A stretch of 64,000 bases of DNA. Origin: Piromyces finnis finn. Its lineage: Eukaryota; Fungi; Neocallimastigomycota. The translations under genes were made by a program, and so were the position numbers. Position 1 is the stretch's first letter. Each line of letters opens with the position of its first letter. Of this stretch, positions 1 to 64,000 are shown piece by piece. The stretch is from the NCBI GenBank assembly GCA_002104945.1, contig MCFH01000001.1:1178001-1242000 (forward strand), read 5' to 3'. The notes under the pieces are model-generated. The model had not been told where the DNA came from, searched no databases, and saw only the letters and a list, made by a program, of their open reading frames with translations.

Positions 1-49
1 AATTGTATTTGACTTCCAATGGGACACCGAGCCAAAGATCAAAATTTTG

Positions 50-3000
50 TCATGGAACAAAATTATGATCTCCATTGGTTGCGCTGGCCCTCCTGGCCTG
101 TCTTACTGTTTCTTCAGCATTGACGCTCTTGGATGTTGCTTCAAACCTTTTGAACATTGTCCATTGCTGGCCAATAGCAAAAGGCATGATTTTGGTTAGA
201 AGTTCCGCGGTTACCGTCAAGAATGGTGTTCCTTCATTAGTACCAGATTGAATCTGACGCTTACAAAGTTCTTTCCATTCCCTTGAATTGTAATTAATAT
301 TGTTAAAACTTCTTCCCCCAAGAAGGAATTTAAATATTTTACTGCACACACTAGAATAATCATACACATTAATATTCACCGGATTATTAGAACTATTACT
401 ATCATTAACTAAATTACTATCTAAATTAGAATTATTATCTTCACTATTGCTATCATTACTAATATTATTATTTCTATTATTGTTATTATTACTATTGTTA
501 CTATTACTATTGTTACTATTACTATTGTTATTACTACTATTGTTACTATTACTATTAATGTTATTACTATCTCTACTGATATTATCAATTTCATTATTAT
601 TGATAGGACTATTGGAATTACGTTGACTGAAAAAATTTAATAGCTGGACTATGGAATCATAATGTTTAATAAGGATATCTCTAAATGTTGGACAATCTAA
701 TAACCAATGTTTAATACTTTGATCTCCACACTTGCAACATGGACAGTAGTTAGGACAAACTGGATCAACAAATTTGGCAGCTTTGGCAACTCTAGCATCC
801 AACTTGTATCCGCTTCTTGCTTTCAATAGCCAGTAGAAGCCATAGGCAAACTCTGGGTACTCATAACATAATTTAATAAAATCTTTAGTTTCAATAAATT
901 TATTATCATCATAATATTGCGCTTTGATTGAATTCCCTTTGAGATCTTTCCAATAAAAGTTTTTAACTGCTTTAACATCTCCATGTTTCTTTAGTTTTTT
1001 ATCAAGTGTCCTACTTGATTTGCACCACGTGTATTTTCTAAATTTAGGAATGTAATTGACAAGGTGTGAGATAATACAATTTGAGTTTTTCCATTTGTTA
1101 AAACATCTAACCTGAGCTAACGCACATTTGGCTGACAATGGAGGAATATTCAAATCTTTTGAGATAGAGTATAAAGATATAAACGATACAGCTTTATGAA
1201 CTCCGGCAACCCATCGTATTCCTTTGTTAACATGCTTCTGAGCAATCCTAGACCTAGCTTTGTTGGATCCAAGTAATGGTGCAAAGTATGAAACTCTGCT
1301 AATCACTTGTGAGTTAAGTACTAGTTTTTTGAAAGGAATAGGAATATTAGGATTTCTTAAGAATTTACTGACTGAGAAAAGTCCTTTCAAAACCTTGTTA
1401 TTAAGAGCTTTAATTACTGGTTTAAGGGACAGATTCTTATCAAATGGAACACCAAGATAAGTATAGCAATCAGTAGTTGGAATGGGTTGTCCTGCTAAGT
1501 AAAATGTTGGATCTCTCTTGTTCTGATTTTCTATTGATTCAGGACGAATCACCATCGTTGAACATTTCTGGATACCAAATTCCATTTCATTATACAGTGC
1601 CCATTCATTAACTCTTCTAAGCATCTTTTTTAAGCATCCTCTTGTTGGAGCACAAATAACTATATCATCTGCAAAAAGTCCACCACAGCATCGAGTGTCA
1701 CCTAAACTGACTCCTAGATCTTCGCACTCTCTAAATATATCATTAATAAAGAGATTAAAGAGAATAGGAGAAAGAGGGCATCCTTGACGGACTCCTTTCT
1801 TCACATCAAAAGATTTCGAGAATTGTCCATCTAATTTGACATTAGCCTTAGATGTTAAATATAAATTTTTGATAAATTGTAAACTCTTACCTCGGATTCC
1901 TAAACAATCTAATTTATGGAGAATATTACCGATTGGGACTGAATCGTATGCTTTCCTGAGATCTAAAAAGGCCAAATATGTCTCTTTATTATCTAATTGA
2001 CGTCTACGGCATATTTCTTGGATTGAAATGAAAAGACTAATACTTTCTTCCTTTTTTCGAAAACCAAATTGTTCAGGTCTAATGAAATTATTCTTTAGAC
2101 CATATTCTGAGATTCTAGTGGTGACAATTTTGGAGATCAACTTAATACCATTATTGATAAGTGATATACCTCGATAGTTATCACAATCTGTCAAATCTCC
2201 CTTCTCAGGAATAGAAACAATACTGGATTCATTCCATGAGTTGGGGAAATCTCCATCCCAAATACGGTTAAATAATTTAAGAATAAAATTTAAACCATGA
2301 GCATCATTATCTGAAGTAGTATTACCAGAAGAATTATTATCTGTAGCATTATTAGAATCATTACTTGATGGAATTAATGCTTTGTAAAATTCAATTGGAA
2401 TACCATCCGGACCTGATGCTTTATAATTTGGAGTAGAGAGGATAGCTGACTTGACTTCATCAATACTAATATCTTGGTTGATATCCCACTCATCAAGCAT
2501 AGGAAGTGAAAAACGTTTATTCATTGGTTCTTCATACCAATGCTCCAAATCAAGACTTACACCACTTGGATCTGATGCAAGATTTTCGAAATGATCATGC
2601 CACACATCTAGTTGTTCTACCGTAGCAACAACTAATTCTCCATTTTTATTTTTAATTGGTTGAGCAATAAAGAAAGAATCTTTTCCAATTTTTGCAGTTT
2701 TCTTGATCCATTTCCAGGCCTTCTTAGGATTATGACTCTTCATATACTCACATCCTGTTTTAATCCAATGAAGATATTCTTGTTTCCTAAATTCATTACA
2801 TCTTTTGTGGATGTAATCAATGAGCTTACGGTAGATTTTAATTCTTTTAATAAATTCATCTATATCATAAATTCTTTCTTTTTTAAATCTCTTATACAAC
2901 TTCATTTTGATTTTTTGAAGATTAAAAATTTGTTGTGAAATATGAAATGAAGACTTTATAACATTATTTGCTGAGGTAATACTGAGCTCGTCTGCAATTG

Positions 3001-4573
3001 AAAAAGCAGTTGAAGTAAACTCTTTGGAAAGTTCATCTGTAGAAACATTAGGATCGTTGAATTTTGCTGAAAGTATTTGGAATTTATTATGACTGAGAAT
3101 AGATTCCTTTTCCTCAATACATTTTAATCTATTCCATTTCAGAATTTTCTTAGGAACATTAAAGTCATTAGAAAAATCTTCCATAGGAATAATTTTACCA
3201 TTAATAAGAAGTGGCTTATGGTCTGATACAGGATAAAAATTATTTATAAATGATCCTGAGTGAATAAGATCTTTCATCTTCGAATTGATAAGAGCATGGT
3301 CAATGTCGGAAGATTGATCACCTCGAGTCCAAGAGATAGTCGACCCTCTAAGCGGAAGAATTTCCCAATCTCCTAATCCATTAGTTGATAACCAGTTGGA
3401 TAATTTTACTTTAGACATATTAAAATCACCAACAAGAATCGATGGATGGGATGAATGAGTTTGTAACCACAAGCGAACTTCTAACTTTGCATGATCAACA
3501 TAGATGTTGTGATGACTATGAGGCATATAAACATTTCCAATCGAGCATTTGAATCTATTCCAAAGACTAAAAGTATAAATAGAAATAATATACTTTCCAG
3601 AGAAGTTTTCAAGTGAGGCTTGACATGAATTGTGAAAACCTAAATATAAACCTCTCATTCCCGGAACTGATTCGTCAGCTTTCTTGAAAAAGTGTCTATA
3701 GTTTCGCAAAGTAACACGACAAGGATAATCTGTATTCGAACCAGAACCATTACCAGTTTCTTGGAAACATAAAAATAATGGTTTGAAAATAGCAGTGAAA
3801 TAGCTAATACTATCTCTCTTTTCGTGATTCCACCCATTGGTGTTCCAACTAAGACAAAAAGAAAAGTTATCAGGCTTGTTGGATGAGGAAGAATCGTTGC
3901 TATTATTATTATAATTAAAGTCATCGTTATTAATGGATGATGCATCAGAGGAATAAGTAGAACTATTACTAGATGGCTGTGAAACTGAAGAACTATCAAC
4001 TATTGAACTGTTATCAGAGTTGATAGAACTATTAGAATTAATTGTTGAATGTTGAGATTGAAATTGTGTTTGCTGTAGATCTGGAATATTTTCATGATGG
4101 GAAACTTGTTGAAGATCTTGTTGAAGATCTTGTTGAAGATCGGATTGTTGATGAGATTGTTGAACTGATTGTTGAAATGATTGTTGAATAGAATGTTGAT
4201 GTTTATTAGAAACTAAAATTTTACGTTTGAGAGTGGAAAAAGTGTATTTGTGATTCCTTCTACTACGAGCTGAAAAGGAAATTGATGTAACTGAAAGTTT
4301 CTTCTTTAACATGTGTAAGATTTTAATACAATCTTTTGATGAACCATGAACCTTGACTAAGAAAAAGTGATCATTGAAAGTCTGAAAATATTTAACACTA
4401 ATAACTGAATTAAATTTATCTTCTAGAATAACCTCGAGTTTTTCCCATAGCATATTTACTGACCATGATCGAATACCACGGATAAAGAAGGAGCGAATAT
4501 CATCTAAGGGGATACCATAAGACCGGGTACCACGTCTGATATAATTCTTGTCTTTAATATAAAGGACTGACAT
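50..4573 (-). CDS. LINE polyprotein, 1507 aa: N-terminal RRM-like region, Gln/Ser/Asn linker, apurinic-type endonuclease, reverse transcriptase, C-terminal CCHC knuckle, Asn-rich tract
   Basis: APE motifs SWNTNG, CFQET, LVGDFN, SDIDHAL, SDHKPL. RT motifs PGPDG-like (SGPDGIP), DNYRGISL, QFGFR, FLDLRKAYDSV, GVRQGCPLSPILF, LFADD, YTYLGV. Knuckle CCKC-x8-HWLLDC. Confidence 0.95.
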   Translation of the reverse strand: MSVLYIKDKNYIRRGTRSYGIPLDDIRSFFIRGIRSWSVNMLWEKLEVILEDKFNSVISVKYFQTFNDHFFLVKVHGSSKDCIKILHMLKKKLSVTSISFSARSRRNHKYTFSTLKRKILVSNKHQHSIQQSFQQSVQQSHQQSDLQQDLQQDLQQVSHHENIPDLQQTQFQSQHSTINSNSSINSDNSSIVDSSSVSQPSSNSSTYSSDASSINNDDFNYNNNSNDSSSSNKPDNFSFCLSWNTNGWNHEKRDSISYFTAIFKPLFLCFQETGNGSGSNTDYPCRVTLRNYRHFFKKADESVPGMRGLYLGFHNSCQASLENFSGKYIISIYTFSLWNRFKCSIGNVYMPHSHHNIYVDHAKLEVRLWLQTHSSHPSILVGDFNMSKVKLSNWLSTNGLGDWEILPLRGSTISWTRGDQSSDIDHALINSKMKDLIHSGSFINNFYPVSDHKPLLINGKIIPMEDFSNDFNVPKKILKWNRLKCIEEKESILSHNKFQILSAKFNDPNVSTDELSKEFTSTAFSIADELSITSANNVIKSSFHISQQIFNLQKIKMKLYKRFKKERIYDIDEFIKRIKIYRKLIDYIHKRCNEFRKQEYLHWIKTGCEYMKSHNPKKAWKWIKKTAKIGKDSFFIAQPIKNKNGELVVATVEQLDVWHDHFENLASDPSGVSLDLEHWYEEPMNKRFSLPMLDEWDINQDISIDEVKSAILSTPNYKASGPDGIPIEFYKALIPSSNDSNNATDNNSSGNTTSDNDAHGLNFILKLFNRIWDGDFPNSWNESSIVSIPEKGDLTDCDNYRGISLINNGIKLISKIVTTRISEYGLKNNFIRPEQFGFRKKEESISLFISIQEICRRRQLDNKETYLAFLDLRKAYDSVPIGNILHKLDCLGIRGKSLQFIKNLYLTSKANVKLDGQFSKSFDVKKGVRQGCPLSPILFNLFINDIFRECEDLGVSLGDTRCCGGLFADDIVICAPTRGCLKKMLRRVNEWALYNEMEFGIQKCSTMVIRPESIENQNKRDPTFYLAGQPIPTTDCYTYLGVPFDKNLSLKPVIKALNNKVLKGLFSVSKFLRNPNIPIPFKKLVLNSQVISRVSYFAPLLGSNKARSRIAQKHVNKGIRWVAGVHKAVSFISLYSISKDLNIPPLSAKCALAQVRCFNKWKNSNCIISHLVNYIPKFRKYTWCKSSRTLDKKLKKHGDVKAVKNFYWKDLKGNSIKAQYYDDNKFIETKDFIKLCYEYPEFAYGFYWLLKARSGYKLDARVAKAAKFVDPVCPNYCPCCKCGDQSIKHWLLDCPTFRDILIKHYDSIVQLLNFFSQRNSNSPINNNEIDNISRDSNNINSNSNNSSNNNSNSNNSNSNNSNNNNNRNNNISNDSNSEDNNSNLDSNLVNDSNSSNNPVNINVYDYSSVCSKIFKFLLGGRSFNNINYNSREWKELCKRQIQSGTNEGTPFLTVTAELLTKIMPFAIGQQWTMFKRFEATSKSVNAEETVRQARRASATNGDHNFVP

Positions 4574-5216
4574 GATAATAAATTCTAATTAAAAATATTG
4601 AATATAAAATAAATACTAATAAAAATTATAAATATAACGTATATGGAAAAAAATCTGTCTCTCTCTCTCTTCTTAAAAGTACTGGATAGAACAAAAATTG
4701 TTACGATGCTTTGTTTAAAGTTTCTTTTTTTTGAATTCTAGTTGTAAATTTTCTTTAAAAATTCTAGTTTTGGTTTGTTGTTAGTAAATTCGATTCGCTT
4801 TTTGACACTAAAATTGTTTGACTTACTTTTCATTAAATATTTAAATTGGTAAAAAATTTGAATCAAGAATGTCGACACCAGAAAGCTTGTGAATAGTATT
4901 TTTACATGATGTAGAGTGAATCAGTCTCTTACAAAAAACAATACAACAATAGCTACATGAATATAAAAATACAATGCAAATGCTAAAGTTGACTACATTG
5001 GATTCTTACAAGAGAAGAGTAGTACTACATGAATACATGAATAAAAGAAAAAAATACAGCAACAAAATGTATTACTCTTCTAATTAAATACTATACAAAC
5101 TTACCTGAGTATCAAACATTCAACTTATTCATCAAATACTTAATTCGATGAATAAAATGTTTTTTAATCGCTCAGTACCATGAGCTTAGTCCTAATAATT
5201 TTCCCTTGAAGACTAA

Positions 5217-5463
5217 CCAAGCATCCATTGCGCAATGCTTGGATTTAATTCTTTCTACTCTCTCAGTACCATGAGCATGAGTAGACCCCCTTGAGAAATT
5301 ACATTTATTAAATAAATGAAGGCACGTTCCTAAGAGGGCACCAAGCATCCATTGCGCAATACTTGGATTTAATTCTTTCTACTCTCTCAGTACCATGAGC
5401 ATGAGTAGACCCCCTTGAGAAACTACATTTATTAAATAAATGAAGGCACGTTCCCAAGAGGGA
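5217..5463 (-). repeat. Two tandem 124-bp 5'-terminal monomers of LINE copy A (5217-5340, 5341-5463); copy B has one (10998-11120)
   Basis: Direct repeat ccaagcatccattgcgcaat...gttcc(t/c)aagaggg, with 3 internal substitutions between the two units. Confidence 0.92.
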
Positions 5464-5569
5464 TTGCAACATGGACAGTAGTTAGGACAAACTGGATCAA
5501 CAAATTTGGCAGCTTTGGCAACTCTAGCATCCAACTTGTATCCGCTTCTTGCTTTCAATAGCCAGTAGA
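5464..5569 (-). mobile_element. Middle piece of an older 5'-truncated LINE copy (host of the two insertions)
   Basis: 106 bp matching element-internal positions 732-837 (encodes FYWLLKARSG...CPNYCPCCK). Confidence 0.9.
5558..5569 (+). repeat. Target-site duplication of LINE copy B, left copy (ATAGCCAGTAGA; right copy 11121-11132)
   Basis: The same 12-mer lies directly before the poly(T) and directly after the element's 5' end. The first A may belong to the element, so 11-12 bp. Confidence 0.9.
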
Positions 5570-8500
5570 TTTTTTTTTTTTTTTTTTTTTTAACGGCATC
5601 AAATATTTTAAACTTTATTATTAATTTAATTAAAATTATAATACATGTAATATAAAAATTAAAATAAAATAAAAATAAAAAAAATATGTTTAAATAAACA
5701 CAAATGAATAAAAATTGGGTATAATGTATTCTAGTAATTTTAATTAAAGTAAGAAAGCCACTATCATACTAAAGTATAATAATTGTATTTGACTTCCAAT
5801 GGGACACCGAGCCAAAGATCAAAATTTTGTCATGGAACAAAATTATGATCTCCATTGGTTGCGCTGGCCCTCCTGGCCTGTCTTACTGTTTCTTCAGCAT
5901 TGACGCTCTTGGATGTTGCTTCAAACCTTTTGAACATTGTCCATTGCTGGCCAATAGCAAAAGGCATGATTTTGGTTAGAAGTTCCGCGGTTACCGTCAA
6001 GAATGGTGTTCCTTCGTTAGTACCAGATTGAATCTGACGCTTACAAAGTTCTTTCCATTCCCTTGAATTGTAATTAATATTGTTAAAACTTCTTCCCCCA
6101 AGAAGGAATTTAAATATTTTACTGCACACACTAGAATAATCATACACATTAATATTCACCGGATTATTAGAACTATTACTATCATTAACTAAATTACTAT
6201 CTAAATTAGAATTATTATCTTCACTATTGCTATCATTACTAATATTATTATTTCTATTATTGTTATTATTACTATTGTTACTATTACTATTGTTACTATT
6301 ACTATTGTTATTACTACTATTGTTACTATTACTATTAATGTTATTACTATCTCTACTGATATTATCAATTTCATTATTATTGATAGGACTATTGGAATTA
6401 CGTTGACTGAAAAAATTTAATAGCTGGACTATAGAATCATAATGTTTAATACGGATATCTCTAAATGTTGTACAATCTAATAACCAATGTTTAATACTTT
6501 GATCTCCACACTTGCAACATGGACAGTAGTTAGGACAAACTGGATCAACAAATTTGGCAGCTTTGGCAACTCTAGCATCCAACTTATATCCGCTTCTTGC
6601 TTTCAATAGCCAGTAGAAGCCATAGGCAAACTCTGGGTACTCATAACATAATTTAATAAAATCTTTAGTTTCAATAAATTTATTATCATCATAATATTGC
6701 GCTTTGATTGAATTCCCTTTGAGATCTTTCCAATAAAAGTTTTTAACTGCTTTAACATCTCCATGTTTCTTTAATTTTTTATCAAGTGTCCTACTTGATT
6801 TGCACCACGTGTATTTTCTAAATTTAGGAATGTAATTGACAAGGTGTGAGATAATACAATTTGAGTTTTTCCATTTGTTAAAACATCTAACCTGAGCTAA
6901 CGCACATTTGGCTGACAATGGAGGAATATTCAAATCTTTTGAAATAGAGTATAAAGATATAAACGATACAGCTTTATGAACTCCGGCAACCCATCGTATT
7001 CCTTTGTTAACATGCTTCTGAGCAATCCTAGACCTAGCTTTGTTGGATCCAAGTAATGGTGCAAAGTATGAAACTCTGCTAATCACTTGTGAGTTAAGTA
7101 CTAGTTTTTTGAAAGGAATAGGAATATTAGGATTTCTTAAGAATTTACTGACTGAGAAAAGCCCTTTCAAAACCTTGTTATTAAGAGCTTTAATTACTGG
7201 TTTAAGGGACAGATTCTTATCAAATGGAACACCAAGATAAGTATAACAATCAGTAGTTGGAATGGGTTGTCCTGCTAAGTAAAATGTTGGATCTCTCTTG
7301 TTCTGATTTTCTATTGATTCAGGACGAATCACCATCGTTGAACATTTCTGGATACCAAATTCCATTTCATTATACAATGCCCATTCATTAACTCTTCTAA
7401 GCATCTTTTTTAAGCATCCTCTTGTTGGAGCACAAATAACTATATCATCTGCAAAAAGTCCACCACAGCATCGAGTGTCACCTAAACTGACTCCTAGATC
7501 TTCGCACTCTCTAAATATATCATTAATAAAGAGATTAAAGAGAATAGGAGAAAGAGGGCAACCTTGACGGACTCCTTTCTTCACATCAAAAGATTTCGAG
7601 AATTGTCCATCTAATTTGACATTAGCCTTAGATGTTAAATATAAATTTTTGATAAATTGTAGACTCTTACCTCGGATTCCTAAACAATCTAATTTATGGA
7701 GAATATTACCGATTGGGACTGAATCGTATGCTTTCCTGAGATCTAAAAAGGCCAAATATGTCTCTTTATTATCTAATTGACGTCTACGGCATATTTCTTG
7801 GATTGAAATGAAAAGACTAATACTTTCTTCCTTTTTTCGAAAACCAAATTGTTCAGGTCTAATGAAATTATTCTTTAAACCATATTCTGAGATTCTAGTG
7901 GTGACAATTTTGGAAATCAACTTAATACCATTATTGATAAGTGATATACCTCGATAGTTATCACAATCTGTCAAATCACCCTTCTTAGGAATAGAAACAA
8001 TACTGGATTCATTCCATGAGTTGGGGAAATCTCCATCCCAAATACGGTTGAATAATTTAAGAATAAAATTTAAACCATGAGCATCATTATCTGAAGTGGT
8101 ATTACCAGAAGAATTATTATCTGTAGCATTATTAGAATCATTACTTGATGGAACTAATGCTTTGTAAAATTCAATTGGAATACCATCCGGACCTGATGCT
8201 TTATAATTTGGAGTAGTGAGGATAGCTGACTTGACTTCATCAATACTAATATCTTGGTTGATATCCCACTCATCAAGCATAGGAAGTGAAAAACGTTTAT
8301 TCGTTGGTTCTTCATACCAATGCTCCAAATCAAGACTTACACCACTTGGGTCTGATGCAAGATTTTCGAAATGATCATGCCACACATCTAGTTGTTCTTC
8401 TGTAGCAACAACTAATTCTCCATTTTTATTTTTAATTGGTTGAGCAATAAAGAAAGAATCTTTTCCTATTTTTGCAGTTTTCTTGATCCATTTCCAGGCC

Positions 8501-11120
8501 TTCTTAGGATTATGACTCTTCATATACTCACATCCTGTTTTAATCCAATGAAGATATTCTTGCTTCCTAAATTCATTACATCTTTTGTGGATGTAATCAA
8601 TGAGTTTACGGTAGATTTTAATTCTTTTAATAAATTCATCTATATCATAAATTCTTTCTTTTTTAAATCTCTTATACAACTTCATTTTGATTTTTTGAAG
8701 ATTAAAAATTTGTTGTGAAATATGAAATGAAGACTTTATAACATTATTTGCTGAGGTAATACTGAGCTCGTCTGCAATTGAAAAAGCAGTTGAAGTAAAC
8801 TCTTTGGAAAGTTCATCTGTAGAAACATTAGGATCGTTGAATTTTGCTGAAAGTATTTGGAATTTATTATGACTGAGAATAGATTCCTTTTCCTCAATAC
8901 ATTTTAATCTATTCCATTTCAGAATTTTCTTAGGAACATTAAAGTCATTAGAAAAATCTTCCATAGGAATAATTTTACCATTAATAAGAAGTGGCTTATG
9001 GTCTGATACAGGATAAAAATTATTTATAAATGATCCTGAGTGAATAAGATCTTTCATCTTCGAATTGATAAGAGCATGGTCAATGTCGGAAGATTGATCA
9101 CCTCGAGTCCAAGAGATAGTCGACCCTCTAAGCGGAAGAATTTCCCAATCTCCTAATCCATTAGTTGATAACCAGTTGGATAATTTTACTTTAGACATAT
9201 TAAAATCACCAACAAGAATCGATGGATGGGATGAATGAGTTTGTAACCACAAGCGAACTTCTAACTTTGCATGATCAACATAGATGTTGTGATGACTATG
9301 AGGCATATAAACATTTCCAATCGAGCATTTGAATCTATTCCAGAGACTAAAAGTATAAATAGAAATAATATACTTTCCAGAGAAGTTTTCAAGTGAGGCT
9401 TGACATGAATTGTGAAAACCTAAATATAAACCTCTCATTCCCGGAACTGATTCGTCAGCTTTCTTGAAAAAGTGTCTATAGTTTCGCAAAGTAACACGAC
9501 AAGGATAATCTGTATTCGATCCAGAACCATTACCAGTTTCTTGGAAACATAAAAATAATGGTTTGAAAATAGCTGTGAAATAGCTAATACTATCTCTCTT
9601 TTCGTGATTCCACCCATTGGTGTTCCAACTAAGACAAAAAGAAAAGTTATCAGGCTTGTTGGATGAGGAAGAATCGTTGCTATTATTATTATTATTAAAG
9701 TCATCGTTATTAATGGATGATGCATCAGAGGAATAAGTAGAACTATTACTAGATGGCTGTGAAACTGAAGAACTATCAACTATTGAACTGTTATCAGAGT
9801 TGATAGAGCTATTAGAATTAATTGTTGAATGTTGAGATTGAAATTGTGTTTGCTGTAGATCTGGAATATTTTCATGATTGGAAACTTGTTGAAGATCTTG
9901 TTGAAGATCTAGTTGAAGATCGGATTGTTGATGAGATTGTTGAACTGATTGTTGAAATGATTGTTGAATAGAATGTTGATGTTTATTAGAAACTAAAATT
10001 TTACGTTTGAGAGTGGAAAAAGTGTATTTGTGATTCCTTCTACTACGAGCTGAAAAGGAAATTGAGGTAACTGAAAGTTTCTTCTTTAACATGTGTAAGA
10101 TTTTAATACAATCTTTCGATGAACCATGAACCTTGACTAAGAAAAAGTGATCATTGAAAGTCTGAAAATATTTAACACTAATAACTGAATTAAATTTATC
10201 TTCTAGAATAACCTCGAGTTTTTCCCATAGCATATTTACTGACCATGATCGAATACCACGGATAAAGAAGGAGCGAATATCATCTAAGGGGATACCATAA
10301 GACCGGGTACCACGTCTGATATAATTCTTGTCTTTAATATAAAGGACTGACATGATAATAAATTCTAATTAAAAATATTGAATATAAAATAAATACTAAT
10401 AAAAATTATAAATATAACGTATATGGAAAAAAAATCTGTCTCTCTCTCTCTTCTTAAAAGTACTGGATAGTACAAAAATTGTTACGATGCTTTGTTTAAA
10501 GTTTCTTTTTTTTGAATTCTAGTTGTAAATTTTCTTTAAAAATTCTAGTTTTGGTTTGTTGTTAGTAAATTCGATTCGCTTTTTGACACTAAACTTGTTT
10601 GACTTTACTTTTCATTAAATATTTAAATTGGTAAAAAATTTGAATCAAGAATGTCGACACCAGAAAGCTTGTGGATAGTATTTTTACATGATGTAGAGTG
10701 AATCAGTCTCTTACAAGAAACAATACAACAATAGCTACATGAATATAAAAATACAATGCAAATGCTAAAGTTGACTACATTGGATTCTTACAAGAGAAGA
10801 GTAGTACTACATGAATACATGAATAAAAGAAAAAATACAGCAACAAAATGTATTACTCTTCTAATTAAATACTATACAAACTTACCTGAATATCAAACAT
10901 TCAACTTATTCATCAAATACTTAATTCGATGAATAAAATGTTTTTTAATCACTCAGTACCATGAGCTTAGTCCTAATAATTTTCCCTTAAAGACTAACCA
11001 AGCATCCATTGCGCAATGCTTGGATTTAATTCTTTCTACTCTCTCAGTACCATGAGCATGAGTAGACCCCCTTGAGAAACTACATTTATTAAATAAATGA
11101 AGGCACGTTCCCAAGAGGGC
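5570..11120 (-). mobile_element. Full-length LINE, copy B (~5.55 kb) with poly(A) tail and TSD
   Basis: 22-nt poly(A) (T-run 5570-5591), AATAAA at 5619-5614, ~240-nt 3' UTR, intact ORF, ~770-nt 5' UTR, flanking TSD. Confidence 0.97.
5830..10353 (-). CDS. LINE polyprotein, 1507 aa (APE + RT + CCHC), copy B
   Basis: Same motifs as copy A. By eye it differs from copy A at 10 residues and keeps the canonical IPKKGD. Confidence 0.95.
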   Translation of the reverse strand: MSVLYIKDKNYIRRGTRSYGIPLDDIRSFFIRGIRSWSVNMLWEKLEVILEDKFNSVISVKYFQTFNDHFFLVKVHGSSKDCIKILHMLKKKLSVTSISFSARSRRNHKYTFSTLKRKILVSNKHQHSIQQSFQQSVQQSHQQSDLQLDLQQDLQQVSNHENIPDLQQTQFQSQHSTINSNSSINSDNSSIVDSSSVSQPSSNSSTYSSDASSINNDDFNNNNNSNDSSSSNKPDNFSFCLSWNTNGWNHEKRDSISYFTAIFKPLFLCFQETGNGSGSNTDYPCRVTLRNYRHFFKKADESVPGMRGLYLGFHNSCQASLENFSGKYIISIYTFSLWNRFKCSIGNVYMPHSHHNIYVDHAKLEVRLWLQTHSSHPSILVGDFNMSKVKLSNWLSTNGLGDWEILPLRGSTISWTRGDQSSDIDHALINSKMKDLIHSGSFINNFYPVSDHKPLLINGKIIPMEDFSNDFNVPKKILKWNRLKCIEEKESILSHNKFQILSAKFNDPNVSTDELSKEFTSTAFSIADELSITSANNVIKSSFHISQQIFNLQKIKMKLYKRFKKERIYDIDEFIKRIKIYRKLIDYIHKRCNEFRKQEYLHWIKTGCEYMKSHNPKKAWKWIKKTAKIGKDSFFIAQPIKNKNGELVVATEEQLDVWHDHFENLASDPSGVSLDLEHWYEEPTNKRFSLPMLDEWDINQDISIDEVKSAILTTPNYKASGPDGIPIEFYKALVPSSNDSNNATDNNSSGNTTSDNDAHGLNFILKLFNRIWDGDFPNSWNESSIVSIPKKGDLTDCDNYRGISLINNGIKLISKIVTTRISEYGLKNNFIRPEQFGFRKKEESISLFISIQEICRRRQLDNKETYLAFLDLRKAYDSVPIGNILHKLDCLGIRGKSLQFIKNLYLTSKANVKLDGQFSKSFDVKKGVRQGCPLSPILFNLFINDIFRECEDLGVSLGDTRCCGGLFADDIVICAPTRGCLKKMLRRVNEWALYNEMEFGIQKCSTMVIRPESIENQNKRDPTFYLAGQPIPTTDCYTYLGVPFDKNLSLKPVIKALNNKVLKGLFSVSKFLRNPNIPIPFKKLVLNSQVISRVSYFAPLLGSNKARSRIAQKHVNKGIRWVAGVHKAVSFISLYSISKDLNIPPLSAKCALAQVRCFNKWKNSNCIISHLVNYIPKFRKYTWCKSSRTLDKKLKKHGDVKAVKNFYWKDLKGNSIKAQYYDDNKFIETKDFIKLCYEYPEFAYGFYWLLKARSGYKLDARVAKAAKFVDPVCPNYCPCCKCGDQSIKHWLLDCTTFRDIRIKHYDSIVQLLNFFSQRNSNSPINNNEIDNISRDSNNINSNSNNSSNNNSNSNNSNSNNSNNNNNRNNNISNDSNSEDNNSNLDSNLVNDSNSSNNPVNINVYDYSSVCSKIFKFLLGGRSFNNINYNSREWKELCKRQIQSGTNEGTPFLTVTAELLTKIMPFAIGQQWTMFKRFEATSKSVNAEETVRQARRASATNGDHNFVP

Positions 11121-11265
11121 ATAGCCAGTAGAAGCCATAGGCAAACTCTGGGTATTCATAACATAATTTAATAAAATCTTTAGTTTCAATAAATTTATTA
11201 TCATCATAATATTGCGCTTTGATTGAATTCCTTTTGAGATCTTTCCAATAAAAGTTTTTAACTGC
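11121..11265 (-). mobile_element. 5'-most piece of the older 5'-truncated LINE copy
   Basis: 145 bp matching element-internal 826-970, with private substitutions (ggtattcata vs ggtactcata; aattccttttgag vs aattccctttgag). Homology stops abruptly at 11265. Confidence 0.9.
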
Positions 11266-11911
11266 AACAAACTATAATGTCAATACATAAAACAAACTTT
11301 TTCTCTCCTTAATAAACAACCTTTCTATTTTCCAATTTTTAATTTAAAAACACAAAAAAATCCAATTCATTTATTTTTTTTTTTTTTATTTACTTATTTT
11401 TTAATTAAAAAAAGTAAACAAATATTATATAATTACAAAAATTTAATTTATAAATAATATATATTAATAAATTTATTTTTATAAAACATATGTATAACTT
11501 TTTACTTTGAAATTATAAATAAAATCATTCTCTTTCTTTATATTTTTTTATATTTATATTTATTTTATATTTATTTTTATTGTTTTTATTTATTGTGTTG
11601 TATTTTTTGTTGTTTTTTGTTTTTTTTTTGTTTGTTTGTTTGATTTTTTTCTTTCTTTCAATATTTTATATATATATAATTCAATTTTTTATTATAAATT
11701 ATTATTTATAATTTTGTCATTCTTCATTCTTTCATAACATTATAATTACTAGAATCTTTTTACACTAAAAAAATTTAATAATGAAATACTATGAATTAAA
11801 AAGAAAAAATCAAATTTTTATCTTTTTTTCTTTTTATAAAAAATTTTGGTAATAATTAAAATTGAGGTATCTAAAAAAATTTCTTCAATACTTTAATTAT
11901 AAGATATTCAT

Positions 11912-13561
11912 CTATTTAGCTTCTTCACCTTCAGCAGCTGGCTTAGCTTCGGCCTTTTCGTCGTCCTTACCTTCTTGAAGGTCAGAAGTCCAGAGAGTTA
12001 AGTTATCACGAAGTAATTGCATGATTAAAGTACTGTCCTTGTATGATTCTTCACTTAAAGTATCGAGTTCAGCAATAGCATCATCGAAGGCTTGCTTGGC
12101 AAGGTGGCAAGCTCTGTCTGGTGAACTTAAGATTTCATAGTAGAAGACAGAGAAGTTAAGGGCAAGACCTAAACGGATTGGGTGAGTTGGAGCAAGTTCA
12201 GTTTGAGCAATGTCAGTAGCGTTCTTGTAAGCATCGTGAGCTTGAGTGGCAGCTTCCTTACGCTTTTCACCAACAGCGAATTCAGCAAGGTAACGGTGGT
12301 AATCACCCTTCATCTTGTAGTAGAAGACCTTAGATTCACCAGCAGCAGCAGATGGAATAAGGTGTTCGTCTAAGACGTTTAAGATATCAGAACAAACTTC
12401 AGTAAGTTCATTTTCAATAGTTTGACGGTAGGCTCTGATTTGGTTAACTTGAGCTTCGTTACCCTTACTTTCTTCCTTTTGTTCAATGGAAGAAACAATT
12501 CTCCAAGAAGCACGGCGAGCACCAATGACGTTCTTGTAAGCGACGGAGAGAAGGTTACGTTCTTCAACGGAAAGTTCAAGACCGAGCTAAAAATATATTA
12601 TTTATTTACAATTAGATCTATATTTTTTTAAATTAAATTTTTTATTTATATATATTATTTACCTTAGCAACTTCCTATTATTTTCCAATGTAATTGTACA
12701 TGTAAACAAATCATATTAGATCACTATTTCAAATAAATAATTTAAAAATATTTTTATTTTAAATTTTAAGCAATTCTTACCTTCATGTATGAAACCATTT
12801 CTATATATTTATACAATAAAAATTCAATATGATCAATATTTATTCTCTTTCTTTTATGAAGAAATACAAATTTACTATTTTGTAATTAACACTTACCATC
12901 GTATCTTTCAGCTTGTTCGGCTAATTTAGCCATGTAAACTTGATGTTCTCTGTCTATTAAACATATATTTAAAAAATATTAAATATAAAAGAATATTAAT
13001 ACTTTTTATCTTTTTGAAATATTTTTTATTTGATCATTTCAATTTTTATTTATACTCTGAATATTTTTTATTTATTTATTTTGATCATTTTTTTTATCTT
13101 TATTTATTGTTTTTTCCTTTACTATAATACAATATTATTTAACTATATATTTTCTATATTTTAGTCCTTCTTATTTTATATTTATTTGGTCAAGTATACA
13201 TCTTAAAATAACTAAATGTTTTATGAATGAACCATTAACTTTTGGAAGATACATCTATAAAAATTTTATCATATATTTTACTTAAACCTCTATTTCTTTT
13301 ATTTTATTTTTATTATATTATTATTGTTGTTTATATATATTTAAATAAAACCGTTCACTTTTTTTTATCTAAATATTATTTATGCTATTACTTTTTTTTT
13401 TGTTTATTTATTTTTAAATTGATCCCTAAATGTTTGTTTATTTATTACATTATCATTATTATGTACTAATTCTAATTTATTTAATAACACCACTTTCTTT
13501 ATTAATAATATCTTATATATATTTTAATATGTAATATATTTTTATTCATACCGTCAGCCAT
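11912..13561 (-). CDS. BMH1: 14-3-3 protein, 257 aa, 5 exons (13561-13552, 12953-12897, 12800-12781, 12674-12663, 12586-11912)
   Basis: Spliced product [62 protein letters not shown]...[12 protein letters not shown]...[19 protein letters not shown]...[13 protein letters not shown]. All introns are GT-AG with consistent phases. The symbol denotes the family, not strict orthology. Confidence 0.97.
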
Positions 13562-16070
13562 TTCTTTATTTATTTATTTTTAAAACTTTTGTTGTTCTTG
13601 ATTATTTTATGAAAAAAAAATTAAAAACAGATAAAATATTTTTAAAATGAAAAAAAAAAATATTTATTCTATAATTTTTCTTAACTTAATGAAAAAAAAT
13701 ATTTTAATAATCTTAATAATTTGTTTTAATTTTCAATATATTAGAATATATTTGAAATTATATTAATATAATATTATTGGAAAATAATATAACATAATTA
13801 TAATTAGATATATTATTATATTTATATTGTTTATATCATTATATAAAATTAAACTATTTTATATTAAAATAATTATTATATTTTAAAAAACTTTTTTATT
13901 AATTTTTTATTTATTTATAATTTAATAATATATAAATTGTTTTTTTATATTTAATACTTAAAAGTTGCTATTTTTTTATTTATTATTCGATAAATATATT
14001 ATTTATATATAGTAATTATATCGATTAACTATATTCCACGATGTTTATAAATAGTCAATGATATATATTACAAATAAAAAAAAAACATTTAAAAAAAGAT
14101 GTTAAAATATTAAATGATAGTATTTTTTATTTAAATATAAATAAAAACATAGTTTTTTGTTTATAATCATAAATATTATTACACTTTAATGAAATTAAAA
14201 AGAATATCATTTAAAAATAATTATTTAAAATTAATTTTAAATGATTTTAATTTTCTTCTTTTTATTTATTTATTTATTTATTTATTTTATTTATTTATTA
14301 AAATATTGTTTGTTGCTTATTTGTTTGTTTGTTAATAAGTAAAAAAAAAGTAGGGAAAGGCTTATTTATCCTCCTACAATATATTAAGGATTTTACTTAT
14401 CAAAGCATTGGTTCATAAATAGAGTAAAAAAAAAGCCAAAATTTCTTCTAATATTATGCTAATTAATTTAATAATAAATATATAATATTACTAATTAAAA
14501 ATTAATTTATTATTATTCTAATAATATTAAAAATATATATATATTTGTCTTTTTACAAAACAATCTTTTAAAAGAATACATTAATCTATGTTTTATAAAG
14601 TAAAACATCTATAGAATAATCCTACAATTTTTCCTCTGCCATCAAAATTTCTAAACAAAATTAGTATAAGAAATATTTTTTTTCCCTTTTCATCATGTTT
14701 TAGTTATTTTGTATGTACTTTAAAATCTTTTTTTTATTATTATTATTCTCATGATATTCATTCTCAACACACCCATTCAAACCTCTTCTTGATAAGAAAT
14801 ATGTATTGAAATAAATTAATTTAATTTATTGGATTCAATTATTTATTTAATATTTATTTATTTATTCATTAAATATTGAAATGGATAATCCTTAAATCAT
14901 ATTAATACATTTTAATATATTGTATATTGTAGGATTAATTAATTAATAGTATTTAATAAAATTGGTGAATTGTACATAAAATAAATTAACACCTTAATTG
15001 AAATTAAGATTATAAAGTAATATATTTATATTATATATTATAATATTAGCATAATTAGAGTATTATAAATAATTAGATTAAAAACTTAAAAAATACATAC
15101 TATTTTAATTTGATTCAGTTTTTAATATAATAAACAAATATGTTCAATATATTATATTATACAATAATATATTTTAAAATGTATTGCAATATTTAACGGT
15201 TTATATTATTAAAAAATTTCTTTTACATTCTATTCTAATTAAGTTTTTAAAAAAAATTAATTTAAAGGTAATCTTACTTTGTTTTAGGAAAATTAAAATT
15301 AAAAGGTAAAATAAATTACTTTTTTTAGTAATAATGTAATACTTTGATTAATGTGTTTGTATACATTATGTATATTGTATACATTAGTTTAAGAAGTAAA
15401 AAGTTAAAAAAGGCAGTCAATGAAATAACGAAAGCATTAAAAAATATAGGAAGATCTTATCAAAAAAAATATATATTACATTATAATATATTATATATTA
15501 ATAGATCATACTTTTTTTAATTTTAGTACGGCATTATTTTTAAATTCATCCAGAGAATAAATTAAATATATACGTACATACATATATTCAAAGATAACTT
15601 ATTTAAAATGTTTATTTATTAGGATTTTACACATGCTATAAGCATGCAATAAATAAAAAAAAACTATGGTATAATTAGTGGTATAAAATTTGTTAGAATT
15701 ATAGAACCAATAATGATAATGGTTGTATCAACCAAATAATAACTGATTAAAAGAACTAAATTGATTGGATAATGTAATCAGTGGCTTCCATATTTTACAA
15801 TACATAAATAAAAACGGCGGAAATTATTATTTTTATGATTAATATGATATGATAATAATTAGTATATTGTATTTATAGTATTTATAGTATTTATAGTATA
15901 ATAAGAGATAGGAAATAGAAAATCTTGATCTTAATAAAGTTAAAAAATTAAACCATAAATTTAAAGCTAGAAATAGAATTTTGATGCTAAAAATAACTAT
16001 TTTTAAAAATAATATATAGTATTTATATTTATATTTATAATTACTAAAATTAACGTATTTAGAGTATATA

Positions 16071-16156
16071 TTATGTTTATTATTATTATTATTATTATTC
16101 TAATTATTCTAATTATTATTATTATTATTATGTTTATTATTATGTTTATTATTATG

Positions 16157-16206
<50 letters not shown>

Positions 16207-16325
16207 GTTTATTATTATTATTATTATGTTTATTATTATGTTTATTATTATTATTATTATTATTATGTTTATTATTATGTTTATTATTATTATTATTATT
16301 ATTATGTTTATTATTATGTTTATTA
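16071..16325. repeat. Compound microsatellite (ATT)n interspersed with ATGTTT
   Basis: Directly visible; it generates the spurious poly-Ile and poly-Asn ORFs. Confidence 0.9.
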
Positions 16326-17002
16326 ATGTTGTTGCCGTTATTATATTTATTAGTTATCACATCACATCTATATACTTGTTAAATAATTTTAATTTATTGT
16401 AGAGTTATTTAAAATTTTCTCAAATCTGGCAGTAAAATAAACAAAAAGTTAAGGTGTTTTATTATATTATTTGATTTGTTAATAAATTTTAATCATTATG
16501 GTGTATGGTCTTAATGTAGAATTTCTATATAAAAAAAGGGTATATATTATGGAAATAAAATCGATATTTTTAAATTTTGTGGTGTTTCTTTATCGTGAAT
16601 TTCAAATTTTTTAATTTTATACGATTTAATTATACCATTTTTAATATAAAAAAAACTAAATAATATTGTTTTAATTAATCAATATTTGACATTTGATCTT
16701 CAAATCTTAATAACCTAAAGTTTTTAATTTATATACAATTGTATGGTTTATACATAAATCAATTAAAATAACCATTACATAAATTACATTACATCAAAAT
16801 AATTTGTTCAATTGCTTCTGCTTGTAATATATTTATTTATTTACTATTATATTTTAAAGGCTTATTCATACTATAGCTGTAAATGTTATCTAAGAGTTTA
16901 TAAAAGCATTCATTAACAATGAAATTTTTTTATATATGTCATAAAAATAATAATTTTAAAAACCGAACACTAGTTTTAAGAATTATAAAATATTAAATTT
17001 AT

Positions 17003-17014
17003 TTATTTATTCAT

Positions 17015-17072
<58 letters not shown>
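17003..17072. repeat. (TTTA)n microsatellite; similar tracts at ~25640-25772 and ~37787-37855
   Basis: Directly visible tetranucleotide runs. Confidence 0.85.
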
Positions 17073-17075
<3 letters not shown>

Positions 17076-18198
17076 AATTAAATGAATACCAAAAAAAAAA
17101 AAAAAAAAAATTAAATGTTATATTTAAAACACAGTCAAAAATTTCAATCCTAAGATTTTTGTTATTACTGATGGATAAAATAAGTGATTAATATTGTTTT
17201 TTTAAAAAAAAAAAAAAAAGAAAATGTACTTTATATTTACTATGATAATATTCATAGATATCTTTTAAATACAAATTTATTTTTATCTTAATATGGAACA
17301 ATGGTAATTTTCATTTCTAGTATTGTTAATTAAACGAAAAGGATATTTCATTATTTTTAGAAATAACACAAAATATTTTATTATACTTTTTTTTTTTTTT
17401 TTTGATAGGTTAGACATTTAATAATTTATAATAATATATTAAACTAACCTTATAAAAAAAAAGTTTAACCATTGTTAAATGCTTATTAAAACAACAAGAT
17501 TTGTAAGAAAAGAAAGAAAGAAAACACACAAATCATAATATTCTATTGTTATAATTGTTATAATATAGATATATTGATAAATTAAAAAAAAAAATTATAA
17601 ATTTTCAAAGGTAAAATAAAAGCCTTTACAAAATATTAAATAAATATATTTAATATTTTTTATCTTTTTTTTTAATTTTTTTTATTTATTTTATTTATTA
17701 ATTATTTGCATGTCCTTAACAATAAATAATAAAATAAAGCATAAAAAAGGTAAAAGGATAATAGGATGGAAAGATTTATTTTTATCTATTTTGTTTTTAT
17801 ATAAAAAATCATATCTTTATCTTCTTTTATTATGATTACTATTTGCCTTTTTATTACTTTTTTGTTATTATTTCTTGATATCATTATAAATTTTTATACT
17901 AGTTTTCAATTATTAATGTAATTATTATTGTTAATTTTAATATTTTTTAATGGTAGTTTTTTTTATTATGATTTTTTATATGAAATTGAATATAATAATT
18001 ATGAATAATCTTGTAAAAGGTATTAAGATTTAGTTTTTTTTTTTGTTTGTTTGTTTATTTTGTTCTCTTTAACCAATTATATTTTAATTATACTAATGTG
18101 TGTAGCATTATGAATGATTTACTATAAAACTTTTTTTTTTCCTTTAGTATTATTAAAATAATTGAATTTAGAATGAAATCTATTTTCTGTTGGTGAGT

Positions 18199-19901
18199 TT
18201 ACTTGCTCTTAGCTCTTTCCTTTTGAGCTTCATTTAACTTAACTTGTAGTACTTCAATGATAGCTATTTTATTTCATATTAATTAGCAATTATCGTCGTT
18301 ATTATTATTACCATTGTTAATTGTTTGAATCCATAAATGTCAAAAAAAAATTATTACCATAGATCATTAATTTATAATTGTAATATTATTAAATATTACA
18401 GGATTTTAGGATAAAATCAAAATATAAAATATAGAAACAAATAAATAATAAATAATATATTGTTATTATAAATTGAAAATGAATTATTAAATATTGTTTA
18501 ATAAATTATTGGAATAATAAAAGTTACATTTATTTTGATCTTGTCTACTAATAATAGAATCTTGGAGCTTTTTTAAGTTTTCTTTTAAGAAAGTGTTCTT
18601 CTTTTCAAAGAACTTTTTAGTATCATCTAAGTTCTAATTTTATTACAATTGACATTATTTTTATTAAAAAGTGAAAATATATGAAAATATATTATATCAG
18701 CCAAAGTCAATAATAGAAACATTTATGTTATAATAGTATAACAATTTAATATTTTGTTGATATTTTGGTGATATATTTATTTAGTAATCTCTAGAAATAA
18801 TATTTATATTATTCGTATATTATTATCGTTATTATTGTTATTATTTTATACCTTTTCAACGTAGTAACCAGTACCAACATCAACAATTAATTTATCTTTG
18901 TTAACTAATTGACCTGGAACATATAAGTAAGAACAGCGAAAAAAAAAAAAAAAAAAAAAAAAGAGTTAAGGTAATTGATATTCATCTTTTTGTGAATAAA
19001 TATATGTTCAATTTTTCTATTTCTACACTTTTATGTTAAAAAAAAAAAAAAAAAAAAAGGATATAGAAACAGTAAGTGGAACAAGAATATTGGCACCTAT
19101 ATTTTATTATTAAAAATATAGAATTACTATATATGCGATTTTATTTTTTAAAATATATATACATTCACATGTAAAATATAATATATTTTGAAAATTTTAC
19201 CATCATCTAATTTCTTAACAGTATTAACACATTCAATGTTAGTATTAAATTTTGTTTGAGCTAATTTTAAAGCAGAGTATGATTCAGTTAAATGTTGGAT
19301 TTCCTGTGTTTAAGAATTAGTTTTTATATTTGAAAATTAAAAAAAATAAAATATATTAAAATATATTAGTATTATTCTTTTTCATATATATATGTAACTA
19401 TTTTTTTTTTATCTCTATATATAGATTATTTTTTTTCTTTAATAATTTTTAAAGTATAATATTTTATTTAATAATATAATATTTTTGATTTCTATTTGTA
19501 AATTTGATTAAATATACATATACTGGTATATAATATATATAATTATACTACATCAGAAATTTAATAATATTAAAAAAACTTTTGATGAAATTAAATTGGT
19601 TTGCAATATATTTTTGACATATTATCAAAAATCCAATATTTTTTTTTTTTAGTTTTAGGAATTATAAGCATATATTGTTGGCGTTTTGTTTTAGTAATGA
19701 ATTCTTATATATTTGCTTTGATTTTATTTTAAAATTGATTTATTATTATCAATACTATTATTGTAGAAAAAGGTACACAAAAATAGAGTTAAATCGAATA
19801 ACTTTTTATTATTATTATTATTGTTGCTTTTGGAATTACAAATTTCTTTGATACTCTTGTTATAAGAATAAATTGATTTTTTTTTTTTTTTTTTTTTTTT
19901 A

Positions 19902-19932
<31 letters not shown>

Positions 19933-20172
19933 TTATTTTATTTTATTTTATTTTATTTTATTTTATTTTATTTTATTTTATTTTATTTTATTTTAGATTC
20001 CTTTTCCTTTATGCTTCTATAGTAATGTTTAAATTAAAGTTTTTTAATTATATAAATGATAAAGAAAAAATACCTCTTCAATTTGTTGTCTAACAGCTTG
20101 AAGTTGTTCCATTGGAAGATCAGCAAGATCAATAACAGTAGTAGTTGCCTTATCCTTATCGCTTGATGACAT
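18199..20172 (-). CDS. PFDN5: Prefoldin subunit 5 (alpha-type), 6 exons (20172-20074, 19303-19201, 19096-19065, 18926-18852, 18633-18528, 18263-18199)
   Basis: Spliced product [59 protein letters not shown]...[45 protein letters not shown]...; motifs ILVPLT-S-LYVPG and [11 protein letters not shown]. Not present in the ORF track. Confidence 0.93.
18927..19064 (-). other. U12-type (minor spliceosome) AT-AC intron, 138 nt, phase 0
   Basis: 5' splice site ATATCCTTTT, branch-point-like TTACCTTAAC (18974-18965), 3' end TTCTTAC. Removing it joins VPLTVS to LYVPG in frame. Confidence 0.88.
19874..19995. repeat. Poly(T) followed by (TTTTTA/TTTTA)n inside PFDN5 intron 1
   Basis: Directly visible. 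Confidence 0.85.
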
Positions 20173-20194
20173 CTTATATTATTATTAATTTTTC

Positions 20195-20228
<34 letters not shown>

Positions 20229-21052
20229 TATGTATATATATATAATGAACTATAAATTAAAATAAATAAAAATTAAATGAAATTTATTTTTTTAATTTTA
20301 AAATGTAAAATACTCTTTCTTAAATTTTTATTATATAAATAAAATATTGAAAAATATATAAAGCATTCTTATAAATTCATTTCTTTCATAGTATAATGGT
20401 ATATGTGGCTTTCATACATAAAAATGAAATAAAAATAATGCATTGATTAAATATAAATTAATTATTATGTGGCCTATTAAATTATAATTTTAATATCTAT
20501 TTTATAATAGACTCTATTTCATTTATATTTATTTTTGTACATTTTGTTAAATTTTTAATTAAAAAGAATCAATCAAATCAAGTATTTCATATATTAATGT
20601 ACATATTTTAAAATATTATTTCATTATAGTTTATTTTTCTTATTAATTGAATTTATTGTTTTTAAACATCTTAATAAAAAATATATATTTTCTCATTATA
20701 TAAAAAAAAAATATTTTATTGCTTATATGCTTAATATAAGATAAATAATAAAAGATAATACAGTAGTAGAGTAAATAAATAAAATAAATAGAAAAAAATG
20801 AGGATTAAAATTATAATAATTAATATATTATTTCATTTTGAATATTATAGTTTGCTTTTTCTACAATTAAAAAAAAAATGTGTATTGGTTTCTATAGTAA
20901 TCAATAGATTTTTTTAAAGTACTAATAATAATAATAATAATAATAATAAAAGATATTTGAAATATTTTATATTAAATATTATATATTTCATAAAAGTTAA
21001 TATAACTATATAAATGTTATTGTTGTTGTTGTTGTAGTTTTGTTAAAATTGG

Positions 21053-21084
<32 letters not shown>

Positions 21085-21135
21085 TGATTTTTTTATAGAT
21101 TTTTTTTTTTTTTTTTTCATTATAAAGTAGAATGC

Positions 21136-24100
21136 TTAATATCTTCTTCTTTGTCCACCATTACTAATCATAATAACTTTCTTCGACTTCTTTTTACCTA
21201 ATTTTCCATTGTTTTTTGAAGTATTATCTTCATCTCTTTTTAATTCTTGTAATTCATTAGATTTATCAACTTCAGATGTTTTTGAATCAGAAGTAGCAGT
21301 ATTGATAGTATCTTCTACAGGTTCATTTTCTTTTTCATTTTCCTTAACTTTTTCTTTACCCTTTCCCTTATTTTTGGTACTGTTAATAATATCAGAAATG
21401 GATATTTCTTTTTGTTTTTGGGTATCATTATCAGAATCTTCAACTAATTCATCAAAATCAAGAGACCATCCATTATCCTTACTAACCCATTCATTATCAT
21501 TTACAATTAACTTTTTCTTAACAGATGTTGATTTATTACCTTGCCATGGTGAAAAAGTAACATTAGATGATGATGATGATGCAATTTTAGCAAATGAATT
21601 AGCCGATTTCTTTTTTTGTTGATTCTTTAAAAAGTCTATGGCCTCTTGAGAAAGTGCTGCCGGAACATATTCTTGGGAATTACTATTATTCTTCTTTTTA
21701 TTACCATTGGAATATAATAAATCATCATTAATTGGTTCGTAGAGTAGTGGTTGACTCTTATTAGATTCTAAAGCTGCTGATGATTCAAATGATTTATACA
21801 TATTCATCCATTCACTTTTTAAATTACTTTCTTTATTCTTATGATTGTCTTTTGCTATTTTTTGTTGTCTCTTTTTAGAAAGTTGAGTAATTTCCGCTAT
21901 TATAGTTATTAATAATTATATAATAATATCATCGTAGAAATAATATAATTTATAATGAATAAAAAAAAAAGGACATTAATAAAATTATATTCTTTTGGAA
22001 TAATCTATAAATTGAATTTTTTATAAATAATTTACATTTAAACTTTTTAAATGTAGCAGAAGAAACAACATCACTTAAATAAATTTCACATAAACTAATA
22101 TCACAAGTTAATGGTAAATGGCTAAGATATTTAAATCTTTTTCTCATATCCTAATTATTGATAATTAAAGAATATAATACAATATTTATATATTATATGT
22201 TATATTATATTATATTATATTATATTATATTATATTATATTATATTATATTATATTATATTATATTATATTATATTATATTATATTATTAGTATGTTTAT
22301 TATAGTTATTGTTGTTATGTGTATTATGTTTATTATTTAATTTAAATAAATAAAAAAAAAAGGTGATTACCTCATTAATAGTTGATTCTTCCACATTCAA
22401 TATACGACATTTAAGTGTTTCTGGAAAACGAGAATATTCACCAAATTCATATTTAAGAATTTTATTACAGAGAGGATGAAGATAGTAGTGTTGACCATCT
22501 TCTATTTGGTAAAAGTAGTATAAATTGTCATTATCACTTTCAGATGGAATAGTTTGACTTAAAGTAGTTTCTTTTTTATCTATTTCTTCCTTTTCACTTA
22601 CATTTTCACTTTTTTTATTTTCATCTTTATTTTCTTCAACCATTCCATTTAAACTTTCTTGACTATAACTTTGATAGAAATTAGTATTATTTAAAATAAA
22701 TTGACCATCAAAAGTACTACCCGATTTTTTATTTTCTGTATTCTTTTTATTTGTATCATCTTCATCGTCTGAAAATGCAGGTTCAAAACCACCCTCTTTT
22801 TCCATTTTTTCTTGATATTTTTTTTCTTGAAGGGACATTTCTTTACCCCATTGCTTCACTTCTGTTTTTTTGTTTTCGACTATTTCTGGTTTTGTAGCTG
22901 AATTAGATTCAGTAGCTTTAGGACCTGTTTTACCTGCAATTCTTGATGCGTAGGTATCCTTAAATATTTCCTTCTTTTCTTCTTTACTTAATAATTTAAG
23001 GGCTGCATCCATATTAAGATCAGGGAAAATTTTTGATTCTTCCACAACTTTATTTAAGGCCATTTGAATATATGGAACTTCTGAAACAATAATAACGTTA
23101 GATAATCTAGCAGCTTGTTCTTCCAACTCAACTTCACGTAAATATTCTTGAAGATCATTAAATGCTGGTACAATAATTTCATTTTTTATATAACTTGAAG
23201 AAGCATAGAATAATTTTGCAAATGGTAATAATTCGGTTTGATTTGGTCTTGGCATTTTTAAAATATTATTGATTTTAACAGCTTTTGGTAAAGCTAATGA
23301 AACATCCTGGTTATTTAGTCATCATTTTGTTTTTAAAATAATTGATTTAAATATAGAAATATAAAGATAACATAAAATTAGCATTTATTTAAGTAACCAT
23401 TAATTTATAATCGAAAAAAAAAAAAAAAAAAAAAATACATATTATATATCAAATATATATATTGCTTTGTTTTGTTTCCTTACCATTTTTCTTTTCATTA
23501 ATTTGAATTCAACATGTTTATTTGGATCTGCTTTTATTTTTTCGACTTCTCTAAATCTAACATATTTTAATGAACGTTCAGTAACAATTTCTTGGCATAA
23601 AGGACATGATTTATATTTTTCTTTTGAATCTACATTTAAATAATGTAAAATACATGGATAACAGAAACAATGACCTTTATAAAAATAAAACATAGTTCAT
23701 TATTAATAAATAATAAATAAAAAATAATTTTAAATTAAAAAAAAAAAAAATTAAATAAATAAATATAATATTTAAAATAGTTTATGTTTATTTAGAGAAA
23801 AAATATATACCACAACTAGTAACTTTTCCAACAATAGGTTTATTTAAACAAATTGGACATAAAGGAATTTCAGCTGTTGGAATTATCTTTTTTTAATTAT
23901 TGTTATTAATTAAAGAATAAACACAAATAAATAATTATATTATTATTATTATTATTACTATTATTATTTGATATGAAACTTACAACTTGTTGTATATTTT
24001 CCCATTCTATGAAAGCATCAGGATCTTTTAAATGTTTTTCATAAGTTTTATCTGATTTTAAAATAAATTGATAACTTCGTAATTTAATAATAAGTAGTGA

Positions 24101-25109
24101 TGAATAATATTATTTAAAAAAAATAGAGAAAGTTTTAATCACTTGTCATTACAATGAAATGATATCTATATATAAAATAATTTCATTAATTTGTTAAATT
24201 TTACTTTGAATTGATAAAACGTTGTTTATTAAATGGTTCATAGGAAACCTTCTTTCTTCTATAATGAACAGTATGATTATTTGTTTGGCGAGTAGGGAAA
24301 GTAAAATTAACTAAATGAGTTAATTCTACTTCACCTCTTTTATTTCTTGGACCATCAATCTTTAATTATTATTAAATTTTAAGAAATGGTATAATTGAAA
24401 TAAATTATTAATTAATAAATAAATTAAAAAGAAATATATATATATTATATTACATTCAATAATTTTATAATAATGATTTATTATTAAAAAAAAAAAAAAA
24501 AAAAAAGAAGGAAAAATTCAAATAACAGTAATTATTATAGAAAAATATTATGCTATTTAATTGATATTTACCTCAAAGGATTGAATTGATAAAAATTGTT
24601 GTTGTTGTTGATATTGATTTCTATTTTGTCTTCTGTTATTATTGTTGTTATTATTGTTGTTATTGTTATTACTTCTATTTCTATTATTGTGACTTCCTTG
24701 TCTATTTCCTATGAATAGCAATAATTATTAAAAAAAGAATTAAAATATAATATAAAATTATTAACAAAAACTATTTTTTTTTTTTTCATTTTTCTTAAAA
24801 GGAAAATAAAAAAGAAAGTAATAAGCTAATTTCTAATTTATGTATTATTATGTTTTTAGAAAATCCTTTAATTCAATACAAAGCATGGTTACATCATCAA
24901 ATATAAATTAAAAATATTCTCTTTTACAATGAAAAGTTTTTCTTACCACCATTATTTCCATTATTATTTCTGCTATTATTATTGTTGTTGTTGTTTCTAT
25001 TATTTCTATTATATTTTTTTGATTTATCTTCCTTATTTTTTGAAGCATTTTTTGGAACAAATTCCGTTGCATTTAAATTAAATGCTTTATTACTATCATT
25101 AATAAACAT
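21136..25109 (-). CDS. RNF10: RNF10/Mag2-like C3HC4 RING E3 ligase, ~874 aa, 9 exons (25109-24947, 24708-24572, 24359-24205, 24074-23984, 23886-23811, 23674-23484, 23306-22371, 22150-22036, 21896-21136)
   Basis: RING CPICL...TSCGHCFCYPCILHYL...CPLC. Family motifs LTHLVNFT, FNKQRFINSNYQFI, YYFYQIEDGQHYYLHPL, RFKYLSHLPL. All exon phases are consistent. Confidence 0.88.
22195..22290. repeat. (TATAT)n pentanucleotide microsatellite in an RNF10 intron
   Basis: Directly visible. Confidence 0.85.
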
Positions 25110-25715
25110 GTTGTATGGTATATTAAATTAAATTAGAATGAACTGAAATTAAATAGAATAATAATATATAAATGAGAATGAGAGAGAATGATAAGATATG
25201 GATATGATAAAGAGGAATTGGTTTCCTTTTTCAATACTGGATATATACAAATTTTTAATTTAAAAAAAAAAGGTTAACACCAATTTTTTTTCTTTTTTTT
25301 AGTTAAAGCCGTTTATTTTAACAAGATAAATAATATTAAAGTAGTAAAATACAATAATATTAATACTATATATATATATTATCAATTTAATTGAGTTTAT
25401 AATCTTGATTAATATATATGTAAATGCTTTTTTTTATTTTATTATTTTAATGAATAAAATAAAATAATAAAATAAAAAAAAATCTTTATAAATTTAATCA
25501 ATGAATGATAAAAATTTTAATAATTTAAAAAATATATAATAAATAAATAATAAATTTTTATTATTCATTTTTACCTAATAAAATAAAACTTTGCTAAAGT
25601 TGCATAATATGAGAAGTGAAAAAATGATAGGTGTAGCTTGTTTATTTATTTATTTATTTATTTATTTACTTATTTATTTATTTATTTTTATTTATTTATT
25701 TATTTATTTATTTTT

Positions 25716-25746
<31 letters not shown>

Positions 25747-27271
25747 TTTATTTATTTATTTATTTACTTATTTGAATTTATAAAAAATAAAATTTTTATA
25801 TAATATTATTTCTAAAAAGGCATAATTATAAATATTTTTAAACATTAATATTTTTAGTGAATATAAAAAAAATAATAATAAAGCAAGAATCTTTAGAAAT
25901 TAAAAAAAAAGAAAGAAAGAAAAACAACATTTAAAAATAATATTAGAGAATCGTTTTATTTTACTCCTCTATTATTAAATGTATTACAAAAGAAAAAAAA
26001 AAAAAAATATATATATATATATTGTGTAACTCATGGGATGAAAATTATATATATAATAAAATAATTTAGCCCATGCCTAAGAGTTATGTTTATCGTCTAA
26101 AATTTATTTCTAAACTAAATAATTATTCATTAACCTAAAAATCTTTATATTTTATTCAATCCTTATCTTAACACAAATATAAATATAATAGATAATAAAT
26201 AAAATTAATACATCAAAAATATTACTAAAATTTTTACCTTATTTCAAACTTTTATTATGTTTAGATATATGTGTTAGTATTAAATTTTAATTTTATATTC
26301 AAATAAAAAATAATGTATGCAAAAAAAGTTATCTTTAAAAAAAATTATTCAAACTTACTAGTTTAAAATTTAATTTTAATTCTACTTTAAAAAAGTTTTA
26401 AGTTTGAACAATTTAAATTAAACTAGTACTAAAATTAAATTTAAAAGTAGTTATGACTTTAACATTACAAAAAAAAAAAAAAGAAAAACATTGTTTGCTC
26501 ATTTCATGTTTTATCGTATAAAATAACATCTATTATTGATATTTATTTATTTTCATAGAAAAAGAAAAAACAATCTACTATTTAATTATATATTTTAGAA
26601 TTAACATAAAAATTAAATATTTGATATATTCATGAAATATTAAAATCGAAAAAAAAAATATATATATATATATATATATTATTAAATTGATATCCAATTT
26701 TGAATTGTCTTTCTTTTTTAAACAATTAATAACCTTTAGAATATTGCCAAAATACTTAATATAACATTTATAAATAAAATATGAAAGCTTCTTAAATAAC
26801 TATCTTTTTCTTTATTTATTTTTTTTTTCTTTTAATTACATGTAGTTTATTTTTATTTATTATTTTAGTTATTATTTTTTTTTTAATTTCTTCTAATAAC
26901 TAATATTAAAATGTTCATTAATAATATTTTACGTAATTATTTACAAATATCTTTTTTTCTTTTATCCTTTTTTTTTTTATTTTTTATTTTTTTTTTTTTA
27001 TTTTTTTCTTTATTGATTTTTAATATTGTTACTACTATAATATATAAAAATAAAAAGATTTACCATTATATTTATCTACTATATATTTTACATATTACTA
27101 ATAAAAATTGGAATTTACAATAAAAAGAAAAAAGGAAAAAAAAAAAAACAGAATAATAAATTTAAAAATTGGATATATTAAAACGATATTCTAAACTACT
27201 GTAAAATTATATTAATATAAAATAAAATAAAAATTTTTCAATTTGATTGAAACAATAAAATATTATTTATA

Positions 27272-28705
27272 TCATATTGTTTGTTTATCAGAATCAGAAT
27301 CATCTGAAGATCCACTGAAATCTAAATATAATTCTTCTTCTACCAACATATATTCATCTGTATTTAAGTCATGAATTTCTAATACACGATTAGTTGTTGG
27401 ATCAATAATATATTCTTTATCATCAATTGTATAGGCGTAATAATTTTCATATTCCATTTCATCTTGATACATTTGATAAATTGAATGTGGATGAAGACTA
27501 TTAACATCACTTTCTTCTAACTGAACTGGAACTGCTGGAACAAATGGTCTCTCCATAGATGGGAAAGTCTCTATAATAGCTGGATGATCATTGGTAGCTT
27601 CAAAAAGTTGTTGAGTACGTATTCCTGTTCTTATAATATTAATGTTTGGATTGAGGAAACTATGACGTATGACAGAGGATCTACTATTTCTGTTTACAGA
27701 TATAATTGATTTTGATTTTTCAGATAAGCTTCCTTCACTTTGAATTGACATACGATATTGAGCAATTGGAATTTCATTTTGAATTCCTTGTTCATCTTTG
27801 TCAATAGTGATGGTTGGATTTTGATTATTCATTCCACCCTTTGCATTATAATATAACATGTTGCCTTCACTTTCACCTTCATAAATTAAAGAATTTACTA
27901 AAGATATTCTTTTATTATTATAATCTGATGCTGTCATTAATGAAGGTGGATTTGATGAAGATGAATAATATTCTGAATTTTTTAGTGTTCTCATTTCTGA
28001 TTTTCTTTTTAATACTCTATAACTAGAAACAGCAACTAAACCAACACTAACAGCTCCTACTGCAATAATAAATGTAGTTCCATATGTATTGAAAGCATTA
28101 TCATTTCGTGAGCTTGAATTATTTCCCAAATCATTACTATTATCAATACTGTTTATTTTTCCGGAACTATCAATATTTTGTGAGTCAAAACTATTTATTG
28201 ATTCATTACTTTCACTTATATTATTTTCTTTAATACTAGTAGTACCTGTAGTTGTTTTATGTTCAATTTCATCTGTTTTAGTATTAATGAAATGTGTAGT
28301 AGGAGTTGTAACTACGGTAGTACTTTCTGTTTCGGTTACGGTTGTTGTTACTGTTGAAGTTGAAGTTAAAGTTGTTGTTGTTGTAGTTGAAGTTTCTTTA
28401 ACTTGAACTTTTGAAAAAACAGGTATTATTGGGTTTTCTTCATTACCATTAATTTCTTCAATTATAGTAGTTGAATTTCCTTTACTAATTTCTTCTGTTT
28501 TTGAAATAGTTATATTATTTGAAGTATCAATTGCATTATTAGTTACACTTTCAACATCAGTATTATTTAAACTATACTTTCTTATCCTTGGGAAAGTTAC
28601 ATCATTTTTTGATGCGCTTTCACCTCTTTGTCTTTTTGCATTTACTTCAAATATACATAATATTAAAAATAAAATAGCAGTAATTTTTACAAATGATTTA
28701 CACAT
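27272..28705 (-). CDS. Orphan type-I membrane protein, 477 aa: signal peptide, Thr/Ser/Asn-rich ectodomain, one TM helix, Ser-rich cytoplasmic tail; intronless
   Basis: Hydrophobic N-terminus (ITAILFLILCIFEVNA), poly-Thr stalk, TM TTFIIAVGAVSVGLVAVSSY followed by RVLKRK. Confidence 0.8.
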   Translation of the reverse strand: MCKSFVKITAILFLILCIFEVNAKRQRGESASKNDVTFPRIRKYSLNNTDVESVTNNAIDTSNNITISKTEEISKGNSTTIIEEINGNEENPIIPVFSKVQVKETSTTTTTTLTSTSTVTTTVTETESTTVVTTPTTHFINTKTDEIEHKTTTGTTSIKENNISESNESINSFDSQNIDSSGKINSIDNSNDLGNNSSSRNDNAFNTYGTTFIIAVGAVSVGLVAVSSYRVLKRKSEMRTLKNSEYYSSSSNPPSLMTASDYNNKRISLVNSLIYEGESEGNMLYYNAKGGMNNQNPTITIDKDEQGIQNEIPIAQYRMSIQSEGSLSEKSKSIISVNRNSRSSVIRHSFLNPNINIIRTGIRTQQLFEATNDHPAIIETFPSMERPFVPAVPVQLEESDVNSLHPHSIYQMYQDEMEYENYYAYTIDDKEYIIDPTTNRVLEIHDLNTDEYMLVEEELYLDFSGSSDDSDSDKQTI

Positions 28706-31700
28706 TGTTCAATTATATCGACATTAAATTTTCGGCTTCTATATATATTTAATATTATTAATATATATTTCATTTATTATATGTTAAAAATTTAATATAT
28801 TCATACTTACAAAATTTTATATAATATATGATGGATAAATAAATATGAGTAAATGAGTAAACGAATATATCAGAAAATTATTTCTTTATTTTGGTATCAA
28901 AGAATTTTTTCTTTGGAGATATTTTATATTTATATTTGAAATATTTTTATCTAAAGAAAATAACTATTCTTAAACATAAATAAAAACTATTATTCTCTTA
29001 TGTTATATAATAAAAATATCCCATATATTTTGAGTAGATTAATATTTTTTAATATTTATTATTTATTATTTTTATTATCTGTTATTGTTATTTCTTTGTT
29101 TTATTTTCTTATAATATTTTGGCAAAATATATATGTGAGAATTTCTTTTTGTTTTATTTGTTTTTTATTTTGATGTTTTCTTTTTTGTTAATTATATTTG
29201 AATTGCGTTACTATTTATATTTTCTAATAATTATGAATTTAATAATATATGATACTTTTTTTAATTTCGCATTAAAAAATCTATAAACAATAAATAAATT
29301 TTTTTTATATAAAAGGAATGTGTATCGAAAAAGAAAATACTTTTGTTTAAAGATTAATATAATCTTTTTTTTATAATTAAAAAAAATATATATGCATATA
29401 ATCTTTTTTAAACAATTATAAAACTTTCTTTTTTTATTGTTAAAAAATCATATAAAATAAATTACGTTTTAATATATAACATTTAAATATTAAAATATGA
29501 ACATTATTAAAAAATATTAATTAATAAAAATTTAAATTTTTTTTTTTTTTTTTAAATTTGTTTAAAAAAGTATTTCTTTTTATTTTGTTTATTTATTACT
29601 TTTTTTTTTTTTTTAAACTTTTCAAAGAAATAAATTAATAAAAGAAAAAGAAAAACTAGAAAAAAAAAATTTTTTTAAAAAAAGCAAACTACTTTTTATA
29701 AATATTTATATAAAAAAATATAAATATAAAAATTTCATTTTTTATATGAATTGATATTTTAAATAATATATGAAATATATGATAAATGATCATAAAATAA
29801 TTTTATATTACATAATATTTATTATATTCATTATATATTAAGATTTAATATATAATATATATAATATTATTGTTAATAACAAAAATATATTAAATAATAA
29901 GTATTATATACTAAATAATAAAAAAGAATGATTTGTTTCATATATTCAATATATATTCAATATATTAATTAATTGATAGTTTCATTTTTTTATTTATTAC
30001 TTATTAACATTTTAAAACTTTAATAATTATTAAAAAGTTAATATTTATATTAGAATTGAATATCTAATAAATTAAATTAATATATTAATAATTAATAAAA
30101 TGTTTTAAAATTTTAACTTTATAATTTTAAAAAAAATATTTTAAGGGACGACTTATAGATATATTATCATATATAAGTATATGTTGTTTTTTTAATCGTA
30201 CTACATTTAGTGATATATTAGATTTCACTCCCATCAATATTGTATACAAATAAAATTTTGTATTACATTACTTTTTAACTAATTGGATATCATTTTTACA
30301 TAAATAAAACTATTATATTTAATAAGAAATATATGGAAAATTGATTTAGTATCCTCAATTTAAAATTAGTATTTATATATATATAATATACTATTGGATC
30401 TTTCATTTATACTCTTTTTTAAAAAAAAATTATATTGTATAAACTCTATTTGCAATAATTAACATTAAAATATTATTTATTATAGGTCAACTCTAATATA
30501 TGAGTTTGTTAATATAAATGAATAGAATTGAATGGACCAAATATATATTAACACTATAAATAATTGATATAGTATTATAAGGATATTTAATGTTTCATAA
30601 TAGCTAAATAATTAAGTTTAATATAGCATAAATTATAGTATATAATAATATACTTTAGATAATATATTATTAAATTAAAAGTATTTTATTTTATATTATA
30701 TTATAAATTAAATCCAAATTTTAAAATTATACAAAATGAAAGATGATATTTTAAAGTTGAAAGAATTAATTATATTATGTGAAAATTTGAATTATAATAA
30801 TATATTATAATGTATTTTATAATAATTATATTGATATTGTACTACAATGCAAAATTAAATTTTTACTTGTTAAAATTATTAATATTAATATTTATATATC
30901 ATTATTATCATTATATAAATAAATAATAAAAATATAATATATTATTAAATATAATAAATAATAACATATATAATAAATTATAAATATTTATTTGATTTGA
31001 TTAATAAAAAAGAAAATGTAATATACAACTAAATTCCAATGTTTACTCTATTTTGAAAAGTGTTAATCTACCTTTAGTTATTTAGAGCGATTTTATCATG
31101 TTTGTAATTTGTTAATCTGAAAAAAAAGGAGCTTTATCATTTTATCTATGGATTGACACTAACATATTTTTGGATTATGTAATCCATCTTTTTTTTTTTA
31201 TGATAATATAATGCTATTAATTTATGCTATTAATTTGTATTTAATATTTGTGACAGTAACGAATAAAAATTAATCAATCCTATATTTGACAAAATTAGTC
31301 ATCATTCTTTTAGTAAACTAAAACAAAAAAAAAAAAAAAAGATGCACCGTAAAAAAAAGTTTTTAATGCATTAAAAATTAAAAATAATATAAATTTTGAT
31401 TTATATTATATTTTTTATTTATTTTGATTACATCTTAAAAACTTAATTTTTATAATAGTGATGTATAAAACATTACATTAAATAATGATGAAACAAATAA
31501 ACTTTTTATTTCCATTTCAAGTTATATTATACAAAATCAAATAAAGTTATTTAAATCATTCATTTTGGCTTTTAGCATTGATATAATAATCTATTCTATA
31601 TATAAAAGCAACACTTTCTAGAAATAATAAAATAAGAATTATATTAAATATATTTATATATACATTATTAAAATATTATGTCTTATTATTTGTATATACT

Positions 31701-34700
31701 GGATTACAAATTTACAAATGTATATGTAATAACATTTTTGAATAGTATATTAAAAATACATTAAATATCACTCTTGTAATAAGTAATAAATTTATTAATT
31801 ATTTGCGAAATTAAAAAGAGAAACAAATCTTAATTTAAATGCAACCAATAATATATGCATATTGGTAACGCTAAATATTAGATTGTACAACCAATAATAA
31901 TAAAATAAAATATTAAAAAGATTTACATTAAAAAAAAAAAACGCCGTTATTGATTTTATTTTGGGTTGTAGTAAATTTCCTTTTAATTTCATTTGTTAAA
32001 GTTTATTATAAATAAAAATCAACAATAACACAATTTTTACTCTTGTTTATAGTTTATAAAATACTTTAATTTTTTATATTTTAATAATAAGCACAAATAA
32101 AAAAAAAAGTTTAGGTTTTAAGGAGATTTCTATTTTTAGGTACAAGTAATAATTTAAAAAAGATTTTTAAATATAATTAAAAGTATACTTTACATTGACT
32201 TTTTAATCAAAGAAAAAATAAAATAGCCACTATAACTCTACGGAAAATAAATTAAACAAGTTTGTAAAAAAAAAAAAAAAAGGTAAATAAAAAAAATAAA
32301 ACTAAACTAATGTATAATAAATATAATAATGTTTACCACTTTAAAAAATTTTTTTTAATTTTTTTTTTGATAAACATTTTAATTTAAATTATAAAAATTT
32401 TTTATTTTTAATTTTAATACTTTCTATTACAAGAAATTTTTTGTTTTATATAATAAAATAATATGAAATAAAGTTATTTTAATTTATTTTAAAATTCCTC
32501 ACAAAAATTAAATTAAATCATTTAATCGTATTTAGTATTGTTAATAGTATTGATAAAACATATTTTGTGGATAATTCATTAGATATAATGCCCTACTTAA
32601 TTGGAACAATAAAAAAGAACACTTTGTAATATTGTAAGTATTAATTAATTAATTAAAAAAAAAAAGCTATTTAAGTAATGCTTTTATTAGTATAATTAAA
32701 AATCAATTTATAAAATATATTCTTGTTAAAGTAAATAATAAAAAAAAAAGTAATGATAATATTATTATAAAATCAAAATAGGGATAATCATAGTGTTACA
32801 ACTATTTTTTTTCAATTTATACTGTAATATGAAAACTATAAAGATTCAACCATAAATTACCTATTATTAATATTACTTTATTAAAGTATTAATAATGCAA
32901 AAAAAATTAAAATGATAAATTAAATTATTAATTAATATTTAAGTATTTAAACTGATAGATACTTTATATAAAACAATATTAAACTAATTTTAAAAAAATA
33001 AACATTTATATTGAATTAAAAATATAAAATATAAAATTAAAAATGAAATTTACAAAATAAAATATTATATTTAATTAGAATAAAAAAATAATGATAATAT
33101 TCTAATATAATAAAAAAAGAACAATTATAAATATATATCTTTCTCTATCAATAGACAAGTCTTCGTGACCTTTTAAAGGTACATATTCTTATTAAAAATA
33201 ATAAAACATAATTTCTTTTTATTTATTTACTGATTTATTCATCTATTCATTTATTTTTCATCAATAACTTTAATTTTGATTTAATAAACCTATTTTAGTA
33301 ATGATCTTTTATTTAATATAACAAACCAAACATTTAGTAAAATGCTAAACAAAAAACATGATGAATTAAGTGTTAAAGTTTTTATTAAATTAATTTTAAT
33401 TTATAATTCGGGATAAAAATATATATGAATTTGAACTTTATTACTAACTATTTATTCTAATACAATATTAATTTGATAAAAAGATGATCAGCTTTATTAA
33501 AATAAATTAAAAATGTTAATATTATTAATTTTAATTGCTGCTTTTTTTTTAAAAAACTTAGAATATTAAAATTTAATAATAATTAAAGTTTTATCATCAT
33601 TTCATAGTACTTAAAAGATCAAAATTAAATTTTTTTTAAAAAAAATTATAGGAATATATCGGAATGAATCCAATAATTTTTTTATTATTAAATAATCTTT
33701 TTTTAAAAAAATAATAAAATTAAAAAAAAAAAATTAATGACTATAGCCTTATAAGTAAAAAAAAAAAAAAAAAAATTAATTAAAAAATATTTATATATTC
33801 AATTTATAAATTGATATAATAAGATTTTATTATTTCTATTTATTTCATTAATTATATCAATATATTATTATATATTTTAATAATTTTATATTGTAATTAT
33901 TAATCCATTGTTGCCATTATGAACAGAGAATCTTTTTTTTACAAAGATTTTAAAATAAAATTATAATAATTATAATAAAAAAAAATAAATATTATTCATT
34001 TTCACATTTTCACTATGCTAATCAATGAAATCAATAAACTTGTAAAGTAAAAAAAAAACAGTTAATGATGATTAATTATTTAGAATAAAATAATAGTCAA
34101 AAAAAAATTATAAAAAAAATTATCTTTCATCTTTATGTTTCACTTAATCCCATTGAAATATCTATCATCTTAAAAAAATATATTACAGTATAATTCATGA
34201 TACTAAAATAAAATACATTTTAATTAGAAATATATACCTAATAATTCAATAGGTCACATTTTAATAATTAAAGAATATATATACATATAATTTAAATTTA
34301 AAACATAATATGGTAAAAGAAGAAGTATACCATTTTAAATAAAGTATATTATTAATTTATATTAAATCAAGTTTTTTTTTTAATTATTATTAAAAATAAT
34401 AATAAATAGTTTTATTATAAACAAATAGTTTAAAATGAGTGTGATTTATTATAATTGGAATTAATAAAAATAAATCATTTAAAAGGATTATGATATTATT
34501 ATTATTGTTGTTATTATTATTATTATTATTATTATAATGCTGATAATGATTAAAACTAGTAAGAAAAAAAAGGATTAAAAATGTTTATGGTAGCTTAATA
34601 ATACTAAATCAAATTTTAATACTTTTGAATTTTTTTATATTTTAAACGAATAAAATAATTCCATTTTAGGTCAACATTTAAATTTTAAAAATTAACAAAA

Positions 34701-35911
34701 TTATATTACTATGTTATCATTATTATTATTAAAAAAAAAAGCAGGTCCATTAAATAATGCTTATTTTCTAAAAATATTATAGGTAAAAAAAAATATTAAA
34801 AGGATGCATTTTTTTGCACAATAGTAATAAAATACTTATATACAATTTAAAAATATATAGTAGTAAAAATCCTTATGAATAAGGACAAATAATATATCAT
34901 AAAAATTTTTATCTCATGTCTTAATATCATAAACTTTATTATTTATAATTTTAAAAATATATAAATTAGTAACACCAATAGATTGTTTGTATTATTTAAT
35001 TTTATTTATTAAAATAAAAAAAAACACCTTTTTTATATGAATATTAAAAATATAAGGATATAAAACTTTAAATATTAATAAAATCAAAATTTTTAAATTT
35101 ATTATTTTTATAATAAATTAAATTCACAAATATTACAAAGAAATATATGATAATTTAATATAAATTAAAATTTTATAAAAAAAATAAAATAATTATTCCA
35201 AGTTGATAAATTTTTTTAATTAAATATTAACTTTATTTAATATAAAATAAGCAGTAATCTAATCAGATATTTATTATTTGATTTTTATGTAAAAAAAAAC
35301 CATACAAATTACTTAATAAATCTACAATAATATATTTAATAGTTTAATTTACTTTTGTTGTCATGATATATATAATATAAATTATATAAAATATAATAAT
35401 ACAATATAATATATTTTGAATAATTAACTTTTTTGTTAAAAAGTAATATCAAACCTTAAACCACATGAACATAATCATAATAATAATAGTAACGTTAATA
35501 GACCAACAAGAATATATATATATATATATATAATTTTAATTACATACTATTATTTTGTAATAATAAAAATTAGACATTATGGAATTATTACTAACAACAT
35601 ATTAACATACTATCATTATCAATTACCAATGAAGAAAAAACATATTTAAATTAATGCTTTATATGATATAACAAAAAAAAAAAAGTATATAATTTTATAT
35701 TTATATTTAAAGATTTAAACTATATTGTATTAATTCTTATATTTAATTGTTTAAATCACTTACTAACAAATCATTAAAATATATATTGCTTAAATCACAC
35801 TTAATAAATAATTCATACTTTTTTATTAACTATGACCAAAAAGAAAACTAGTGTTATTATGTTCATATTATAGTAACAATTGGTTTTACTACTAAATAGA
35901 ATTTATGTTGT

Positions 35912-35929
35912 ATTATTATTATTACTCTA

Positions 35930-35993
<64 letters not shown>

Positions 35994-36217
35994 TAATTAT
36001 TATTATTATTATTATTATTATGTTTATTATGTTTATTATTATTATGTTTATTATTATTATTATGTTTATTATGTTTATTATGTTTATTATTATTATGTTT
36101 ATTATTATTATTATGTTTATTATGTTTATTATGTTTATTATTATTATTATGTTTATTATGTTTATTATGTTTATTATTATTATGTTTATTATTATTATTA
36201 TGTTTATTATTGTTATG

Positions 36218-36249
<32 letters not shown>

Positions 36250-36255
36250 GTTTAC

Positions 36256-36300
<45 letters not shown>

Positions 36301-36340
36301 GTTTATGTTTATGTTTATGTTTATGTTTATGTTTATGTTT
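35912..36340. repeat. Long compound microsatellite (ATT)n/(ATGTTT)n
   Basis: Directly visible; the source of three overlapping low-complexity ORFs. Confidence 0.9.
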
Positions 36341-36449
36341 ATTATTATATAAGTACTATATTCATTTTATGTTTATGTTTATTATTATATAAGTACTATA
36401 TTCATTTTATGTTTATGTTTATTATTATATAAGTACTATATTCATTTTA
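36341..36449. repeat. 40-bp tandem repeat, ~2.7 copies (attattatataagtactatattcattttatgtttatgttt)
   Basis: Units start at 36341, 36381 and 36421. Confidence 0.9.
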
Positions 36450-37782
36450 AATAATAACTTTAAAATTTTTTTTCTATTATTATAGTTTATCATTAACAAG
36501 TCATACTATTAAATTTGTTTCAAATTAAGAATAAATGAATTATATAATAATAAATATAAAAATTTACATTATTATTATAATATTAATTTTATTTATAATA
36601 TATATTAATTTTAATCTATTTTTTATTAAAAAAAATGATATTTAGTCTATTTTCCTTAAAAATAAATTAAAAAAAATATAACCCTTAATTTAAAATATAT
36701 TAAAATATTAATGGATGGAGTACAAGCCATGTTTAAAAAAAAGATGATTTTTATGTAACAAAAGAATAAATTAAAAATAATTTATATTTAATTTAAGGAG
36801 ATGAGCTTTATATTTCAATGAATGGACCACTAACCTCAAATCAAAAATAAATTACATTACATCATAGACCTTTTAAAGTTATTTTTAGTAACAAGATCAT
36901 AATTCATTTTTTGCTTATTTCCTTAAGTTTTATAATTATTTTTATTATCATGATTTGTGATGTTAATTATAATAGCAAAAGGATGTAATTTTATTAGATT
37001 TTATTTATGTAAATATATGAAAATATTTATTAATTTTATATTTTTTTATACAAACCATATAATATTAATGTATATTTTCTTGAAATAACAATTTTGTTGC
37101 ACCAATATACTTTAGAGATTAAATGTACGATGTATGATTTGTTTAGATGTTAAGTTTTATGCATATATAAAAAACAATTGAAAACAAAATGCATAAATAT
37201 ATATATATTGCAACGGCAATACCTAATAGCTATTTAGAATTGACTTTTTTCCCCTTTCCCTTATATAACTTTCATATAATATGCCTTTTAGCGAATTATT
37301 CCTTTTGTAAAAAATTATATCATAACCCTTTATATTATTAAATCTAACCCAATAATAAAAATCTACATTTGTATATATATACAAAGTATATATGTATAAT
37401 GTATATAAAAAATCGGATTTTTATAAATAAATGAAAAATGATATAATAAAATATATTTGCATTATTTATTATAATTGAATATAATTATATATTTATTTAA
37501 TTATAAAAGTTGTTTTTTTTTTATTAATATCATTAAATGAATATTTTTATATATTTTGTATATGAAACAATTATTTTTCCTTTTTTATTTCTTATCTAAA
37601 ACAATCTTAATTTATACAAAAATTTTGTATTTTTTATGTTTCAAATTTCAAAAAAAGGAAAGAAAAAAATTACCAAAAAAAAAATTTTTTTTCAGCGTCA
37701 TATGAGACATTTCAAATAAAAATTTTGTTCTGTGGAAAGATAAATAAAAAAAGAAATTTTTATATTAAAATTAATTAGTATT

Positions 37783-37854
<72 letters not shown>

Positions 37855-38778
37855 TAATAAAATTATTATAATTTTATTTAATAAAGAGTAATTCATAGCA
37901 GAAAGGTTTATTGTATTACTTTAGCCTATTATTATTCAATAAATAAATAAAACTATATTACTGCATTATAGTATTATTAACTATTATTAACTATAGTTAA
38001 TTTATAATTAATTGTAATTTTTTATATTAAATTTAAAAAAATAAAGCTTTATATTAAGAATACTATAAAAATTTTTAAAGTTCTTTCTGTTAGTTACTTT
38101 TTTTTTTTAATTCGTAAATACTATTATTCTTTTTATTATAAAAAGCTTAAAAGTTTTACATATAGTATTATCTTTTAAAGATGTGATCCATTTAATTAAA
38201 AAAAAGTATAAAAATATTGATTTATTATTATTATTTTTAAAGTATAATTAAAACTATTTAATATTTGTTTTATTTCTCTTAACCTCACTTTATTTAAATA
38301 ATAATAATTAAGTTTACTGAACAATAAAAATAGTTATATTTAATTAATTATTTAGATCAATTATGAAAATATTTATTATTATTATTTTTACTATTGCGTG
38401 TTAATTAAAAGCCTAATAAATATACTTTACAGTTTTGGATGATATTCAAGTAAATAAAAGATATAAATTTTAGTAACAAAATTAGTATGAAAAAAAGTGG
38501 ATCTTTTATATTAATTAAAATATATAGTAACAAATATATATATATATTTTTGAATATTCTTTAATGTAAGGATTAAAGGCAGTAACAACAAAAACAATAG
38601 TGATTTAATATATATTTGTAAAAAGAAATAAAGTGGTAAAAAGAAAAAATATTTTTGGCAATTTTGTGTTTTATATATATATAATATAGTATAAGATTTA
38701 TAGACAGGATCAATATTAATAAAAACTTAGTATAATTTATTATTGAAATAATTAAAAAAAAAAAGATTTTATTTTTTT

Positions 38779-38903
38779 ATAATAGTGGGGAAATATATAA
38801 ATAAAAAAAAGACTTTATTTTTCTATAATAGTGGGGAAATATATAAATAAAAAAAAGACTTTATTTTTCTATAATAGTGGGGAAATATATAAATAAAAAA
38901 AAG
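38779..38903. repeat. 46-bp tandem repeat, ~2.7 copies (ataatagtggggaaatatataaataaaaaaaagactttatttttct)
   Basis: Units start at 38779, 38825 and 38871. Confidence 0.9.
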
Positions 38904-39237
38904 AAAAGTCATGAAATTATAAATATTATTATTATCATTCTACAATATTTTTTAGCATTCTTTGTATATAATAATAATTTATATTTTTTTTTATTTAATA
39001 ATTTTAATTTTTTAATTATTCCTTTTATATATAATTTAATAATTAAAAAAAATTCTGTATTTTATAGACAAACTAAAATTAATTTTTATTAATAATATTA
39101 TACAGCAGCAATAATAAAAACAATAGTAAAAATAATACTTAGTTTTTGAGGATAAAAAAAACTTTTTACATTTTGTGTATGCATTAATAATTATTATTGT
39201 TACTATTATTATCATTAGTATTAGTAATAGTAGTCTT

Positions 39238-39268
<31 letters not shown>

Positions 39269-39542
39269 TATTTAAATTAATTTAATTTAAACAATTGTAG
39301 GTAAAAAAAAAAAAAGAAATTAAAAAATAATAAATATGTTTTTATTATTATTATGCTTATTATGCTTATTATTGTTGTTGTGTCTATTTTAAAAATAAAT
39401 AGTTCTTAATATTATCTTTATTCTAATTTTTTTTTACTATTGTTATAGGAAAATTTTTCTTTAATGAAAACTTTGTTTTAGATTTAGTTGTTTATGGGAT
39501 GTTTTAATATAAAAGTTTTAATTATTTTATTAAATACAATAT

Positions 39543-39580
<38 letters not shown>

Positions 39581-39904
39581 TTATAATTATAGTTTATAAA
39601 TCTCTTCAAGTTTTTAATTATAATGAATTGTACAAGTGTATTTTTTTTTTTTTGTATCTATAAAAATGAAAATTCACATGCTAATAAAAGGTGTGTAATT
39701 AAATATTTTATTAATTTATATTAATTATTAATTAGAATTATTAAAAATGGTTGAAAATACCTAATCATCCATTCGAAAGTATATTCTATACACATTCTAT
39801 ACAAATAATAATTATTATTCTTTTTTCTTTTTTCTTTCCCCATTTCAACCCAAAAAACTATTATTCCAAAAAAAACTATATCAATTTTTATGAATATTCA
39901 AAAT

Positions 39905-39929
39905 GTAATAATAATAATAATAATAATTA

Positions 39930-40011
<82 letters not shown>

Positions 40012-40013
40012 TA

Positions 40014-40050
<37 letters not shown>

Positions 40051-40053
40051 TAG

Positions 40054-40095
<42 letters not shown>
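39905..40095. repeat. (AAT)n microsatellite with TAG interruptions, switching to (ATT)n; another (AAT)n at ~59811-59877
   Basis: Directly visible. Confidence 0.9.
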
Positions 40096-40096
<1 letters not shown>

Positions 40097-40800
40097 GTAA
40101 TGCATATTTTTAAATTATTAAAAAATTATAAAATGGAATTAGAATTTATTTTTTTTTTTTTTGAAAAAAAAAAAAAAAAAAAAAAAAGACCATATAGTAT
40201 TTTTACATAGAAATAGAATCATTTTGAAATTATAATCAATGTTGATTAAATACAAGTTATACTAGTTTTGAAGTAATACTAATAAAAATAAAGAATATTA
40301 TACTAATATTTATAATGGTTCATTAATAATATATTTATTAAAATTGTATTTTTTATTAGTGCATTAATAAATTATAAAAAAATAAAAAAATTACAAATTA
40401 TATATAGGTGGTCATGGTTTTATTATATATATATAAATGACAATATTCTAAATAATAATATCATTATGATTCAAGAAAGAAAATATAAAATTTAAATCTA
40501 TCAATTAAATATATATATTGATATTGTTTTAAAATAATCAATTCACAGAGATACTATTATTATTTATAAAGTTAAAAATTGTAATTATAAAAAGAAAAAA
40601 GTGTATATGTTATCATTTAGTATATTTTATATTTTATTTTTAATTTTTATTTATTATTATTTTATGTTACTAGTTGTGATTCTAACGAGAAATATGATTA
40701 TTCTATTGTTTATAATGTTAGTATTGCTATTTATTAGGTTGTATATTATTATATTTTGTTTTGTTTTGTTTTTTTTAAATAGAAAAATTAAGAGTAGTGC

Positions 40801-41793
40801 TTATTTCATTTCCAAGTTAGTTAACTTAGTTCTAAAACCATCATTTAAATAATATACAATTGGTGGAATGAGAATAAGAATGGACACTACTAAATTGACC
40901 TCCATAACAGCATAAATACATAATACTATTAATCCTGGGGTATTTAACATTTTACCAAAACGTTCGTCAATATAAATGATATGAATGGTATAGGTAGCGC
41001 AGACAGCACCTATAATACCTAAAAATATATGAGTAACTATATATTTCTTATAACGACGAACGAAATAACAAATAAACATAAAGGCTGGAATAATTTTTAG
41101 AGTAGCCATAATTAATTCTTTATATTCTAATTCATCTAATATATTATATTGGAAATAAACAAGATAGTATAGCCAGGCATAGAGAAGAGCAAATGGTATG
41201 GTAAATATGATACTTTGTAAAAAGTAGGGTGGTTCTTCCTCTACATATTTATTGTTTTATATGGGTGTTTTATAAAAATTCAAGATTTATAGTTGAATTT
41301 GTATGAAAGAATATAAAATAAAACGGGTTAGTTAACAACCGTATAAATAATTTATAAAATTATGTATCATTTATCCTATCAAACTTAATAATAATATAGT
41401 ATTTCTTATATAATATTATAAATGAATAATAGTAATAATTTATTTTAGCATTTTTTTAGAAAACTTTTTTTTTTATCATCTTTTTTAAATAGTCAAATTT
41501 ATTCATAACTTTTGTTGAAATCTATTCTATTTGCCGATATTTTACCAAATTAATTTTAAATTTTATAATAAAAAATAATAATAATAAAAATAAGCCATTT
41601 TTCTTAGACATTAAACTTAAAAAATACCTATATTTTCAGCAACTTCATCGGTTTCTCCATTTTCTTTTTGTTCTTTCATTTTAAGAAGTTTTTCTTTTTC
41701 ATCGGCAATTTGAATTAGAGGTTTTTGATTTGGGTTTTTTCTTTTTCTTAAATACTCTTCAAGAGCTGGATTTAATTTTTGAGAATCAGACAT
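40801..41793 (-). CDS. Uncharacterised ~201-aa membrane protein: charged N-terminus plus ~4 TM helices; 2 exons (41793-41628, 41240-40801)
   Basis: Exon 1 MSDSQKLNPALEEYLRKRKNPNQKPLIQIADE... splices in phase 1 (G|gtattt...tag|AG) to EEEPPYFLQSIIFTIPFALLYAWLYYLVYFQYN...IIPAFMFICYFV...GKMLNTPGLIVLCIYAVMEVNLVVSILILIPPIVYY. The ORF track shows only the last 102 aa. Confidence 0.75.
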
Positions 41794-42104
41794 TTTAATT
41801 TTTCTTTCTTTCTCCTTTTTTTTTTATTTTATTTCTTTTTATTTTATTTTTTGTATAAACAAAAGTATTAATAATTATTGATATTAACCAGCGGAGGAAG
41901 AAGTAACAAAATAGTTTGATATAAAATTTTTATTAATATATTTAATGGAAAATAAAAAAAAAAAAAAAGAAAAAAGTGTTACAAATTATATATAAAATTT
42001 GTATAGATTTATCGAAATTAAAATAAAATAATAATAATTATTATTATTACAATAATAAAAATATAATGATTATTTATATATTTTTATTTAAATTGTCATT
42101 ATTG

Positions 42105-42136
<32 letters not shown>

Positions 42137-44643
42137 TTCTAATTTCCTATATTCCTATATCCTATATCCTTTATTATTAATAACATATAATATAAAAAAT
42201 ATTTTTTTTTTTTGTTTTTACTTACTATAAAAATGAATGAATGATAATATTATAAATTAAAAAGTAATAACAATAATAATAATAATAGCTATTTTTTTAA
42301 AACTAAATTAAATTCAATTAAAAAAACAAAAATAAAGAAATTTTAGTTTTTTTAAAGTTTATTAATAATTTTGTTTATATGGATAATCCTCCATTTTTTT
42401 TTTTTTTTGGAGGTGGAATATTTCCTTTATTAAGAATTACATTACATTATATTTATTATGTACAAAAAAGTTTATGTTTTAAAACTTTTACTTGGCTTTG
42501 GATTGTTGGGTTAGATTATCTTTTTATTTTGATATATTATACCTTCTTTAGCACTACTATATTACTGTGTACTGCTTTTATATCTCCACACAACAATATG
42601 ATTCTCCTAATAATAGGAAGGAGAATAGTGGCTTAAAAATTAAATATGTATGATTGATCCTAACCCTTTATTAAAATAATTTTCTTCTAACCCAATTATT
42701 ATGGTAGTATAGGTATTCTTTGCTACAATATTTGAATTATATTACCTTTTATCCTTTCTTACTTTTAAAATGAAAACTTAAATATATCATACACCCATAC
42801 ACATTCTTATTTAAAAAAGAAATAATAATAGCAATATTGATATTTACTTAACAATTTAACCAAATTGATTACTATCAATAAATAAATAGAAATATAAACT
42901 AAAACTATGATAAAAAGAATAGTTGCTTATAGTTGACTAATAGGGTTAATGAAAATATAGAAAGATTAATCAATGATATTTTTTATTTAAATAATTTTTT
43001 ATTCAAGCCTTTTAACTTTCGAGTTCAATTCCTTTAATTAAATTACCAATAAATAAAATTCAATATAAAATATAATTAATTTGTTGAGCTAAAATAGATG
43101 TTGAAAAAATATATAAATAAAAAACAATTATATTTATGTATAAGATAAGGCATAAAACTGACTTAAAAAATTATTAAATAATATTTATCCTTATTTAATT
43201 AAAGTGCATTGTAAATAAAGTTAAATAAAAGCCAATATATTATATATATAAAAACTAATTATAAATATAAATTTTTAAACTATTTTTTATTTTTACATTA
43301 CATCGTTTCTTGTAAGCCTTATTTTTTTTTCTTTTCTTTAATTTTAGTCAATAAGTTATTTTTCTATAATAACTTTTATTCTTTATTTTTACTATAAATG
43401 AAATAATAGATATTAGGTAATTTAAACTACTTAGTACTTTTCTTTTCTTTTTTTTTTTTTTTAATTTTATTCCTCTATTTAATTAAACAATGTAAAAATA
43501 AATTTTTTTTTTTTAACTTTTACAATAATAAATATTGAATTTTTAATTATTACTTTGCATTTTTATTCTGTTCTAAAATATTTCTATGAATTACAAAATA
43601 ATATTTTTATTAGTAATCTATTTTTTTTACTAAATAATAATGATATTGATGAAACCGATCGGCTTCTTCTTCTTTTTTTTTTTTTATAAAGTTTGATTAA
43701 CTAATTTTATATAACTTTTATTAAATATAAATTAAGCCAACAACATTGTTATTATTTATTGACTTGGTAGTAGCAGCGGCGGTCGGTGTATTAAAAAAGG
43801 AATATATATTTTTTTAATTTATTTTTTTATCATGATTTTTGTTTTTTTAATGATTTTTTTAATTCATGAGGATAAAATTTTCAATAAAATTATTGGTTTA
43901 ATATTAACTAATGTTAACAAAAAATTCTTTTACGAATTTTTATTTTACCTTCTGTCAATTTTTTTTTTTTTAGATCAACCAAATATGATGTAAGGATCGA
44001 TTTATTTAATAATAAAATAAGAATATTACTTTTAATGGTTACTATCATAGGTTTATAATAAAACAAAATTATATATTGTAAAATAAATAGAAATGTTTAT
44101 TTTTTTAAAACCAATTTTGATTTAATCAAAAAAATTAGCCATTAAAATTAGCCATTAATTTTTTTTTTATAGTAAAAAAAAAAAGAGAGCATTATTTTAT
44201 ATAACAACAATAACAAAAAAAAAAAAAAAAAGTATAAAAAGAACTAAAAGTTCATTTTTTTTATACTTTGTCATTATAAATACATTTTTTTCAAAAAAGT
44301 TATTTATTAATTAAATAAACAAACAATTATTTAAAAAGAATTTTTTTTAAAGCAAAAATAAACAAAATAAAAATTTCTTAATAGAAAACCTTTAGTATTA
44401 TTTAAAAAAAAAGAAAAAAAAAGATATATTACTTCAAAGCTTTATTCATAAAACATTACCATTAATATAATATAAAAAATAATAAAATAGTAATAAAAAT
44501 ATAAATAAATATTTTTAAAAAGAAGTTGTATATATAATATAGTATATATTTTAAAAGAATTATAAAAAACAATCCATATTTTCATTATTTTTTTTTTAAA
44601 AAAGTAATATATTTAAGAATATTATATATATATAAAATATAAA

Positions 44644-46038
44644 ATGGTTAATAAAAGTAACCCTCTTGCTCTTTTACCCATTGTGGTCTTCTTGATCATT
44701 TATTTGGGTTTGGGTATTCTTTTTGAATACATATTAAAAATTGATATGGGCTTCTATAGTATTCCTATTGTAGTTGCCTTTTTAATCGCTATTTTTGTAG
44801 GATGTCTTCAAAACCGAAAATTGAATTTAGATCAAAAATTACAGGTCATGGCCGATGGTTTAACCGATAAAAATGTTATTACTATGGTATTAATCTATCT
44901 AGTTGCTGGTACTTTTGTTGGTGTTGTTGGTCGTACAAGTGCTGAAAGCGTTGTCTACTTTGTATTATCCTTCTTGCCTGCTAGATTAGCTGTTGTTGCT
45001 CTTTTCGTTGTCGCTTGTTTCGTTTCCTTAACTATGGGTACTTCTGTTGGTACAGTAACTTTAATTGTTCCAATTGCTGTTGCTGTTTCAAATACTTCTG
45101 GATTTAGTTTACCACTTTGTGTTGCTGCTGTTGTCGGTGGTGCTATGTTTGGTGATAATCTTTCCTTTATTTCAGATACTACTATTGCTGTATGTAATGG
45201 TCAAGGTTGTCAAATGAAAGATAAGTTTAAACAAAATTTCAAGATTGCTGCTCCAGCTGCTCTTATTACCTTAGTTTTATTCTTACTTATATCCTTACAA
45301 GCTGACATTAAAGATTCTGTTAGCAATAGCTATAATTTAATTCAATTGATTCCATATCTTTTGGTATTAATTGGTGGTATTATTGGTATTAATGTATTTT
45401 CGGTCTTGTTATTGGGCGTCGTTTCAGGTAGTATTATTATGTTAGCTACTCGTGAATCCTCTTTTACTGAGCTTGTCACTAATATGGGAAATGGCTGTTC
45501 TGGTATGTTTGAAAGTAGTATGGTAGCCATTTTAGTATCTAATATGGGTGCTTTAATTCGTGAAGCTGGTGGTTTTGAAGCTCTTCTTAATGGTATTAAA
45601 AATGTCTTTAAAGGTCATCGCGGTGGTCAATTAGGTATGGGTGTTTTAGTTAGTGTTATTGATATTGCTACTGCTAATAATACTGTTGCTATTATCATGG
45701 CTAATCCAATTGCTAAGGAAATGCAAAATGAATATAATATTGATCCACGTAAGGCAGCTTCTCTTTTAGATACTTTCTCTTGTGTTTTCCAGGGTATTAT
45801 TCCATATGGTGCTCAAATGTTAGTTGCTGTTTCTTCTTGTAAATCCTTAGGTCATGATGTTTCTGTACTTAGTATTATTCCACGTCTTTTCTATCCTTAT
45901 CTTTTATTCGTTAGTTCTCTTATCTTTATTTTCTTTGATATTGGGTCATTATTTTATCGCGGAAAGAATGATGAAGAAGCCTCGAGCAAAATAAGTAAAC
46001 AAACCGAAATTATTAATAATGCTGTCGTTAATGTTTAA
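44644..46038 (+). CDS. NhaC-family Na+/H+ antiporter / amino-acid permease, 464 aa, intronless, bacterial type
   Basis: About 11-12 TM segments; motifs SLTMGTSVGT, GGAMFGDNLSFISDTTIA, MKDKFKQN, ANNTVAI, SLLDTFSCVFQGIIPYGAQML. Confidence 0.88.
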   Translation: MVNKSNPLALLPIVVFLIIYLGLGILFEYILKIDMGFYSIPIVVAFLIAIFVGCLQNRKLNLDQKLQVMADGLTDKNVITMVLIYLVAGTFVGVVGRTSAESVVYFVLSFLPARLAVVALFVVACFVSLTMGTSVGTVTLIVPIAVAVSNTSGFSLPLCVAAVVGGAMFGDNLSFISDTTIAVCNGQGCQMKDKFKQNFKIAAPAALITLVLFLLISLQADIKDSVSNSYNLIQLIPYLLVLIGGIIGINVFSVLLLGVVSGSIIMLATRESSFTELVTNMGNGCSGMFESSMVAILVSNMGALIREAGGFEALLNGIKNVFKGHRGGQLGMGVLVSVIDIATANNTVAIIMANPIAKEMQNEYNIDPRKAASLLDTFSCVFQGIIPYGAQMLVAVSSCKSLGHDVSVLSIIPRLFYPYLLFVSSLIFIFFDIGSLFYRGKNDEEASSKISKQTEIINNAVVNV

Positions 46039-47639
46039 AATTTAATATAATTATACACATTTTACACCTATACCCACAAAAAAAAAAAAAAGGGTATATG
46101 TATCATGGAATCTATTATTATTATTATTATTTTTTTTTTTAAAAAATAGCTCATCTAGTTATAGTGATAATAAATCAGTTATATGATCACACCCTTTTTT
46201 TTTTTTTATCTAATTTAATCAATATTTTATAATTTAAGAATTTAGAAAAAAGAAACGGAATATAAATATTTAAAAAAAAAAAAAAAAAAAAAATTAAAAG
46301 TATCTACTATTAATTTACTAATAATAAAAACAACAATTTAATTATTTATTAGCAAACTATAACAATATATAGTTTTACATTTATTCTTCAATTTTGGTTA
46401 ATAGATTAAAAACATATTATTAAATCTATATTATATATATATCAAACCATTATAATAACTTTTTTTTTTATATATAAATTATTTGTATAAAGAAAATTCA
46501 GAACAAGTAAATAAACCCTTTTTTTTTTTTTATTTATTTGAAAATATTCTTTTTGTTGTATTTTTTTTTATTTGAATGTGAGTAAGTATATAGTATTTAC
46601 ACTTATGTTATATCATTATACATATCTATATATGATATTCATATGATAACTTCTATTTATGTAGGTTTTGTGTTTTAATACGTAACTTGAACATATTACT
46701 AGTAAATTTTTTCAAATATTAAATTTATATAGTTTTTATTATAATATTATAATATTAATCATTTCTACAATGTATAAGAATGTAATACAAATATATGATC
46801 AATGTAAAACATGTAATGTAAAATAATAATGTAAATGTATAATCCATATACTTCCAGCCATATCATTGGACAACTAATTATTAAGTAAGCCTCATTGGTA
46901 TGAATGGACAAGAGAGTTTCTTGTTTTAGTTAGAATTTTATTGTTAAAAACGTCAGGATTAATGCTTTAGCATTTAGATAGAATAGAAATATTGAAACGT
47001 AATGAATAATGTTATTAATGAAACATATATTATTTAAAGTTGAATTCTTTTTACATAAAATTAACCCGTATCATTATTGTCATCACTTTTATTGTAACCT
47101 ATATCTATTATTATATCTATTATATTATTTCTTAAGCTCTCGTACTATTTTTAATTGCATCCACATTTTTTAAATTGTAATATATAATATTAATTTTTGT
47201 ATTTAAATTATGATTTTTTTGTAATTATATTTTAATATATTTTTTATAGCGTATATCATTTAAATAAGCAATTTTTTTTAATTTATTATTAATATATTTG
47301 ATAAATATATTTAATTATTTTTTTTTTTAATTTAATTAAATTTCATTTTCTGTATTTGTATATAAAGGATAAGATCAAATACGAATGATATACAATATTC
47401 AATGAAAAGAAAAAAAAAAAATAGAAAATGATTAAACCATGATCGTAAAGAAGCAATAGCAGACTATAGTTAACCATAACAAATGATTAAAGATATTAAA
47501 AAAATATAAATAAACAAAATTTAATCTTTTTTTTTTAATAAAAAATTTAAATTATGAAATGATGAAGGTAGTACAAGTAAAATGTAATGTGAAAATTTGA
47601 AATAAATATTAATATTAAAATTTTTATTATAAAAATGTA

Positions 47640-47672
<33 letters not shown>

Positions 47673-50600
47673 TTCATTCATTCATTCATTCATTCATTCA
47701 TTAAGATATATTTTAATTATTTTTATATTATTAAGAGTGTTGCTTATATGATTATTCTTTAAATCTTATTTATCTATAATCTATAATATTATATTTACTT
47801 CAATCAAAAAAAAAAGGAAAATTTAACCATTTTATTCCTAATTTATAATTAATACATACAAGCTTTTCTTTTTATTTTTTTTATCAAAGTATATCTTGTT
47901 TATTTTTCTCATGATCTTGATTTCAATTGCTTTGTTATCATTATTGCATATATATATATTTTTTTAAAAAGCTTAATTTTTTAAATTTTTTTTTTAAGAT
48001 AGTTCTTTTTTATAATTTTATACTCAATGGTTCTTTTTTTTTTTTCAATTTATTTTTATTAACGATGATATAAATATATATAAAGAAAATCTTGTTAAAA
48101 AAAACTTGTTTTTTTATTTGATGTTGATTATTTTCATTGGATATCTTTATTTTTTAAGGTCTTTTTTTTTTTTTCGCTTTATATTTATTTATTAAACTGT
48201 ATAATATATGCATATATTAATTATTAATAATTATATTTTATAGTTTCAACATTAAGTATACTATACCCAAGTTTTTTTTAAATAATTATAAATCTAGAAT
48301 TTATTAATTATAAAATTAATGAAAACTAATAATGAAAAATTAAAAAAAAAAAAAAAATAATAATAAACAGGCACCAAAAAAAAAAAAAAATTAATATATA
48401 AAAATAAAAATGTAAAAATTTAAAAAATTTTTTTTCTTAATTAAAAATTATATTTTTTTTATTATGTGAAATAACTAAAAAAATATTTTTTTTTTAAATA
48501 TTTTTATTCTTTTCAAAAAAGAAATACTCCTTTAATAAGATAAATGTTATTTAACTAAATAACCAGTATATTTTACATTTCTTCTTATCGTTTAATTATA
48601 AAACAGAAAATCGAAATTTAGAATAGAAAAATATTTAATAACAACAAGAATATCAATAAAACAGGAACTACCAAAAACTATTGTTACAGTTATAATTGAA
48701 ATAAAAAACTATCTAATAGAAATATATAGTAAGTATATTTTTAATTCATCCAGTTGTATCTAATAAAAATATGATATAAAGGGTATACTTTAGATGTTAT
48801 ATTGCAAAACTTTTTAACTATAAAGAGTATCATTCATTCATTCATACCTATTATAAAGTAAATACTAAAGTGATAACATAAACTCTAATAATAAATAAAC
48901 AAAGATGAACCTAGTATTATAACATTAATACATTAACATTATCCTTTTTTTTTTAAACAAAAACTTATAATAATAATTTATTTAATATATAATATCATCA
49001 ATACCTTCATCATAAAAATACGATTTAAATGGTATTTAAATAGTAAAAGATTTGATAGGACAGATAAAAAATAATTTTATAATAAATTAATAATAAATGA
49101 ATAATTTTATTAAAAAAATCTTGGAAGATAGTATGAATAAAAAATTATAGTTAAATAAAAAAAAAATTTTTGTTACATACAATATTACCAAATAATGTAT
49201 ACATTAAACAACGTATACATCGTTACATGATTCATTTATTATCAATACTTCTATTCAGCATTTAATCCAATAGTTAGAGTTTGATATTTTTCAGTAATAA
49301 TATTAGTGAAGAAAAATGACATGATTATTAGCCAAGTTATTATTAATAATTTAGCACATTTTAATGCTTAATTTTTGTACGCCAAAAAAAAAAAAAATAG
49401 TTATCATGCAATAAATCTATTTTTAAAAAATAAATATAATAATATTATTAGAACAATAGCAACTACTACTGCCTTTTAGTAATTTATAAATAAATAAATA
49501 AGTAAATCTATTCTACATTAATACAAAGTAAAAATAAATTATATTAAAAGGCATTATGGCATTATAGTATCAATGTATCATATTCTTCAAACTTAATTCA
49601 ACATTCTTAAAATATAATTCGTAATTTAATACATGATTTATTTAAGCATATCATTTGTATCAATAATTATAAACTTTTTTTTTTTTTAATGCATCAACAA
49701 CATTAACAATAGCATTAGTAGAAACAAACAGCAGCAACAACAACACTTTTGGTGATAATAATTTTCCATAAATCATCCAATAATAGTAATAAATAAAGTT
49801 ACTATTTTTTATAAAATTAAATTAATTGCCAAATTTAAATAAAATAATCTAAATTAATTTTTTCCAAACTTGTCATTGGAAGAAAAAAAATTGGCAATAT
49901 TTTTATAATAAATAAGGTTAGACTTTACTAATATATAATTAACATATATTATATTCATTTTGAACTATGTGGATAAATTAAAATTTTAGAATAGTATGTA
50001 AATATAATATATTTTTAATATATTAAATGATATATTAAACGTATTAGTTTTAAATTGATTGAAATCAATTCTTTTATATAGATAAGAATATTAAATCTTG
50101 TTATAGAAAAGTAAAATAAAGTAAATTGAAATATATGAGGTTTATTAATTAATATATGGATTCAATAAATTTAGCGACGTATTAAATTAAAAATAGTTCA
50201 ACAGATTTTTAATAAAAAAAGCATAATCCCTAATAATTAATATATTATTAAATATTAATTTAAAAACTTTAATTAATAATAAAAATGAACAAACCTCAAT
50301 GAAACGGCAAGAATTTTGAAGTGTAGCATAGAAAATAAGCCCAGAAAAAAAAAAAACTATCAAAAGCACATTGTATAAGGAATAAAAATTAGTTACCAAA
50401 GTTTTTACCATTTACTTTAAATACGCAAAAATTTTTCCTTTTTTTTTTTTTTTTTTTTTTTTACAACGCTAATTTTTATATTATAATAAATAAAGCAAAA
50501 AAAACAAACAAACAAACTTATATATGTATACAGTGGTGGAATAATAATTAGCACTGTATATATAATAAAAGTATCTAAAATATAAAAAATAACAAAAAAA

Positions 50601-51454
50601 AAAAAAAAAAAAAAATTACGCATAATATAAAAAACAAAACAATAAAATAGAAACAATTGTTTAAATAGTAAAAAAAAAAATAAAAAAAAAGTAAAAAGTA
50701 AAAATAAAAACAAATAAAAGCAAAGACATAAAAAAATATAGTAAGATAAAAAAAGAATAATATAAATTATTATACATCAAGTAAAATTAATGTTAAAAAA
50801 ATATTTACTATTTAACCAAAGTCTAAAACAAAACTAATTTAAAATATAAATAGTAATATACTCAAAAAATTTATATTAAAGAGAAAAATAAAATTATATA
50901 TAATAAATAACTTTTAAAGTGCTTTATAATATTATAATATAAAAAATTATAGTTATTGTATGATATAATTAACAAGACATATAAATTATACCTTTTATAT
51001 CATATATTAATAGTAAAAATAAAAGAATATATAAATATTTTAGATATTTTTATACACAAATTTCCAAAAGTTTTTAAAAAATATAATTTTATAACCTTTT
51101 CAACCTTTTTTTTTTAATTAGAATACTTTTCATTAGTAAGAATTAGCTATTCAAGATAAAAAAAAGAAATTAACTGAAATTAATCAAAAAAAAAAAATAT
51201 AAAAAAAATAATCAAATATAATCAAATCAATAATTTTTAAAATTTAATTTTTTATTTTTTTTTTAAAAGAAGGTAATAATTATATATACATTTTATGATG
51301 AGTTTGGTTATAAATCAGAAAATAACATTTTATGTGTTTATCTATTAGTTGATATTGATATAATTGTTTATGGCGTATTATTTTTTATATTTATAGTTAT
51401 TATTTATTAATATTTTTAAAAATAATATTTTATTATATTTTATTAGATATCAAG

Positions 51455-52816
51455 ATGAAGGTTAAAAGAGTTCTTCATATCAAAAAGCTCAGGAGAAACA
51501 AGAAGAGAGAGAATAAAATTTATATACCTCCTCAAACAGGTAATGTTAGCTGGCAACACATTTACATGCTCTCAAGTTCTGTTATTCCAAAAATTTATGT
51601 TCCAGTACTTATATTTTCAGCGTGGACATGTCTTTTAAAATTATTTTATGAATTCTATAAAGAAAAAGAATTTATTAAAACTGTATTCTTCCCAACTTCA
51701 CTTTTGACTTATCTCGGTTTAGTACTTTCATTATTACTTGTTTTCCGTAATACTAGTGCTTATGATCGTTTCTGGGAAGGTAGAAAAGTTTGGGCTAGTA
51801 TGTTAAATCATACTCGTAATCTCTCACGTCATATTTGGATTAGCATAGAAATTGACCCATTAGATCCAAGAAAAGATGAAAAAGAAAATTTAAAAACCGG
51901 TGTAATGCGTTTACTTATTGCCTTAGTAATTTCTATTAGACATGCTTTAAGAGGGGAATATGGTTGGGATTATGATGATTTAGCCGAATTAGTTCAGCAT
52001 GTTCCACGTTTCAATTCTTTAATCACCACAGCTCCACAACAAGTTTTAAAGATTCTTCCATTGGAAATTGCTTATCATATTGAAAGTTATTTATACCTTC
52101 AAAAAGGTTTACCTGCAACTATTCTTAATCCATCTTATTCTGCACTTAATGCCATCATTGATAATTTTACAGCTTGTGAAAGAATTCTCTATACTCCAAT
52201 TCCTTTAATTTACGGTATTCACATTAAACATGCCGTTATTATATATTTATTAACCCTTCCATTACAAATTATTCCAAATTGTGGTTGGGCTTCTGTTGTT
52301 ATTGTTATGATCACTTCATTTACTTTCTTTGGTATTGAAGCTATCAGTTCTGAAATCGAAAATCCATTCGGTAGTGATAGAAATGATTTAAAACTTGATG
52401 AATTCTGTCAACAAATTCATGACGAAATTGTTAGTATGATGAAATATTTCCCATCCTCTATTGGTTGTCTTGATTGGTTAGAATTAGAAGATATCGATGA
52501 TTCCCGTTCTAATGCTGGTGCTAGTACATTCACCCTTACTGTAAATGATTCTGAAACAGAAATGATTTCTACAAAAACTGAACCACCACTAATGCAAAGA
52601 TTTGGATCAGAAAATCATTTAATGGATATTGGTAATAGTAGTAGTAGTACCAGATTCCATGGTATAGATAGAACATATGGTAGTTCTGCCACACTTAATT
52701 GTATTTCACCAAGAACGAGTCATAATCGATCTAGGTATACACAACATATAAGGGAAGATCAAAGTGGTGATATTTGTGATGCTGAAGCTGATGATGGTGA
52801 TGATGGTGGTGAATAA
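51455..52816 (+). CDS. Bestrophin-family (UPF0187/YneE-like) anion channel, 453 aa, intronless
   Basis: Motifs LSLLLVFRNTSAYDRFWEGRKVW, CERILYTPIPLIY, FFGIEAISSEIENPFGSDRNDLKLDEFC. Confidence 0.9.
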   Translation: MKVKRVLHIKKLRRNKKRENKIYIPPQTGNVSWQHIYMLSSSVIPKIYVPVLIFSAWTCLLKLFYEFYKEKEFIKTVFFPTSLLTYLGLVLSLLLVFRNTSAYDRFWEGRKVWASMLNHTRNLSRHIWISIEIDPLDPRKDEKENLKTGVMRLLIALVISIRHALRGEYGWDYDDLAELVQHVPRFNSLITTAPQQVLKILPLEIAYHIESYLYLQKGLPATILNPSYSALNAIIDNFTACERILYTPIPLIYGIHIKHAVIIYLLTLPLQIIPNCGWASVVIVMITSFTFFGIEAISSEIENPFGSDRNDLKLDEFCQQIHDEIVSMMKYFPSSIGCLDWLELEDIDDSRSNAGASTFTLTVNDSETEMISTKTEPPLMQRFGSENHLMDIGNSSSSTRFHGIDRTYGSSATLNCISPRTSHNRSRYTQHIREDQSGDICDAEADDGDDGGE

Positions 52817-55075
52817 ATGATTTTAAAGTCATAAGATATATATAAAATAAAAGTGAAATCCTTTACCATTATTTATACTGCATATCTCCTTTCTTTCTGG
52901 TATACATTTTTTAATTGTATCCTTTTATAAAAATGAAATCACCATTCCTTTATTAATGAAATGAAACATTCATGTGTTAATAATACCATTTACTGACTAT
53001 TGAATATATACTCAAAAAAAAAAAGGGTTTTAACAATGTATTTTTAAATTTTCTTTTTTTTATATTTATTTATTATTCAAATTGTATTCAGTAATAAATT
53101 TAAATTAATCCTCATTAAAATTATTGAATTACAATTAATGAAAAAAAAAAAAAAAAAAAAAAAAACAAAAAAAAAGAAGGATCAGTAAGAAGTAAGAATG
53201 AAATTAATATAGAAAGAATTGCCATATTTATTTTATACATCCTTTAATAATTTAATTTAATACTAAATAATATAAAAGTCAATATATTATGCTTATTTAT
53301 TAATGTATTGAATCTTTCATTCAGCATTCATTTTTTATTTCTTTCCTTCAAAAATTTATATAAAACTAACATACCCAATTTAATTCCACCAACATATTAT
53401 TATAAGAATTCAACAACAGCACATAAATATTTATTTTTCTAATTTTCAAATTATTTCAAATTAATGATTTTTTTTTTTAAAAAACCATAATATTTTCCCT
53501 TTTTTTTTTTTTTTTTTATTTTAATTAAACAACTAATTTAAAATAATAATAAAAAAAAATATTTATTTTGTTATATAGTATTTATATTTATTATTATTTT
53601 TTTTTTAATTAATAAAATTTTGAAAAATTAAACCCCTAAACCTTAGTTGTATATTTTTTTTAATAGTCAGGAAATCAGAATGATAATAATAAAATTGTTA
53701 TTACACAATTAAAATAAATTATACAAAGAAAAAAAAATAACAAAAAACAAAAAAACAAAACAAGTCATTCAAAAAATTTTATAAAATTAAAAATTAACAA
53801 ATTCAAATCCAAAATTTAAATCATTCACAGAATCTAAATAAGTACACTCAAAAAACTATAAAAACAAAAACAAAAGAGTACAACACAAACACAAACAAAC
53901 AACAATAATAACAATGTATATTTTTGTAAAAAAAAAAAAAAAGGTTTAGCCTTTTTATTTATTATTAAAATCACATAGATAGCAAAAGAAAGGGTATTAA
54001 AAGGAATTGTAAACCTTTTTTTTTTTATTAGATTTTTTAATGCTCAATAAACTTTATTTATTTCTAAAACTTTTTTTTACAATAATTTTTAAAAGCCTAT
54101 TATTTTTATTTTATTTTTTTTTTTTATATTTGAAAAAAAAAAAAAATTATCTATAAAAGAAAAGTTATTAATAAATAAATAAACATTAAAAGTAAGATTT
54201 TTTAAGAAAATAATAATGGAATCTTTAATAATATATACATATTTTGTTTTAAATATTATTTGAATAGTTTTTATTTTTATTAATGTTTAAATATTTTCAT
54301 CCTAAAAATATTTATTGAGTAAATGAACAACTGGTTGGTGGTAATAACATTTTTATTATATTTTAAAGTAATATGGTGTAAAATTTTTAATGGTTTATAT
54401 TTATTTTTTAAATAAAAAAACAACACACAAATATAGTACAAATAGTACAAATATTTATAATTATTGTAAAATAGGGTAGGATAATATCCTTAATTTTACA
54501 TGAATTCCCGAAGCTAATATAGTTTGTAAAAACTTTTTAAATTTCAATGAAATTTTATATTATTTTTATTTAAATTAAAAGTATAGATAATATATTTTAG
54601 ATATTAGCTTATAATGTACATCACTACCTTTATATAATTTAAGGTTAATTCTTTTTTTATTATTAATAAATAACTTTATTTTATGATTTGGTTTCATACT
54701 AAATATGTCTTTTTTTTTTTTAATTTAATTTTACCTAAATTTAAATTTAAAATTTTTAATAGTATGGTGATTGGTTTAAAGGCTAATAGCGAAACCAATT
54801 TATAAGTAAAAAAGTAAAGATTATAAAAAAAAAGGAAAGAAAATAAAAAGTAATGACTCCAGTATTGTTAAAGTAAAAAAAGTTTAAATGAAATAATAAT
54901 AAAAATAAGCAAATGCATTTTCCATTTTCCATTTCTCTTTTTTATAAATTAAATTAGTTTAAACCATTTTTCTTTTCTTTTTTTTTTTTTTTTTATTTAA
55001 AAGTGTAATTCTCTTTTTTATTTTCCTAGTAAAAAAATTGTATACAATTAATTAAAAAAAAGAATATAAAATACT

Positions 55076-55106
<31 letters not shown>

Positions 55107-55436
55107 TATAAAAGAATATCATTAATATATGTATTATAAACCTTTATCAGTCTAGTTTTTCTTCTTATTTCACTATATTTAGAACTTAATTTTATTATTA
55201 ATATTTATATATATAATATACATTTTTTTGATATAAAAAATAATTTTAATATATAATAGAAAGTAAATTGTCAACTTTATACTTTTATTAAAAATTTTTT
55301 ATATATGAATATTTTGTTTTTAATATTTTTTTTATAAATATATAAAGTATTTACCACATTAATATCAAAAAAAAAAAAAAAAAAAAAAGTAATGAAATAT
55401 TATTCTTTTTATTAATAGCTTAATATATAGTTGAAA

Positions 55437-56000
55437 ATGAAATATTATATACAAATTTTAAGTACGAAATCACCAGATTCTTCTCCAGCATTTATTATCC
55501 ATTTTGATTCCCAAAGATATTTATTTAATTGCAGTGAAGGTACTCAACGTTTAATAAACGAGAATAAGATTCATTTAGGAAAAATAAAAAATCTTTTTTT
55601 TACTAGAAGTATATGGGAAAATATAGGAGGTTTACCAGGTATATATATGAAAAAAGTTATTTAAATTATGCCTTTTTGTTTATATATAAAAAAATACAGA
55701 ATATTATGAATTCGAAATGTGAAATTTAGAAATTTCATTTTTTTTAAGAAAATTAAGTTTTATTATAATATAGCATTTAAAATTGTATTTCATTTTTCTT
55801 CTTCTTCTTCTTCTTCTTATTTAATTATAATTATATAAATATATATATTTATTTATTATCTTTATGTTAAATATTAATAAAGGAATGGTATTAACTTTAG
55901 CTGATTCTGGTACTAAAGAATTTGGTGTTCATGGTCCTCGAAATTTATTGAAATGTTTTGTTGGATCAAGAAATTTCTTACAAAGGTAACATTAAACATA

Positions 56001-56033
<33 letters not shown>

Positions 56034-57138
56034 TTATACTTTTTATTTTTTATATAGTAAATTGGATTATAATAAATTAATTCTTTTATATGTATTTTTT
56101 TTAATTTTATTTAATTTTATTTATTAATATATAATCATCAATTATTTATTATTATATATTTCATATTTCATATTTTATTTTAAAATATTCATTTTATTTT
56201 TTTTTTCTGTTATATGAAATAAAATAAAAAAAAAAGATCTCAAGTTAATTTTAAAGTACATGAATTTTTAAGTTCAGACGAAAAATATGTAGATGAAAAT
56301 CTTTCCATTATTCCTGTGCCAATTTATCCTACAAAAGTTTCGAATGATGCAAATATATCGTCTCCAACCATTGAATCCCCTCTTGATACAGATAACATTG
56401 TTGATAGTATCAGTAGTTTTAAAAGAAAAATTAGTGTCATTGATAATCAATATAATTCTTATCATTTGAACAGAAAAATTTTAAAGTCTATGTTTTCTGG
56501 TAAAGAAGTGGGTACTCTTAAAACGTCTAAAATATATAAAAATGATAAGATTATTCCTTATACCTCGCTCACCGAAATTCAAAATGATGAAAATTGTGAT
56601 GGTGATAATGATGATGATGATTTTAATTTAGATGATTATCGTGATGTTCGTATAAAACAACCTCGTACTCCAGATTACTCTTTATGCTATATTTGTCAAA
56701 GTCATAAAGTCCCAGGAAAATTTAATCCAAAAAAAGCAAAAGAATTAGGTGTACCACCCGGAAAACAATTTGGTAAGTATTAAAATATATATATATATAT
56801 ATATATATATTTGCATGAAAATTAATACATATATATATTTATAAAAATTATATTTTAGGTTTACTAGCAAAAGGCGAATGTGTCACTACACCAGATGGTA
56901 ATATAGTAAGACCAGAACAAGTAAAAGAACCTGATAAGGTTTCTTCAATATTTATTGTAGTTGATTGCCCTTCTTTAGATCATATCCCTTCTCTTATATC
57001 ACAGAATCGTTTAAAAAATGAATCAGTAAAACAATATACTAAAAATATTATTCATATTTTGGGTGATCCTGAAATTCTTAGAAATGATCAATATAAGGCT
57101 TGGATGAATGAATTTTCGGATAATTGTAATGTAAGTTA

Positions 57139-57178
<40 letters not shown>

Positions 57179-59787
57179 TTAAAAGACAGTGATATTTATT
57201 ATAAATAAGTAAATTATAAAATTAGTATTATTAAAAACTTTTATTTTTAAATATTATCATATAACTTTTAAAAATAATATAAAAATATTTATATTTTCAT
57301 TGTAATAGCATATAATTGCTTGTAGAGATTATTGTTCAAATCATATCAATTTCTTATCCAATTCATATATGCAATATAAATTGAACCAAGTCGATACTGA
57401 ATCCTTCCCATTATTATATTTTAATAATGAAGTTAAAAATACATTTTCGGATGATAATCAACTTCCAAAAAATATTATATCAGCTTGCAATAACCTTCAA
57501 ATTCATATAGAACCAACAGAGCATTTAGATTATTCTAAAGTAAAGGAAAATTTCAACCTCAATAATATTCCAGAAAAAATCTCAGAAAAATTAAAAAATA
57601 ATGCTGATGCTATTCATACCCTTAAAAGTAGTATCAATCAATGGCGCCAAGAACATCCTTTCCTTTCTTACCCTTCTTCTACTGATTTAGAAATTGTTAC
57701 CCTTGGTACTGGTTCTGCCCTTCCATCTAAATATAGAAATGGTAAAGAATAAAATAATAATTATAAAATAATGAATAACCTCAACTTATTGATAATTTAT
57801 ATGCATTTATTTTATTTTTAAATGTATTAGTAAGTTCAACTATTATTTTATCGAAAAGAAATGGTCATATATTATTAGATGCTGGAGAAGGTACACTTGG
57901 TCAAATTTGTCGTCATTTTGGTTTAAATAAAACAATGAAAGAAATTCTTCCTGAAATTCGTATGATTTTTGTTTCTCATATTCATGCTGATCATCATTTG
58001 GGTTTAATGAACATTTTATCAAAAGTATATATATATTTTATTATTACTATTATTATAAGGATTATTAAGAGTTAATACTTTTTATATTTTAAATTAGATG
58101 GCATCTTTGGAAAGAACTATTGATCATCCTCTCTATATTATAGCCCCAGAAAAATTTAATATTTGGTTAGAGGAATATAATAATATTCAGGATATAGGGT
58201 TAAATAGATTCATTAAAGTGGTTCCAAGTTATTTATTATTTAGAAAATATGTAAATGCTTATGCAAAGTAATTATTTTGAATTTATTCTTTTTTTTTTTT
58301 TTTTTTTTTTTTTTTCAATAAAATATAAACATAATAATAATAAACATAATAATAAAAATAATAATAATAAACATAATAATAATAATCATAATAATCATAA
58401 TAATAATCATAATAATATATTTAATTTTTTTTTTTTTTTAACTTTTTCATATTATTATATTTATTAATTAGGTATGATGAAATGCTAGATTATTTAAATA
58501 TGAAAAATATTGAGACAGTACCTGTAATGCATGTCAAAGGAGCTTGTGCTATAGTATTTGATTATAAGGATTGTAGTTTAGAAAATGATACCACTATTAA
58601 ACCTATTCGTCTCGCTTATTCAGGAGATTGTAGACCTAATCGTGAATTTATCCGAGCTGGTATGAATGCTGATGTTTTAATTCATGAATCTACTTTTGAA
58701 AGTGAGTTAGAATATGAAGCTATAAAAAAATTCCATTGTACTATTAATGAAGCTTGTACTGTGGGTCGATGGTAATTTTATCCATTCTAATTAATAACTA
58801 ATTTTTTATAAATTAATATCAATATGAATTAATTATAAACTTTTTTTTTTTTTTTTTTTTATTATTATTATTATTCATATTCATATCATTATTATCCATA
58901 TTATTATTAGTATGAGAGTAAAATTCTTATTATTAACACATTTTTCACAAAGATATCCAAAAGTTCCATTATTCCCTGTATTTAAATCAAGTGATTATAA
59001 TTCAAATCTTCTTTATAGTCATATTTTTGATGCTCTTCCCACTACACCATATGTTCATTATGGTGCTAAAGGAAATTTCAATCATTCCAGTGATAATACA
59101 AAAGTCTCGACTGTTTCTTCTACAACTACTACTGCATCAACTACTCCCTCTCTTTCTCCATCTAATTCTGTTTCAGTACTTACACCAGCTTCAAGTTCAC
59201 AATCCTTGTTCCTTAATGATGAAACTAAAGCAAAATCCTGTTCTTGTTCACCAATCCTTACTTCTCAACCACGACCACTTATGCTTATACCAACTGAAGC
59301 TGGTCTCTCTTCATTTCAACTCATACCTTCAATTAAAGGAACAATTTCAGATATTGAAAAGATGTTAAAAAGTTTACCAGAAGATCCTAATTATAAAATG
59401 AAAATTGGTATGGCAGTTGATCATTTCCATTTAAGAGTAGGATATGATGAAAACTGTATGGAATGGATTACTGAAGCCATGCGTATTCTTATTCCAGATG
59501 ATGAAGAAGATGAAGAAGAAGAAATAAGTAGTAGTAGTAGTGAAAAAAAGAAATTAGAAAAATCAAGCAGGTGTAAAGAGAATTATAATAAAACATGTAA
59601 AGGAAACTCAAAACGAAATGAATCTAAAAAAGGAAAGTATTTATCTGCTAAGAGAAATAGCAATAGTCAATCCGATTCCTTAAAAAGTGTTGATGCTACC
59701 TTGGTCGAAAGTGAATCTGATACCCAAAATCATGAACGTCCAACACCTGCTGATGGTCCAATTCATAATAAAAGAATAAAATTCTAA
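55437..59787 (+). CDS. TRZ1: Long-form ribonuclease Z (tRNase ZL, Trz1/ELAC2), ~9 exons
   Basis: RYLFNCSEGTQR, PGKFNPKKAKELGVPPG (exosite), VTLGTGSALPSKYRNVSS, LLDAGEGTLGQI, SHIHADHHLG (HxHxDH), AYSGDCRP, VLIHESTF, HCT, LTHFSQRYPK. GT-AG introns. ATG at 55437 (the track begins at an upstream TTG). Confidence 0.92.
58321..58417. repeat. (AAT)n/AAACAT/AATCAT compound microsatellite in an RNase Z intron
   Basis: Reverse complement of the ATGTTT(ATT)n class seen at 16.1 kb and 36 kb. Confidence 0.8.
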
Positions 59788-59810
59788 TTTCAATTTCAAC
59801 ACACAAGCAC

Positions 59811-59879
<69 letters not shown>

Positions 59880-61556
59880 CAAAAACAATAATAGTAATAA
59901 TAACAGTAATGATAATAAAAAGAAATTATTTATCCAATATTATATTGATATTACTTTTTTTTATACTCGTTTTTATTACAATTTTTATCAATATTTATAT
60001 TTATATATTATTATTATTATTATGAAAAAATTGTATATATTTATACAAAGGAAAAATTATTTTATTAGCACCATATATTTTGTTAAAAAAATTTAATTCT
60101 TCTTTATTATTATTATTATTATGTAGTTTTTTATTATTCTATCTTTTTTAATTTTTATTTTTTTTTCTTTTCTTTTTATATTCATAATACATTTATAATT
60201 TACACAAAATATAATATATTTATTATATTTATTTTCTTTTAGAATTATATTTCTTTTTATTCAATTTATTAAATGAATGAATTAGAATATTAAATTTTCA
60301 TATTTTCAATATTATATAAATTAAAATTTTTCTTTTAATTAAAAATAAATAAATAAATAAAAAAAATAAATAAATATATAATGTTGAAAGAACTTTTCAA
60401 ATATTATTAATAATAGTAATAATAGTAATAATTATAATAAGTATAATAGAAAAAATTATAAACACTTTTTTGTTATTGTGTCAAACAAACCCTCCCTAAA
60501 TATAATGTTAAACTATTTTTATATATAATCTTATTAAACAAATACATTTCATTTTACAAAAGTTGTGAAACAAAAAGTAAAAGTTTAAATTCATATTAAA
60601 CAGTAGTAACATTTAATAAAGAATATTACAACAATTAATAAAAACAATTTTGCAAGATATAATTAATATCAAATTCGATAAACTAATAATAATAAATAAT
60701 AAAAAGACATTTGCAAGTTTATTGTTTATAATTAATATACCAAAAAAAAAAAAAAAAAAAAAAAAAAAAGCATTACAACTTTTAAATCAAAGTAAGTTAT
60801 TAGCATTAATATATAAATTAATTTGTTATTTTAAGTGGAGAATATAAATGTCACTTTCTTTTTCGATAAATGTAATATGTATATATACGTTTAAATATTC
60901 AGCTTGTAATAAAATAAATTGAAATTACTCTTTTTTTTTTTTTTTTTTTTTGACAGTTATAATAGTGTAACAGCAGTATCAACTTTTTTTTTTTTTTTTT
61001 TTTTTTTGGTATACTAGAAATTCTTAATTGGTTTTAACAACACTTTTATTTTACAATTAAAAGAAAATTACATCTTAAATATTTGCAATTTTGGAATTGT
61101 CATAAAGGCTACTTTTATAGTTGAAAATAATAAATGTTTAATATATAATAGCTACAATCCAGTAAAATATTCATGTTTTAAATAAATTTTGAAAATTTTA
61201 CTTAAATTTAAACTAATAATGATAATGACAACAATAGTAAAAAAGAAGACAATGAATGCATTTTTTTTTTTTTTGTTAAAATTATATAATTTCAAGTTTA
61301 ATGCTTATCCTTTAATAAAACATACTATAATTATAAATACAAGTATGTTATTGTGACTTATATATCTTATATACTTACATATTTTTTTTTTCTTTTTTTT
61401 TTAATTATATAATTATATAAAATATTTATGGATATAAATTTTATTATATGAAAATGAAAAAAACATAAACAAAAAAAAAAAAAAAAAAAAATTATTAATA
61501 AAAAAAGCTTAAAAAAATACACATATAACAACAACAACAATAATAATAATAAAAAA

Positions 61557-63458
61557 ATGAGTCAAACAGGAAATAAAGAAATATATTCATATGGAGCACC
61601 ATGGCCAGTCTATGGTATGAATTGGAGTTGTAAAAAAGATAAATTACGTCTTGGTTTTGGAAGTTTTCTAGAAAATTATCAAAATAAAGTATAATATCAT
61701 TGAAATATCATTTTACATATATTTTAATAATATATGTATCTATTAATATAAATGTGAAATTATAAAAACTATTAATACAATAATAATATAAAAAAGAAGA
61801 AAATATTTTTTATCAGTACTTTTTTTTTTTATTATTTCTCTATAGAATTATTAACAATATTAATAATATTATTAATAATATTATATATAAGTTACAAATA
61901 ATACAATTAGACGAAAAAACTGATGAATATGTAAAAATAGCTGAAGTAACACATAACTATCCAACAACAAAACTTTTATGGACACCATATAATGTAATTT
62001 AGCTATTTATTGTTCAACAAATATTTATGTTTATACGCATACTTTTTCTTAATAGTAATTATAAATATTTTTGTAATTGATAAAGGGTGGGTTAATGCCA
62101 GATTTATTTGCAACCACCAGTGAATATTTAAGAATATGGGAACTTTCTGATGATGTTAATTCTGAGGAAGCAGAAAATGAAATTTCATTAAAAGCTACTC
62201 TTGCTAATATAAGAAAAATAGGACCAGTATGTATTAAATAAAAATTTATTATTAATTAATATTTAATAAAATACTTCAATTTCCTTTTTTTATTTTCAAT
62301 TTGCTAAATTACCTTGTAATATTACTAATAATATTAATAAAGAATAAAAAGGATTTCTGTGCACCTCTAACATCATTTGATTGGAATGAAGTTGATCCTT
62401 CTATGATTGTCACTAGTAGTATTGATACTACTTGTACAATTTGGGATATAAATGTAAGTACAGTGATAAATATATTGATAATTTTAGATTTGATGCTAGT
62501 ATTTTTTTTTTTTTTTTTTTTTTTTACATTATATTTTAAAAATATAAATTGTGTTTAATAAAATTTTTATATTTTCTTATGTAATATTTTATAAATAATT
62601 CTTAATAGACTCAACAAGCTAAAACTCAATTAATTGCTCATGATAAAGAGGTTTATGATGTTGCTTTTTCAAATGGTGTAGATATATTTGCTAGTGTTGG
62701 AGCTGATGGCTCTGTAAGAATGTTTGATTTAAGGTAGGAAAAAATATATATTCTTTTAAAAATCATTATTATATAATAATATAGAATTATTGTATATTAT
62801 ATTCATTATCAAAACCAAAATGGTAAATCACTCATAATAAATATATATATTTATATTTTTTTTATTCTTTTATTATTTTTTATAAATAAACTCTATAATT
62901 AGAGCATTAGAACATTCAACTATTATTTATGAAACTTCAACTTCAAATGGTGATGAATCTGAAACAAGTAAAAGCCAAGAAAGCAATATGCCATTATTGA
63001 GATTATCATGGAATAAACAAGACCCAAATTATATTGCTACATTCCAAATGAATTCTTCTGATGTCATAATATTAGATATTCGTGTTCCTGCTGTACCCGT
63101 ATCCAAATTACATTGTCACAAAGGTAATATAAACTCAATTACTTGGTCACCTCAATCTCGTAAACATTTATGTTCAGCAGGTAAACATATATATATAAAT
63201 CTCTGAATTATTAATATATATTTTTATATAAAAGTTTTATTAAATATTATTTTTCATAAAAAAAAAAATAATTATAAAGGTGACGATGGTCAAGCTTATA
63301 TATGGGATATATCACAAATAGAAAAAGGTAGAAAAATTGAACAACCTATACTATCATATCAAGCAGGAAGTGCCATTAATCAAGTATGTTGGAATGCTTC
63401 ACATCCTGAATGGATTGGAATTAATTATGATGATCATATACAAGTATTAAAAGTTTAA
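61557..63458 (+). CDS. DCAF7: WD40 protein DCAF7/WDR68/Han11 (AN11/TTG1 family), 7 exons
   Basis: [133 protein letters not shown]. Confidence 0.95.
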
Positions 63459-64000
63459 TTTATAACAAAGGAAAATATCAATAAATAAAAATTAAATGTA
63501 TAATAAACAATATAAGAAATAAGAATGAAATATCATTCACATATAATTATATAGTTATATAATGTAAAGCATTTTTTTTATATCATGTTTTATATTAATA
63601 TTGTGTAAATGTCATATATGTTATACTAATTATCATAAAAATCAATAACAATTTGTCATTTCATTATTCATTTCAATAAAATAACTGTTTAAATTATCTG
63701 ATTTTAATATTTTTATTTTAATCTATTTAATTTATCAAAAGGGTAAAATAAAAAAAAAAAAAAAAAAAAGGATAAATAAATAAACAAATAACTAAATACT
63801 AAAAATAAATTGTATATATATATGTATATATAATATATATTTCAGAGGCTTAATAATGTGTATTTTGATGTTCGCGATGTTGACGGAATGAATGAAATTT
63901 TATAAATTATTGAAATAAAATATATATCCTTAAAAAATTATGTGATTGATTTTAATTTTATTTTTACTTTTTTAATTCTTTTAAATCGGTACGACATCTA

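Follow-up and report, generated by a model that had tools for sequence, protein, structure and literature searches.

The window, that is, the whole 64,000-nt stretch of Piromyces finnis DNA analyzed here, contains copies of a LINE (A, B, and C) behind a 14-3-3 gene. All copies at the locus are on the minus strand, in keeping with the co-orientation stated in the preliminary description of this DNA, and so is the gene. Sequence was also obtained for the 20 kb preceding the window, where positions are given as negative numbers. The features of the locus are as follows.

-242..5463 (1..5463 in the window), minus strand: copy A, full length, 99.1% identical to B; span from the leftward extension
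50..4573, minus strand: single ORF of copy A, 1507 aa, with an unassigned N-terminal part (~230 aa), APE-type endonuclease and reverse transcriptase (RT) domains, and a CCHC motif
5216-5338 and 5340-5462, minus strand: two tandem 123-bp 5′ monomers of copy A, 97.6-99.2% identity
5464..5478, no strand: right-hand copy of the A duplication, TTGCAACATGGACAG, 15-16 bp, the T at 5479 perhaps being included
5464..5569, minus strand: host copy C, middle piece between A and B, element positions 943-1048
5558..5569, no strand: left-hand copy of the B duplication, ATAGCCAGTAGA, 12 bp, repeated at 11121-11132
5570..11120, minus strand: copy B, full length, 5551 bp, from self-BLAST and flanking repeats
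5570-5591, minus strand: poly(T) of copy B
5830-10353, minus strand: ORF of copy B
10997-11119, minus strand: single 5′ monomer of copy B
11121..11132, no strand: right-hand copy of the B duplication, ATAGCCAGTAGA, flanking copy B
11121..11265, minus strand: host copy C, 5′ piece, element positions 1037-1181, ending at the original 5′ truncation point
11266..11277, no strand: right-hand copy of the C duplication, AACAAACTATAA, 12 bp, with the same bases at -1210..-1199
11912..12586, minus strand: 3′ exon of the 14-3-3 gene, from ORFs and Pfam (14-3-3, E 4e-56, aligned as far as the profile C terminus)

A tblastn search with the element ORF gave no further copy between 11.3 and 64 kb of the window.

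The ORFs match RVT_1 with E values of 6e-35 and 1e-35. In the ORF of copy B, the whole Exo_endo_phos profile (PF03372) is covered (E 2.3e-7; 31.2 bits, above the cut-off of 24.5), and zf-RVT is weakly matched, while the N-terminal 230 residues have no Pfam match. The best solved relative of the RT is that of human L1 ORF2p (E 5e-33). In a protein-cluster atlas, the element falls only in generic APE+RT clusters. Poly(T) runs are 9-57 nt long, LTRs are absent, and the number of 5′ monomers differs between genomic copies. Pattern counts in the genome (583, 394, 348, and 573) give about 580 3′ ends for the family, with about 350 copies exceeding 3.7 kb. The family amounts to roughly 2.2 Mb, or ~4% of the 56.46-Mb genome. 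The counts drop between the 3′ end (583) and 3.7 kb (348), which indicates frequent 5′ truncation. The element is an APE-type LINE with a poly(A) tail, and it is both young and abundant. Judging from the full length of about half of the copies, the 99% identity between copies, and the intact ORFs, the family is very recently active.

The arrangement of the copies resembles a 5780-bp tandem duplication, since positions 1-5340 and 5781-11121 are 99.1% identical (self-BLAST and a repeat finder). One additional 123-bp monomer at the 5′ end of copy A is the reason why the apparent period is 5780 bp and why the arrangement is not a simple duplication. In self-BLAST, the spacer at 5464-5569 is 100% identical to 732-837, and the segment at 11121-11265 is 98.6% identical to 826-970 with two private differences, in agreement with the earlier proposal that the host is a third copy. 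The preliminary description read the structure as nested LINE insertions and forecast what should lie to the left. The 3′ end and poly(A) of copy A are indeed outside the window, at -242..0, with the poly(T), expected near -210, at about -242 to -190. Immediately before it, at -257..-243, is TTGCAACATGGACAG, the A duplication that had been expected to begin with TTGCAAC. The expected host continuation is found at -1192..-243, corresponding to element positions 1-958 (97.5% identity), and has its own poly(T), just before which lies the forecast duplication matching 11266 onward, AACAAACTATAA, at -1210..-1199. Host C is therefore a 1181-bp 5′-truncated family member with its own target-site duplication, and excising A and B restores it as one uninterrupted copy. 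The site of A falls in the CPCCK codons, and so the statement that A interrupts the CCHC knuckle also stands.

This structure arose through three independent retrotranspositions and not through tandem duplication. The 5780-bp period and the 99% identity might suggest unequal crossing-over or an assembly artifact, and a single multi-template reverse-transcription event might be considered because short internal element patches at 5′ junctions elsewhere indicate that the RT switches templates. All three are hardly credible, since each of A, B, and C has an exact 12-16-bp duplication, of the sizes found in 27 insertions elsewhere, the host is continuous once A and B are removed, 45 sites distinguish A from B, and C is the older copy. 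The age of C follows from the private substitutions in the 3′ 1.16 kb, of which C carries more (4) than B (1) or A (0); copy D carries 39. Identity to B climbs toward the gene (92, 92, 95, 97, 98, 99, and 100%). We also considered one cDNA switching among three RNAs and returning 12-16 nt back each time. This was rejected, because the "return" lengths are distributed like the duplications at non-self sites and C is older.

Ninety-five young 3′ junctions from across the genome were surveyed, and flanks of 300-700 bp were retrieved around copies; the 3′ ends of the family are spread across all large contigs. Thirty-seven junctions abut a co-oriented copy of the family, six more are within 150 bp of the 5′ edge of a copy, and one is inverted. 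The orientation in or beside self is therefore 43 co-oriented versus 1 inverted (binomial P 7e-11), and the self share is about ten times the genome share (binomial P 1e-30 against 4% expected). Thirty target duplications of 10-15 bp were collected; insertion proceeds by ordinary target-primed reverse transcription.

The preliminary description suggested that the family may preferentially target a stretch of ~250 bp in its own 3′ coding region, in the manner of Tx1 and R1. The family does occur in or beside its own copies far more often than its ~4% genome share predicts, but the fixed stretch as target is not supported. Recognition of such a stretch by the endonuclease or RNP would fit the sites of A and B, which at element positions 958 and 1048 are separated by 90 bp, and that of L054 close by (951). 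However, of the 37 self junctions only 3 are within the ~250-bp stretch, two of them being A and B themselves, and the rest span host positions 289 to 5550 of 5551, with ten in the 5′ monomer. Close insertion pairs in other hosts are at quite different positions, e.g., 1978 and 2006 for L047 and L048. The target duplications have no common motif beyond a weak A|T at the nick, where the A at -1 is partly forced by poly(T) trimming. This explanation is very improbable. Tx1/R1-type LINEs have one defined target sequence; the element here is likewise an APE-type LINE found inside repeats, but without a target sequence common to its sites. The comparison with the Tx1/R1 type fails, since the newcomers share a position and not a sequence.

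The shared position should be noted. In all 11 nested cases with a placeable host 5′ edge, the newcomer lies at 0.81-1.00 of the host length from the 3′ end, 6-342 bp from that edge, with a duplication in ten and a 31-bp target deletion in one. A and B, inside C, are 223 and 133 bp from its 5′ edge, respectively. Some copies are located 36-135 bp ahead of a 5′ edge. The exceptions are L060 (at least 267 bp) and L081 (413-bp gap), which are nested without a visible host edge nearby. Host continuity is shown in at least 13 nested cases; in about one-third of the testable self junctions, the host continuation is absent on the other side. At the latter junctions, the left-hand copy may have entered the poly(A) tail of its right-hand neighbor, which is another head-to-tail route.

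These positions bear on the possibility that resident copies attract newcomers without a fixed site, whether by their chromatin marks, by being transcribed, or by pairing with element RNA, with the neighboring genes incidental. The roughly tenfold excess of self junctions and their 43:1 co-orientation are what such attraction would give. It leaves unexplained, however, why newcomers are confined to the 5′-most 20% of the host whatever its sequence, why some land outside the copy, and why single copies occur at the pile-front distance and direction behind genes. Attraction by residents as the main cause is rather unlikely.

At the window locus, the stop codon of the 14-3-3 gene is 647 bp upstream of the pile front, and all five events lie 646-869 bp behind it in pre-insertion coordinates. 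Gene proximity was evaluated in a small sample of 17 independent loci, using ORFs instead of gene models or mapped transcript ends. At 14 of them, the first ORF on the 5′ side of the element runs in the same orientation as the element and has its end 339-1313 bp away from the pile front, with a median stop distance of about 580 bp, and at none of the 17 is it on the opposite strand. Nine upstream genes are verified by Pfam, with the C terminus of the profile toward the LINE (GH18, CBM10, uS7, uL1, IDH, CotH, argininosuccinate synthase, EF-2, and 14-3-3). Housekeeping genes border the piles. Copies that are single and un-nested match the pile fronts in both distance and direction behind genes, and five truncated copies that lack a promoter have the same placement behind co-oriented genes. 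At L004 and L009, a convergent gene on the 3′ side is tolerated. A tRNA scan of the window detected no tRNA, and an Rfam scan of 11000-20000 at E values up to 1 gave no match; a Pol III gene as the cue is thus rejected for this locus.

Untargeted insertion followed by filtering could also place copies behind genes, if hits in genes are lost and survivors remain in dead copies or behind genes, with inverted nests lost through hairpin instability or missing from the assembly. The genome is compact, the sole inverted case (L124) is at a contig end, and several sampled copies are on small contigs, all of which suit such filtering. Even if only one-third of the genome were tolerant, however, the expected self share would be ~12%, compared with 39-45% observed (P 2e-13). 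Filtering predicts neither the clustering at host 5′ edges nor the 14:0 co-orientation with the upstream gene, which holds for the promoterless truncated copies as well. We regard filtering as an improbable explanation. Inverted nests may be under-represented through instability or broken assemblies.

The reading that we prefer, with a probability of roughly 0.6, is ordinary target-primed insertion into a positional, strand-defined zone behind genes, self-nesting being largely a by-product. The family would not recognize its own sequence; it would instead favor a zone of a few hundred base pairs behind transcribed genes, fixed in distance and strand, where the nicked primer strand would be the template strand of the upstream gene. 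At the window locus, the 1181-bp truncated C landed first, 647 bp past the stop codon of the co-oriented 14-3-3 gene, and full-length A and B then inserted into C, each with its own duplication. Once one copy occupies the zone, the next would fall into or just before its 5′ end. Piles would therefore grow like strata along a single direction, the youngest copy being the one closest to the gene, and the ages of the copies at the window locus agree with such an order. Candidate marks of the zone are the Pol II termination region, an R-loop, and a nucleosome gap. A rate of 40% on occupied sites requires either a very skewed choice of genes or extra attraction by resident copies. The more specific proposal, that an APE-type LINE is targeted by position and strand past the 3′ ends of Pol II genes, about 0.35-0.9 kb after the stop codon and in the same direction, with age-ordered nests as a by-product, is put forward tentatively, at a little under even odds.

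Active retrotransposons in compact genomes require safe places, and those known include tRNA genes (Dictyostelium, and Ty1 and Ty3 of yeast), telomeres (Drosophila and Cnl1), centromeres (Zepp), and rDNA (R1 and R2). If the proposal is correct, a LINE aiming on one strand just behind protein-coding genes would be an additional solution, a Pol II-terminator counterpart of the tRNA gene-directed LINEs of Dictyostelium, and the endonuclease or RNP of a LINE would be able to read some feature of transcription termination. "Russian-doll" LINE nests would then have a simple explanation that does not depend on sequence and that may extend to other self-nesting elements. The literature searched contained no description of a Pol II-terminator-directed LINE. 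To our knowledge, hardly any transposon biology has been described in anaerobic gut fungi, for which the present family in P. finnis provides a LINE that is, by its sequences, very recently active.

Self-nesting LINEs are already known. Cnl1 of Cryptococcus neoformans/deneoformans is a non-LTR element that is often 5′ truncated and nests in its own copies in tandem orientation (PMC9942834; bioRxiv 10.1101/2021.08.11.455996). Both it and the present family form co-oriented nested arrays in a fungus. The Cnl1 arrays are subtelomeric, whereas the pile here is 1.18 Mb into a 2.63-Mb contig and copies are found on many contigs behind ordinary genes. Cnl1 is termed CRE-type in one review (PMC7175516), whereas the nuclease here is APE-type, the two systems being compared by description. 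Zepp and Zepp-like L1 elements of green algae are poly(A) LINEs in clusters of nested, mostly 5′-truncated copies inserted in existing ones (PMC3446292; PMC8226300). Nesting of a poly(A) LINE by insertion into resident copies is thus common to both. Zepp has a single cluster on each chromosome, believed to be centromeric, whereas the present family is distributed in many small piles and as single copies, with about half of its copies full length and with the piles facing the 3′ ends of genes. Judging from contig position and flanking genes, the arrays here, unlike those of the Cnl1 and Zepp kind, are not confined to telomeric or centromeric regions.

The closest analogue in working is TRE5-A/TRE3 of Dictyostelium. 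TRE5-A integrates ~50 bp upstream of tRNA genes via TFIIIC/IIIB (PMC3159450). The target there is set by distance and direction from a transcription unit and not by sequence, as may also be the case for the present family. In the latter, however, the neighboring genes encode proteins and belong to Pol II, the zone covers more (a few hundred base pairs) and lies behind the gene, and no tRNA or Rfam RNA gene is near the pile.

The element resembles human L1 ORF2p in the order of the APE nuclease, the RT, and a Cys-rich tail, and human L1 in the poly(A) tail, 5′ truncation, and variable duplications. It differs in having a single 1507-aa ORF with no separate ORF1, and its affinity to L1 is a best-hit similarity only. 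The monomer repeats at the 5′ end are similar to those of mouse L1.

Self-comparison of the window, which spans 1,178,001–1,242,000 in the 2,625,575-bp contig that is the largest of 232 in a 56,455,805-bp assembly and is very AT-rich (G+C 13–33%), confirmed all coordinates of the preliminary description. Positions 1–5340 match 5781–11121 with 99.1% identity (45 mismatches), 5464–5569 match 732–837 with 100% identity, and 11121–11265 match 826–970 with 98.6% identity. The long match represents two full-length LINE copies, A and B, and the short ones belong to an older, 5′-truncated copy of the same family (host C) that both interrupt.

5570–11120, minus strand: copy B, 5551 bp, with a poly(T) of 22 nt at its plus-strand start
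5216–5462, minus strand: 5′ monomers of copy A
10997–11119, minus strand: 5′ monomer of copy B

Copy B is flanked by its target duplication, ATAGCCAGTAGA, at 5558–5569 and again at 11121–11132. The poly(T) and target duplication of copy A, and a continuation of the host with a poly(T) and duplication of its own, had been predicted to lie left of the window (negative coordinates), and all were found there when the adjoining 20 kb was aligned to copy B. The poly(T) of A starts near −242, immediately after TTGCAACATGGACAG, and these 15 bases are also present at 5464–5478, adjoining the 5′ end of A. Element positions 1–958, counted from the LINE 3′ end, follow at −1192 to −243 with 97.5% identity and their own poly(T), which is preceded by AACAAACTATAA; the same 12 bases occur at 11266–11277, past the 5′ truncation point of the host. 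The continuation and the matching AACAAACTATAA therefore identify host C as a 5′-truncated copy of 1181 bp that made a duplication of its own. Both A and B entered C later, generating duplications of 15–16 bp and 12 bp, respectively. Private differences in the 3′ 1.16 kb, by comparison with 18 other copies, number four in C, one in B and zero in A, in agreement with the order C first, then A and B.

Copy B carries a single ORF of 1507 aa with an APE-type endonuclease domain (PF03372, E = 2e-7) and a reverse transcriptase domain (RVT_1, E = 1e-35), the nearest solved relative of the latter being human L1 ORF2p (E = 5e-33). The CCHC motif gives a weak zf-RVT match, and no family match was found for the N-terminal ~230 aa. 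A Gln-rich stretch near the N terminus (residues ~130–165) is encoded by a 12-nt repeat at 4093–4211 and 9873–9991, and a long Asn/Ser-rich low-complexity stretch (residues ~1290–1400) lies C-terminal to the CCHC motif. Monomers of 123 bp make up the 5′ end, two in A and one in B. Their number varies from 1 to ~6 among copies (for example, locus L006, contig C186:345245–345794), and partial monomers exist, with monomer-end matches 69 or 32 bp apart (for example, C18:37128–37295 and C1:2521227–2521288).

Further left, A, B and C prove to be the uppermost layers of a deeper pile of LINE copies.

−2795 to −1269: copy D, 1551 bp, 97.1% identity, 39 private differences
Either side of D: short fragment E, the host of D (element 1733–1802 on one side, 1834–1867 on the other; 31-bp target deletion)
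−6544 to −2597: second-family LINE (L031), co-oriented, open frame of 1316 aa, ~71% nucleotide identity in the RT region
−9316 to −6972: older first-family pieces, 92–95% identity

Fragment E sits at the front of the second-family LINE, and C inserted 36 bp ahead of E. Every layer has the same orientation, and identity to B climbs stepwise toward the right-hand end of the pile, beyond which a 14-3-3 gene is located.

11912–12586, minus strand: 3′ exon of the 14-3-3 gene, co-oriented with the LINEs

The stop codon of this gene is 647 bp from the 5′ edge of C. In pre-insertion coordinates, all five events fall inside one 223-bp zone behind the stop.

Distance of each insertion event behind the 14-3-3 stop codon
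C: 646 bp
E: 682 bp
D: 747 bp
B: 779 bp
A: 869 bp

Ordinary target-primed insertion was repeated here at one place and with one orientation, and the copies closest to the gene are the youngest.

A whole-genome pattern search found 583 3′ ends of the family, 394 copies extending to element position 1900, 348 extending to position 3700, and 573 monomer ends; the family totals ~2.2 Mb (~4% of the genome). Flanking sequence was taken for the first 100 3′ ends by contig order that matched with zero mismatches, and it gave 95 unique junctions. Co-oriented element sequence lies at most 15 nt from the poly(T) at 37 of them, and a co-oriented 5′ edge lies 16–150 bp away at 6; one adjoins inverted element sequence, and the remaining 51 are without element nearby. 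The self excess is significant against the expected 4% (P ~1e-30) and against a generous 12% (P = 2e-13), as is the orientation bias of the self junctions (P = 7e-11). The proposal that the LINE targets a ~250-bp window of its own 3′ coding region did not hold: host positions range from 289 to 5550, and only three fall in element 943–1181, two of these being A and B. Ten host positions lie within the 5′ monomer.

Both flanks were compared for 43 copies judged full-length from the spacing of pattern matches and for 13 complete loci. Clean target duplications of 10–15 bp mark 30 insertions, and the target sites have no regularity other than an A preceding the nick and a T following it. At 13 self junctions, the host sequence picks up again beyond the newcomer, mostly with a duplication of 11–16 bp or 31 bp; four of them have a deletion of 9, 31 or 413 bp or a short patch at the point of resumption. 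L047 and L048 closely parallel A and B, being two copies that entered a single host ~30 bp from each other, but here at element positions 1978 and 2006. About one-third of the testable self junctions (L052, L088, L079, L006 and others) show no host resumption. In these, the left copy may instead have gone into the poly(A) tail of its right-hand neighbour. Such events would bring full-length 5′ ends next to poly(T) and could account for part of the "monomer hot spot".

Several 5′ junctions hold co-oriented internal-element patches of 30–150 bp, including 146 bp in L076 (element 3770–3915), 36 bp in L008 (7130–7166) and four in a row in L001 (7523–7708). In L001, L008 and L132 (C7:48792–48937), patches of 32–146 bp lie between the 5′ end of the copy and the target duplication; the patches look like template switching by the reverse transcriptase. 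One insertion appears on two small contigs, C7 (L076/L132) and C61 (L123/L140), with identical flanks, 146-bp patch and duplication, which probably reflects a duplicated or haplotype contig. At G000 (C1:1538277–1541134), four 3′ ends on one strand are 942–945 bp apart, forming head-to-tail truncated copies of ~0.9 kb whose junctions have the extra bases TTCTTCAGCA in common; this array could have arisen by repeated insertion or unequal crossing-over.

The position of newcomers relative to the host 5′ end should be noted. In all 11 nested cases with a placeable host 5′ end (ten with a duplication, and D with its 31-bp target deletion), the newcomer lies 6–342 bp from that end, at 0.81–1.00 of the host length, for hosts from 398 to 5651 bp long. 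The chance of such placement if insertions were evenly spread is ~2e-8. Two more nested cases, L060 and L081, are outside this test (censored or with a deletion), and some other copies lie 36–135 bp ahead of a 5′ edge.

Scanning of the 5′-side flanks for ORFs at 17 loci (the window and 16 independent ones) suggests what lies beyond these edges. In 13 of the 16, the first long ORF reads in the same direction as the element, with its end 339–1313 bp from the front of the element or pile; none has an opposite-strand first ORF, and three are without any ORF within 0.8–1.4 kb. Eight of the 16 are Pfam-verified, with the profile C terminus toward the LINE (GH18, a CBM10 dockerin protein, uS7, uL1, isocitrate dehydrogenase, CotH, argininosuccinate synthase and EF-2). 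Including the window locus, 14 of 14 upstream ORFs (two-sided P = 1e-4) and 9 of 9 Pfam-verified ones are co-oriented. The arrangement is alike for lone copies, for the fronts of piles and for truncated copies that lack a promoter.

From these observations, we infer that the family follows a strand-specific positional cue behind genes, from which nesting would follow. Attraction by resident copies beyond this cue may be needed in addition, given the 40% hit rate. The strand nicked for priming is the one that serves as template in transcription of the upstream gene, which would fit a cue tied to read-through transcription or termination as a candidate. Self-nesting in LINEs as such is known already; the departures here are the dispersed, gene-adjacent setting and the 5′-edge rule. 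A literature search found no precedent for LINEs that are guided to sites behind Pol II genes, although this counts only weakly as evidence that there is none. In mechanism, the TRE elements of Dictyostelium, which are directed to tRNA genes (PMC3159450), are the closest analogue.

On the 3′ side of L004 and L009, the nearest long ORF points at the LINE, its end being 509 bp (L004) or 879 bp (L009) away from the poly(A). Copies of this kind would be flanked by converging genes. Of the two ORFs, only that of L004 has the look of a real gene; the other, rich in Asn and Ser, may be low-complexity. To the right of the 14-3-3 gene, long intergenic ATT/ATTT/ATTTT microsatellites occupy 15990–16320, 16990–17080 and 19870–19995.

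Follow-up and report, generated by a model that had tools for sequence, protein, structure and literature searches.

Positions 18,927 to 19,064 on the minus strand of the Piromyces finnis window (the whole stretch of 64,000 nucleotides that was analysed) represent, with a probability of about 93%, a genuine and ancient U12-type AT-AC intron that is removed by the minor spliceosome, and that forms the third of five introns in the gene encoding prefoldin subunit 5. The finding is real, and it is also already known, from a public gene model and from published accounts of the splicing machinery and of minor intron numbers. As a record of minor splicing in P. finnis it adds nothing; its possible importance lies in the distance between the branch site and the 3' splice site.

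The prefoldin subunit 5 (alpha-type) gene occupies 18199..20172 on the minus strand, and runs from ATG to stop codon in six exons with 159 codons. Exon 1 (20074..20172, 33 codons) and exon 2 (19201..19303, 103 nt) are separated by intron 1 (20073-19304, 770 nt), and exon 2 is separated by intron 2 (19200-19097, 104 nt) from exon 3 (19065..19096), which at 32 nt encodes only ten residues in addition to the glycine of a split codon. Intron 3 (18927..19064, 138 nt, phase 0, 17% G+C) follows, and leads into exon 4 (18852..18926, 25 codons), intron 4 (18851-18634), exon 5 (18528..18633, 106 nt), intron 5 (18527-18264) and exon 6, which includes the stop codon (18199..18263). The four introns other than intron 3 are all of the GT-AG type. 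Intron 1 contains an AAAAT/AAAAAT pentanucleotide microsatellite followed by a long A run (19905-20000 of the window, minus strand), and the start of the gene is flanked by T or A homopolymers of 20-30 nt (20195-20226).

The exons were translated and compared singly, and the full-length queries used were an intron-free open reading frame from a related fungus (L057, vide infra) and then a public protein (P0004). A public protein of 159 amino acids, annotated as 'Prefoldin alpha subunit [Piromyces finnis]' (P0003), agrees with the six exons at every residue and has no gaps, with exons 1 to 6 accounting for its residues 0-33, 33-67, 68-78, 78-103, 103-138 and 139-159, and with the two residues that fall outside these pieces corresponding to split codons. 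The Neocallimastix gene models are likewise correct, and the forecast in the initial annotation of a gene missed or broken by standard annotation is therefore wrong. The Pfam Prefoldin profile (PF02996) is matched by exon 2 (profile positions 4-36) and by exon 4 (positions 49-73, 30.2 bits against a cut-off of 23.2), and the 12 residues between them, consisting of an aspartate, the split-codon glycine and the ten residues of exon 3, occupy exactly the 12 intervening profile positions, with exon 3 itself assigned to positions 37-48. The L057 protein is 90% identical to the P. finnis protein and 56% identical to a chytrid prefoldin-5, which in turn is 47-52% identical to shark prefoldin-5. On the basis of the profile match and of orthology to named PFDN5/GIM5 proteins, the gene can be assigned to prefoldin subunit 5.

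The boundaries of intron 3 are exactly those initially annotated, with exon 3 ending at 19065 (...CCA CTT ACT GTT TCT) and exon 4 beginning at 18926 (TTA TAT GTT CCA GGT, encoding LYVPG), and the U12-type signals were found in place at this sole junction that preserves VPLTVS|LYVPG. The 5' splice site, ATATCCTTT (19056..19064), fits the consensus /RTATCCTTT from the first intron base, and merges into a stretch that totals 21 T (19058-19038). The branch-site motif ACCTTAAC (18965..18972) matches the consensus TCCTTAAC at seven of eight positions, with 18967 and 18966 as candidate branch adenosines, and is followed in order by TC, 24 T (18939..18962), CGCTGTTCTT and the terminal AC (18927..18928, within TTAC), which is the earliest AC or AG beyond the motif. 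With AT at 19064-19063, the intron has AT-AC termini. An intron with GT-AG termini is not available at this junction, again as initially annotated: a TAA lies in the frame of exon 4 at 18968-18966, no AG occurs between it and 18926, and the next AG (18912-18911), which is inside exon 4, generates GTC AAT TAG and hence a stop codon with either of the two phase-0 GT donors available, so that any intron ending in AG would fail to join exon 4 in frame.

By count, the splice motifs on their own are not significant in a window this AT-rich, since RTATCCTTT is found four times (3.7 expected) and CCTTAAC six times (4.2 expected). The other RTATCCTTT matches, at 17338-17346 (minus strand), 42164-42172 (plus strand) and 52917-52925 (plus strand), were rejected as minor introns, as they lie in non-coding AT-rich DNA with no exon context and their number is that expected by chance; the match at 42164 sits within a small CCTATAT repeat. 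The significance of the signals in intron 3 comes instead from their placement and from their recurrence in other named genomes. The donor motif begins at the very base where homology to the Pfam Prefoldin profile stops, and the AC ends where that homology resumes, a coincidence with the exact bases of the break that, together with its recurrence elsewhere, lies far beyond chance.

Related sequences that lack the intron support the junction. When metagenome contigs were scanned with a degenerate DNA pattern for a conserved stretch of ten residues, the matches included L057 (Ga0138317_1012718, 2523 nt), which has an intron-free ORF of 159 amino acids with 83-93% nucleotide identity to all six window exons and with VPLTVSLYVPG uninterrupted. 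This contig also carries two further intron-free ORFs, one for a LIM-domain protein and one of 228 amino acids, with no counterpart near the window gene, and probably derives from a related gut fungus, either as a chimera or as an assembly of overlapping transcripts. In Neocallimastix, a transcript-like contig of 944 nt (L066) reads ...GTTTCT|TTATATGTT... across the junction (TCT|TTATAT), and encodes a protein that matches the Neocallimastix genomic gene model at 100%; in the N. californiae (L064) and N. lanati (L065) genomes, this gene is again interrupted by the AT-AC intron. In the sister genus the junction is therefore verified at an RNA-like level, and in P. finnis itself the public protein supports it indirectly.

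Orthologous introns were read at the genomic loci of named prefoldin-5 homologues, with the distance measured between the best branch motif and the intron's 3' end. U12-type introns were found at a common phase-0 codon boundary, PLTxS | L/M-YVPG, in nine named genomes including that of a vertebrate. AT-AC introns are present in N. californiae (183 nt, with the motif 94 nt from the 3' end), N. lanati (180 nt, 91 nt), Entophlyctis helioformis (156 nt, 13 nt), Spizellomyces punctatus (76 nt, 12 nt), Gigaspora rosea (80 nt, 12 nt), Phycomyces nitens (102 nt, 18 nt) and Basidiobolus meristosporus (83 nt, 12 nt), in addition to P. finnis (138 nt, 39 nt). The introns of the last five of these other genera share with those of the gut fungi their position, their AT-AC subtype, ATATCCTT and a branch motif of the form CCTT[A/G]A[C/T], but they are 76-156 nt in length with the motif 12-18 nt from the 3' end, whereas the gut fungi have distances of 39 and 91-94 nt that are filled with simple repeats.

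In the elephant shark Callorhinchus milii (L072), the intron at this boundary (VPLTSS|MYVPG, compared with VPLTVS|LYVPG in P. finnis) has the form GTATCCTTG...TCCTTAAC...CAG; it preserves the phase, the core TATCCTT and the type of branch motif, but it is a GT-AG intron of 651 nt, in which 16 nt separate the motif from the 3' end. The vertebrate position was compared in shark DNA, and human PFDN5 enters the comparison through publications, in which it is a minor-intron gene (PMC8034651) with the donor CT|GTATCCTTT (PMC10853781 Table S7), which fits a serine codon ending in CT. The statement in the initial annotation that animal PFDN5 is a minor-intron gene was thus accurate. Two animal-like metagenome contigs (L038 and L062, closest to shark PFDN5), used for the junction only, likewise have an intron of the form GTATCCTT...AG at this boundary. 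Because a U12-type intron occupies the same codon boundary in fungi and in the shark, and published work classes human PFDN5 as a minor-intron gene, the intron predates the animal-fungal split; this age had also been proposed initially, and it agrees with the presence of U12-type introns at this position in the shark and in six other fungal lineages. Elsewhere, these comparisons indicate that the intron has been lost or converted to the U2 type: two metagenome eukaryotes (L049 and L061) have ordinary U2-type GT-AG introns at this position, and no intron was found at the boundary in Cladochytrium, in a tephritid fly or in most Dikarya-like contigs.

The genome search suggested in the initial annotation recovered one candidate for each of the four minor snRNAs, as judged against the Rfam gathering thresholds. 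The U12 snRNA (C189:428380-428555, 66.6 bits against a threshold of 53) and the U6atac snRNA (L002:1501-1649, plus strand, or G000:C112:211500-211648; 52.1 bits against 33) score above threshold, whereas the U11 candidate (L003:1501-1615, plus strand, or G000:C152:317514-317628; 38.2 bits against 39) and a divergent U4atac candidate (L004:1501-1639, plus strand, or G000:C90:253883-254011; 49.2 bits against 53) fall just below. The U12 snRNA retains the branch-site box GAGUAAGG. The weaker U4-like candidate can be assigned to U4atac because its 5' end, CGUCCUUAUCU, is a perfect complement of U6atac AGAUAAGGACG over 11 bp, and because a distinct major U4 is present at a separate locus (C178:389665-389799, 89.9 bits). 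The genome thus encodes U12 and U6atac and, as sub-threshold candidates, U11 and U4atac. Profile matches were also obtained for a U11-48K-type zinc finger (27.9 bits) and a SNRNP25-type ubiquitin-like domain (35 bits); a Pfam search of the genome for PDCD7/59K gave no match, but the controls likewise gave none, which makes this negative uninformative. The U11 candidate begins AAGAAAAGUUUU, without the GG that in vertebrate U11 pairs with the CC of ATATCC, and could instead form 8 bp with CUUUUUUU of intron 3. A SNORD14-like box C/D snoRNA (L003:2162-2325; 52 bits, below the threshold of 64) lies on the opposite strand about 550 nt downstream of this candidate.

The box in U6atac that pairs with the 5' splice site is AAGGA in vertebrates. 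The P. finnis gene, which is single-copy, has GCCGA at this position, and both a novel rewiring and a pseudogene were rejected as explanations, since the box corresponds to the published '[GU]CCGA CC variant', described from cnidarians, Trichoplax, Acanthamoeba, Physarum, moss and oomycetes (Dávila López et al. 2008, PMC2396436). That study does not list the variant for fungi with minor spliceosomes, and gives AAGGA for Rhizopus and Phycomyces.

Minor introns, together with many or all of the minor snRNAs, have been reported for P. finnis and N. californiae (Larue & Roy 2023, PMC10639083), and 129 minor introns have been counted in N. californiae (Olthof et al. 2024, PMC11347168). These catalogued introns share both organism group and intron class with intron 3, which, because the public gene model contains it, is almost certainly among the introns already counted. 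PFDN5 is not named in the main text of Olthof et al. 2024 (PMC11347168), and neither PFDN5 nor P. finnis is mentioned in one supplement to Larue & Roy 2023 (PMC10639083). The initial annotation had put the intron forward as a sign that this fungus has a minor spliceosome; intron and machinery are indeed present, but minor splicing in P. finnis was already in print.

Intron 3 presumably depends on this machinery. U11 would bind the 5' splice site ATATCCTTT, and the U12 box GAGUAAGG would pair with CCUUAACUC, which comprises the branch motif and the next two bases and which by inspection can form 8 bp with the box while one A is bulged; the branch adenosine would be the bulged 18967 or 18966. 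The U4atac/U6atac.U5 particle would join next, and the exons would be ligated at TCT|TTA. Like canonical AT-AC U12-type introns, intron 3 has a conserved 5' splice site and branch site, AT-AC termini and a predicted reliance on U11, U12, U4atac and U6atac. Unlike them, it does not combine a short branch-to-3' splice site distance, for which the optimum is 11-13 nt (Turunen et al. 2013, PMC3584512), with the absence of a polypyrimidine tract, a trait that is characteristic of the class and not strictly defining; its distance is 39 nt and its spacer is dominated by T24. Adenosine is absent from the 36 nt that separate the branch motif from the terminal AC, so an adenosine branch can be no nearer than 39 nt to the 3' splice site.

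Several properties of the long introns bear on the distant motif. Piromyces and Neocallimastix share an unaltered 12-nt block, ATTACCTTAACT, within introns of 11-17% G+C that are otherwise unalignable (a MAFFT alignment of the three introns places the branch block wrongly, and the conservation was taken straight from the sequences), and the terminal TCTTAC is common to both genera, while the intervening spacer changes fully, from T24 in Piromyces to (TTA)n in Neocallimastix. The spacers of all four long versions, which include that of L048 (Ga0157372_10039832, 3710 region) in addition to P. finnis and both Neocallimastix species, contain no AC or AG, so that in each case the intron ends at the earliest such dinucleotide beyond the motif. 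In the Neocallimastix spacers, none of the 25-26 adenosines precedes C or G, compared with 22% of those upstream of the motif; the naive P of about 0.002 for this absence of AC and AG is overstated, as repeat units are not independent. L048 is an AT-rich (28% G+C) contig from an early-diverging fungus with the same AT-AC intron, in which TCCTTAAC lies 46 nt short of the 3' end, and the long spacing may not be confined to Neocallimastigomycota. An RNA structure that brings the branch site near the 3' end was considered and rejected, as folding was no better than that of shuffled sequences (z = 0.27 for Piromyces and 1.43 for Neocallimastix).

The points that count against U12-type removal of intron 3 are the 39-nt spacing, the U2-like T24 run, the sub-threshold U11 and U4atac candidates and the GCCGA box of U6atac. 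The first two are what would be expected if the U12-like signals were relics in an intron now removed by the major spliceosome, with T24 as a polypyrimidine tract and the long distance as U2 geometry, and the GT-AG introns of L049 and L061 demonstrate that conversion to the U2 type does happen at this site. Such a conversion is nevertheless very improbable for P. finnis, given that ATATCCTTT is unable to pair with a U1-type 5' end and is unchanged in seven fungal genera, that the intron ends in AC and not AG, that ATTACCTTAACT has been preserved between Piromyces and Neocallimastix amid unalignable sequence, and that candidates for all four minor snRNAs have been kept. T runs are, moreover, ubiquitous in this genome, and 21 T also follow the 5' splice site. 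It is still harder to credit that the interval is never removed, whether because the gene is a pseudogene, because the intron is constitutively retained or because of an artefact of assembly or annotation: the reading frame stays open in all six exons, with 89-90% amino acid identity to relatives, retention would end translation 13 codons into the intron (TAG at 19025-19023), the same intron is present in the Neocallimastix genome while the intron-free transcript-like contig encodes an identical protein, and the genome scan detected just one prefoldin-5-type locus.

A third possibility accepts the minor spliceosome and concerns its mechanism, proposing that branching occurs at a non-adenosine nucleotide nearer the 3' end, in the T run or CGCTGTTCTT, so that the textbook short spacing is kept. 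The 11-13 nt constraint is well documented (PMC3584512) and the terminal TCTTAC is shared by Piromyces and Neocallimastix, but this arrangement is unlikely, as the P. finnis spacer lacks adenosine and offers the U12 box nothing with which to pair. By comparison, the CCTTAAC block has been conserved while the spacer has gone from T24 to (TTA)n, and measurement of the 3' site from that motif would predict the absence of AC and AG from four long spacers. Removal of intron 3 by the minor spliceosome thus remains the preferred reading, and the branch nucleotide probably lies in the distant motif.

On balance, it seems plausible that the minor spliceosome of anaerobic gut fungi is no longer bound by the constraint on branch-to-3' splice site distance, which would allow repeats such as T24 and (TTA)n to expand while the first AC or AG is chosen in a scanning-like manner. 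At the prefoldin-5 intron, the single intron considered here, growth of the repeat may be tolerated provided that no AC or AG arises. In the papers that catalogue Neocallimastigomycota minor introns (PMC10639083, PMC11347168), no discussion of such long spacing was found.

The prefoldin-5 intron is a clean example of a U12-type intron whose codon boundary has stayed the same from a time before the divergence of animals and fungi, with lineages that differ by a switch of subtype (AT-AC in fungi, GT-AG in vertebrates), by conversion to the U2 type or by loss. If branching does take place 39-94 nt upstream of the 3' splice site, gut fungi would provide a natural system for the study of how the minor spliceosome measures distance to that site, and classifiers that seek a branch site only near the 3' end would undercount the minor introns in gut-fungus genomes.
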